Shown in pieces: positions 1-64,000 of a DNA stretch of 64,000 nucleotides (within the stretch, counting starts at the first letter, position 1; each line of letters opens with the position of its first letter). The position numbers and the translations under genes were made by a program. Source of the stretch: the human T2T-CHM13v2.0 reference genome, Homo sapiens; NCBI RefSeq assembly GCF_009914755.1, contig NC_060930.1; one strand, written 5' to 3'. The notes under the pieces are model-generated. The model had not been told where the DNA came from and did no database searches. It was given only the letters and a program-made list of their open reading frames with translations.

Positions 1-1005
1 GATTAAAATTAAATTTTAAAAAGCAAGACCCAATGATCTGTTGACTACAAGAAACATACTTCATCTATAAAGACTCACATAGATTGAAAATAAAGGGATA
101 AAAAAAGATATCCCATGCAAATGGAAACCGAAAAAGAGCAGGAGTAGCTACACTTAGATCAGACAGAATAGGTTTCAAGACAAAAGCTATCAAAAGAGAC
201 AAGGAAGGTCATTATATAATGATAAAGGAATCAATTCAGCAAGAGGATATAACAACTATAAATATATATGCACCCAACACTGGAGCACCCAGATATATAA
301 AGCAAATATTATTAGAGCAAAAGAGAGAGACATACCCCAAGTCAATAATAGCTGGAAACGTCAACACCCAACTTTCAGCATTGGACAGATCATCCAGACA
401 GAAAATCAACAAAGAAACATCAAACTTAATCTGCACAATAGACCAAATGGACCTAATAAATATTTATAGAACATTTCATCCAACAGCTGCAGAATACTCC
501 ACACACTTCTCCTAAACACATGGATTATTCTCAAGGATAGATCAGGATAGGCCACATGTTAGGCCACAAAACAAGTCTTAAGACATTCAGAAAATTGAAA
601 TAATATCAAGTATCTTCTCTGACCACAATTGAATGAAACTAAAAATCAGTAACAAGAGAAAATTTGGAAACTATACAAACACATGTAAATTAAACAATAT
701 GCTCCTCAATGACCAATGGGTCAATGAAGAGATTAAGAAGCAAATTGAAAAATGTCTTGAAACAAATGATAATGGAAACACAACCTATAACAAAACCAAT
801 GGGATGCAGCAAAAGGAGTACTAAAAGGGAAGTTTATAACTAAAAGTGCTTACATCAGTAAAGAAGAAAAACTTCAAATAAACAACCTATTATGCAACCT
901 ACAAGAGCAAGAGCAAACCAAACCCAAAGTTGGTAGGAGAAAGGAAATAAAGATCAGAGCAGAAATAAATGAAATTGAAACAAAGAAAATACAAAAGATT
1001 AACAA

Positions 1006-1449
<444 letters not shown>

Positions 1450-3879
1450 TCAAAGGATCATTAGAGGCTACTGTGAGAAACTATATACCAATAAATTGGA
1501 AAACCTAGAAGAAATGGATAAATTCCTATATACATACAACCTACCAACATTGAACCATGAAGAAATCCAAAACCTGAACAGACCAATAACAAGTAATGAG
1601 ATTGAAGCCATAAAAAAAATTATCCCAGCAAAGAAAAACCTGAAACCTGATGGCTTTACTGTTGAATTCTACCAAACAATGAAAGAAGAACTAATACCAA
1701 TCCTGCTCAAACTATTCCAAAAAGTAGAGGAGAAACAAATACTTCTAAACTCATTCTATGAGGCCAGTGTTATCCTAATACCAAAACCAGACAAAAAATG
1801 CATTTAAAAAAGAAAACTACAGGCCACCATCCCTAATGAACATTGATGGAAAAATCCTTGACAAAATACTAGCAAACCGAATTCAACAACACATTAAAAA
1901 GATCATCCATCATGACCAAGTGAGATTTATCTCAGGGATGCAAGGATGGTTCCTCCTATATTTAGAACACAAAAAAGATGCTCATTTTCACCACTGTTAT
2001 TCAACATAGTACTGAAAGTCCTAGCTACAGCAATCAGAGAAGAGAGAAATAAAGAGCATCCAAATTGGGAAGGAAGAAGTCAAGTTATGCTTGTTTGCAG
2101 ATGATATGATCTTATATTTGGAAAAACCTAGAGTCCCCATCAAAAAACTATTAGAACTGATAAACAAATTCAGTCAAGTTGCAGAATACAAAATAAAATA
2201 CAAAAATCAGCAGCATTTCTATATGCCAACTGCAAACAATCTGAAAAAGAAATTGAGAAAATAATCCCATTTACAATAGCTACAAATAAAATTAAATACC
2301 TAGGAATTAACCAGAGAAGTGAAAGATCTCTACAAAGAAAACTATGAAACACTGATGAAAGATATTAAAGAGGATACAAAAAAAGGAAAGATATTTCATG
2401 TTCATGGATTAGAATAATCATTATTGTTAAAATTTCCATATTTCTCAAAGCAATCTACAAATTCAGAGCAATTCCTAACAAAAATACCAATGACATTCTT
2501 CACATAAATGGAAAAAACAGTGCTAAAATTTATATGGAACCAGAAAATACCCAGAAGAGCCAAAGCTATCCTAAGCAAAAAGAGAAAAACTGGAGAAATC
2601 ACATTACCTGACTTCAAATTATACTACAGAGATATAGTAACCAAAACAAAATGGTACTGGCATAAAAACATATACTGACCAATGGGACAGAAGAGAGAAA
2701 CCAGAAACAAATCCGTACATCCACAGTGAACTCATTTTCGACAAAAGTACCAAGAACATGCAACGAGGAAAGGACAGTCTCTTCAATAAAAGGTGCTGGA
2801 GAAACTGGATATCCATATGAAGAAGAATGAAATTAGACCCCTATCCCTTGCCATATGGAAAAAAATCAAATCAAAATGGGATTAAAAAGTTAAATCTAAG
2901 ACCTCAATCTATGAAACTACTACAAGAAAACATGAGGGAAATTCTCCAGGGCAAGGATTTCTTGAGTAATATCCCACAAGCACAGTCAACCAAGGCAAAA
3001 ATGAACAAATGGGATCACATCACGTGAAAAAGCTTCTGCACAGCAAAGGAAACAATCAACAAAATGAAGAGACAACCCACAGAATGGGAGAAAATATTTG
3101 CAAATTATCCATCTGACAAGAGATTAATAACCAGAATATATAAGGAGCTCTCATGACTGTATAAGAAAAAATAAAATAATCCAATTTTAAAACGGGCAAA
3201 AAATCTAAATAGATATTTCTCAAAAGATGACATTACAAACCACAAACAGGCATATGAAAAGGTGCTCAATATAATTAATCATCAGAGATATGCAAATCAA
3301 ACTGCAATGAGATATCATCTCACTCCAGTAAATGACAGGCACTAACAAATGCTGGCAAGGATTTGGAGACAGGCAATAACAAATGCTGACAAGGATTTGG
3401 AGAAAAGGACAGGCAATAACAAATTCTGGCAAGGATTTGGAGAAAAAGGAACCATTGTACACTGTTGGTGGGAATGTAAATTAGTATAATTTAGCCACTA
3501 TGGAGAAGAGCTTGGAGGTTTCTCATAAAACTAAAAATAGAGCTACCATGTGATCCAGCAATCCCACTGCTAGGTATATTCCCAAAAGAAAGGAAATCAG
3601 TATATCAAAGAGATATCTGCACTCTCATGTTTATTGCAGCACTATACACAATGGCCAAGATTTGGAAGTAACCCAAGCATCCATCAACAGACAGATAAAG
3701 AAAATGTGGCATATATACACAATGGAGTACTATTCAGCCATTAAAAAGAATGAGAACCTGTCATTTGCAGCAACATGGATGCAAGCGGAGCTCATTTTGT
3801 TGAGTAAAATAAGCCAGGCACAGAAAGACAAACTTCACATGGTCTCATTTATTTGTGGAAACTAAGAATTAACAGTTAA

Positions 3880-4265
3880 GGATTAAGAAAATGTGGCACA
3901 TATACACCATGGAATACTATGCAGCCACAAAACAGGATGAGTTCATGTCCTTTGTAGGGACATGGATGAAGCTGGAAACCATCATTCTCAGCAAACTATC
4001 GCAAGGACAGAAAATCAAACACCACATGTTCTCACTCATAGGTGGGAATTGAACAATGAGAACACTTGGACACAGGATGGGGAACATCACATACTGGGGC
4101 CTGTCATGGGGTGGGGGAGAGGGGAGGGATAGCATTAGGAGAAATACCTAATGTAGATGATGAGTTAATGGGTGCAGCACACCAACATGGCACATGTATA
4201 CATATATAACAAACCTGCACATTGTGCACATGTACCCTAGAACTTAAAGTATAATAATTAAAAAA
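3880..4265 (+). mobile_element. 5'-truncated L1PA 3' end nested in the older L1
   Basis: L1PA 3'UTR (ggtgggaattgaacaatgagaacac...tgtaccctagaacttaaagtataat); TSD aattaacagttaa at 3867-3879 and 4266-4278. Confidence 0.93.
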
Positions 4266-4659
4266 AATTAACAGTTAAACTCACAAAGATAGAGAGTAGA
4301 ATGACGGGTACCAGAGTATGAGAAGGGTAGTGGAGAGAGTGAGCAGAGAGGGAAGCGGAGATGGTTAATGGACACCAAAAAAAACCAGAAAGAGTGAATA
4401 ACGTCTAGTATTTGAAAGTACAAAAGTGTGACTATAGTCAGTAATAATTTAATTGTACATTTTAAAATAATTAAGAGTATAATTGGATTATTTGTAACAC
4501 AAAGGATAAATGCTTGAGGTGATGGATACCTCTTTTACCCTGATATCATCATTACATATCGCATGCAAGTATCAAAATATCCCACATAACTCATAAATAT
4601 ATATAACTACTGTGTACCCACAAAAATTAAAAATTATTAATAAATTATTAGTTTGATTT

Positions 4660-5075
4660 AAAAAAAACAAGGATGCTCACTTTTGCCACTTCTATTCAAT
4701 ATAGTAGTGGAAGTCCATGCCAGAGCAGTTAGACAAGAGAAAGAAATAAAAGGCATCCAAATAAGAAAGGAAGAAAGGAAATTTTTGCTGTTTGCTGACA
4801 ACATAATCTTATATATAGAAAACCCTAAAGATTCCAGAAAAAAACTGCTAGAACTAATAAATTCAGTACAGTTACAGGAGACACAATCAACACCACAAAA
4901 ATCACTAGCATTTCTATACACTAACAACAAACTTTCCAAAAAAGAAATCAAGAGAGCAATCCCATTTACAGTAGCTACAAAAATTAAAATACTTAGGAAT
5001 AAATTTAACCAAGGAGCTGAAAGACCTGTACACAGTAGTCTATAAAATATTAAAAAAATAAATTGAAGAAGTCAC
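4660..5075 (+). mobile_element. Separate L1 ORF2 RT fragment
   Basis: ORF 4683..5045 PLLFNIVVEV...LFADNIILYIENPKDS. Confidence 0.9.
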
Positions 5076-5876
5076 TAATCCTTTTTAAATCCACCATGCC
5101 CCAGTCCAGCTGAACAACTCATACTTTTCAGAATCTACTCTATGTGTTCTCACTGTTCTGCAGCTAGCCACCTCTTTCTCCTCCCTAGATCACCTTCTTT
5201 ATCATTTCTGCTTCTCAAAATGTTACCCCTCTTTCAAAGCCCAGGTATGATGACATCTCCCTAGTAAAGCTCCCTCAACACCTCAAGCTTATAATAACTA
5301 ATCTCTTCCTTGAATTCCCATAGCAGGTTATTTGTACCTCCATTATAATACCTCTCTCATCCTGTTTTGTATTTTAATTATTCATGTGTGGCATGTTTCT
5401 CTTATTAGGCCATAAATATCTTAGGACAAGAACTATGCCCTCATTTTTGTTCCACTACAAATCTTAACACATACCTTGCACACACCAGACCTTCAGGAAA
5501 TGCCTGCTAAGGTAACGAAGGGACAGCCTAAATTAACATAAATTATTATTTGTGTACTGATCCAGTCCTAAATCCATGGTGCTATCATTTCTGTATCACT
5601 GATGGTTATCCACTTACTTAAATAATCTTTCCTTAAATACACTTAGAAAAGACGGAAAACTGTGTTATAAGGGAGGAACAAGTATGTAGGTTATTCCTTT
5701 CCTTAAACAAAGAGAAGTTCTGTCATGCGTCACGGAAAATTAAAGCACAGTAATAAAAAGCACGAACAAGATTTGTTGAATAATGATTTAGTGGAAACGT
5801 TGCTTGCCTCCTGTTCATAGGTCCTAACTTTCCTCTCAAGTACTTAAGCTGCACATTCTATTTATTTTGTTTCTAG

Positions 5877-6044
<168 letters not shown>

Positions 6045-7005
6045 TGAGCTCTCACAAATTCGTATGCTTGGGAACATATCTATATCATTTACAAATATAA
6101 TTTTTCCGATATAATGTTGACTTTTCTAAATATATCTACTTGGATAATTTATAAAATATGGTCTTCCCTTGGAGACACTTAATCTGAGACTTTATTTAAT
6201 GTAGGCTCATACTTTGTGACCAAATAATCATTCAGATGGCTCACTTTTTAGGCAACATGCTACTAAGACATTTAAAATATTTGCAAAGATTTAAAGCTAT
6301 ATTCTTTTAAAACTGATCCTTCCAATTTGGTTTATAATGTGTGCTACTTAAGAGACAGATGTGCACAATGGAGTATTTTTCTCTTCAGATCCATTTGAGT
6401 GAAAAGCATATGACCTTAAAGGGTGTTAAACATGTCAGATGATTTATTCATTGTGTCATCATCATTGATTTTTTTAATGAGCAGTTTCTGTATCTTATCA
6501 GAATAAAGGGCACATTTATCTGCCCCCAAGCTTCTGATTATTTTCTCCTTAGTGAATGAAGCCTGCCTTTCTCATGCTTTTATTCTCTTGTGTCTTTAAA
6601 GGCAGCTGTTCAAAATATTACAGTTTGCCCCCATTTCCAAGTTCTTGCTTTTGTTCGCTCCACCTGGGGTAGGGAAGGAGGAGCCAATAAAAAGGAGGGT
6701 TAACGCGGTGGGAGCAGAAGTGCTTAAGGAAAATAGATCCAGTCTTGCTCCAGACACAGCTCAAGCTGTGCCAACCAGAGACCCCAGAGCACCTCTCCAA
6801 AGCTCTTTTAGGTGGTAGGGCTTCTCCTCTGCCTATTAATAAGTGCAGAGAACACCCTTGTCCCACCAGTGCCCAACTTGAGATTCACCAGATCGTTCTG
6901 CCCCAGAACACTCAAAATCACAGAAAAGAGACTGAAAAGGCCATGCATATGCTTGGGTACTAGACCTCAGTTTGAATACATCTTTGTCACATACTAACTA
7001 TATGA

Positions 7006-7392
7006 CTGCTTTAGTTTACTAGGGCTGCCTTAACAAGTACCACAGACTGGGTGACTTAAACAATAGAAAGGTATTGTCTCACAGTTCCCAAGACTGGACG
7101 TCCAAAATCAAAGCATTGAGAAACCACGAGAGCCATGAGAGAAAGAACTGTTCCAGGCCTCTCTTCTTGGCTTATAGATGGCTCTTCTTCCTGTGTCTTC
7201 ACATCATCTGTGTCCAAATTTCTACTTCCTAGAAGAACACCAGTCATATTTGATTAGGGTCCATCCTAATGACCTCGTTTTAACTTGATTACCTCTGTAA
7301 GGACCCTATTTTCAAACAAGGTCACATTCTGAGGTCATGGGGATTAGGACTTCAACATATGAATTTTGGAAGGACGCAATTCAGCCTGAACA
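7006..7392 (-). mobile_element. MaLR solo LTR (MLT1B/C-like)
   Basis: ttagtttactagggctgcc...tctcacagttc...ttcaacatatgaatttt, the reverse-complement MLT1 pattern. Confidence 0.8.
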
Positions 7393-9163
7393 GTGACCCT
7401 GAATAAGTTTCTTTTTTAATAGAATGGAGGAAGAATTATTGAGCCCAGAGAAATTTTGTGCGGACCAATGTAATAATGTAAGTCAAGTGCTTGTCATGAA
7501 GAGAACTCTCAATAAATGTTACTTCCCTTTGCCTGTATGAATCTAGAAATACATGTTTCCTGGAACAAAACGATGAAATCCAGGAGAATTAAAAAAAAAA
7601 ATCTTACGTATCCAAGGCAACTTCATCTGGCAATCTCAACAATTCAGAACAGAGAAGAGATTCACTCAATAATCAGATTCCCTACAGGAAAATACCTTTA
7701 GAAACAATACAACGCAGTCTTGGGTTTTTTCCCAAAATAATGGCACAAAATAATTGCAACTTTTGTGTTTATATTTATCCTGAGGCCACATGTAGAGCAA
7801 CCTCTATGATTCAGTGAAAAACTATGAACAAGGAGGTAGGCAACCTCTGGGCTGTTGAAATAGACAACAGGCTATGTTCTGTCCTCATAGGAGAGCCACT
7901 TGAGACCTAATTCATAACCTAGTCTTCATTCAGAGAAAATTCTGATAAACTCACCTATATGGTTTCACAATTCTTTGAAGATTATAAACAATAAATATAG
8001 AGGAAGATGATAGAACAAACACTGCAACAGAAAGAAATGGTAAAAGACTAACAGCAAAGAAGGGAAAAGGAAATCTGTGAGTAGCAAGCAGACATCAATG
8101 TTCAAAATGTGTATCCTGTCAGTAAAAATAAAATTAAATTAAAAGGGAAAACAAAATGTATGAAGATCTAGGGCCAATTAGTGTTAGGGTCAACAAACCT
8201 CTGGAAGTTGGCTGCACCCAGCACAGCAAAAAGGCAGTCCCCATAATGAAACTCTAAACTATCACAGGGAGGTTAAATATGTCACTAGGTTAAGTTAAAG
8301 GTCAGAGACTAAGTAGTCATTCTTGGAAATGTTTCCAATAAAGTAAGTATGAAATTTTTATATGCAAATTAAATTAACCTATGTTGGAAATCTGAAAATT
8401 TTGCTTTCACAGAAAATTACATTTCTTAAGAACCCCAAGAAAAGTAACCTCTACTAAGGATCTTTTACTGAAACTTCACAATATTTTCTGAGTCCTTATT
8501 TATTAAATGAAAGACTGAATGGTCCATATATACCTTTAGAAAAAAACAAGATTGCCAGAGATTTTATTATATCCTGTGTATCTGCCAACCAAAAGAGTTG
8601 TCTGATTGAAATTTAGGAAGACACATTGACATTTTGCTGAGAAAGCTAGAGGTGGATTGTGGGCTGCCCCTATGTAGGGTTCCTCCCACCCAGGACACCT
8701 GAGAACCAAGAAAGAAAAGAGCCTTTCTCCATCTTACCCTCAAAGCAGAAGGGCCATCCTGCACATCACAGAGTCATACAAGCCACCCATCCAAAGCGCC
8801 ACTGTGGGGTCACTTCCCCTGGTGCCCGCTCCATCTCTGGGCTAATGAGCTCACAGAAGAAGCCCCAGCTCCCCTGTGTTACCCTGATATGCAGGTCTTT
8901 CTCCTTTTTAGAGTGCTCCCTTGTCTTCTGCTAGATATTCCTGCTAAGAGTATTTTCATTGATGAAGAAATTGAGTTTTATAGAGACTGAATTCCTTGAG
9001 ACCTCCAGCTAGTAAATTCAGTGCAAGAACTAGTGCTGTTTGACTCAAGATATTAACCATTCCATTAAAAATATTGGCCACTGTAATCCTTAACAATATT
9101 AACTAAATGTAATTATTGCATATAATAACATGTTAAAAACCGTTTAAAAAAACAGGGCATCTT

Positions 9164-9489
<326 letters not shown>

Positions 9490-11925
9490 CTATTTGCTAT
9501 GTGTGGGTTACAAATTAGGTTCATTTAATCCAGAAGATAATGAAGGGTAAATTTCTTTACATTTATTGGTGTCAGTATTTGAAGGGATGACATATATGTT
9601 CAAAGCTTAAGCCATGTTTTATGTGTGTATATACAAATATAATAGACCTTATTTTCACAGACTTCTGTTTAGGTGCACCAAGCTGTGTACTAAGAGAGAG
9701 GTGGAAAAAAATTGGAAAGGAGCCATGATGAGACAATAAGCAGACCTGGTTTAATAACTGCTGTAATGTACAGTCTGGCGCAAGAAATACGTAGTGAACA
9801 TTTACCATTCACTAATATATGTTACCGAGCAATGCCAATGTGATTTTCAGCACATTTTAGATTGTTTGGCAGATGATAAATTTGTGCTATGTAGGGCCTG
9901 TCTTTATTTTCCAAAGGGGATTAAACTCCGAACCTCACATCCACATCATAAGTGCTCAAAATGGTAGCTAGTGCTGTTAATTCAATGTCTGCAAAATCTA
10001 AATTATGCTCCATACAAGTGGATTATACACATATATGCACATAAATGCATGTATATATACTACATATTATAAATATATGCCAGAAATTTTGGTATTTCAT
10101 ATTCTCTTACATGTCTACACTTTATGAAAAGTAGTATTAAAGGGAAAATAAAGAAATCTTTCCTAAATGATCTTACACAGCAGAAAAAAATTAGAAGTTA
10201 CAAATGACTTAAGTTGTTCTGGATTTAGAAATGGAGGGGCATTTTTATAACACCTAAATGGAGGGAAATGTTGTTTAAATCTATAAACCAGATCACAGAG
10301 ACCAGGTTTTTATAAAGCTTAGTTTGTACAATCACAACCTGTATGAGATAGAGATCTTAGACAGCGTAAGACAGTCACTGAAAAGGAGAGATGGAAAACA
10401 GAACCTCTGATGTAATTTCTAATTTCATAGTACAGTCATTTATACTAATTAATAATGGAGTAGATCATTGCTCACGAGTAGCAAATAGTATTATCAGACC
10501 ACTGCATATTTTAAACATGATTGCATTACTTATTGTCTGGTTATTGTCACTGATGTACTCAGAAGTGTGGAATCTCAAGATAAGAAGGAAGGTTAAAGGT
10601 TATCTAGAGCCCAAAAATATCTCAGCCAAGTTGTTATTCAGTTGAGACTTAACACCTTCTAGAAATGAAAAACCCACCACCTCTCCAGACAGCCTATAGC
10701 ATCTTTGAACCATCTTTGAGCTACTCTAAAAATAAAAAGAAAAGAAAAGCAACCATTCCTTACCTGTAGCAAATACTGACTTAGTGCTTATAAAATGTCC
10801 ATCTCTAACGAAAGGGTTAGACTCCTTGAAGTTTAATAAAAAACTAATAATTTATAGCTAGCAAGTAAAATCCACAGACTTGAAAGCAGCAGAGCTCCCA
10901 GCCCCATGCTAATAAACTCAAGAGTTAAAGACAAAGCCCAGAGACTGAATTTAGCAAGCTCCAAAAGCCAACCCAAGGCTGAGACAAAGCATCTTGTTTT
11001 TACAAATGTTAGTAGACCAGAGCAAATTGAAAAGAGTGGGGGACATCAAAGAACCAGAATTTTGGCAGATCAAGATGATAAGCAGAAGAAAAGCAAACTG
11101 GCCCAAAACTAATGTAAACCTAGAAGGGAATACTAATCTTACTAATCCCAAAAACTGAATAGGTGAGCCAAAATAAAAAAGGCAAGGAATGGTAAAAGTG
11201 TGAATTAAAATGGGAATGTGCTTTGCAATGATCCACGTTCTTGTCTCTAGTGTACAAATGGGCAAAATAGAAAACCTTCTACTCTGTATCTTCAAAACTG
11301 AGTATCCCTGCTCTCCATTTTACTTTTCTTTTAGTAGGTGTACAGTTATAACATTATAAAGAACTACAGCTGGGACAGATTTTATACAGTCCTCTCTCCT
11401 CCATTTCATGAATAGAGAATCTAACTTTCAGAGTCTCATCAAAGTGCTAGAAGTATTCCCATGTTCACAGCAGTGAGACTTTAACTCCCTCAGATTTAAA
11501 ATCCAGCTCTGTCCCAAGTTGAAATTCATGTTCTCTACATTCCATCACTGGATGAGACCATTCAATCTAACTTAGGCAAAAAGAAATGTCACAGAGAAGG
11601 CCACACACACAAAAAAAAATTTTATTGTGATTTTATTTATAATCATGGTGCCTATGCTATACCACAAAAGATAATAAATGACAATGCCTAATTGACTTAC
11701 TAAAGAACAGAAGTTGTATCTCCTGGCAGTATTGCCCAACAATTTGCCATTGGCTATTGGTATTATAATGGAGATAAATACTGCTTATTTTAATAAGTAA
11801 CATGTTTATGGACAGGTTACATACCGTTTGTCTTCTCTCAGACTCATTTTAGTGACTTTTTAATATTTGTATTATTTAACAGTGCTTTTGAAATTTTTGA
11901 GTGCCATTTTTGTATTTTGTTCCAG

Positions 11926-12021
11926 GGCATTCTTGGCTCAGGTTTTGCATTAAAAGTACAAGAACAACACCGCCAGAAACACTTTGAGAAAAGAAGGAAC
12001 CCAGCTGCCAACCTCATTCAG
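11926..12021 (+). CDS. KCNQ5: KCNQ5 coding exon (~7): end of S6 into helix A
   Basis: ttttgttccag|GGC...CAG|gtaaat; 96 nt; [32 protein letters not shown], in frame with the previous exon. Confidence 0.98.
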
Positions 12022-12889
12022 GTAAATGTCAATGTAATAGGTAGATGGCAACATTTGTGTCCATAGTGCTTGATGGGTCATTTTCCAATCTCTGTGCTTC
12101 ATTGCTTGGTAGAACTACTGCTTTGTTCCTTTTCATAAAATGAAGTCAGAACTTAATGTACAGTCTTGGATTTGGACAGTCTTGGATTTGTTCCTCCTCT
12201 CCCAAACTGAAACACATGTATTTTTAGCAAATGGTCCATGCATTGTTCAGACTAAGTAACCATGTCAGCAAGGCCATGCAAAGGTTAGCAGTTGTGTGGC
12301 TCGTGGAATTATCTAATATGTCTTATGAATTACTTGATGAAACGTAATTGATCATTAAGTGATGGAGCAGAACAGGGCATTGTTCCCTGCATTCCAATTA
12401 CTTTCTCCAGCCAGATGTATGTTGCTGTTTTAAAGAACAACATATTTGTTTAGAATGTCAAGGTTTAATACCTGTGAAATTGCTTTTAGTGCCATCTAGG
12501 GCAGTTAGCGGAAATAGCTATCCTATTTTGAGAGCTGATGGGACTATGGAATACATCAGTGTTTGAGAATATTAAACAATAAGTATATAATTTGAAGCTA
12601 GCTCCTAATACATAGGTTGTTATTTAGTATTTCATTTTCTTTTCACTAACTCAGGATTAGCTTCAGCACTAAAAGGAATGCTTCTCCTTTTGCCATCCAT
12701 ATATTTTCCATCCTAGATCCAGGTTAAGAATCACAAAATATATTTTTTGTTAGATTCATAATGTAGAGTTGACATTTAGTTATGGACAAAATAATTCTAC
12801 AATCTAAAGTTTCTCCCCTCCTGCTAGGGAAGTGGAAGCTACCGAATTTCTAAACTGGAGGGTCTTGAAGTGGTGCTCCAAGGCCCTAG

Positions 12890-13263
<374 letters not shown>

Positions 13264-14054
13264 CAAGCACACTGTTTTAATTTAGATTGTAGGTTTGGGT
13301 GGGTGGGTTGGTGGGAGATAACCACCACAACCCCTACCTTTAGTGTTGATCTGTGACTGTGATATATGCAGTGCCTCCCACAGACATGGAGCTGGGGAAA
13401 GAAGGGGGCAGTATGGTTCAGTTATATCATGAAGGAGATCTGTTTATATCTAATCATTAAATGAGGATATTAATTTTTAAATCAAGCTATTCTGCAACTG
13501 TTGACAAGAAAGTAGACCATCAGGCATGACTTCCAGTGCAAATCACTGAGAATCTCTATTTTTTTACATTATTTTTTACAATTTTTTTTTTTTTACATAT
13601 TCTTTACAGGTTTTAAAAGGTCACTAAAGAGAAAGTAAACTCTATTTTCTTATATGAAGTTGGAGTTTAAGATCTGATGCCAAACAATAATCAGCAGAAT
13701 GAAAAGAGGAGTCACACACTTTAGGACACACGCAAAATACCCCAAGGTCCAGAATTCATAGGCTTTCATCCTTTAGCACTCCTTAACTGGTTACACATGT
13801 TCCAATACTTCTAATAAGTTTTTCTCTTTACTGTTCTTATCCTTTAATTTTCCTTCACTCTAGAACAACGTTTTCCAACCTGTGAGTGCAGAAGTTATTG
13901 CATGGGTTCCTTTCATCCGTCTGAGCACCAAGCTCTGTCTACATATGGAACCAATAATACATTTTACACAATAAAACCTCTTGGAATATCAGCTGTTTTG
14001 TTAGAAAGTGAGCTCTTTGAGGAATTTCTCATGCACATATCAATTGTGATGATA

Positions 14055-14200
14055 CAAAGCTGTGCCGCTCAATACAGTAACCACTAGCTACATGTAGCTT
14101 TTTACATTTAAATTAATTAAAATTAAAAACCAAGTTTGCCAATGGCACTAGCCACTTCTCAAGTGTTCAATAGCTACAGGTGGCTATCGGCTGCCATACC
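14055..14200. mobile_element. MER3/MER33-like hAT fossil
   Basis: caatacagtaaccactagctacatgtagc...ctagccacttctcaagtgttcaatagctacaggtggcta. Confidence 0.65.
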
Positions 14201-15641
14201 ATACAAGAGAAATATAGAGAATAACTGCAGGAAATCTCCTGATCTAACTTGTCATTATTGACTACTAAACTGTGCAACAATAATTTCCAATTGAACTTGA
14301 AAATAAATTGTTATTTCTACAGCAAATCATTGGAGCAGAGGCATTTATATGTCTACAGTCAAAATGAGGCAAGGCCTCCCTCACAGGTAACCCTGTGGAG
14401 GACAGGCTAATTGAACAGTTTTACTTGGAGGCCTAGAATTTTATTTTATGGAACTGGGTTATGTAACATATATTGTGATCAGTAATTGAACTTGTACAAA
14501 TGCAGGTAACAATGAAGTAAAATCGTGAGTTTTTATTTTACTTAAAACTCCAACTTAAATGTTGTTCTTAACAAAAATAATGCAAAATGGAATGCTTGAA
14601 GCATTCAAGAGTACTTTTAAAATCTAATCATAGTTTCATTAATCAAAGTAGAATCTACTAATTTTAAAAGCAAGTGCTCCTTCATTTAAATGCAATTAAT
14701 TTATTACACATAGAAATAATAATATAATTATTAATTTGTTCATTGTTCTTCCTTGCTATAGTCTTTAGACAGAATTCAAGGCTTTAAGCCTTGATTATAT
14801 ATTATAGAAATTTATATTTCAGGATGTAATAGATTGAAAAGCAAACTTCATTTAATCATCCTTTCACCTTCTTACCCAATAAACCTGACTTGGTCTGCTG
14901 AACACACAAACCATCAAGCCCAAAAGCGTCTCATTTATTTTAGGCCAGAGTCACTGTCTTCTTAAAAGGGCAACTGAGATGCCCAAATTGCTTCATCATT
15001 TGGTTGGTGAGAGAACTAAATTAACCAACATTTCAGGGTTTTAGGAAAAAAATTTAAAACCCCAGAAGCTTGCAGCAAATTTAGCTGTGTCAATATCTTT
15101 GCATGATTCTTTTAAATTTGCTTTTCATTTCAAGCTGGAGCAGTCTGGAAAAAGAAATTAGCTCTCAGTAATGTTTTGAATACCTGCCCAAATGTCACAA
15201 CTTTTATTAATAATGCTTAAGACTCATGAAGTGCTTTTTAGTTTGCAGGGTGCTTCTAATACATTATGTTACTTGATCCTCGAGACAAGCCTAGGAGGAG
15301 CTAGGACTCAAATCCCTGCTGTCTGAATCTGAATCCATTACCCCTTTCAAAAAGCAGCATTTACATCCTCATAAATATATGCTTTATTAGAAACAGAAAC
15401 AGGGAATTAAGTAAAAGTTTGTGAAATAAATGTTGGTAGGGATAGATTAGAAGATGTTGCTTTGATGCCAACTGACCCAAAAGAAAAATATATATATTTG
15501 TCTTGAAACTTTGGCTTCCCCTAGTAAAATGACTTAGTCTCCACCCAATTACCCTAAAGCGAAGCCACTAGTCATTAAGCTCAAGCCACTTATATAGAGA
15601 TTTTACATCTTTTTAGTGCTCCAGTCATAAATAAAAACAGT

Positions 15642-15768
15642 GCCAGGTGTGGTGACTCATGCCCGTAATCCCAGCATTTTGAGAGGGCAAGGTGGGAGGA
15701 TTGCTTGAGTTCAAGATCAGTCTGGGCAATATAGTGAGACCACATTTCTTTAATAAATAAATAAATAA
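15642..15768 (+). mobile_element. Alu monomer (FLAM-like)
   Basis: Single left arm followed by (TAAA)n tail. Confidence 0.85.
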
Positions 15769-15789
15769 GAACAGACTCAGAAAAAAAAA

Positions 15790-17318
<1,529 letters not shown>

Positions 17319-18669
17319 GGATTCTTAAAAATAGAAGCAACAACTATAAGAATTGAAGGGGTTGCCTCTGAGGAACAGAAAGTAGTGTGAAGAAAGATGT
17401 GGAAAGGGATTGCTGGTTCATAGCCTAAAACTTTCAGGACTTTCACATTTTAAACTCTGTACCTTGAAAAAATAAGCTCTGTGTTCATTATTCCTTTGGA
17501 TGGTCAGCTGAAACGTTCTAAACCATTTCCAGTAAGGATCAAACATGCCATAATGGTAATACTTGCAAGACAAACAAAATACTCCCAAAAAAACTGAATT
17601 ATACTGGCCTTGTACTTATTGAGCAAAGTCCAAATCTCTTTGACTGCCTAGAGCACCAGCATCACCTGATAAATGGCAAAGTTGGCTCTCATTTTGCTTC
17701 TTGTTGATTTGTCCTTTGAATTGTATACACCATGTAAATTAACCATAGGAAATCCCTCTAAGTGTTATTTTTCTCTTGCCAACTACTGTGTGATTTTGGC
17801 TTTAAATATAGGAACATCAGCTACTGGATCACAGGGATGTGGGTTCAAAGTTCAGCTACTAGAAACAATTTGCTAAGAGAGACCTAAGAACAAAATAAAG
17901 TTATTAGAGTGTAACGGGCATAGAGTTCCACTTTCCACCTTCATTTTTACTGTTAACTAATATCAGCCATGTGACAGATGCCACCTGCACCTTCCATACC
18001 TCTCATTTAAAAGGCATTTTTGGGAGATGAGTAATGAAGGGAACAAGAGCTTAGCTGTTGGGATCAATCTGAGAGAAAAATAGCAAGACATCAGGTCTCA
18101 TTGTAAAGAAAATCTTTAATTTTCTCAGAGTGGCCTCTTTTGCCCCCAGTTCTTTATAACATTCACAGGCAATGCCTTGGTCCCATTCTTTTGTTGTTCT
18201 GTTGTTTTGGATTTTTTCACTGGTATCTAATAATGTGCAGACCTGCCATATGCTTCTAGTTCTACAGGAGTCTTGCTTTCAATGTATCAAAAATCATATA
18301 TGTGTGACATCTTCTATGGAAATTGTTTAATTAAGGCAGCCGTCTGTGTCATCACAACATTAGAGGATCTCTGGGCATCACTACTACAGAAGAAGCTGCA
18401 ATCCTAAATCCATGTGTTTTCCTTAATTATTCTAAATCACTCTATAAATTGTGCAGGTATAATATTTGCAAAGATTAACATTTCAAGATGATGCAACAAT
18501 AGTTGCATTATATAAGATGTCAAGATACTTAGCACAAATTTCCACAGATTTGTAGATTAAATCAGCATGAGCCATGTAATGAAGGCAAGGAACTTTGGTT
18601 CAATCATTTAAACCTTCCTCAAAAATATAAAAAGTCCCTCAGTTTCTACCACTATATTTTTCTAGTTTT

Positions 18670-19215
18670 TTTATGTCACTTTCTGAAATTTCATTGAAGT
18701 ACAATGTGCATGCAGAAAAGAGCACATATCTTAGGAGAACTGAGCACACCTGCATAACCAGCACTCAGATAAACAGAGCAGGACCTCCTGTGTACCCCTT
18801 CGCAATCACTATCCCATAAGGATAACCACTGTGCTACCTTCTAACAGCGTAGAATAGTTTTCCCTGGTTTTTGTACATTATGGAAATGTACTCCTTGGTG
18901 TCTTCTTTTTCTCACTCAACGTTATTCACATGAAGTTCATCCATGTTGTTGTGTGTAGCTATATGTACTATTGCCATATAGTATTGTACTATGTAAATGG
19001 TGTCACAAATTTTCTGTTTATTCTACTGTTTCTGGGTATTTTGGAATTTCCAGCTTTAGTTTATTAGAAACCAACATATAGTACATATCTTTTAATGAAC
19101 ATATATAAGCATATATTTTGAAAATATACCTAGGAGTGTGTAGTTGTATCATAGGATACTTAAATGTTCAGCTTTCGTAGAAACTTCCAGTTTTCCCAAG
19201 TAGTTGTGTGAATTT
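18670..19215 (-). mobile_element. Old L1ME/MC 3' end fragment
   Basis: ctcactcaacgttatt...ttcatccatgttgttgtgtgtagc...atatacctaggagtg, a typical antisense L1M 3'UTR. Confidence 0.7.
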
Positions 19216-19358
19216 TTAACTTTTATTTAGCATACATTTATTCAATGATATTCTCAGGAAAAGGAATATTGTTAGATCACATTTTCTTCATTATGGATTT
19301 CACAATCATGACTGATGTGTTATGTACTAGGGATGTGGCCCATTTAAATGAATTGGTC

Positions 19359-19662
19359 TGCCAGGCATGGTGGCTCATGCCTGTAATCCCAGCACTTTGG
19401 GAGGCCGAGGTGGCAGATCACCTGAGGTGAGGAGTTCAAGATCAGCCTGGCCAACATAGTGAAACCCTGTCTCTACTAAAAATACAAAAATTAGCTGGAT
19501 GTGGTGGTGCGTGCCTGTAGTCCCAGCTACTCAGGAGGCTGAGGCACGAGCATCGCTTGAACCCAGAAGGCAGAGGTGGCAGACAGCCAAGATTGTGCCA
19601 CTGCACTCCAGCCTGGGGGACAGAGGGAGACCCTGTCTCAAATAAATAAATAATAAATAAAT
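19359..19662 (+). mobile_element. AluS-like
   Basis: Full dimer, (AAAT)n tail. Confidence 0.93.
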
Positions 19663-20519
19663 AGGTTTGTCACATAAAATAAAATGTTTTGATTAATCTA
19701 CTATAATAAAAAAGTTTTCTCTGAGGGGACTGGAGTAAATACCTGGCCATTAGAGATGTTTGCAGACTCATTAAAAAGAAAGAAATTTACCAAAATCTAT
19801 ATGGGAAAGTAAGGTCGGGCAATCTCTCAAATGAGCAGTTCAGATGGAAGCTTTTCCAATAACAGTCTTCAAGCAGTCAGCAAGTCTCCGTGGAGGGATT
19901 CTATGACTGACAGCCAGGCAATCTGAGATATTGTCTCAACTCCACCAACTTTGTATAAACCTCTTCATTTATCTGAGCCCTTTTTTTCTCACCTACAAAA
20001 CAGGAATCTTAATTCACACTTTGATGGTGAGGATCACATAAAAATACTTTGTCTTATGTATGCCAGGTGTAATTATATGAAATGGAGAGAGTTGATGTTT
20101 TACATCAAAGAGCTATAAACATATTCTTAGATCATGGCATAAATCCGTAGGTGTTTTGCAGCTATACACCTAGAGAGTACATTTTCCCCATCTTGTTTTA
20201 GTTCTGCTTCTTGATATCACTATCTTCATTTTTAGCATTAGAAGTATTACATAGTTCAAGGATTTCATTAATTCAATCACTAGCATACCCTGGTGTTCAT
20301 TAGTTAACTAGTTAGCTTACTAGTTGCATAATGGATTTTCATTAGTCCTTTGCTTCTCCCTTATCAAATATTGATTAAAGATCAATCTCTAGAATGTATG
20401 CTCATGCTCAAGTCGCTCACCTAACTACTATCTTGGATATTAGCATTTAACCAGTCAATCATTACTTTTTGTTTTGGATAATATAGTATCTTTCCCTTAC
20501 CAATTCAAAAATTACATTA

Positions 20520-20975
<456 letters not shown>

Positions 20976-21027
20976 TTATCAGGGCTAAGTATAAGAGGCA
21001 AAAGATTCTTCATGTGTAGTAACTTAA

Positions 21028-21198
<171 letters not shown>

Positions 21199-22537
21199 TA
21201 GGTATCAGTGTGACAGCTGCCACTGTAGTTGAGTCTTTTCAAGTCTGTTAAACAAACCATACCCACACACACAAAAAAAGGTGTTAATGTTTGGCTTCTC
21301 TTATTCTCTGTTGCTCCTAGAGAGATTCAAACCTATTTAGTAGCAGTTCTGGCACAAAACTAAATGGAATCAGTATCATTCCTCACAATCCACAGACTGG
21401 GGTTAAAGATTAAAATAATGTAAATTTTATAGAGATTTATTTTTACTATTTCATGCTTACTTTCTAATGTCTCATTTCGTAAAGCCCACCAGCATCCTAA
21501 AGGTAAGCACCACAGTTCTTGAAAAACAAGGATTATTTATTTTGCACCCATCGCCTGACCCCAAGAGATGAGTGCTTAGAGAGTAATCCATCTTTGTACG
21601 TTTAGATCTCTCAAAGCCATTTCTCATCTGGATCCTCTCTGGATGGTCCTCAAGCTTTTACTTGCAGATCAAACTCACATCAGTGGCAAAAAAAGAGAAA
21701 AATAGGAGTCCTAATAGGATTATAGTTTACAATGAGGCAATGGGACCCAGCGGATTAAAATTTGGAATTTGCATTCACAATTTTAAAGTAAGACTACTTT
21801 TCTTCACATTTCATTGGCCAAAGTAAATCACTCAGCCATGCCTAAATTCAAAGAAAATGGGGAAGTACAATTTTACCTTTTACCATGTGCCTAGAAGCAG
21901 GCAAGAACCAAGGACATTATGGACAGTCCTAATGATTACCACAGAGATCTGTAATTAAAAAAAAAAAAAAGGGCTTAGTCTTGGAGTCTTGGAAACCTGG
22001 ACTCCAGTTCAACTATCACAGAAAATGTTAAATCATATTCACCACCTAATTAAAGAAGTCCTCATTGAAATACCGAAGCAGTAAGTCATGAGAAAGGCTT
22101 TCTGTGAGTCACCCAGCTTGATTAGCGTAGTCAGTTCCTCAGGTTGTTCAAAAGTTATTAAATTGCTCATCCGACATTTGAGAGCACCAGCTGCTTTTCT
22201 TCATAGCCCAACAAAACCTTAATCCTAGTGGCTTCATGGGATTCGGGACACCTAACTACTGTGACTCACAAAAAACCACCTGTTCGTACTGATCTTGGGA
22301 GATATCAGCTGAGGAAACCTCCATGACATTCCCTGGCAGTACCGTCTTAATGGAGGTTTGTGATGCAGCAGAATGCATACCATTGGGAAGCACCAGATCC
22401 ATCATTAACTACATTACTTCCCTGTTCTGCCCTTGGCCTCAGTTTTCCCACCCACAAAGAGAAGGACAAGAGTTGGGCAAGATGATTCCTAAGCTCTAAT
22501 GGGAAATGCCTCCTGGTGGGTGGTATCTAAAATTCTT

Positions 22538-22558
22538 GTCAGCACCTAGGACAGAGAT
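22538..22558 (+). promoter_or_regulatory. RE1/NRSE (REST-binding) motif
   Basis: GTCAGCACCTAGGACAGAGAT: perfect TCAGCACCnnGGACAG core with canonical 2-nt spacer. Confidence 0.65.
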
Positions 22559-23639
22559 ATTCATAGCACTCCAGGGATTTCAGAGAGGATGGAACCTTAG
22601 CATGGATAGAAGCATGGATGCTGTTGAATGCATGTTTGGATTAAAATCCTCTTTTCATTTAGATCTTGAAGTTTAGTTGAACTTTTTATGGAGTTTAAGA
22701 CCCTTTCAACATTTTGATATCAAAAAACCGAAAATAGAACCTAACTCCTGTGCCATTTATTCCTTGGGAGTATGAACCAAAAATAAAAATTATATAGAAA
22801 TTGTATTTCTTGTCTTCATGAAGTTTGCTAGGTAAATGTAAAAAGGGAATCTGAGTAGGAAAACTGATAGAGAATTCTCAAGTGACAGAGGAGAGTGGTC
22901 TATTATCATATGTGATTATTTGGCTTCCCACTTACTGCAGTTTTTGGATTAAAAGTCATTAAAAGCCTGGAAAAACTGTTTAATAATGAGTCAAATTCCC
23001 CCAGTAAATCAACTATTATTTTATTCACATAAGTTCTTTCTACTCCTCTGATATTTTCCCTGTCTTAAGTGGGGGTGGAGGTGGAGGAGGATTTATGCAA
23101 ACACCTGTGTTCCTCATGTCCTACTGTGCCTTTCCCTCACTTTCCTTTTCCTGCAAACTCATGAACCATGGGGCTCAGCTCCATTGAATGAAGAACAGTT
23201 ATTTGTCCAGAATGACACAGCAGTCACTGGTAAAGTTCATGGGAAACTAGATGTCCTAACATCTCTCCCCTTCCAGTGATGCTTCATTGCTTCAAAATGC
23301 AGAGGTTCTTAATCCTTGTTGATGTTTTTTGTTAAACCATTGAGAATGTGATGGAAATTATGGGGTCTTTCCCAAGAAAGATAATCAATGCACGAGAAAA
23401 TCAATACTTTGCCTACAATTTTAATGTATTCACAGAGTCCCTGAAGCCAAGTTCAAACTTTTGTTTTACAAAGCAAACTTGCTTTAATCAAGTGACAATA
23501 ATTTTCAGTGACTTAGAGGGATCTTTTTACATTTAAGTGGCTTACCGAATGGAGAGTGTTGTAGTAAGAAACAGACTACAATTACTATTTTATTTACATT
23601 GTGTATTTTCCTTTAGCATTCAGCCTAAGAACTTCTGAT

Positions 23640-23930
23640 GGGAAAGATCATTTATTCAGTCATGTATGCATTCAACAATTACTCATTGAGCACCTATGAT
23701 GTGCAAGGCATAGTTCTAGGCACTGAGAATGAAGCAGTTGGAGTAAAAAAAAAAAAAAAGTTAGAATCTCTGGCCTTGGGAAGTATGTATTCAAGGGATG
23801 TTGGGATAGACAATATAAATAAATAAATATAGGATATGTTAGATGGCATTAAGTGCTAAGGAGAAAAGTAAAATAAAGAAGGAATTTAGGGAGCATCAGA
23901 GGCTATAATTTCAAATAGGTGGCCAGGGGG
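23640..23930 (-). mobile_element. L2 3' end fragment
   Basis: cattcaacaattactcattgagcacctatgatgtgcaaggcatagttctaggcactgag. Confidence 0.75.
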
Positions 23931-25105
23931 AAGATCAATTTATCAACAATATCATCATCATCATCATCAATGTTACTGTTATCATTAAAAAACACCAGCC
24001 CCATGCTCTTGTTCCCCAGTTTTAAAGACATAGTGGGATGCTTTGATTCCACTAAACAGGATGAAAGAGAGGTCTAAGAAACAGCTGTGCAGGGCAGAGA
24101 GAAATGGGAGGAGGGACACTCAAACCTGCCAGGGATACAACCAGCAGTTCCTTACTCTCTCTTTTCAGGTCTGGTTTGTCTCTTACATACACTCTAGAGG
24201 TCTTAGCAATTCTATTTCAAAGTTTTATTTTAATAACAGAAGGATGTATAGAAGCAAGTACTTTTCTTGATTTTCTCCTCAAAGAGAGTGAAGCTGCAAA
24301 GGGCAAAACACAGGTAAATATGCTATTTAGGGAATGAGTCAGAAATTTTATGAGGCTATGGGGAATTATCAAGCTCCAAAAACACCTTGTGGTACCTTAA
24401 GAAGTGGGGATTTGGAGATTATCTAACCTAAAGCCTTTGATTTACTCATAAGAAAACCAAAACCTGCAAGCAAATAAGGTGCCTGCCCAAAGGCACACAG
24501 CTCGTTTGCAAAGAGTACAGACCCTACACCATGGTGCTTAGACCTACATTTGCTAAAATGAGTTATTACAAATGCCACCCAACAGTATAGGCTAAAAGAG
24601 TTTTGGTAAATATTCTATGTACCTTATTTACTCCAAGGAAATTTAGATTTTATACGATACAAAAAAAAATCTGCCTCAGCAAGTGACTGAGATACAATTC
24701 ATTAATGAATCCAGGTTTAGAAACCAAAGTCTGCCAGATGCACAGAGAACAGTTATGTTGTAACTAGCAACATTCTAAGAGCCCTTGCTAATTCTGGTTA
24801 GATCAGAACCACTTTTTCTTAGCCATGGATAGCTTTGGCTAATGAAAAGTCTATTGTTTTTTATTCTATGTGGGCAGTCTTGGCTTTGCCAAGTAAATGT
24901 TGTGCTATCTCTGGTCTGTATCACAAAGAATATATGTTAGCAAGTTGAGTACATTTATTATAAAGAACACTGCTTTTGTGGATCTTGCATGAAAAGAGTT
25001 ACTTAAGGTATTTGATTCCCCAATCTCCAATTTGGCCATTATCAAGTGCTATAAATATATTCACTGGTTTATCATCATTTCTCTTCTGCCTGCACGCACC
25101 TGAAG

Positions 25106-25132
25106 GAAAGAACAAGGGGAAGCATCAAGCAG
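25106..25132 (+). CDS. KCNQ5: KCNQ5 alternative 27-nt microexon (~exon 9)
   Basis: cacctgaag|GAAAGAACAAGGGGAAGCATCAAGCAG|gtttgt; phase 2/2; gives (K)KEQGEAS(S), recognised from the canonical KCNQ5 protein. Confidence 0.95.
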
Positions 25133-25553
25133 GTTTGTGATTTCTCTCTTGCTACATGTTTGTTTATAAATCTGATACCTACCAGGTGTTTTAAATGTGT
25201 CTCATGTGAGTAAAATCGATCAACAAATACAAGATGATTAAAAGTGACCTTTCACAAGATTGCCTGCAAAGATTGCTATTTTATTGATATTTCGCCCCTT
25301 AGTATCAAAGTGTCTTTCCCTAACTCACTCCCTGCTTTTTCAAAATCTGCAGGGCATGGAACATTTGGAGGTGGGGGAGGAGGGGAACTGATCTTGGATT
25401 AGTCCTTGCTGTTGTTTTCCCAGACAGAAGTCTTATCAAAGTATTCAAATATGGTAATCTAGAGAATGAAAGAAAGAAATTTTTTTTCTGAATGTAAAAA
25501 GTCCAGGCAGCAGTCTAGGATACACTCCCCTTCACTAGGGTCCTTCTTTTGGA

Positions 25554-25556
<3 letters not shown>

Positions 25557-25611
<55 letters not shown>

Positions 25612-25672
25612 TATATCATATACATATACACATACATACATTATATGTATATGTATATATACCTATACATAT
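25557..25672. repeat. (AT)22 microsatellite followed by degenerate AT/AC/GT tract
   Basis: Uninterrupted AT run 25557-25600. Confidence 0.97.
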
Positions 25673-28380
25673 AATCTTTTTTTTTTGGCAAGATGAAACC
25701 ACCTCTCTGTGACATCTCCAGATCTCCAGCCCACTGAGTGCTGAGGTCTACTCAAGTGACTCAAAGAGCCCCATCCCCATCTTTTAGGAAGAAGACAACC
25801 CTCCCAAAAATTCCCCAAATAATTTATTATCAGCTTCCCATGACTTAGATGGAATGCGTCGTCAGATTACAGCAGAGAATTAAACCTAGAGGGAATACGA
25901 GGTGAAAGAAAAATTTCTTGATCTGTGTTAATGAGTACCAGGAAGTGCCTAGATTTGAGAGCAAAGCCCTGAAAAACAGAGCCAGGTGGAACCCAGTATT
26001 AATGATGTGAAGAGTGGCAGAGGCAGAACCAGCAAGGAGAATCCCAGGTGCCTGGAAAGGAAGAAGAGATACATTTTTTTTCCTATCATTGTCACTGTGT
26101 TTCCATAAAGAAATGAAGGCATCCACCTACCCAGAGTTGGTCCCTAAGTGGAGGCCAGTGTGGGCCCAGGGATTGTTCTTTTAGCTTAGTACTATTATAA
26201 TAATTATATTAATAATAATATATTTATGCAATACTGAAGCCAGTTTTGAAAGTTCACTTGGTGTATTAAGGCTCTGGATTATCCATTTTTGCATTATGTT
26301 TATATGTAAAGATAAACAAATGAAAACATAAATGCATTCGTCTATGATGGGAGATAGGCACGATAGGATATACAACATCAGGCACATCTTCTGCGTAGGT
26401 AACCTACCCAAGGGATGGCATTAAAGTTCTTTCTCTTATTTGGTAGCATAGAGTTAGAGCCAAGGGCATTGGATATTCCTTGGAGATATTTCCAGAAAAA
26501 AGTCATTCTTCCCCACCTAAGAAACGTTTTTGACCAAAGAGAGGTTCTAGTCATTAGATTCGGAATAGTCTTTGCCTAGACACTGGAAGAGACAAGCTGA
26601 CCAATTCTAGACTTTTAGTCCATTTTCTAGATTCCATACAGAGCTCACCATCCTTCTGTTGTGACAATTTTACTTGAAAAAAGTTACACAAAATAAATCA
26701 TAGCCATTTTAAGGTAGCTTATAGTTGCTTTGGTGATATTTTAAAAGCTTTCATTGTCTCAGGAGCTTTCCATTTACTAATTATCTCAAAGGGTGATCTG
26801 CCTCCAAATCCAAAGGACAGAGACCATCTTTGGCACAAATTCCAGAGCTACCTGAGAGTGCGATCACCCATCTTAGTTTCATCCTCCAAAACGGAGCTGT
26901 TAACACCTAAAAGAGAAGTTTGTAAATGACATGGAGGTGCTTGAATAAGTGTAAACTCTATGGCAATCCTGAAGGAGGGGACACCTTGGGCTGGCACAAT
27001 GATATTGTACTGTTTTTAAATGTTAGCACAGCAGAAAACAAAGACAAAATTAAAGTGTCACTGTTGAGCTTCTGCTCACTAGTCCAAAAACAAGCTTCCT
27101 ATTCAGTTATCACTATTCAAAAAAACTACCAACCAAATTTTCCACATTTATGATGTTCGCATATATCTACGACATTTACCTCTCTGCATGCAGCAGACTG
27201 AGGTTGTCAAAGATAACTCACCCATAGGTTTAAATATGTACAAAACCACTGAAGTGGGTTGATGACTTAGAGAATCACACATGGAAATTTCTTGCTTCTC
27301 TGTGGTCATTGAACATTTGGCAAAAACCACCTTGAAATAAGTCCTGCACTATTACTTAGCCTAGATTCATTATTTAATATCTTATATTTCATACACTTAG
27401 GTGTCCTATCTTCCAACTAGCTGTCACATCACCCTGGGTAAAGCTATTACAGAATGTGCTCAATAAATAATTCTTGGATAGAGTAATAAAATGGCCCTGA
27501 CCTCAAGTAGTTTGTGGGAAGAGATAAAACACCAACAAAAAATGGGAAGAGAGGAGAAATATAAAAAGAGAAATAAAAAATTAAAAACATTGCAATAATC
27601 TAAGGAAAGTAAGCTGAAGCTCCCATTTAATATTATGTAAGCTTTCACCTTGTTGTGCTCCATACACAGAATTTATAATCCTGCATAATGAATGCAGAAA
27701 GGCTATTGTAATAACAATAGCAACAGTACCATCTTAGAAAGTAACAAAGTTGTCCTTACCCAAGCAAAATATCACAAAGTAAAATGCATTTATAATGAGA
27801 GTTCTTCCTTACAGAAGAGTAGATCTGGGTCCAGAGTATTGTTAATTAATGCTTGACCCCATTTCAAAGGAACTAATTAACACCACCCAACTGCAGAGTA
27901 ATTTACTGCCTTTGGGACCACTGAGTTATTGATGGTGAGTCAGAAAGGCAGAGGAGACAAGCTTCAGCCCAAGCAGGAGCCAACATTTTCACCTTTTAGC
28001 CCAGAGCTTGGAATCTCCTAAGTCCTTCTTCATGGTTTTTCTTTGTGTTACAAACTGAGAGAAACCCAAGTGTAGATGAACTCAACACAGCAGCCAACAT
28101 CCGCCTCTGGGTGCCTGGCACTCTCACCAAAGGACGGAGCCATGACTGTAGAGTGGGTCATACACAGAGAGGCTTTTCTTTCTGCAACATTGATTAAGAT
28201 GTCGAACACATTTATAGAACCCTTAGTTAACTACATTCCCGGCTTTGGAATGTTCTTGTTAAAAAGGGATTTTGTCTTTCTACACTGAGGCTAGGGTATG
28301 TTTAAACAAAATTTGCCTACGATGTCTTGGGCTAAGGAAAAATGTCACATTATTTATGACAGATCCAAAACTTTTCTTTA

Positions 28381-28706
<326 letters not shown>

Positions 28707-30406
28707 TCAATCTGAAGAAGAGCTTTTTAAATATAGCTCAACTGAGCAATAGTGAAAATACTGTTTCATCAGTTCTTTTTGGTACATTCAGGTACAAATT
28801 ACTGTTAGTCTCAACTGAGCCTGCTGTTTTTTCCTCTACTCCAATCATAAAATACTTCTTTAGCATCATTTAATCACTCATTTCTTTTCCTCTGAATTCC
28901 CACTAAAACAGTACTAATCTCATATATGTGGTGGTAAATGTGTTTATTGATTTCATTCTATTAAAAAATTAGTTGGAAAAGTCATTTTTAAAATGGGACA
29001 AGTTTTTTTCTGTTTTGATATAAATTGTCATTTTCAGAGAACTGAATTTACCTCTGAATCCATCTGTCCAGAATAAGCCAATATTCTCACCTTGAGGTTT
29101 TATGTGGTTCTCCCTTCCTCCTTGACCAGATTATCAAATAGTAGTCAGTCATCACATTGATACAAGAAGGCTTTTCCTTCTATCTACCTAAGTTTTATTG
29201 CTACAAAAACAGATTATATTATCTGAGGTTTTGAGATTATCTATACATCTTGCTGCCTCTAGTTACTCTGTCTTCTTAATCAACAATGGTTGGCTATATG
29301 CCTGCTTGATACTTAAGCTTCCTTAATGGCAATTTTAAAAGCTTTGCTAGAACCCTTTCAGATTTCTGAGTAGACTAAAGTTGCTTTACCAGGTACCTGT
29401 GAGACTGTTGTAAAGATGCATGTCTTAAACGTTAAGGCAAAAATGATATTTTTATATTACATTACACTCTTGTGCTGTGAGCCACCGAGTGCTTTTTCTG
29501 AACCACTCCTGTGTGGTTGGCTTTTGGGGGAAGGGGGAGTTCTGAAGCTGTGTGTGGCTCTTGGAGAGAACTCTAGAACCCTGGTGGAAGACTGTGTGCT
29601 CTTATATTTTTTCTGCATTTATTTTCTGTTATTTCAATTTTCTTTCTTCTGTGTGCAATGAATGATCTGCATGTGTTGTTAAACTAAACTCAATAAGACT
29701 AGATTTTGGTTTTTTTCCAACATAGTCAACTTGTGTCCTTATTGGCAAAATGTTCCATTGTTTCAAAAACAATCTTTCCAAAATGGTCTCTCCTTCTGTT
29801 CACATTTATTGATAGAGGAAACGGATTTAGTCTTCTAACAACACATCATAGGACTTAAAATAAGAAACGTACTTTTCTTTCGTTTCTTACAAACCAGCAA
29901 TCTAGAATCTTTTCTTCTGTTTTGTTGAACATATATTCTATCTGACAATTGGTTACCTATATCAACTATAAATGCAGATGTTTCACACAAACCAAGAACT
30001 TACGTTTTCAAATTTCAACAATTAATGTCATGAATTTATTGATTTCTGTAGTTATTCTTTGAAGTTCTAAAGTACGTTATTAATCATTTATACTATGTGT
30101 TATTGATATTTATTACAGGGGTAGCTATATTCTAAAGTATTTATTCTTACATGCTAACACAGAGACTATCATCATTTGTATGTAATGCCTAGTTCAAATC
30201 CAATTTTTCAACCTAGCCGTTAAGATCACTGGATATCTTTCAAGCAGCACAATTAAACAACATAGTACTCTCTGCTTAAATAGTCTGTGTACTTCTATAT
30301 TAAAAACAATAAAGCCAAATGGCTTTGTTTTTATAAAAGAATCCCTGAGCACTTTCCTATTCGTGAAATGCTTAGTAATGTGCTGCTCTATTTCCCTCAC
30401 TCCTAG

Positions 30407-30463
30407 TAAGTTCTGTAGTAATAAGCAGAAGCTCTTCAGAATGTACACCTCACGGAAGCAGAG
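30407..30463 (+). CDS. KCNQ5: KCNQ5 alternative 57-nt cassette exon
   Basis: ccctcactcctag|TAAG...CAGAG|gtaccc; phase 2/2; KFCSNKQKLFRMYTSRKQ, recognised from longer/muscle-type KCNQ5 isoforms. Confidence 0.93.
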
Positions 30464-30702
30464 GTACCCAGCATCCGGGCTATTGACATGAGATTTGAGA
30501 ATGCCAACTAACCTCAGGTGCATGACCAGGTTACACCGCCACCCCACCTGAGCCCTGTTCAGAGACTCACTCTTTCTAGGGACTTCTTGAATGAGGTTTT
30601 CAACCCGCTTGAAATTTTCCTTGTTGCCTGTTGCCTGCTTTGATACTCTCCACCGCTGGGACAAATAGTCGGCGTCCCGCGTAGAACTGGCAGTCAGCCC
30701 TT

Positions 30703-30720
30703 TGGCGCCTCCTTGTGGTT
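30703..30720 (-). promoter_or_regulatory. CTCF-like motif
   Basis: Minus strand AACCACAAGGAGGCGCCA in a locally CpG-containing patch. Confidence 0.6.
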
Positions 30721-32756
30721 GGACAACTGCTGAGCTGCTGCACGCACTGGATTGTTATGGCTCAGTTGCCATATTGTGCCTGAGGCGAGAATTTGTAGAA
30801 TGCTTATCCCATGAAGGGCTAAAACCCTAATTAAGTATAACAATAACTACAGCATTCTAAGTCCCAGAGGATTACTGTGGGGTTATGATGATGCCACACA
30901 GTTGCCTGGCAGAGAACAGCCGGTAGTAGACTGCATGCTAGGCCATTTGAATAACCTGTACATCTGGTTCCTAGAGATGAGAGAATTCTCTCTTGCAGGG
31001 TGACAGTGCAGGCTCTGCTGAGCGTGGTCCTCAGCTGTAACTGTGGGACTGTACCCTAAGAGAGATGCTCCGATCAATGACCACAGCAATTTTTTTTTTA
31101 CTTTCTGCAAAGCAAGACCTCCTTGTTGGTCTCTTGGGGATAATCCTTGGCATTCTTCCTAAAAATACTGTTACATAAATCTTCAAAAATCATATTCGTA
31201 GATGTCACCAAAAAAAAGGCAGGAAAATAATGAAGACTTCAGTGTTTCAGTGAAGAGTCTATATTTTTAATCAATTCAATGTGTGTTTTCAGTAACAGTC
31301 ACCTGATCAGCTTAATAGTCATCTAATCAAGACGCTGTGTTGATTTTCAAAGGGAAACAAAGTAGAAAAATAATAAAGTGAGCTTTTTGTAAGAGGACAC
31401 AAGAACAGATCTTTGCCTTGGAAAAGAAAATTTTGCCTGGTTAAAAAGTTCTTGATTAGAATCTTATTCTTAACTTTCATATAATTATGTCAAAAGAGAA
31501 AGTGAAAACATTACATTTTTTCTAATTTAACATGTAATATGCCGAGTTTATTTTAAAATAATTCTTGGGAATCTTTAAAATAATAGACATTAGCAAATAT
31601 CCATGTAGTTGAGAAGGACAAAAGGGAAATGTTACTTAGAATTTATTTTTGTCAACTTTAAGTGCTTTAAATGATACTAAGATTTAGAGAATATTACTCA
31701 CATTTTCCAATTTATTCATAAGGTAATGTCAAAATGGTTCATAGAGGCAATTTTTAAAAATATTTTTATAGGTATGATTTTTAAAATACTTTTATTATAA
31801 ACAAACTATGGTGGATTGAATGCTAATACTTTCATTTTGGATGTTTTTACTTTTTTAGTAATTGAATTTTTTTAATTTTTCATATTAAGTGTTTTTATGA
31901 TGGTTTATCCATTTCTTATGTATTTAGTTGACATAGAAAAGAGATATATCTTGAAAGTTGGAGAAAATAATTTGATATTAACTAAAACCAACCTTTTATA
32001 GTAATTAGCATCTGTTAGTTCCAGAAAAGGTAATAGATAAAATCAAATATAGTGAGGACCAATTGTAATGATATCTATGTCAACTTGAGCTATTCATTAA
32101 TCTGAATAAAGGTGCAGAAGTGAGCATATGCTTCCTGAACTAGATCATTGTAAATTTAAATTATGGAACAGATGTGTTGAAACTAAAAAGAGATTTGAAA
32201 CTTTTACAATTTAAAAAAAAAAAAGCTTGAGAAAAGTAGATATTTTTGGGCACCATCCCTTTGACAGATTTGTTTAAATAATTGAAGGCTTTGGGATGAC
32301 ATGGAAAACCTAGCCTGAGAATTAAAAGATGCAGGTTTATGATGTTATTGTTGCTCTTGTTTAATGTAATCTATCATTTAATCACACATGTGTCAAGCAC
32401 AGATAAACTCTTCCACTGTTGGGATTGTTGTAAAGAACTCTTGAACCCACCTGACCTCATCACCAAACTGCCCCGCCTGTTCTTTGCATGTGCCTTCAGC
32501 GAGTCATGCTGGACTTAGCTGTGTCTGCATTTCAGAGGGGAGCTGTCAGTTGCATGGTCAACTTGTTTATTGTTTCCAGAACTCCCTGACCACCAGTTCA
32601 TGATTTGATTTGTTTTCATGTAAACACACATAAAACGTGGTGCCCTTTTAGAATATCGTTTGTTAAGCAACTAGGCATGGAAAAATAAATGTTACTGTTT
32701 CTTGTTAGCTACAAAGCACATATCCACTAAACACATTTGCTGTTGGCATGCTGCAG

Positions 32757-32777
32757 TTGGGGACAGTGGACATTGCG
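32757..32777 (+). CDS. KCNQ5: Candidate additional in-frame 21-nt KCNQ5 microexon
   Basis: catgctgcag|TTGGGGACAGTGGACATTGCG|gtaagt; consensus donor, phase 2/2 like neighbouring cassettes, open frame (S/N)WGQWTLR; no transcript evidence available here. Confidence 0.5.
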
Positions 32778-33956
32778 GTAAGTGGACAAAACAAGGCCTC
32801 CACTTCGTCTCAAATAAGCCTTATCCATGAGAACGCTGCTTTCATACCCCACAAAGGCTGCGGCTTTACTCTCTCAGAGTAGCTGCTCTGAGAGACTTCC
32901 CTCAGACTCATTGCCCAGGATTTCTTCAGGCCCTGCAGAGTCCTGGGCCTCTCACATTGATGACAGTATCACCTTCTAATGAATGGCATAATTTCACTAT
33001 AAAGGAAACAAGAAAAAAAAACAGAATGGGTACACAAAGCTTCTTACAGTTCATTTGATTCCCACAAGAATCCCTTAGCTGTGTTGCTATGTTTATCTCC
33101 AAGTTAGAGATGAGAACCCTAGCCCCCGTGTGTCTAATCCCAACCTGCCCTTCCTAGCACATCATAGCATATCTCTTGATTAGGAAAGTGTGAAGATGCA
33201 CTTTGGATTTTATGATTGTTGTTAATGCTTCTTTTATCAGCCCACAACAATTTGATCTTAGCCGGCATCAGAGAACTGAATGCCTGAACAAATATAATTT
33301 ACCAGTAGCTGCCACAGCAAATCAATAACCTGTTTACTAGCAGGAAATTGTGTTAGTGAACATAACATCTCATTCTCTTCATCAGTCATCACATTCATTA
33401 TCTGTTGGGGCTGTTCTATCTTGTGTGGTTTTCATCTCACAAGAATGAATGTAAGCATAAAAGAAATCTAATGTTAAGTGTTGTGTGTTTAATATTATGT
33501 ATGTGGTGCTACCAACTGCTATGAGATTGCATGAATTTATGGATAACATAATCTTGCCTGGAATATAAAATGCATGCCAAATGTAGGTATATATGTAACT
33601 GTCATCCCTGTTTACCTGTAGAAATGTCTAGAAATTACAAAGAGATATGCTCCCAAACAAAAAATAATTTTTTAAATCTCAAAAGTTGAGGTTAAAGCTA
33701 AAATTACCCAACTGTTTTTCAAGTGAATTCCAAAACAGTTCTTAGTTATCTACAGTGTAATTGTGTACAAAATGCTGTATGACCTCAGTCTTTTCTACAA
33801 TGAATCCAAGAAGGATGTATGTACCTGTAGAATGAGATTGATCTCGAATGCAAATATAGAGATTAGATAAAGCTCAAATTTTAAATAAGGGAAAAATAAT
33901 TGCTATGCTCCTACGTGCTGAAAACATCTTGTCTATTGAAATATATGACCACATGA

Positions 33957-34304
<348 letters not shown>

Positions 34305-35304
34305 TGAGATTATGAAGTAATTAATTCTCCATAGTGCCACTTGAAGAAAGAAGAAAACAACCCCAGAGAAAGAATTGTTTGTTTGTTTTATTGGAAGTTT
34401 ATTCATTGCCTTGGGCAAATGTACAGAACATAAGTTTACTTTTGGAAACCACTTTGGCAGCTAAATTTACATTCCAAAGAAGCTGACAAAATGTTGTTAA
34501 TTCTTCACTTGTATCTACAAATTTATTTCTCAGACAAGGGCCACATTAAGATCAATGGGACTGTCATTCTGATGTATTTGTGACGTCTGACCAGCAAAGG
34601 TCCAAGACCCAGGGACAACCAGGTGCTTGCTCTGTGAATATCTTGAAACACAGTAAGGAGGATGATCATTTCTGGTCAACAATGAAGGTGCTCTTTCCCT
34701 CTCTCACACACTCCATCTACCAGCAAATCAGAGACCACTGCTTATCTTCCTTAGAGAGGTTCCTGTTGAAAGTTATTTCGAAGTCTTCCAATGATAAGTA
34801 AAATTCAAGTTCTTCTCCCAAGAGGAATTAACCTATTTTATTTATCATATTATGTAGCAGACATTCACTTGCCAACACATTTTATTGAGTGCCACATAAT
34901 TTTCATGTTTATAAAATAAAATATTTTATTTTTCATTTAAGATAAGCTTGGCTTTCCTTTTAACTAGGCCCCCTGGGATCTCTTATACTGGGCAAGGAAC
35001 CAAAATCAAATAGCATTTCCCATTAATGCATAAAAACTACAAAGGCTATCAGTCCTTCTGTTCCCTTTTCCTAAATAACGTGTATTTTCCCAGGCCCTCA
35101 AAGCTCGAGGAATAAAATTAACAACCAGGGGTCATAATCACAATGATCTGAGGATCCCTGCAGTGAAGTCCCTGGAACCGCAGTCCACGGGTCCCTCTCA
35201 GCTTACTCAAAGGTCCTCAGGGATATCTCTTCCACGCTCAAGTGAGCAACACAAGTCACCTCTTCACGCCTCACTCCACACCCCTGTGGGTGCCATGCTC
35301 TTCA

Positions 35305-35350
35305 GGGCGACCCCTAGTGGCTGCACTGACGTGGCTCCTCCTGGCGGAGC
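35305..35350 (-). promoter_or_regulatory. Tandem CTCF-like motifs
   Basis: Minus strand CAGCCACTAGGGGTCGCCC (35305-35323) and CCGCCAGGAGGAGCCAC (35331-35347). Confidence 0.6.
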
Positions 35351-36315
35351 TTGCAGGTCCCATATGGGCGCAAGACGGCTGATCCTGCCATGCTTCCCCG
35401 CAGCCTGTCCTGTGCTAAGGAAGGAAAAACCTCCGCCACCAACACGGGACACTCCTCCATCGAGCCACTTGCAGGATCTGAGTCACTTGTGGCACAGCTT
35501 TTCAGTGTCCTCTAGTTTCCTCACTCTCCTCCTAGGATTTTGGCTGAAAGCCCTTGAGCAGCTGAGTCAAGAGTTACCAGTGACAGGGCTTTATGTTGCA
35601 CTCAAAATAGGCTTGCTGAATATAAATGGGTACATCCTTTCTGGAGGGCAATTTGGCAAAATATATTAAAAGTCTTTACATATGTCTAAGCCTAGACACA
35701 TCCCACCTACCAATTCTATTTCTAGGATATAATAGATACAATGAAACAATGTCAGGCATTAGAAATGATGCTCTAAATTAAAAATTATTGACACAGAAAG
35801 ATGATAACAAAAAAATCATTCCATTTATATATATTATATAAATTCATGTATCTATAGGAACAAGTCTGGAAAGATTTACAAGAATGTGTGAACAGTTACC
35901 TTTGAGTGGTGAGATCACAGTTATATTTTGTTTCTTCATTTTTTAATCTGTATTTCCTAATATTTCTACAATGAACAGGTAAAGCTCTTGTAATAAGAAG
36001 GCAATAAAGGATTTTCTTTTTTAAAAAAAAAAAAGCCCTCAGTTTAGAAAAACAAAATGTTAGGGGGAAAAAAAGAAAAAAAAAACTAGCCCTTCAAGAA
36101 AAAAAATTAGCCCTTCCTTTCACACACTGCCCTCTCCCCTGCCCCTACTCTAGGGGCCCTTGCCCTGACTGTTACTCACCTAACACCTTTCCTTAAGCTG
36201 ATTTCCTCCCAAGTGGTAGAAGGAGCAGCTTGTCTTAATGGTGGGAACCAGTCTTTGTTGAGTGCAGACATAGACTATGTAATGATGTTTAATAGCTTCT
36301 ACTACAAATGGAACT

Positions 36316-36690
36316 TGTATTAGTTTGCTCAAGCTGCTATAACAAAGTACTAGATGCCTTAAACAACAAAAATTTATTTTCTCACAGTCTAGAGGCTAGA
36401 AGGCCAAGTTTAAGGTGTCAGCAGGGTTGGTTCCTTCTGAAGGCTTTCTTCTTGGCTTTAGATGGTCTTCTCCCTGAGTCTTTACATAGACTTTTCTCTG
36501 TACCCAGCCATGTGCAAATTTCCTCTACTTATAAGGATACCAATCATATTGGATTAGGAGCCACTCTAATAACCTCATTTTAATTTAATAACATCTCTAA
36601 AGACCCTATCTCCAAACAGTCGCATTCGGAGGTACTAGGGGTTAGGACCATAACATATGAATTTTGGAGGGATGCAATTCAGCCCATAGA
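36316..36690 (-). mobile_element. MaLR solo LTR (MLT1B-like)
   Basis: tgtattagtttgctcaagctgctataacaaa...ttagga..aacatatgaattttgg. Confidence 0.85.
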
Positions 36691-38184
36691 CAAAGCTCAT
36701 GCTCACCCACATCACAGCATCCCTGGAAAGCTGAGATGTGTCCATATCTTCATCCCCGGCCCTGGTTTCACACTGCATTAGAAATCATACATTACATATT
36801 GCAATGGATCCATATTCTTCTAACATGTGCTTCAAAAAGCATTCAACTTTGTAGTGTAAGGTCCTTACTGTTGGCTGAGCATATTTAAATAAAAAATTCA
36901 TAGAATCTGGATTTTTAATTTGGAAAACAAATTCTACTTGTACTGTTTGGCCAGAGGAAAAGAATTTTTCACAGTATCTAGAGTCACCACTATCTATCAC
37001 AATATTTTCAGTATCTGCAAAGATGTCTCAGAGGTACAGAAACAGAAGTCCTATTCTCTACCAAATCACAAATTGGAGAGGTCTCCTGTCATCTATTTTC
37101 TAGGTCATTTCATACGAGTACAGTTTTGTTTGTTTACAAAAGAATTGCTTCTCCCTTGTTGATGCCCATTCAATTAATTCTGAGTTTCCCAAGTGACCAG
37201 AGGACCAATTGCTGTTCTGTTGAAATTACTTTGTTGGCTACCCACCTGCAAGAGATAGTAGCTCCTGCCTCCTCATTTAATCCAATAGTCCAGAATCTTT
37301 ACCTCTGATTGAATTCAATGTTGCGTCTTGGGAAACTGGAAGTTCTTTTTTTACAAGAAAAAAAATTAAGTAGCTGTCAAATAAATGTAGACTTCAGTTA
37401 TACATCTTTACTTATAGTACCTCTTTAGGTTTTAAGTATTTCTAAAATCATCTACTTACTACCATAGAAAATAATATATAACACTTATAGCCAGTTTTCA
37501 ATTATTCCAGGTCTATTTGCCCATTCACTTCTGGGGCTGTTTTCTTCTCCTCTGCTCTCCTCACATATTTTCAGCATTCCATTGCCCATTAACATGCTCA
37601 GGAGAATAGACAAATAAAAGAAAGAATAATGGAAACTCAGATCAACCTTTAAGTTAATAACAAAAAGTTATATTTGGAAAATAATAGACTTGCAATTGAA
37701 AGATAGTATAATAGAGAAAAAAAAAATATTCAGGGTTAATCTGTAAATTTTAATAATTCCTGACAAATCTGATACTCTTTACTACAGACAGTAGTGTTTT
37801 CATAATTTAATGACTCTTTAAGAAGGTTATTAAATATCCATGGCATTTTTCTCTTGCTATAATTTTTAATAAGATTAATATGTTACACTTAAAAAGGACG
37901 CAGTTGTCTCTCAATATTCCATACTTGTGTGTACCAGAAAAGTAGAAAGTAGCAGGCAGATGCTGAAGCCACAAATGACAAACGAAAGAAAGTAAACTCT
38001 AAAGGACTGATGTGGTGTTATCATACCAAATTTATTTTGACTGCTATGATATGAATCATATTTTTAACTGATAAATTCTATAATAAAAGATAGAAATACT
38101 CTATTCATTGACAGTATGTAACCCTCTTCACATAATTTTAGAAATTAGGTAATATAGAAATATTTTTGTCAAGTATATGAGTAA

Positions 38185-38410
38185 TAATAATGATAAAACG
38201 AACATGTATTGAATTCTTCCCATTGGCATGTGTTGTTCTAAATTCTTTACCTCTATTATTTTATTTAATTCTGTCAATACCCCTATGGAGTAGCTGAGGT
38301 ATTATCCCCATTTTATGGATGAGGAAACTAAGAGTTGAATCTAAGTAACTTGCCCAAGGTCTAGCAGGTATAAGTAAAGGAGCCACCATGCACATGCAGG
38401 CAATTGAATT
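38185..38410 (-). mobile_element. MIR
   Basis: attatccccattttatggatgaggaaact...aagtaacttgcccaaggtc core. Confidence 0.85.
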
Positions 38411-39511
38411 TCACGGTCCTCCTACAAACGTATTCTAAGATGTTCTCCTAGATATTATATCAATTTCCCTTTAAGAATCTTTCATTTCTTCCCCTCCCCC
38501 AACCCCCACCACCCTCTTCTTGCCGCTGCTCTTCCAACTTCAATCGGTCAGATTCCCCTTCCCATATAAGCCACTTGACCATGACCATGCCACTATCCCA
38601 TCTTTCTCCCAGCCTCAGCTGCCAAACCTCTCAACTACATCATCTCAAGGCAGCCAGAGCTAGAAGATTAGGCAAATTGGGGAAATGGCCTTTCAATGAC
38701 CGTTCTCTGTTTTGATCAAGTATCTGGGAAGAGACTCAGGATAACAGCCATACTGGTCTGTGTCTATTTTCCCTGGAGGGAGGCCAATGGTAGGGTCATC
38801 TGAGGCCTGTTTCAAGATGCAAAAGATAGTGTCAGAAGATGCACAGGTGTTGCCAACAGACAAGCAAGTGGAAGGTGGCAGATTGCAAGCGAGAAATGGA
38901 GCAAGCAGCCAAAATCCACAAGAATGATACTAAGGTAGAGCTAGGAGAAAATCTTCGGATTTCTGGTGACTAGTTTGCTACGAAGGAGTCCTACACTTAC
39001 TGAACCCCACTGCATTTGGGAGTGCCTTACAGAATTGCAATCAAAGAGTACAATAACCTGGACAGTGAAGGAGAAGGACGTAGCTTTAGGGAGCTCCACC
39101 TTACAGTGCTTGATATTAGCTAAACCCAACGTTCTGTAGTAATTAGCATGTTCGTTCCAGAAGTGGCAATAGATCTGAAAATCTGTCTCACATACATGTA
39201 TAACCATGCATGTTTTAACAAGTCTAACATTGTTTCTGCTTAAGGAGAAATTACCATTCCTGCTGAGCAATCCTCAGTGCTCATGTTAGCTGCCATGGAA
39301 GGTACATCCTCATCAGGTGTTTATGGGAAAAACTGGCACAGCCTGGGTTCAGGAGATGTTTAGGGTTCACCAGGGTGGGATCTGGGTGAGATGAAGATGC
39401 AGAATATCTTCCGATTGTGGGGGTCCCTCAAGGCTAGTGCCTTTGTTCCAGGCACTGATGGTAATTCCTCTCTCTTCACTACCCTTCATGTTCCTTTCTC
39501 CTCTCAGCCAG

Positions 39512-39960
39512 TGTACCAATTAGGATGCATTTAGCAGCAGGTCACAAAAGAAGCAGATTCAACTACCTTAAACTATAATGCAATTTATAATACCACATAG
39601 AAAGAGGCTCAGAGATAAGACAGCTCTCCACAGAGCCTCAGGGCTCTGGCTTCATTTCTCTGATTCTCTGAGTCTTCTTTTGACTTTTTCCATCTGTCTG
39701 CCTGCCTCCTCCTCAGGCTGGAAGCAAAATGGCTACAGCAGTTGCAATATCTTCTATAGATGCAACACTTTCAGAGGCAGAAAGAGGCCATCTTATGTTT
39801 GTATCTCTTCTTAAAAGTGAGGAGAACTGTCCATTCACATCTTATTTTGCAGAATCCTCATGCCTAAAACAATCACCAGCATGGAGGATGGGACCGCCAT
39901 CATTGGCTGTCACCAGTCAGGACCCAGCAGCTGGATCTCGGCCAGACTCCCCTAAAGCAC
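39512..39960 (-). mobile_element. Old MaLR LTR (MLT1J/K-like)
   Basis: Degenerate MLT pattern (aaaatggctacagcagttgca...). Confidence 0.45.
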
Positions 39961-41653
39961 ATGATCAAGTGTGGGGGGAAGTAGCTGGATAAATTTAAGG
40001 ATTTAGGTTTGGGGATTGCATTTGGGGAAAGCAACTTTCCATAGTATAATATTTGATATAGCCAAGAAACCTCTTCCACTTTGGGGTGAGGGTAAGGAGT
40101 CAGCATGTCCTTAAACATGGTGCTTTCTCTCAAATATTCTGTCTATATGTCATTTCTGTTCCTCTAAATGTCCGGGCTTTTAAAAACATAAAAGCCAGAT
40201 TTATAATTTTTTTCACTTTTCTCTCATCACATCATTTCCATGAAACAACAAGCATAGACTAGACTGTCTCCTTGAATTTCAAATGAAAGGCAAAGTGGGT
40301 AAAGGAACAACTAGCAAAAATAAATAAATTAGTATTTCAATCATATAATCCTTCCTCACATACAGTCAGCCCATAAATGTTCTATCACCACCACCACTAA
40401 GGGAAAACTGGTACAGTTCCCTTCCTCTCCACCTCCTCAGCAGCTTCCTGACACCTCGCTCCTCAAGCTGTTTCTCTTGGTGACTCCTTCTTCCTTCTGA
40501 AGTTAATAACTAACCCAGTCTCACCTAAAAATAGCAAAAAAGTAGAAATACACCATGTGGGGTGCCAGAACCCTCAAGTCTTCTTAAAGATAGTTCATCC
40601 CCTTCCTCTCTTCTCTTAACTTCTACCTAGGTTCTAGGCCCACCAGTCTACCACAACCCTTGTTTGAAAATATCAAGATCACTGAAAACAGTGACAAAAA
40701 GGCAGCATTTTAATGCAATGGTTTTGACAACTATCCTGAACTAACAGTCTCTTGTATCCATAATGGCCTATTTTCTTCCAAGCAGTATAAATCACAGACT
40801 ATCAGTATTTTCTATTTGACTAATTTATGCACACGAGCTTTCATCTTACACTAATCCTCTTTTATGCTTATTTTCCAATGGCATCTTCCTCCCTCATGTT
40901 TTTCTCAGTCTCCCCAGTTGACATTTTTGGTGTTTCCACAAAATGCCAAGCACCACGCTGCACATAGCATTTTTCCTGACTTTCCATAATGATGGCCCAA
41001 CTTCAGCCAGGCCTTGATTATAATTTTCCACATGATGCTTCCTGGCACTTTCTGAAATTGCCTGATAATGACTCTGCATTGTGTTGACAGAAATAATTCT
41101 TGTTAAAGCAGTATCCTATTAGGGCTTCCACTTAACCTGTTTGTGCAGATTTCTGGCCTGGGATTCTGACTGAGTAGGGCACCCATTCCTGTCATCCTCT
41201 ATTTGTAACAAAATCTGAGGGTTTTCTTTAATGTTAAGAACAAAAGGATTTATTGAGAATGACTGGATCTAAACTCTAGAAATTTATTCTTCATATTTAA
41301 CTCTATATTCAGCGTAATTGTTGGAGTAATTCTATGCAAAACCCTACAAAGGGTATTCAGTAGGATTCTAAAACGCACTTTCAGTACTTCCTTAACTTAT
41401 TGGTAAAAACCATTACCTGAAGAAATTGTCTCAATTCTGATCCATAGGTGTCTTTTTTCTTTAGTTGTCCAGGTTCTTTATTCAGTCCCTCAGGCATCTT
41501 CATTCAAAGACATATCCTACTCCTCTGCTGTGTTTCATATGTACTCTTGTCCCCCTAAGATCTGCTTCTCCTATTGGGTGGAGAGTGACCTCTCAATCTC
41601 TGGTTTCAGACCCCAAGTGACTACGTTATTTCTTGGATTTCTGAGAAGAGTTG

Positions 41654-41982
41654 TGTCTTAGTTTGTTTGGACTGCTATAAAAAACATACCATAAACTAGG
41701 CAGCCTATAAACAACAAATATTTACTTCTCACAGTTCTGGAAGCTGGAAGTCCAAGATCATGGTGCTGGAAGATTCTGTGTCTGGAGAGGGCCCACTTCC
41801 ACGTGATGGAAAGGGCGAGGTTCCTCTTGGGTCTCTTTATGAGGGCACTAATCCCATTTATTAGGGCTCTGCCCTCATAGCCTAACCATCTCCCAGAGCC
41901 CCCACCTCTTAATACTATCACTTTGAGGGTTAGGGATTTAACATATAAATTCTGGGGGGACACAAACATTCAGACCATAACA
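41654..41982 (-). mobile_element. MaLR solo LTR (MLT1A/MSTD-like)
   Basis: TG...CA ends, flanks agttg/ggttg (4 of 5 TSD match). Confidence 0.9.
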
Positions 41983-42436
41983 GGTTGCTTCTTCCATTAC
42001 TTTTTGTGAAATGCTTGTTCTTAGTTTTTAGTGACGGGGAAATGCTTTTCTATTTTGATAAGACTGAAGTTCCACCTGGCTTTCTACTCTAATCCAAGTG
42101 CTCTTTGTATTATAGAACAGGATTTCTGTCAGATTTCTCTAGGTTCTGTCCCATGGTTTGTTGTTACTCTACAGTGATAAGGAAAATTATATTCTGTTTC
42201 TGTTGGTGGATAAAATAGCTTCCTGCTTGAGCTCTGAATGGATTTCATCTCCTCCCTTCCAGCAGAAACTGAGCTGCCAAATGACCTTCGAGTGCTGCCT
42301 TAACCATACCTTTTGGCTTCTGTAGATCCAGGTTTCATTGAGAAACCCAGGGTTATAAACTGGAGCCCTATATTTTGTTTCATCAGCAAAGTGTGTGTGC
42401 ATGTCCACATTGATACTTTAAAATGAATCTGAATGC

Positions 42437-42924
42437 TGTATTAGTTATCTATTGTTACATAGCAAATTACCCTCAATTTAGTGGTTTGAAATAACACATA
42501 CTTATAATCTCACAGTTTCTATGGTCAGGTATCCAGAAGCAGTTTAGCTGAATGGTTATGGCTCAAAATCTCATATGAGGTTGCAGTCAAGCTCTTGGCT
42601 GGAGATGCTGGGAGAGGACCCATTACCAAGCTCAACTGAGCATTTGCTAGCAGGCCTTTTATTTCCTTGCCACATTATTCACACCCTAGGTTGCCTGAAT
42701 GTCCATATGACATGCAGCTGGCTTCCCCCAGAGAGAGCTGAGAGAGTACGCAGAGAGAAGCTGCAGTCTTTTATGACATAAGCTCAGAAGTGTTATGCCA
42801 TCGCTTCTTTCATGTGTAAGTGGTCACAAAGACCAACCCTGTACAGTGTAGGCAGGGACTATACAGGGGGGTAATACCAGGAGATGAGGGCCACTGGGGA
42901 CCATGTTAGAGTCAGGCTACCACA
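42437..42924 (-). mobile_element. MaLR solo LTR (MLT1F-like)
   Basis: TG...CA ends with perfect 5-bp TSD aatgc. Confidence 0.85.
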
Positions 42925-43246
42925 AATGCCTTCAGATAGATTATGTCTTTTAAATTGCAGATTTCAACCAGTCCCTATTGTCTTTCCAGGAACCCAAACC
43001 ACCAATTCCCCATTCCTTTCGACCTCTCCGTTACCTACCTGCCTTTAACGACATGGGTTTATAACTTCTGGTCTAACCATTTTATGTCCAGTATCCTTTG
43101 TATTATATCTCAAAAAAAAAAAAAAATCCTGGCCTCAACCTATAGCTACGCAATTATATTCCACTCTTAGTGCAGACTCTCAAAAGGAATATTAACAAAA
43201 TATTGAGTATGTGATTACTGCAGCAACAAGTTAAATAAAATGAGGA

Positions 43247-43550
43247 GGCCAGGTGCGATGGTTCATGCCTGTAATCCCAGCACTTTGGGAGGCTGAGGGG
43301 GATGGATCACCTGAGGTCAGGAGTTCGAGACCAGCCTGGTCAACATGGTGAAACCCTGTCTCTACTAAAAATACAAAAATTAGCCAGGCGTGGTGGCGGG
43401 CACCTGTAATCCCAGCTACTCAGGAGGCTGAGGCAGGAGAATCACTTGAATCCAGGAAGAGGAGGTTGCAGTGAGCTGAGATTGCACCCTTGCACTCCAG
43501 CCTGGGCGACAAGAGCAAGACTCCATCTCGAAAATAAATAAATAAATAAA
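43247..43550 (+). mobile_element. AluSq/Sp-like
   Basis: Full dimer, (AAAT)n tail. Confidence 0.95.
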
Positions 43551-45204
43551 TTGAGGGAGCAGGACATGAACTAGTCAGTTGCAAAACCAAAGTGTCATAA
43601 CTTCTAACGCAGCTCTCTTTCTTGTACAATGTATGGCCCCTCTTCAGCTTTTCAAGAGGTTGAAGATATGTTCTTGGTTGCTTCAAAGGGCAGAAGCAGA
43701 ACTAAAAGGTGTGTGATACCAATATTTAGTTCAATATAATGGCAGCTTAGCACTTAGAGACTCCACAGCAATTGAGTGGATTCCATAATTGGAAGCATTC
43801 AAATCAAAGTTGGATGATCAACAGTCAGGAATTTCTGGAAGCTTAAGGAGATCAAACCAGAAAACCTCTAAGAAATTTTCTTCCAAATCTGAGTTTTTAT
43901 AATCTGCTCTTCTGGACCAATGCAAAGTATCTTCCTTAGCCATTAACTCGTATCCTCACTAGCAATTCTATACTAAGAAATAGAAGAGGAAAGCAAGGAT
44001 TGGCTGAGGAATGCCAGGAGTGAGTTTTCTGTCCTTACCCTAGTTTCACGTCTCTTTGATACCGAGAAAAGTGCTACCCGCTGCTTCTTGCCTCTCATTC
44101 CTCCCACTGTTTCTTTTCCACTTTCACTGTCAGCCATAGTCCTTTCTGTCCTAAGAAGTGTATCAGGTGTGTCCCACCCACCATTGTGAGGTTTATGTGT
44201 GTGCTCCATAGCGGCTCATTCTTAGAACTTGAATAAGCCCTCCACTGGATTTCAATTCATATCAGAAGGTATTTGAGGGCTGCTACTCAGAGCTAGCATG
44301 TTTCTGGGCATTTAGAAGGCAGGGAGGAGGCGTGACAACTGTCACCCCAAAGAACTTACTGTTTGTCTGTAAGTTTTACCACCCCAGCCCACCTCAGTTA
44401 CAGTATTGATTGGCACTGAGGGGAACAAAAGGCACCTTCCTCATTCTTCAGACTTCATAGTTTTCAGAAATAACCTGTGGGTGACGTCCAAAATTCGCAC
44501 AAAATAAGCACAAAATTAACCATTACACAAATCACAGAATTTAGCCCATATTTAAGAGAAGCACTTTTCAGCTGCATGGTGATTTTTCCTTCATATATCT
44601 CAAATTATTTCCTTCAAAGTCACACTTAGTTGTCTGCTGCATAAACAGAAACCAATATGACACAATTTTAAAATTATATTTAATCGCTTTCATGGTGTGC
44701 TCTACTTGGTAAAGAAGGGGGGAAACAAGGTTAAGTAAAGGCCAGGATCCTTTTTCTGCAATGGATGACTGACATGGGAAAGAGATGAGTTACCCAGGCT
44801 TTGCTTTTTGCTACCTGCAGTATAAAACTCCCTGACATTGTCCCAAATTGCTTTTACAGGTATTTTATTTTCAACATCTAATTTGTTCGGCTTTTCTTCC
44901 CTTGCCATCTTTTTCTTCTTTTGCCATGTATAATGCATAACAACAATTTCTGAACTCCAAAAGCATAGAAACCTCAGAATAACATTACCTGGGAAAAATT
45001 AATCTCTCTACCTCCAGCTACCAAGAGAATCATTTGCACATGAAACCCTGAGATTTGCGTCTTTCATTAATCTAATGCAGTAGCAATTGTTATACCACAT
45101 CGTTCTATTGGAATTGATGACTAATCATTCCCAAAACTCTTTTGAAACTATTGTTCCCATAATTTTGTGTTTTGATTGAAAAATGTCATGACCCTATATC
45201 TCTT

Positions 45205-45646
45205 CATGTTATCTGTTGCATAGCTAACCCTCTCCCTCAGATTTAGTGGCTTAAAACAGCAACCATTTGTTTAGCCCACAATTCTGTTAGGCAGTTCTTC
45301 TGGTCTTAAGTGAACTGACTCATGCTCTGTGTTCAGCTGCTGTGTTGGCTGGTGCTGACTGGACTAAGGTGGTCTCAGTTAGAATTACTGCTCTTTGCTC
45401 ATGTGGTCTCTCATCCTCCAGCAGGCTGGGCTGGTTCACATGGTGGTGGTGGGTTCCCAAGAGCAGTACATTGATATCTGAAGGCCTCTTGAAGTTCAGG
45501 CTCAACCTATCACAGTATAATGTCCACTATGTCCTGTTGGTCAAAGCAAATGGCAAGGACAGCCCACATGCAAGAGACAGAGAAAGAGATTCCACCTCTT
45601 CATGTGAGAAGCTGCAAGTGTCGTGGCCAGTATTGCAATCTACCAT
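45205..45646 (-). mobile_element. MaLR LTR (MLT1G/H-like)
   Basis: ttagtggcttaaaacagcaaccattt...cccacaattctg...gcaatctacca. Confidence 0.7.
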
Positions 45647-45789
45647 CCCAGCCATTTAAAGCTTATTTGCTTTTAGTATTTTCAACATCCTGTTGGTTCT
45701 ATGAAGACAGTGTCAGTGTCTAATTGACTTTTTTATTTCTCCCTGTAGTATCCTTCACTCAAAGAGCCTAAGAAAGAAAAGGAAAATAG

Positions 45790-45990
45790 CATTGTTAGCA
45801 CCTCATGTATCGAGGCATTGGCTAGACATTTTCTATGAATTGGCTCATTTAATACACACATAGCCATTTTGCAGATAAGGAAATTGAGACTCAGAAAATG
45901 TAAATAACTTGCCCACATAATTCAGTCTAAATGCCAAAACTGGGGTTTGAAGTTGCACTTAGGTCTAAGTTCAAAGCTTTTTATGTTCTA
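45790..45990 (-). mobile_element. MIR fragment
   Basis: ccattttgcagataaggaaattgagactcaga...taacttgccca. Confidence 0.8.
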
Positions 45991-46349
45991 CCATGCATGC
46001 TGCTTAGCATGTTTTCTTTCATATAATTCATGCTGCTAATGAAACAGTATAAACCAGCTGTATGTTAACTGCTAGTGAAATGATTTATTGTCTTCTTTTT
46101 CAGTAAATATGGCAAGTCTGCTCAATTTATTCCCTTTATCATTGCATACACTACAAATATTCTCTCCCTATACCTTCACATGTCAATTAAGGTATGCAAC
46201 AGTAATTTCCATTTTTTTTAAACAATGCTTATGTTACCATCTCTAGACAAGTTAGTCCAGATGATTTTGGGGTTAACATGTTGGCATTTCCTGGCACTAT
46301 TACTGCTAGCTGAATAAGAGTTGAAAGTTGGGGAAAAATTTACCAGATC

Positions 46350-46703
46350 TGTATTAGTTTTTTCGCACACTGCTATAAAGAACTACCTGAGACTGGGTGA
46401 TTTATAAAGAAAAGTTTAATTGACTCACAGTTCCACAACCTGTACAGGAAGCACGCCTGGGATGCCTCAAGAAACTTACAGTCATGTCAGAAGAGCGAAA
46501 GGGAAGGAAGCGTGTCTTTACGTGGTAGCAGAAGAGAAAGAGACAGAGAGAATGAGAAAGTGAGAGTGAAGGGGGAAGTGCCACACTTTTAAACCATAAT
46601 CCACCCCCATGATCCATTCACCTCCCACCCAGTCCCTCCCCCAACATTGGGAATAACAACTCAACATGAGATTTGGGTGGGGATACAGAGCGAAACCATA
46701 TCA
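46350..46703 (-). mobile_element. MSTA/THE1-type solo LTR
   Basis: TG...CA ends, ends gagatttgggtggggatacagagcgaaaccatatca; perfect 5-bp TSD agatc. Confidence 0.92.
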
Positions 46704-46957
46704 AGATCTATTTAGAATTCTCCAGCAGATTTGATTAACAATATAGATTTGTGATTCTGCAATTTGTAGGGTCATTATAAAACATGGCTGCCTTGATTGC
46801 AATCAGATATCTCTGAATATGGTTCAAAGGAAACAGATCTCGTTCTTGTGGAGATAGGATTACATAACTCCCTCTCAGTCATTTTGCCATTGATTCAGAA
46901 TGTTTCTCCCTAAGATGAAGTACTGTTTTAGCTTAGAATGGTAACAGCAATTCATCA

Positions 46958-47266
46958 CCAGGCACAGTGGCTCACACCTGTGATCCCCACACTTTGGGAG
47001 GCCCAGGCCTGTGGATCACTTGAGCCCAGGAGTTAGAGACTAGCCTAGGCAACATGGCAAAACCCCATCTCTACAAAAAATGTAAAAATTAGCTGGGCAT
47101 GGTGGCACAGGCCTATAGCCCCAGCCACTTGGGAGGCTGAGAAATGGGAGGATCTTTTGAGCCCAGGAGGTTGAGGCTGCAGTGAGCCATGATCGCATCA
47201 CTGCACTCCATCCTGGGCAACAGAACAAGTCCCTGTCTCAAAAAAAAAAAAAAAAAAAAAAAAAAA
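46958..47266 (+). mobile_element. AluJ-like with long pure A tail
   Basis: Diverged dimer; flanking agcaattcat direct repeat. Confidence 0.92.
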
Positions 47267-47654
47267 GCAATTCATTGATCTCATCTAGTTTGACTAGTTC
47301 AATTATACATGTGAGAAGGCTATCTGAGATGATGTCAGGTGTGGAGCAGTGACTATCCCAGTGATCTGAATGTGATTGACCACTTGGCTTCACCAGGATT
47401 ATCTCACTGTTTGGTTCTAATAAAGGCAGTCATTCTAGTCTATGAGTTTACCTCCCTTTTGCTACAAACACTTCAGTGATATACTATTGAAACTATAAAA
47501 ATCCATAAAAATTGGTTTTTGTATGTGAGTTTTAAAAAATTGTTTTCACCAGGCTGTGAGTTTTATGTCTTTGTTTTCTATTGGGATACTAATAGTGCTA
47601 TGACTATAGTATGTTCTCAAGGAAATTCTTATGAAAATTGAATTAATCCGACAC

Positions 47655-47885
47655 AGTGCATGGTTTTGGAGTAAAACAGAACTTGTTTTAAATCCTAGTT
47701 CCCCCACTAGGTTGGGTGAGATGAGACAAACGACTTAACCTCACTGCCACTTTAATTTGTTCTCTCTCTCTCTTTAGGGTGGTAGAAATGATACCTACCT
47801 AATAGGGTTACGTGAGTAATAATAAGATATAATGTGTGTAAAATTCTTGTACAATGCCCAGCACAGAATAGGTGCTCAATATATT
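47655..47885 (+). mobile_element. MIR
   Basis: tttaaatcctagttcc...acttaacctc...ataggtgctcaata. Confidence 0.75.
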
Positions 47886-50128
47886 AAATATATTGTTATT
47901 ATTTATTAATTAATTAATGCTGATTTCTGCATTAATTTTGACTAATTGAAATCCTGGACTTGCTTAATTTGCATGTATTTGTCTTCCCTTCTTCCAGTAC
48001 TTGATGGCAATTTCTACCTGTGGTAAATGGAACGTTAAAAGTTATATGCTTATACAAACTTTAGTCCTTTATTCCTTGGAGTGAGTTTTAAGAGTCCTCA
48101 TGTTGAATAATTCATGTAATCACAGAAATAATACTATGTATCAGGGACCGCTTCCTTTATTAAAGATAAAGGCAGTGGAAATACTGCCTTTGTCAGAAAT
48201 ACTTCAGTTACTCTGAGAGAGAGAGACATTTGTTTACTATATGACAGCACAGTGCATGGCAAATAATAGAAGTTTGGAAAATATTTATTTTGAATGAATG
48301 AATAATGAACACATTGTGAACAAATAAATGGTTTACTATTTAATTATTCAGGAATCAATTAAGCTTTATTAATAAAAATTGTTTGGGGGTTTTAAAAAGC
48401 CCACACACAAATGAGAGGCATCACAGAGGCAAACGGTATGACATTATTAAAATCGTTATTGCTGAATCACAGTTCAGCAATAAGCAAGTGTTTGAGGCAT
48501 TCAAATAAGTGAGTATTTGAGTGACTCTAAGAAGATAATGAAACTCCTCCACTGTTTTACAGTTGCAATAATTTTTAAGGAACATATAAAAACATATTCT
48601 AGTGTTTCCATTTGAATAAAGATAGTATATATAACATATGCAATTAAAAAGAAGAAAGAAAACAAATTTTAATGTGTTTTTCTTTTCACCTTATGGGCAG
48701 TTACTAGATGTATGATCAGCAATTTTAGCAGTAGAGACCTTATTAATTGTTTTTGAAAACTCTCTAGTGCTTCACACCGTCACTCAAAACAGAGAAATTC
48801 CTTTTAATTAAATGTCAGGAAGTATTCCAAGAAATTTTGCCAGCATTTCTGCTAGCCAGTAAGTAAGGTTAATTGACAATCTTTAAGAGAGAATCTTAGA
48901 GACATTCATATCATAATTAATGTAATTTAAGATGCTGAGGATGCATGAATTACCTACTCAGTGTAAATGGGGTCTTTGATTGTGAAGAGAAATACTCAAG
49001 TGCAGTGGTATCTTACAGAATAGATTCCCTCATTAGTGTGAATTAGTGTTTCTGAATGTTGCTAATTAGCAAGCCTGGGAACAAACACAATGAAAAATCA
49101 AGTTTACCAAATCACAAAAAAAGTACTGGTTAGCATATTTGGTAAACATGGGTCGATAATTATTTTGATTGAATCTCCCAGCAACCTAGTTTATTGTGGT
49201 TGCAGGCCCTGTGCACAGTATGTTTTACCTGCCATAGGTATAATCAACCATATACTAAAAGTTTGTAATGACTGTTGAGATCAAAAAGTATTTCAGAAAG
49301 TCACTGAGAATATAGTTTTCTGAGATAAGGAGATGATGTTCTATTTCTGATGTGACTGTAAAAAGGCATAGAACTTAAGTGAGAAAACAACAACAGTGCC
49401 TCTCATTTTCCCAGAATTTATTTCAACTGGCTGTTGAGCCTGCCCTTGCTCTCTTAGGACTCATGTTACGTAGAAATGCAGACTGTGTGCAGTTCTGGTC
49501 ACCTCCTAGGGAAGCACTGAGAAGGGAGCAAGTAATAAACCTCAGGAAAAATAGTTTTTTGTTTTTTGTGTCAAAGAGCAGTGGGTGATGGTTTTAAACA
49601 TCTGAGATAGAACTGGTGATAAAGAAAAGTTAGGAAAGAAGACATACTGAAAAGTAAAATTGAGGGATGTGAACCAGGTAGAAAATACTGTATCTACCAT
49701 GCTTTTCAAGCTATGGTAGAGTGTCATGAAATCAAATGAATGGGTTATGATCAGCATTCTTTTAGTGAAATGAAACAAGATGGGATGAGAAGTTATGGAA
49801 TGAGATGGGCATATCTGTTGTAAAATGGGATAGGATAGGACAGAATAGGAAATACATATTATAGAATGCATCACAAGTAATAAGAGCCAGTGTCATTTCT
49901 TGAGCCTTTTAGGTTTTACTCAAAGATTTTTGGTTTTACCAAAGTGGTATATGTATACCTGGTTTTAAAGGTCAAGTAATAAAGATTAACACAAAATGAA
50001 TCACAGATTTAAATATAAAGCATAAAGCTTTTAGAAAAAAAGTAAGAGAAGATCTTTGGGATCCAGAACTCAGCAGAATGTTCTTAGGCTTGACAACAAA
50101 GGCACTACCCATAAAAAGAAAACTGATA

Positions 50129-50420
50129 GGCTGGGTGTGGTGGCTCACGCCTGTAATCCCAGCACTTTGGGATGCTGAGGCAGGCAAATCACGAGGTCAG
50201 GAGTTCAAGACCAGCCTGGCCAACATGGTGAAACCCTGTCTCTACTAAAAATACAAAAAATTAGCTGGGCGATGTGGCAGTTGCCTGTAATCCCCGCTAC
50301 TCAGGAGGCTGAGGCGGAAGAATCGTTTGAACCTGGCAGGCGGAGGCTGCAGTGAGCCGAGATTGGGCCGCTGTACTCCAGCATGGGCGACAGTGGGAGA
50401 CTCCGAAAAAAAAAAAAAAA
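50129..50420 (+). mobile_element. AluSg-like with (GA)n(GGAA)5 tail extension to ~50468
   Basis: Full dimer; flanking ctgatag repeat. Confidence 0.93.
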
Positions 50421-51160
50421 GAGAGAGAGAGAGAGAGAGGGAGGGAGGAAGGAAGGAAGGAAGGAAGGCAAGCTGATAGAATGGATCTCATTGAATTAAA
50501 AACCTTTGCTCTGCAAATGAGACTAAGGGGATGAAAAAACAAGCTGCAAACTGAGAGAAAATATGTACAAATGACATATCTGATTAGAATATATAAAGAA
50601 CCCTCAAAACACCACAGGGGAAAAAAAAAAAAACACCAGTTGAATAAGAAAATAGGCAGAAAACGTGAAGAACATTTCACCAAAGAGCATATAAACATGG
50701 CAAACAAGTGCAAGAAAAGATGTTTAATATCATTAGCCCCATGGGGAAAGTCCAGTTAAAACTACAGGAGATATCACTACACACCTGCCAGAATGGCTGA
50801 AACAAAAAAAACTAGGGATGACACAAAATGCTGGGGGAGATGCAAAGAAGCCGGATCACTTACACATTGCTGGTGGGAAAACAGTTTAGTAGTTTCTTAA
50901 AACTATTCAGTTAGTTACTATCTGACCAAGTAATTTTATTCTCGGGTATTTAGCCCAGAGAAATTGTTATGTTCCCATAAATCCTATATATGCATGGTCG
51001 TAGTAGCTTTCTTTGTAATGACCCAAAACTGGAAACAACCCAGAGTAATATTAATATATATAATATATATTTTATTATATATTACATATATTATTATATT
51101 ACATATAATATATTAATATATTGCATATATTATATATGTACTATATATATTTAAAATACA

Positions 51161-51287
51161 GCTGAATAATATTCCGTAGCATGTATGTGCCACAATTTGT
51201 TTAACCTTTTGTCTATTGAAAAGTTTAACCAATAGGCAAAAGGTTAAACATATCGTGGCACATACATGCTATGGAATACTACTCAGC
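51161..51287. repeat. Inverted repeat: 58-bp arms, 11-nt spacer
   Basis: Arms 51161-51218 and 51230-51287 are reverse complements at 52 of 58 positions. Confidence 0.95.
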
Positions 51288-51433
51288 AGTAAAGATGAGT
51301 GAAGTATTGATACACACAACAATGCAGCTGAATCTTGTGAGAATTATGTTAAGTGAAAATATACCAATCCCAAAAGATCACATATCATTAATTATTAAGT
51401 ATTACTGTATACATTAATGTAGTGTGGGAAGTG

Positions 51434-51466
<33 letters not shown>

Positions 51467-51829
51467 ATATCCATTTATGTAACATTCTTGAAATTATAGA
51501 AATGCATATCATATTAGTGGTTGCCAGTAATCATGGTGGGAGCTGGGAGGGAGGAGGTGTGGCTCTAAAAGGACAACATGAGGACTCCTTGTGGTGACGG
51601 AAATGTCTATATCTTGACTGGATCAGTGTTAATATTCTGGCAGTGATATTGCACTATACTTTTGCAAGATGTTACCATTGTAGGAAACTGAATAGAGGGT
51701 ACACAGAATCTCTGTATTATGTCTTACAAATTACATGTGAATCTACAATTACCTCAAAATTGAAAGTTCAATTTAAAATAATAAAAGTCAAATGATATAA
51801 GCCCTTTGTTACAGAATATAATGATTTTC

Positions 51830-54030
51830 TTCCTCAACTCTCCCACTCTATCCCTAGACCACCTTTCCAGGAGCAGCCATTTTCTATTTATTTTAGTTAT
51901 TCCTCTTGATATTTACATATCTCCATATTTTTCCAATAATATGAGTGTACTGCTAACTTCTGATTAATTCATTTTGAATACTGTTTACTTTCTATTCTGG
52001 TAAATGAAGATTTCACTCTTTTTTCACTCTTCCTTCTGCAGACCCTCCCAACCTTTCAATGTAAGTCACTATAGTTTTTTGAGAAGTCAAAATTCAGCAT
52101 CTACATTATGTATACATATTACACTGCACTATGGTTGTTTCTTACCTTTTGCTTTTCCTGTAGTAAATAAATACCTTGTTCATTGTTGCTGTTTTCATAA
52201 TTCTTCCCACATCTTCAATAATCTCTCAGTAATATTTTCCACAAGGTAAATTGCGTCAGGTAACCAATCAGTCCCATTGTGACTTTTCTTTGAGAACACA
52301 TTCTGGAAACCTCCATTCTCCTTTTACCTGAGCTGGCTGCTCTCTAAGCCTACTGCACAGCCATTATCTTTTGAATTCCCTTTTATTTTCTTCTAGATTG
52401 GATTCTCAGCTTTCAGGATCTCGTGTTTTTGTCTTTCTTGATTCACTCCATTATTTCAGACAGTAAAAATCCAATTTTTTTTACATAAAAAGATGACATG
52501 ATGACAGAAGGCATGATGATGACAGCTGTCAATGTGTCTGTCCCTCAATTCACACTAGTCCTATCCGGACCAATTTCCCTCTCCACCTGACACACTGCTT
52601 TCACACGGGAATTTTCCTTCCCTGTCACCCTGCTGACTCCTGTTGCGTCTCTCTGTGTCACCCTGTTCTGTGGCTGTGTCTCCCACTCTCTTCGTTTACT
52701 TTGCCATTTTGATGAAGTACATCCTATCATACATTCCTGAGAAGAGTGTCTGGAAGGCAAAATTTTTAAGAGCTTGTATGTCTGGAAATAGTTCGTATCC
52801 ATTCTAGAATATCTTATTGGGTTTTTTTTTTCTCCCTTCATTTTCTCTGAAAGAAGAGAGAAAATATGAAGATATTTCTCATAATAAAGATATGAAAATC
52901 TGTTATTTGAAAGTTGGACTTGCATACTGGCCCCGATTTTTTTATCCTTCCTCTTTCATTTTCTACCTCTTTGTCTTTTTGTCCTACTTTCTAGGAGTTT
53001 TAGCTAATATTATCATCCAAACCTCTTACTAAGATTTTCATTTCTGCTATCATTTCTAAGGTCCTTTGTTTTTGTTGTTTTTGACTAAGGGTTCTTTTAT
53101 TTTAGTATCCTATTTTTGTTGCATGGATAGAGTATTTTGCCTTATATCTGTGAAGATATTAATGACAATGTTTTGAAATTTTCATTTCCTTAGTTTCTGT
53201 TACCTTCTAGTTGCTTTTGAGCTCCATTTTTGTACTGGAAGATTTCCTTAGATACATAGTAAATTGAATGTTTTCTCATAATAAAATGTTGGAGACTAGA
53301 AGGGTGACTGGAGTTTCTGAGTGTATTAGAGCTGATTAACTTTGATCTTCACCATAGGTTGACCTGAGTCAACCACTTTTGGGGGAATTCCTGGCAACAG
53401 TATCTTTAGCTCTTTTTTCTTGCACTGATCAGATTCCCCAGAGAGTAGCTACTCAAACTCCTAGAGGGAAAAGGTCTTACTACCATTATTACGATAACGA
53501 GCAGGTTGTGGTGGATCCTCAACATTCAATCTGTGTATGATCACTTAATACCCCAGCTTTTGGTTTAATACCTGTCCTTTGACTGTGTTGGATGTATCTT
53601 TGGATGAAGGGGTGAACTCTCATCTAAAGATTTCTATCTTCTGCTGGAATAGGAGAGGACCATATGCCCAGGAGTCTGGGAGAGATTGCACGCAACCTTC
53701 CTTATCTTAGTTATCCCCTCTTTATGCTTGGATCAAGAAGTACCTAATGTTGCCAATTCCTGAGCCTTTTGAGTTTTCCAAAGTGTAAATCTTGTTGTTC
53801 TTAGCTTTTCTCAGTGTTGGCATAGGGTTTTCTCTCTGGTGTCAGCTAGTCAGTTACCTAACTTGTCCATCTGCTTTCCCACTTCCAAAATTATGTTGTT
53901 GTCATCTCCTTTCCTTTTCTCTTCTTTTATGGGTTTATGTCTTTTTTTAAAGTATTTCATCACTATAGTTTTAGTGGGTTTTTCAAAATGAGCAAGATTA
54001 GCTGTATATGTTCAATCTACCATCTTAACC
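51830..54030 (-). mobile_element. Ancient L1M 5'/ORF1 fragments
   Basis: T-rich, L1-like (tccattctagaatat reversed piece, ctctgaaag..., ccatcttaacccagaa end). Confidence 0.5.
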
Positions 54031-56953
54031 CAGAAAGGAACTTCTGTCTTAATTATATGTGTATGTGTGCATCTTTGTATGTGTGTGTGCTGAATCACAG
54101 CATAAACTATAATCCTTATTGTGGATGAAAGCCAAAAAAGTCAGTTAGTCCAGGCCAACAAAAAGTAATCAAGTTCAGTCAAAGGCTAGTCATATTTTCT
54201 CTTTGCTATGAAAGCCTCCCATAGAGCTGAGAGAGTTTTGAAGACATATGAGGACATTTTTTCAGAATGTGGTATTCATAGGAAGCTCTAAGTCTATCTC
54301 TTTAGAAAAAAAAAAGGTAAGCTACACTTCCTCTAATACTGCATTTGAATGTGTCCTTCATTTCTGTTTTGAGTACTAAGATTATTTATTCTAGGTCCCA
54401 AATTTTTATGTCAAGAATGTCATAATACTAAATAAGTAAAATAAAAAATAATAAAAATAACAAGTAATCCCAGTGCTAAGTTATGCAATTTGTATCAATC
54501 TGTAATCTTCAATTCCACTAAAAAAAAAAAAAAGTTTGCTCTCCAAATTGCATCTACTTTGGCAAAAATGCATGGAAAATGCAATTACCTGTTCAAAATA
54601 TTAAAATTAGCTCTTTAACTAGAATATTGCTTTAAAAGCTCAAAAGGATATTTAACTTTGAAACCAATATGTGCTGCAGATATGGATACCTAGAGGCTTT
54701 TTTTTCAATAAAAACTAATTTTCAGAATTTTTTTCAAATATTGTATCATTTCTACAGCCTAGAAAAAATGTAGTGAGAGTGTGTTCACAGATGCATCAAA
54801 ATTGTTATTATAGCATTATCTTTTATTTCTATGGGAACTCAGTGAGATGATTTTTCTAACTCTTAATTTTAAAAAACTCACTTGTAAGCTATTACTCCAA
54901 ATCTCCTAAGATTCAGAATTGAGTAAACAATGGTCACATGATTGAGATTTTACAATTTGTTGCTACAGTACCAGCAATATAAAGTATTGGGATAAATGTC
55001 AGTTTGGAAAAGGTGATAGGTGTGAAATATCCAAAAGTGACATGTGAAGTAATGCTATCTTGCTGTAAAGTATTTAGATTTCCATTAGTGTTACATTGTT
55101 CCTGAAGAGAAAAACTAAGTCTGGATTGCCTTCTTTTTTATATTAATATGGATGATACAGTGAGAGAGAGAGAGAGATCCCTCTTCCTTTTGTACCAATG
55201 TGAACATTCTTCTATTATTTACTAATTATAAATATATAGATCCAAGAATTTAAAGTGGGCTTACAGATTGCATTTCCACCTAAAAATAAACACGCAGCAT
55301 ACTATATTTATTCAACAAATATTTCCCAAGTTCTACTATAAAAGTTACTCATTCTTTTACTTTAAACTTCTTTTGCCTCTTAAATATTTTCGTGGGCTAA
55401 TAGGGGAAGATTCTATTTAAAATGTTTATAAAAAGTAAACATTATGTGGAAATTTTGGGTTTTTTTCACAGTAGGATTTTGAAGTATACCTAGTCACGAA
55501 TGATCACAAAAACAAAACAAAAAAATTAACCATAGTACAACAGAAAATAATAAGGCCAAAATCCCATGAATGACAAGGCACGGTCCTGCCCTCATGGAGC
55601 TCACTGTCTAACAAGGAAAGGGGCTTGTAAACAATGAAATATAATACAGTGTAATAACTGAGAAGACATAGGCATACATAGTAAAGGAAGGACTGCATCA
55701 GTCTTCCTTCAGAGGTGGTAGACTCTTGAAAGGCTTGTCATTCCAGAGCTAAGCCTGAGGCTCTAAACTCCATCACGCCACCCTGCACACTTCATCCTCT
55801 GTGCTTAGGACCTCTCAAAATAAAAGAAATTGCTAGACTACAAAATAAAGTTATGGTTTTCAAAGTGCCACAAAAGTTACATGTAGGCTGAAATTAAAAT
55901 GGTGTGTTCTAATTATTCTGATGTTCTCCACATTGTGAGTGTCCCTTGCTATTGTTAGTGCCCCATGCATATTATAATCTGCCCACCACAAATTCAGCAC
56001 CTAGAAATTACCAGCCAAACAAATAAGAAAAGCAACGAGGATGGATGAGGGTGTGTAGACGATACCCCTTGGGAGAATGTCCAATGATGATGACGCTTGA
56101 ACAGCACCTAGGAAAGCAGTTGGAATTTGGTGTGGCTGGAGAATGGGATGGAAAGGCCATTATAAGATGAGGCTGAATGGGAGCTTCTGGGCCATCAGAA
56201 CCAACTTCCTTCCCAAGGCAACCAGAGATGTTTAAGTTTCCATCTATGCTGAGAAATCGACTTTGACATTAAACATCAATTGATGTACAGGAAGAGATTG
56301 GAAGGGAATATACCAAAACTTGATAGGATTTGTCTTAGAGTGTTAAAACCACAGGTGAATTTTTTTTCTTTCTTTGTGATTTAATTTAAAATTCAAATTT
56401 TCAAGGTTTCTACAATGCACATGTATTACTATTATAATGAGAGAAAAGCAAAGTGAAAATAAAAACTATTTGAAAGGAAAAACATCTAGAGTAAAAAATA
56501 CATTATCCAGAGTATTTTTCTGGGTTCCTTATTCATGCCTTGAGGACCTAGTTTGTCTCTTGGTTACTTAGCAGCATCTAACATGGAACAGGAAGAAAAG
56601 TCCCTAGCCAAGGACTTAGTGAAATGAAATTGTGCTACTGCATCAGGGCCCAAGCGGTTACTCTAAACTCTAGTTGGATTAAAGGAATTGTCTTTGGACT
56701 AGCACATGTCTAAAATGGTAACTCTAAATCTAGGATGATATTTAAGGTTTTGAGAAATGATAGCAGAGGGTGGCAGGGGGTGAGTAATTTAAATACAACC
56801 AGCAGCAGAAAGAAGGAACCCTTGGAAAGTAAATTATAATTCATTACGGGATGTAATAAATTAGTTATCACCACCATTAATAGTAGCCATTTTAATATGT
56901 GTTCCCCATAGCATAATGAAATAGAATCATCACATACTTTATTTAAATTCCTA

Positions 56954-57274
<321 letters not shown>

Positions 57275-57341
57275 ATGAATTATGAACTTCTAGCCCTCAC
57301 ACTTTCACTGTAAGTAACATATCACAATAATGGTTGCCTTT

Positions 57342-58848
57342 TTTATGCGATGCATAAATATTTTGTTACAGAGTACAAAAATACTTTTCACGTTTTGGTT
57401 GATTCAAGGTTTGGAAAGAATGAGGAGCAGCGGCAGGCAGAGTGACTGTGGAGAGGTGAACAGTACGGCAGAGAGGGCATTCCTATGACTGTTGGCGCAT
57501 CCGAGGAGATAGGAGCAGAGAAGCCCAATTTGAAAGGAAAAGGCAAATGCCATCTATCTGTTGGGTGGAGGCAGGCGCTGAGTCTGGAAGCGTGTGGGGC
57601 CACGGAGCTGGGGGCTCGGGCCTCCCTGAAGCGTGGTGGGTGCAGGGGCGAGGCGAGCAGAGAGAGGCCAGGCAGGATGAACCACCGGGGGCCAGGACCT
57701 GTTGCTATGGTGACAGCGTGAAAACAAACTGTACACTCACATATACACAAGCGTAAGCGTCTTCATTCGTGCCAGGAAACATGCAAAATTAAACGCCTCG
57801 TTTCCTCGAGCGGGAGCTACCGAAGCAAAGTTGGGTGGGAGGTCAAGCCTTGCAGGGTCCAAGTGATCCTCCGAGCTGGATCTGAGCGCCTCAGCGAGAA
57901 GGTCCCCAAATCCTCCTGGGAGGCGTTGGAGAAAGGCTTGAGTGTGCAGAAAAAGGCTGAGGAAGAGGAGGAAGGGGAAACAGGAAGGAGTCCACTGTGT
58001 CAGGCTTAGGATTCACAATTTCTGGGGGGCAGCGGCAGCTCTGCACAGGCCGCCCGGGGGCGGGGGCGGTGGGAGCTCAGGGCGCCTGTCCCGGCACCAC
58101 CACAGATTCCCAGAACCAACTCCCCGGTGACCAGACTGAAGAACTAACAGAACTGACGATACTTCCATCCTTGCTGGGTGGTGTCAGAGGAAGGGAACCA
58201 GCGCACCTGGCATGGAGGGCGGCGGCAACGGTAGTGGCAGCTGGGTAGGTGAACGCAGCATGGGTGATGGCTGGGGTCAGCTCTGTGGTGTACAAAGGAT
58301 AAGGGCCCAGGCCTCTGGGCATGCAGGCATCAGAGCAGCCCCCATCAGGTCATAGGGGTCCCGAGCGATGAAGTAAGTGTGCTCCTAGGTGGGGTGCATG
58401 TTGGTGGGATTTGGAGTTGCCATTAGCTTGCTCTTGGCCATCTTGGTGTTGGCTTTGGCAAACTCTAGCCTCATGATCTGTGGGTTTTCGGGATCTAAGC
58501 GAATATCGTTCAGCGCATTTTTGGCCGCTTCTGCTCCTGCCCCGCTGTCAAAGATCACAAAACAGGCTGTCTCGCGGTGAGCTTGAGTAGGGACTCTTCA
58601 TACCCCTTGAACGGCCGGAAGATCAAGTAGGGTTCTCTGGGTTTAATGTCCATGGGGAGGCCGCTGATAGTGTCCGGACCTCCTCTTCCAGGACGCCGCC
58701 GGAACCCGCGCTGGAGCCAGTACAGGTGCTGCCGCCGCGCTGGCCCTCCCGCTACAGGTTGCTCCTGGTGCGGGGGAGGGGGCGGGGCGGCGGGAAGGGA
58801 ACGTCCCGGCGAGCACGGCCGCGGCGCCGGCCCCAGCGTTCAGTGGGC
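57342..58848 (-). pseudogene. RBPMS2P1: RBPMS2 processed pseudogene (5'UTR remnant, decayed CDS 58766-58144, ~0.8 kb 3'UTR)
   Basis: Minus strand gives LEEEVRT..., [88 protein letters not shown]; intronless; ATG>AGG, TAG at codon 5 (58752-58754), several small frameshifts; TSD atggttgccttt at 57330-57341 and 58849-58860. The P1 symbol is from recall. Confidence 0.95.
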
Positions 58849-58880
58849 ATGGTTGCCTTTAAGTCCTGGAACTTTGGAAG

Positions 58881-59189
58881 TTTTTTTTGTTGTTGTTTTT
58901 TTTTTGTGGAGACGGAGTCTCCCTCTGTCGCCAGGCTGGGGTGCAATGGCGCGATCTCGGCTCACGCAACCTCCGCCTCCCGGGTTCGAACGATTCTCCT
59001 GCCTCGGCCTCCCGAGTAGCTGGGACTACAGGCGCCCACCACCACGCCTGGCTAATTTTTGTCTTTTTAGTAGAGACGGGGTTTCACCACGTTGGCCAGG
59101 CTGGTCTCGAACTCCTGACCTCAGGGATCCGCGCGCCTCAGCCTCCCAAAGTGCTAAGATTACAGACATGAGCCACCGCACCCGGCCTG
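58881..59189 (-). mobile_element. AluS-like with unusually many retained CpGs
   Basis: Reverse Alu with ggccaggctggtctcgaactcctgacctcagg; flanking tggaag repeat. Confidence 0.93.
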
Positions 59190-59696
59190 GAAGATTTTTT
59201 TTCTTCATTCTGTTTTCCTATTTTTCAAATACTTCATATCAAAAAGTATACATTATTTTTGTGATGGAAAAATTCTTAAATTCCTTAGGAAACTTTAAAT
59301 GAAGTATAAATAATTTATAATCTCATGCACTAGTACAGCTAATTTTATTTTTACATATTCTCTTCTAGCTACTTTTCTTTTCACATACTATTGTACATAG
59401 TTATAATCAACATAAGTAGTTTCATATTTTAATTTCATTGCACATTTTTAAATATTTTCATGTTATTACATACTATTCATAATTGCCTTTTTCAGAGCTG
59501 TGTAGTACACCTGCATGATCAAATGCTATAATTTACTATAATTTGCAGTTTTCTACTTTAGGGCATTGAAACTTATATAACTATTTTTCTATAGTAGGTG
59601 ATAAACATTATTGCATTAAGCTACATTTCTATTCTTTTTGAACTTATTTTACAAAGGAAACTTACCTTGTATAAAATTGTAAGATTGCTGATTATA

Positions 59697-60128
59697 TAGC
59701 AAAGACATAGACTCAATCTAAGTGCCCATCAGTGACAGATTTGATAAAGAAAATGTGTTACATACACACCATGGATACTATGCAGTCATAAAACAGAATG
59801 AGATCATGTCCTTTGCAGGAACACAAATGGAGCTGGAGGCCATTATCCTCACCAAACTAACACAGGAACAAAAAACCAAATACCACATGTTCTCACTTTT
59901 AAGTGGGAGCTAAATGAGGAGAACACATGGACACAAAGAGGGGAAAAACACACACTGAGGCCTACTTGAGGGTGGATGGTGGGAGGAGAGAGAGGATCAG
60001 AAAAAGTAACTGTTGGATAGTTCCTGGGTGATTAAATAATCTGTACAACAAACCTGAGTTTACCGATATAATAAACCTTCTCATGTACCCCTGAACTTAA
60101 AAGTTTAAAAATCAAAAATAAAAATAAA
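59697..60128 (+). mobile_element. L1PA(old)/L1PB 3' end inserted into an antisense L1M
   Basis: ORF 59722..59913 L1 C-terminal remnant; 16-bp TSD aagattgctgattata at 59681-59696 and 60129-60144. Confidence 0.9.
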
Positions 60129-60564
60129 AAGATTGCTGATTATACATTAAGTATTTTATTGTCATAAAAATTAATCCAATTTATATTGTCACCAGCAATG
60201 TCAAAGTGTACCAAATTCATGTCAATTTTTATTAGTTATTATTCTTTTGCAAATTAAATCGGTACAAGTTCATGCTTTTAATTTACAATTTTAAAATTTC
60301 TAGTAAGGCTGAATAATTTTCAGTCATTTTTTGCTAGTCTTTCCTGACTGACTTATTTGTACATATATATTTTGGATTGTGATTCATTCAGATAAGTTCC
60401 TTATACATTGTGGATATTAAGCCTTTTTTATATTTTGGAATTCTTCCCTAATGAAGAATTTTTGGCATTGTAATTTAGTTATTGTGGGTAGCACCATGTT
60501 CTGTCTTCATGATCAAAGCTGCCAGCTCTCTCCTTTATAATTTCTTCTATTGCCCCAAATGTGA

Positions 60565-60937
<373 letters not shown>

Positions 60938-61579
60938 TTCCGCTATGTTTTTGACAATTGGGTTTTATTTTTGTCTGTGACTGTGTAAGCTGCTTGTGTT
61001 TAAAAGCAGTAGTGATTTCTTTAAAAGAGAAAGAGGGCCAAAGCCTGAGAAGAGGGGGTTTTTTGATGGCTGCGAGTAGAAGACAATGACTGGAATTCAG
61101 CAGGCTGAGGCCTTCAAGCTCAATTAAAGATGACTAGAATGTTGTGATAGGACAAAACCTTGTTCCTGTATCACCAATTTATCAAAGGATTTTTAAATTG
61201 TTTTTCTGTTTTTTATGATGTAGTCATTTACTGCTGTCTTGTGAGGCACGTATGTTGTCTCAAATTGCTCCTCTGCAAAATATATCAGCAGCACCAAGGA
61301 ACACAGGATGGCGGATTAGCCAAACACTGCTCAGCTCTGGCTGAGGGAGACCAGGAGATGTCATTTTTCTACCTACAACCAGTGGTCTTTGCCCTTGGCT
61401 ATACATCGCATTCTTCCAGAGAGCTGGGAACTCCAACGCCTGGGTCCTAGCCTTTGGTTTCTAATGTTATTGGTCTTGAGAGCATCCTCATTATTGGGAT
61501 TTTTTTTTAACACTCCCCAAATGATTTTAATGTGCAGCCAAGGTTGAAACCCACTGTAATCATTTCATCAAGAAATGCA

Positions 61580-62255
61580 AAGAAGATATCCAAAAGAAAA
61601 GAAGTCAATATATTGAAGAGATATCTGTACTCCCATGTTTATTGCAACACTATTCACAATATCCAAAATATGGACTTAACCTAAGTGCCCGTCAGTGAAT
61701 GAATAAAGAAAATGTGGTATAGATACACAATGAAATATTATTCATCCATTAAAAAGAATGAAATCCTGTCATTTGCAGCAACATGGATAGGACTGGAGGC
61801 CATTATGTTAAGTGAAATGGGCCAGGCACAGAAAGAAATAGATCATATGTGCTCATTCATATGTGGGACCGAAAAAAGTGGATCTCATGAAGACAGAGCT
61901 TAGACTGGTGGTTTCCAGAGGCTGGGAAGAGAAGTTGGAAATTGGAAGAATGGGAATGAAGAGAGGTTAATTAATGGCTACAGTCTGATAGAAGAAATCA
62001 GTCCTAGCGTTTGATAGGTCAGTAGGGTGACTATAGTTTACAGTAATCTGTTGTATATTTCAAATAGCTCAAATAGCTAGAAAAGAATAATTCAAATGTT
62101 TCTAGCATAAAGAAAAGACAGATATTTAAGATGATGGATAGCCCAAGTACACTGACTTGATCTTTACAAGTTTTATGAATGTAATAAATTATCACATGTA
62201 CTCCAAAAAAATGTACATCTATGTATCAATGAAAAATAGAATTATTTTTAAAAAG
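61580..62255 (+). mobile_element. L1MA 3' end
   Basis: ORF 61712..61903 (YTMKYYSSIKKNEILSFAATW); L1MA 3'UTR; flanking aagaaatgca repeat. Confidence 0.88.
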
Positions 62256-62481
62256 AAATGCAGAAAGAATCTAATCCGTAAAAGAAGGTGACTAAGAAAA
62301 AGAACTAGAAACTACCTGTCCTTCTTCCATAAATACCTTCAATTTGATGGTAAAATTTCATAGTGGAAATAGAAATATGGTTTTTGGACACAGCAGAAGT
62401 TTCCAAAATGGTCTTCTTTACCATCCTCTCTCTTCATCATCTCAAGTCCAAGTGGCCCTTTCCAAACAGTATAGAAAGTAG

Positions 62482-62849
<368 letters not shown>

Positions 62850-63331
62850 CTTAGCTCTTTTTAAATGTCAGGGAACAGAGTACTTGAAAGCAAATCCTTA
62901 ACACTGCTAATCAATAGGAAACAGGAAAGGCTTGGGGAAGATAAACAGTTGTATTTTATATTTATTTTTCTCCCTAATGCCAAGCATGGACCATTCATGG
63001 GGCTAGATCTGCCAGGGAGGATCCCAAGAGGATCCCTCACAGAGAGCAGGACTTTGGGGAGGACCTTATTCCATTGGCATTTTGCCCTTTTCTGAGTAGG
63101 TTTTGACTAGGTGCTCACATGAGTTCACGGTCCCATAACCTACATCTCCCAAAATACCAGGACAGAGAGGCAAGTGTGTAGTTGGAGAACAGAGGGCCAG
63201 CCTCAGCTGGAAATATAGCCCCTCCTAAGTACCTTAGCATTCAGAGGGGTTTAAGCCCCTAGGAGTAATAAGAAAGACATTTAATGTGTTACTAACTTCA
63301 CTGGAAATAAAATTGACAACTCAAGATATAG

Positions 63332-63725
63332 CAGGTCCACAAATAAAATTGTTTCCTTCATCATCGTTTTGTTAGATGGATGAGGAAAAAAAAATTGGTT
63401 CTTGGCTGGACCACTGTCTGTGTGGAGTTGGCACATCCTCCTCAGGCCTGCATGGATTTTCTGCAGGTTCTCTGGTTTCCTCCCATATCCCAAAGCTGTG
63501 CACTGAAGTTCATTGACGTGTCTAAATGATCCTCATCTGAGTGAGTGTGGGGGTGTGTGTGAGCATGCTCTGCTCTGAGATGTGCCCTGTCCATGGCTGT
63601 TAGCTGCCTTGTGCCCTCTGCTGCCAGGATGGGCTCCAGCCACCCTCAACCCTGGACTGAAATAAGTGGGTTGGAAAATAAATGAATGAATGAATGAATA
63701 CAAATTATTGTAAAATCAAAATGTG
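63332..63725. mobile_element. Tigger3/MER7-like DNA transposon fragment
   Basis: ctgtgtggagttggcacatcctcc...tctggtttcctcccatatcccaaag. Confidence 0.7.
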
Positions 63726-63727
63726 TC

Positions 63728-64000
63728 AGACCAGACTCAGTGGCTCACACCTGTAATTCCACAATTTGGGAGGCCTAAGTGGGAGGATCATTTGAGATCA
63801 GGAGTTCAAGACCAGCCTGGGCAACATAACAAGACCTCTCCATCTCTGCAAAGAATTAAAAAATAAAAATAAAAACTAGCCAGACATGGTGACCTGTGCC
63901 TGTAGTACTAGCTACTAGGGATGCTAAGGAGGAAGGATAACTTGAGCCCAGGAGTGAAGTTGCAGTTACCTATGATCACACCACTGCACTCTAGCCTAGG
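63728..64000 (+). mobile_element. AluJ-like, truncated by window end
   Basis: Diverged dimer. Confidence 0.9.

What the first reader, a model, noticed from the sequence alone, without database searches (positions are those of the whole stretch)
32757..32783. Candidate third cassette: in-frame 21-nt KCNQ5 microexon encoding WGQWTLR
Seen: ctgcag|TTGGGGACAGTGGACATTGCG|gtaagt with a fully consensus intronic donor, length divisible by 3, phase 2/2 like the 27-nt and 57-nt cassettes, and stop-free when joined to exon 34034 (...S-WGQWTL-R-QKLSF). It lies in a repeat-free ~0.5 kb island with TGC motifs just before the AG (tttgctgttggcatgctgcag), a CACTAAAC branch-like element ~30 nt upstream, and TGCATG at 32485 and 32551. 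Established: UGC close to the 3' splice site marks SRRM3/4-dependent neural microexons. Inference: the helix A-B linker has up to three combinable cassettes, and a two-Trp peptide could alter calmodulin, PIP2 or trafficking interactions. I cannot confirm whether a minor isoform already annotates it.
Basis: partly seen in the sequence, partly recalled or inferred. Interest (0 to 1): 0.85.

Follow-up and report, generated by a model that had tools for sequence, protein, structure and literature searches.

The report
Conserved 21-base KCNQ5 microexon cassette
A 21-base mini-exon in the human KCNQ5 potassium-channel gene is very probably real, because gene models of gorilla, macaque, star-nosed mole and Tasmanian devil already splice it in, adding seven amino acids to a regulatory linker of the channel.

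Summary
It is in phase with the 27-nt and 57-nt cassettes and reads S-WGQWTL-R-QKLSF.

The motif pattern alone is weak evidence: 2 such open AG...GTAAGT candidates occur in the 12.8-kb exon 8-to-exon 10 interval. Two independent facts lift it.
- Human RefSeq already starts a 91-nt exon at this acceptor. That exon reads WGQWTLR then TAA, and has no donor and no AATAAA/ATTAAA at its end.
- Four database proteins carry the 7-residue insert at exactly this junction: gorilla X1 and Macaca fascicularis X4 (WGQWTLR), Tasmanian devil X2 (LGQWTLR), and star-nosed mole X1 (WGQWTMR, with all three cassettes).

So it is a therian-conserved alternative microexon in the helix A-B linker. It exists in automated annotation of other mammals, but not as a cassette in human RefSeq or in any paper I could search.

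SRRM3/4 control fits the motifs (three UGC between branch point and AG, perfect donor) but is untested. Two mouse microexon tables list only the 27-nt exon. No human 32777|34034 junction evidence could be examined. The function of the two-Trp peptide remains speculative.

The parts
32757..32777 (+). 21-nt alternative microexon of KCNQ5 (phase 2/2). It inserts WGQWTLR between the Ser codon completed by its first T and QKLSF of exon 10.
   Evidence: Sequence and frame. The same insert appears at the same junction in P0116, P0050, P0123 and P0124.
32755..32756 (+). Acceptor AG. It is shared with the RefSeq 91-nt exon and is the first AG downstream of the branch-like element.
   Evidence: Hub annotation (an exon of another transcript starts at 32757). 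AG positions.
32778..32783 (+). Donor GTAAGT, preceded by G at -1. It matches the CAG|GTAAGT consensus at 7 of 9 positions, with all of -1 to +6 matching. When it is not spliced, its G|GTAA creates CGG-TAA, a stop directly after WGQWTLR.
32725..32732 (+). Branch-point-like CACTAAAC, with the candidate branch A about 27 nt upstream of the exon.
   Evidence: The resemblance to the UACUAAC / yUnAy consensus is recalled and was not scored by a tool.
32738..32754 (+). Three UGC motifs (32738, 32749, 32752) between the branch-like element and the AG, within a weak pyrimidine tract (12 of 20).
   Evidence: 0.33 expected in 25 nt, Poisson P(>=3) = 0.005. The published SRRM3/4 microexon architecture is.
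32757..32847 (+). Human RefSeq 91-nt exon of another transcript, made of the microexon plus 70 nt of read-through. It is followed by cc (no donor) and has no AATAAA/ATTAAA.
   Evidence: Hub annotation.
32486..32750 (+). Cluster of four GCATG (32486, 32552, 32675, 32746) upstream of the microexon, with none in the 300 nt downstream. It is a candidate RBFOX-binding cluster.
   Evidence: Only 0.24% of 300-nt windows in the 64 kb reach 4, and 4 is the maximum in the window.
25106..25132 (+). 27-nt cassette (KKEQGEASS), upstream partner in all four cassette-bearing models.
   Evidence: The mouse orthologue is classed Neuronal in the MicroExonator table.
30407..30463 (+). 57-nt cassette (KFCSNKQKLFRMYTSRKQ), joined upstream of the 21-nt cassette in the mole model P0124.
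34034..34254 (+). Exon 10 (T + QKLSFKERV...), the downstream splice partner.
21103..21197 (+). Exon 8 (end of helix A region, ...HTCSPT), the upstream constitutive exon.

Best explanation
32757-32777 is a genuine, evolutionarily conserved alternative cassette microexon of KCNQ5. It is 21 nt long and has phase 2/2.

How it is probably spliced. The exon is far too short for ordinary exon definition. It has a near-consensus branch element about 27 nt upstream, a weak pyrimidine tract interrupted by three UGC motifs, and a perfect G|GTAAGT donor. This is the architecture published for activator-dependent (SRRM3/4-type) microexons.

What inclusion does. When both splice sites are used, seven residues (WGQWTLR) are inserted into the disordered helix A-B linker of Kv7.5. 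The insert lies directly after the 27-nt and 57-nt cassette positions and before QKLSFKERV.

What read-through does. When the acceptor is used but the donor is not, the frame stops immediately (CGG TAA). That read-through form is what human RefSeq records as the 91-nt exon.

Status of each step.
- Shown: the sequence anatomy, the frame, use of the acceptor in a human model, and cassette use in models of four other mammals.
- Inferred: use of the donor in human, restricted or low inclusion, and dependence on an activator.
- Speculative: any effect on PIP2, calmodulin or surface expression.
For: Anatomy and frame.

The human acceptor is annotated (hub table). The 91-nt exon reads WGQWTLR*. It ends without GT and without AATAAA/ATTAAA in 32757-33200. 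By contrast, the neighbouring alternative last exon 34534-34940 ends 25 nt after an AATAAA and matches the tail of human isoform X2, P0013. The 91-nt end therefore looks evidence-limited rather than a true poly(A) site.

Cassette in other species.
- A search with the exon 10 peptide found the insert in 2 of 120 listed proteins: P0116 (gorilla X1, 939 aa) and P0050 (Macaca fascicularis X4, 902 aa).
- A search with the 44 residues around the insert ranked four proteins first, at 83, 83, 76 and 64 bits. Cassette-less mammals scored about 50 bits. The two new ones were P0123 (Sarcophilus harrisii X2, LGQWTLR) and P0124 (Condylura cristata X1, WGQWTMR, with all three cassettes).
- With the insert removed, P0116 differs from the human 932-aa protein P0102 at 3 of 932 positions.
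- Six of seven residues and both splice junctions are kept between primates and a marsupial. Neutral intron sequence is not expected to stay alignable over that distance (established knowledge; inference).

Motifs. Three UGC lie between the branch point and the AG (P about 0.005). The donor matches at all of -1 to +6. Published SRRM3/4-dependent microexons have a strong 5'ss, and a UGC between branch point and AG occurs in 57 of 73 high-sensitivity and 51 of 71 low-sensitivity microexons (passages of bioRxiv 10.1101/2024.09.17.613571).

The locus is single copy.
Against: No RNA-seq junction data could be consulted, so splicing of 32777 to 34034 in human is unproven. Human RefSeq (hub table) has no 21-nt exon.

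All four supporting proteins are automated predictions whose underlying evidence I could not see. Only 4 representatives among the 120 listed of 832 hits carry the insert. Clustering at 90% identity hides how many species really have it.

Microexon tables.
- Mouse, PMC8797185 supplement: 1 Kcnq5 entry, the 27-nt exon.
- Mouse, MicroExonator PMC7821500 supplement file 1: only chr1_-_21466382_21466409, with its neighbours in the sorted list lying outside Kcnq5.
- Retina microexon paper PMC9303857: 0 KCNQ5 occurrences in the files searched; files 13-17 of 17 were not searched.
- Human brain micro-exon paper PMC4317164: 0 occurrences in the 5 files searched; file 1 was not searched.

The pyrimidine tract (12 of 20) is the weakest of all exons in the window. 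No rodent, bird, reptile, amphibian or fish protein among those fetched carries the insert. The RNA fold of 32700-32810 is no more stable than shuffles (z = 0.27).
Confidence: 0.7

Rival explanations
1. In human the site works only as annotated. The acceptor is used and transcription or processing runs through the GTAAGT. The result is a short alternative 3' end or retained-intron product that encodes a truncated subunit (exons 1-8/9 + WGQWTLR*), lacking helices B-D, or is simply unproductive. The 21-nt cassette form would then be negligible in human.
For: The hub annotation lists 32757-32847 and no 21-nt exon. The frame stops right after the 21 nt. KCNQ5 has another truncating alternative last exon nearby: 34534-34940, isoform X2, P0013.
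Against: There is no donor and no canonical poly(A) signal at the 91-nt end. No protein ending in WGQWTLR was found among 33 short relatives. The human DNA encodes the same seven residues as the gorilla and macaque inserts, and gorilla and macaque models splice the donor. A perfect G|GTAAGT 21 nt after a used acceptor is expected to recruit U1 (established knowledge).
Confidence: 0.15
2. The cassette is low-level splicing noise from a fortuitously good splice-site pair. Deep RNA-seq and automated pipelines picked it up in a few species, and it has no selected function.
For: Two comparable AG...GTAAGT open candidates occur by chance in the same interval. Only four representative models carry it. 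It is absent from two mouse microexon tables. No paper was found.
Against: The peptide is retained, with one substitution each, in a marsupial and a eulipotyphlan, together with both junctions. UGC motifs are enriched at the 3'ss, and the densest GCATG cluster of the window lies next to it. Noise sites are not expected to persist over the time since the marsupial-placental split (inference).
Confidence: 0.12
3. Pure chance motif with no splicing at all.
For: The bare pattern has a chance expectation of the order of one or two per intron.
Against: The acceptor is an annotated human exon start (hub table), and the exon is present in four species' models.
Confidence: 0.02

Closest known systems
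KCNQ5 27-nt exon 9 (window 25106-25132; mouse MmuEX0025146 / chr1_-_21466382_21466409)
   Same: Same gene, same intron region, same phase 2/2, and the same helix A-B linker. It is of microexon size and has UGC motifs just upstream of its AG (ctgcctgcac...). It is alternatively spliced: both forms appear among the database proteins. It is listed in a supplementary table of a paper on the neuronal microexon programme and classed 'Neuronal' in a mouse microexon table.
   Different: It is part of the selected RefSeq transcript and of the cryo-EM constructs, and it is present in the mouse tables. It encodes a polar acidic/serine peptide, not an aromatic one. Its donor is weaker (gtttgt). The 21-nt exon is absent from the human RefSeq cassette forms and from those tables.
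KCNQ5 57-nt cassette (30407-30463)
   Same: In-frame phase 2/2 cassette at the same junction, combinable with the others (P0026, P0029, P0124).
   Different: It is longer, has a strong pyrimidine tract (17 of 20) and a weak donor (gtaccc), and is annotated in human RefSeq transcripts. Its description as the muscle-type insert is recalled and comes from no call.
SRRM3/4-dependent neural/endocrine microexons
   Same: Length of 27 nt or less, frame-preserving, strong 5'ss, UGC between branch point and AG, weak 3'ss context, and location in a disordered regulatory region of a neuronal protein (architecture from passages of bioRxiv 10.1101/2024.09.17.613571; anatomy).
   Different: No UCUC-type element is evident directly upstream. 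The branch-to-AG distance (about 27 nt) is ordinary rather than long. Tissue specificity and SRRM3/4 dependence are untested. It is not in the mouse microexon tables examined.
Composite terminal exon / read-through of a 5' splice site (the human RefSeq 91-nt form)
   Same: It shares the acceptor, ignores the donor, and stops in frame immediately in the retained sequence.
   Different: No canonical poly(A) signal lies within or 350 nt beyond it. The true alternative last exon at 34534-34940 does have one.

Membership tests
Cassette exon of the KCNQ5 helix A-B linker | AG acceptor and GT donor flanking an exon whose length is divisible by 3 and whose phase matches exons 8/9 and 10 | tested here: met
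   ctgcag|21 nt|gtaagt, phase 2/2, no stop.
Cassette exon of the KCNQ5 helix A-B linker | Found spliced to both neighbours in transcript or protein models | tested here: met
   P0116, P0050, P0123 and P0124 carry the insert between the exon 9 or 57-nt peptide and QKLSF. These are predicted models of other mammals, not human.
Cassette exon of the KCNQ5 helix A-B linker | Human junction 32777|34034 observed in RNA | not testable with these tools
   No RNA-seq resource was available. Human RefSeq has only 32757-32847 (hub table).
SRRM3/4-dependent microexon | Length of 27 nt or less and frame-preserving | tested here: met
   21 nt, in frame.
SRRM3/4-dependent microexon | UGC motif between branch point and AG | tested here: met
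   TGC at 32738, 32749 and 32752. Criterion.
SRRM3/4-dependent microexon | Strong 5' splice site | tested here: met
   GCG|gtaagt, 7 of 9 consensus positions, -1 to +6 all matching. No MaxEnt score was computed.
SRRM3/4-dependent microexon | Upstream UCU/CUC-rich element and long branch point-to-AG spacing | tested here: inconclusive
   Only ttcttg (32698-32703) lies upstream, and two AGs fall between it and the acceptor. The branch-like element is about 27 nt from the exon.
SRRM3/4-dependent microexon | Neural/endocrine-restricted inclusion that responds to SRRM3/4 | not testable with these tools
   No expression data. The exon is absent from the mouse tables and from the supplement files searched.
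SRRM3/4-dependent microexon | Deep conservation of exon and flanks | tested here: inconclusive
   The peptide is conserved in primates, a eulipotyphlan and a marsupial. No genomic alignments were available. No rodent, sauropsid or fish model among those fetched carries it.
Alternative last exon (intronic polyadenylation) | Poly(A) signal 10-30 nt upstream of the annotated 3' end | tested here: not met
   0 AATAAA/ATTAAA in 32757-33200; only AATAAG at 32813.
Poison (NMD) cassette exon | Internal exon with its own donor that introduces a premature stop | tested here: not met
   The 91-nt form has a stop but is followed by cc, not GT. The 21-nt form has no stop.

The most novel reading that the evidence does not exclude
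A therian-conserved, cell-type-restricted third microexon places an aromatic W-x-x-W peptide in the otherwise polar helix A-B linker of Kv7.5. [quoted passage not shown] On this reading the exon acts as a three-way switch set by activators such as SRRM3/4 and by the adjacent GCAUG cluster. Skipping gives the normal channel. Full splicing gives a channel with altered PIP2/calmodulin gating or trafficking. Use of the acceptor without the donor gives a truncated subunit ending WGQWTLR*.
Probability: 0.2. Interest if true: 0.6.

Novelty: new member of a known kind. Interest (0 to 1): 0.4.

Why it matters
KCNQ5 (Kv7.5) contributes to M-type potassium currents. The papers seen here describe it in retinal pigment epithelium and as a refractive-error GWAS locus (passages of PMC13043084).

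The helix A-B linker is where the gene's known tissue-specific cassettes lie. In Kv7.2-7.4 it is also where PIP2 action and control of protein level were mapped (abstracts).

A third conserved cassette would have three consequences.
- Up to eight linker combinations become possible.
- Current expression constructs and cryo-EM constructs, which lack the 7 residues, may not represent every native channel.
- Variants in or around chr6:74308757-74308783 (T2T), now read as deep-intronic, could affect splicing.

The value is moderate. The exon already exists in automated annotation of other mammals, and its inclusion level and function are unknown.

Tried and rejected

Literature searches.
- KCNQ5 + microexon: 4 papers, none on this exon judging by the listing.
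- KCNQ5 + splice variant + exon 9: 3 papers. Passages read in two. Passages of PMC5803615 treat only an 'exon 9' cassette of NM_001160132 in muscle.
- The peptide as a word: 0 papers.
- KCNQ5 / Kv7.5 / splice variants / isoform: 12 papers. Passages of two were read and held nothing on linker cassettes.
- 'truncated KCNQ5 splice variant': 5 papers hold the phrase; only the search listing was seen, and the paper of that title was not among them.
- KCNQ5 + poison exon: 1 review.
- KCNQ5 + alternatively spliced + helix A + helix B: 0 papers.

Papers not held: PMC3213923, PMC4390143 and 10.1038/s42255-022-00734-2.

These, and VastDB itself, may well list the exon.

Searches for a truncated protein ending WGQWTLR: 0 of 33 short relatives. 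The transcript behind the human 91-nt exon therefore stays unidentified.

An exon 8 peptide query was too short for the protein search.

RNA structure around the exon: not different from shuffles.

Ideas rejected.
- A repeat-derived exon: the locus is single copy.
- A poison cassette: the 91-nt form has no donor.
- A bona fide alternative last exon: there is no poly(A) signal.

No structure or complex prediction was run, because no binding claim is made.

Full report
**1. The observation**

The window reads ...ccactaaacacatttgctgttggcatgctgcag|TTGGGGACAGTGGACATTGCG|gtaagtgg..., with the 21 capitals at 32757-32777. By the window's place in the assembly this is T2T-CHM13 chr6:74308757-74308777.

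- Translation from 32758 gives WGQWTLR followed at once by a stop.
- Exon 10 begins with T followed by QKLSFKERV....
- Exon 8 ends ...HTCSPT plus two bases.
- The 27-nt exon (25106-25132) and the 57-nt exon (30407-30463) each start with one base that completes a codon and end with two bases.

The stretch 32600-32900 matches only itself in the 3.1-Gb assembly.

**2. Is it more than chance?**

By pattern alone, hardly. The + strand of the window has 12 GTAAGT. Between exon 8 and exon 10 there are 2 open, in-phase AG...GTAAGT candidates of 3-51 nt, 3 with GTRAGT and 12 with GTRAG. The other perfect one overlaps the acceptor of the 57-nt exon. The case rests on independent evidence.

**3. Human annotation**

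The hub table lists an exon of another RefSeq transcript at 32757-32847, so the acceptor is already in use in a human model.

- That 91-nt exon is followed by cc, not GT, so it is drawn as a last exon.
- In the KCNQ5 frame it reads WGQWTLR then TAA. The stop is made by the G|GTAA of the unspliced donor.
- Its end has no AATAAA or ATTAAA anywhere in 32757-33200, only AATAAG at 32813.
- The other alternative exon in the table, 34534-34940, ends 25 nt after an AATAAA. It encodes KGHIKINGTVILMYL*, the tail of human isoform X2 (P0013, 496 aa).

The 34534-34940 exon is thus a true alternative last exon. The 91-nt one looks like a transcript that used the microexon's acceptor and was not, or not yet, spliced at its donor. 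I could not identify the transcript. No protein ending in WGQWTLR was among 33 short relatives.

**4. Other species**

The protein library holds vertebrate gene models.

- A search with the exon 10 peptide for longer proteins returned 2071 hits, of which 120 were listed. Two of the 120 carry ...KKEQGEASSS-WGQWTLR-QKLSFK...: P0116 (gorilla isoform X1, 939 aa) and P0050 (Macaca fascicularis isoform X4, 902 aa).
- With the insert removed, P0116 differs from the human 932-aa protein P0102 at 3 of 932 positions.
- A second search used only residues 398-441 of P0116, so that insert-bearing proteins would rank first. It gave 832 hits, 120 listed. Four stood above the rest at 83, 83, 76 and 64 bits. 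Next came teleost models at 55-52 bits and cassette-less mammals at about 50 bits.
- The two new ones are P0123 (Sarcophilus harrisii isoform X2, 937 aa...KKDQGETSSS-LGQWTLR-QKLSF) and P0124 (Condylura cristata isoform X1, 958 aa). P0124 carries all three cassettes in a row, ending ...RKQS-WGQWTMR-QKLSF.

In all, 4 of the 232 database proteins fetched have the insert, and no other protein has a GQWT string. The combinations seen among the fetched proteins were:
- no cassette
- 27 nt alone
- 57 nt alone
- 27 + 57
- 27 + 21
- 27 + 57 + 21

These are automated predictions, and I could not see their evidence. Clustering at 90% identity also hides how many species have such an isoform. Even so, the same 7-codon exon sits at the same junction, with one conservative change each in a mole and a marsupial. 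This is not what unconstrained intron sequence would give over that divergence (inference from general knowledge of mammalian neutral divergence).

**5. Evidence on the other side**

- Human RefSeq has no 21-nt form.
- A mouse table in the supplement of PMC8797185 lists one Kcnq5 event, the 27-nt exon, flanked directly by exon 8 and exon 10 junctions.
- The MicroExonator supplement (PMC7821500, file 1) lists chr1_-_21466382_21466409 (27 nt, 'Annotated', 'Neuronal N5'). Its neighbours in the sorted list lie outside Kcnq5, so no second Kcnq5 microexon was reported there.
- KCNQ5 does not occur in the supplement files of the retina microexon paper PMC9303857 that were searched; files 13-17 of 17 were not searched. 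It does not occur in the 5 searched files of the human brain micro-exon paper PMC4317164 either; file 1 was not searched.
- No rodent, bird, reptile, amphibian or fish protein among those fetched carries the insert, although teleost models have other inserts at the same junction.
- No paper mentioning this exon or peptide was found.
A listing in VastDB-type tables therefore cannot be excluded.

**6. How it probably works**

The splice signals of all exons in the window were compared.

- The candidate has the weakest pyrimidine tract (12 of 20, against 13-17 for the others) but the best intronic donor. GTAAGT preceded by G means every position from -1 to +6 matches the consensus.
- The acceptor AG is the first AG after the branch-like CACTAAAC. 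The candidate branch A lies about 27 nt from the exon; its likeness to the consensus is recalled, not scored.
- Three UGC lie between that element and the AG (0.33 expected, Poisson P about 0.005).

Passages of bioRxiv 10.1101/2024.09.17.613571 describe SRRM3/4-dependent microexons. They have strong 5' splice sites, a weak 3'ss context and a UGC between branch point and AG. The UGC is present in 57 of 73 high-sensitivity and 51 of 71 low-sensitivity events. The candidate fits these points. It lacks an evident UCUC element and a long branch-to-AG spacing.

A further feature is the GCATG cluster. The 300 nt upstream hold four GCATG (32486, 32552, 32675, 32746), the maximum for any 300-nt window in the 64 kb and reached by 0.24% of windows. 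There are none in the 300 nt downstream. By the positional rule for RBFOX proteins (recalled, from no call), upstream sites repress. The one at 32746 overlaps the UGC-rich 3'ss.

The most likely picture is an exon that is skipped by default, needs an activator at the 3'ss and is held down where RBFOX is high. That would explain a low or restricted inclusion. This regulatory picture is inference only. The local RNA fold is unremarkable (z = 0.27).

**7. Consequence for the protein**

In P0116 the insert is at residues 417-423.

- The crystal construct of the Kv7.5 A/B-calmodulin complex (6b8q) matches the query in two stretches; the best is residues 360-394, and the table does not give the second.
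- The cryo-EM constructs (9liz, 9j38) align across the site with a 7-residue gap.

The insert lies in the helix A-B linker, 22 residues past the last helix A residue matched by 6b8q and well before helix B. It is absent from all solved KCNQ5 structures.

[quoted passage not shown] For Kv7.2 it was reported as a determinant of surface expression and steady protein level (abstract of PMC3480381). A W-x-x-W peptide in this serine- and lysine-rich stretch could change such properties, but nothing here tests that. The read-through form would end the protein before helices B-D. Whether such a product exists is unknown.

**8. Comparison and novelty**

The exon works like the neighbouring 27-nt neuronal microexon and like SRRM3/4-type microexons in general.

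- Membership in the class of KCNQ5 linker cassettes is met on every feature testable here, except direct human junction evidence.
- Membership in the SRRM3/4 programme is open.
- It is not a poison cassette, because the 91-nt form has no donor.
- It is not a convincing alternative last exon, because there is no poly(A) signal.

It is a new member of a known kind. It is present in automated models of other mammals and half-present in human RefSeq, but not described in any text I could search.

**9. Verdict**

| Item | Result |
|---|---|
| Observation | confirmed |
| Interpretation | partly supported: the cassette yes; regulation and function untested |
| Confidence that it is a real conserved cassette | 0.7 |
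| Interest | 0.4 |

Noticed in passing
window 32486-32750: This is the densest GCATG cluster of the whole 64-kb window: four copies in 300 nt, a count reached by 0.24% of windows. It lies directly upstream of the microexon, with none in the 300 nt downstream. It is a candidate RBFOX site cluster. It could act on the 21-nt exon or, from a distance, on the 57-nt exon 2 kb upstream.
   Followed up: partly
window 34534-34940: This RefSeq alternative exon is a true alternative last exon. AATAAA at 34915 lies 25 nt before its end, and its frame gives the C-terminal tail of human isoform X2 (P0013, 496 aa). That isoform is a KCNQ5 form truncated after exon 10, before helix B.
   Followed up: partly
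window 30401-30411: The acceptor of the 57-nt exon is ctcctag|TAAGT. The G of the AG plus the first exon bases form a perfect GTAAGT, so a U1-type site overlaps this 3' splice site.
   Followed up: no
window 32690-32708: tgttactgtttcttgttag is a strong pyrimidine tract ending in AG, 49 nt upstream of the real acceptor. It looks like a decoy or competing 3' splice site. An exon starting at 32709 is not annotated.
   Followed up: no
proteins P0125, P0126, P0209, P0210, P0214 (teleost KCNQ5 models): Fish models carry other inserts at exactly the same exon 9/exon 10 junction. Some resemble the 57-nt cassette (for example KIHSNKQKLLRRCT...) and others are unrelated (YRFCGSSPFS). The junction is thus a long-standing hot spot for cassettes.
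   Followed up: no
proteins P0205, P0206, P0215: Several models end shortly after the 27-nt exon. Either they read through its donor (tail RFVISLLLHVCL, the same residues that the human intron after 25132 would give) or they use another last exon (Anolis X6). Truncation after helix A is modelled repeatedly in this gene.
   Followed up: no
protein P0190: An alligator model named DDX43 isoform B carries helicase domains fused to KCNQ domains. It is probably a read-through or mis-merged model.
   Followed up: no
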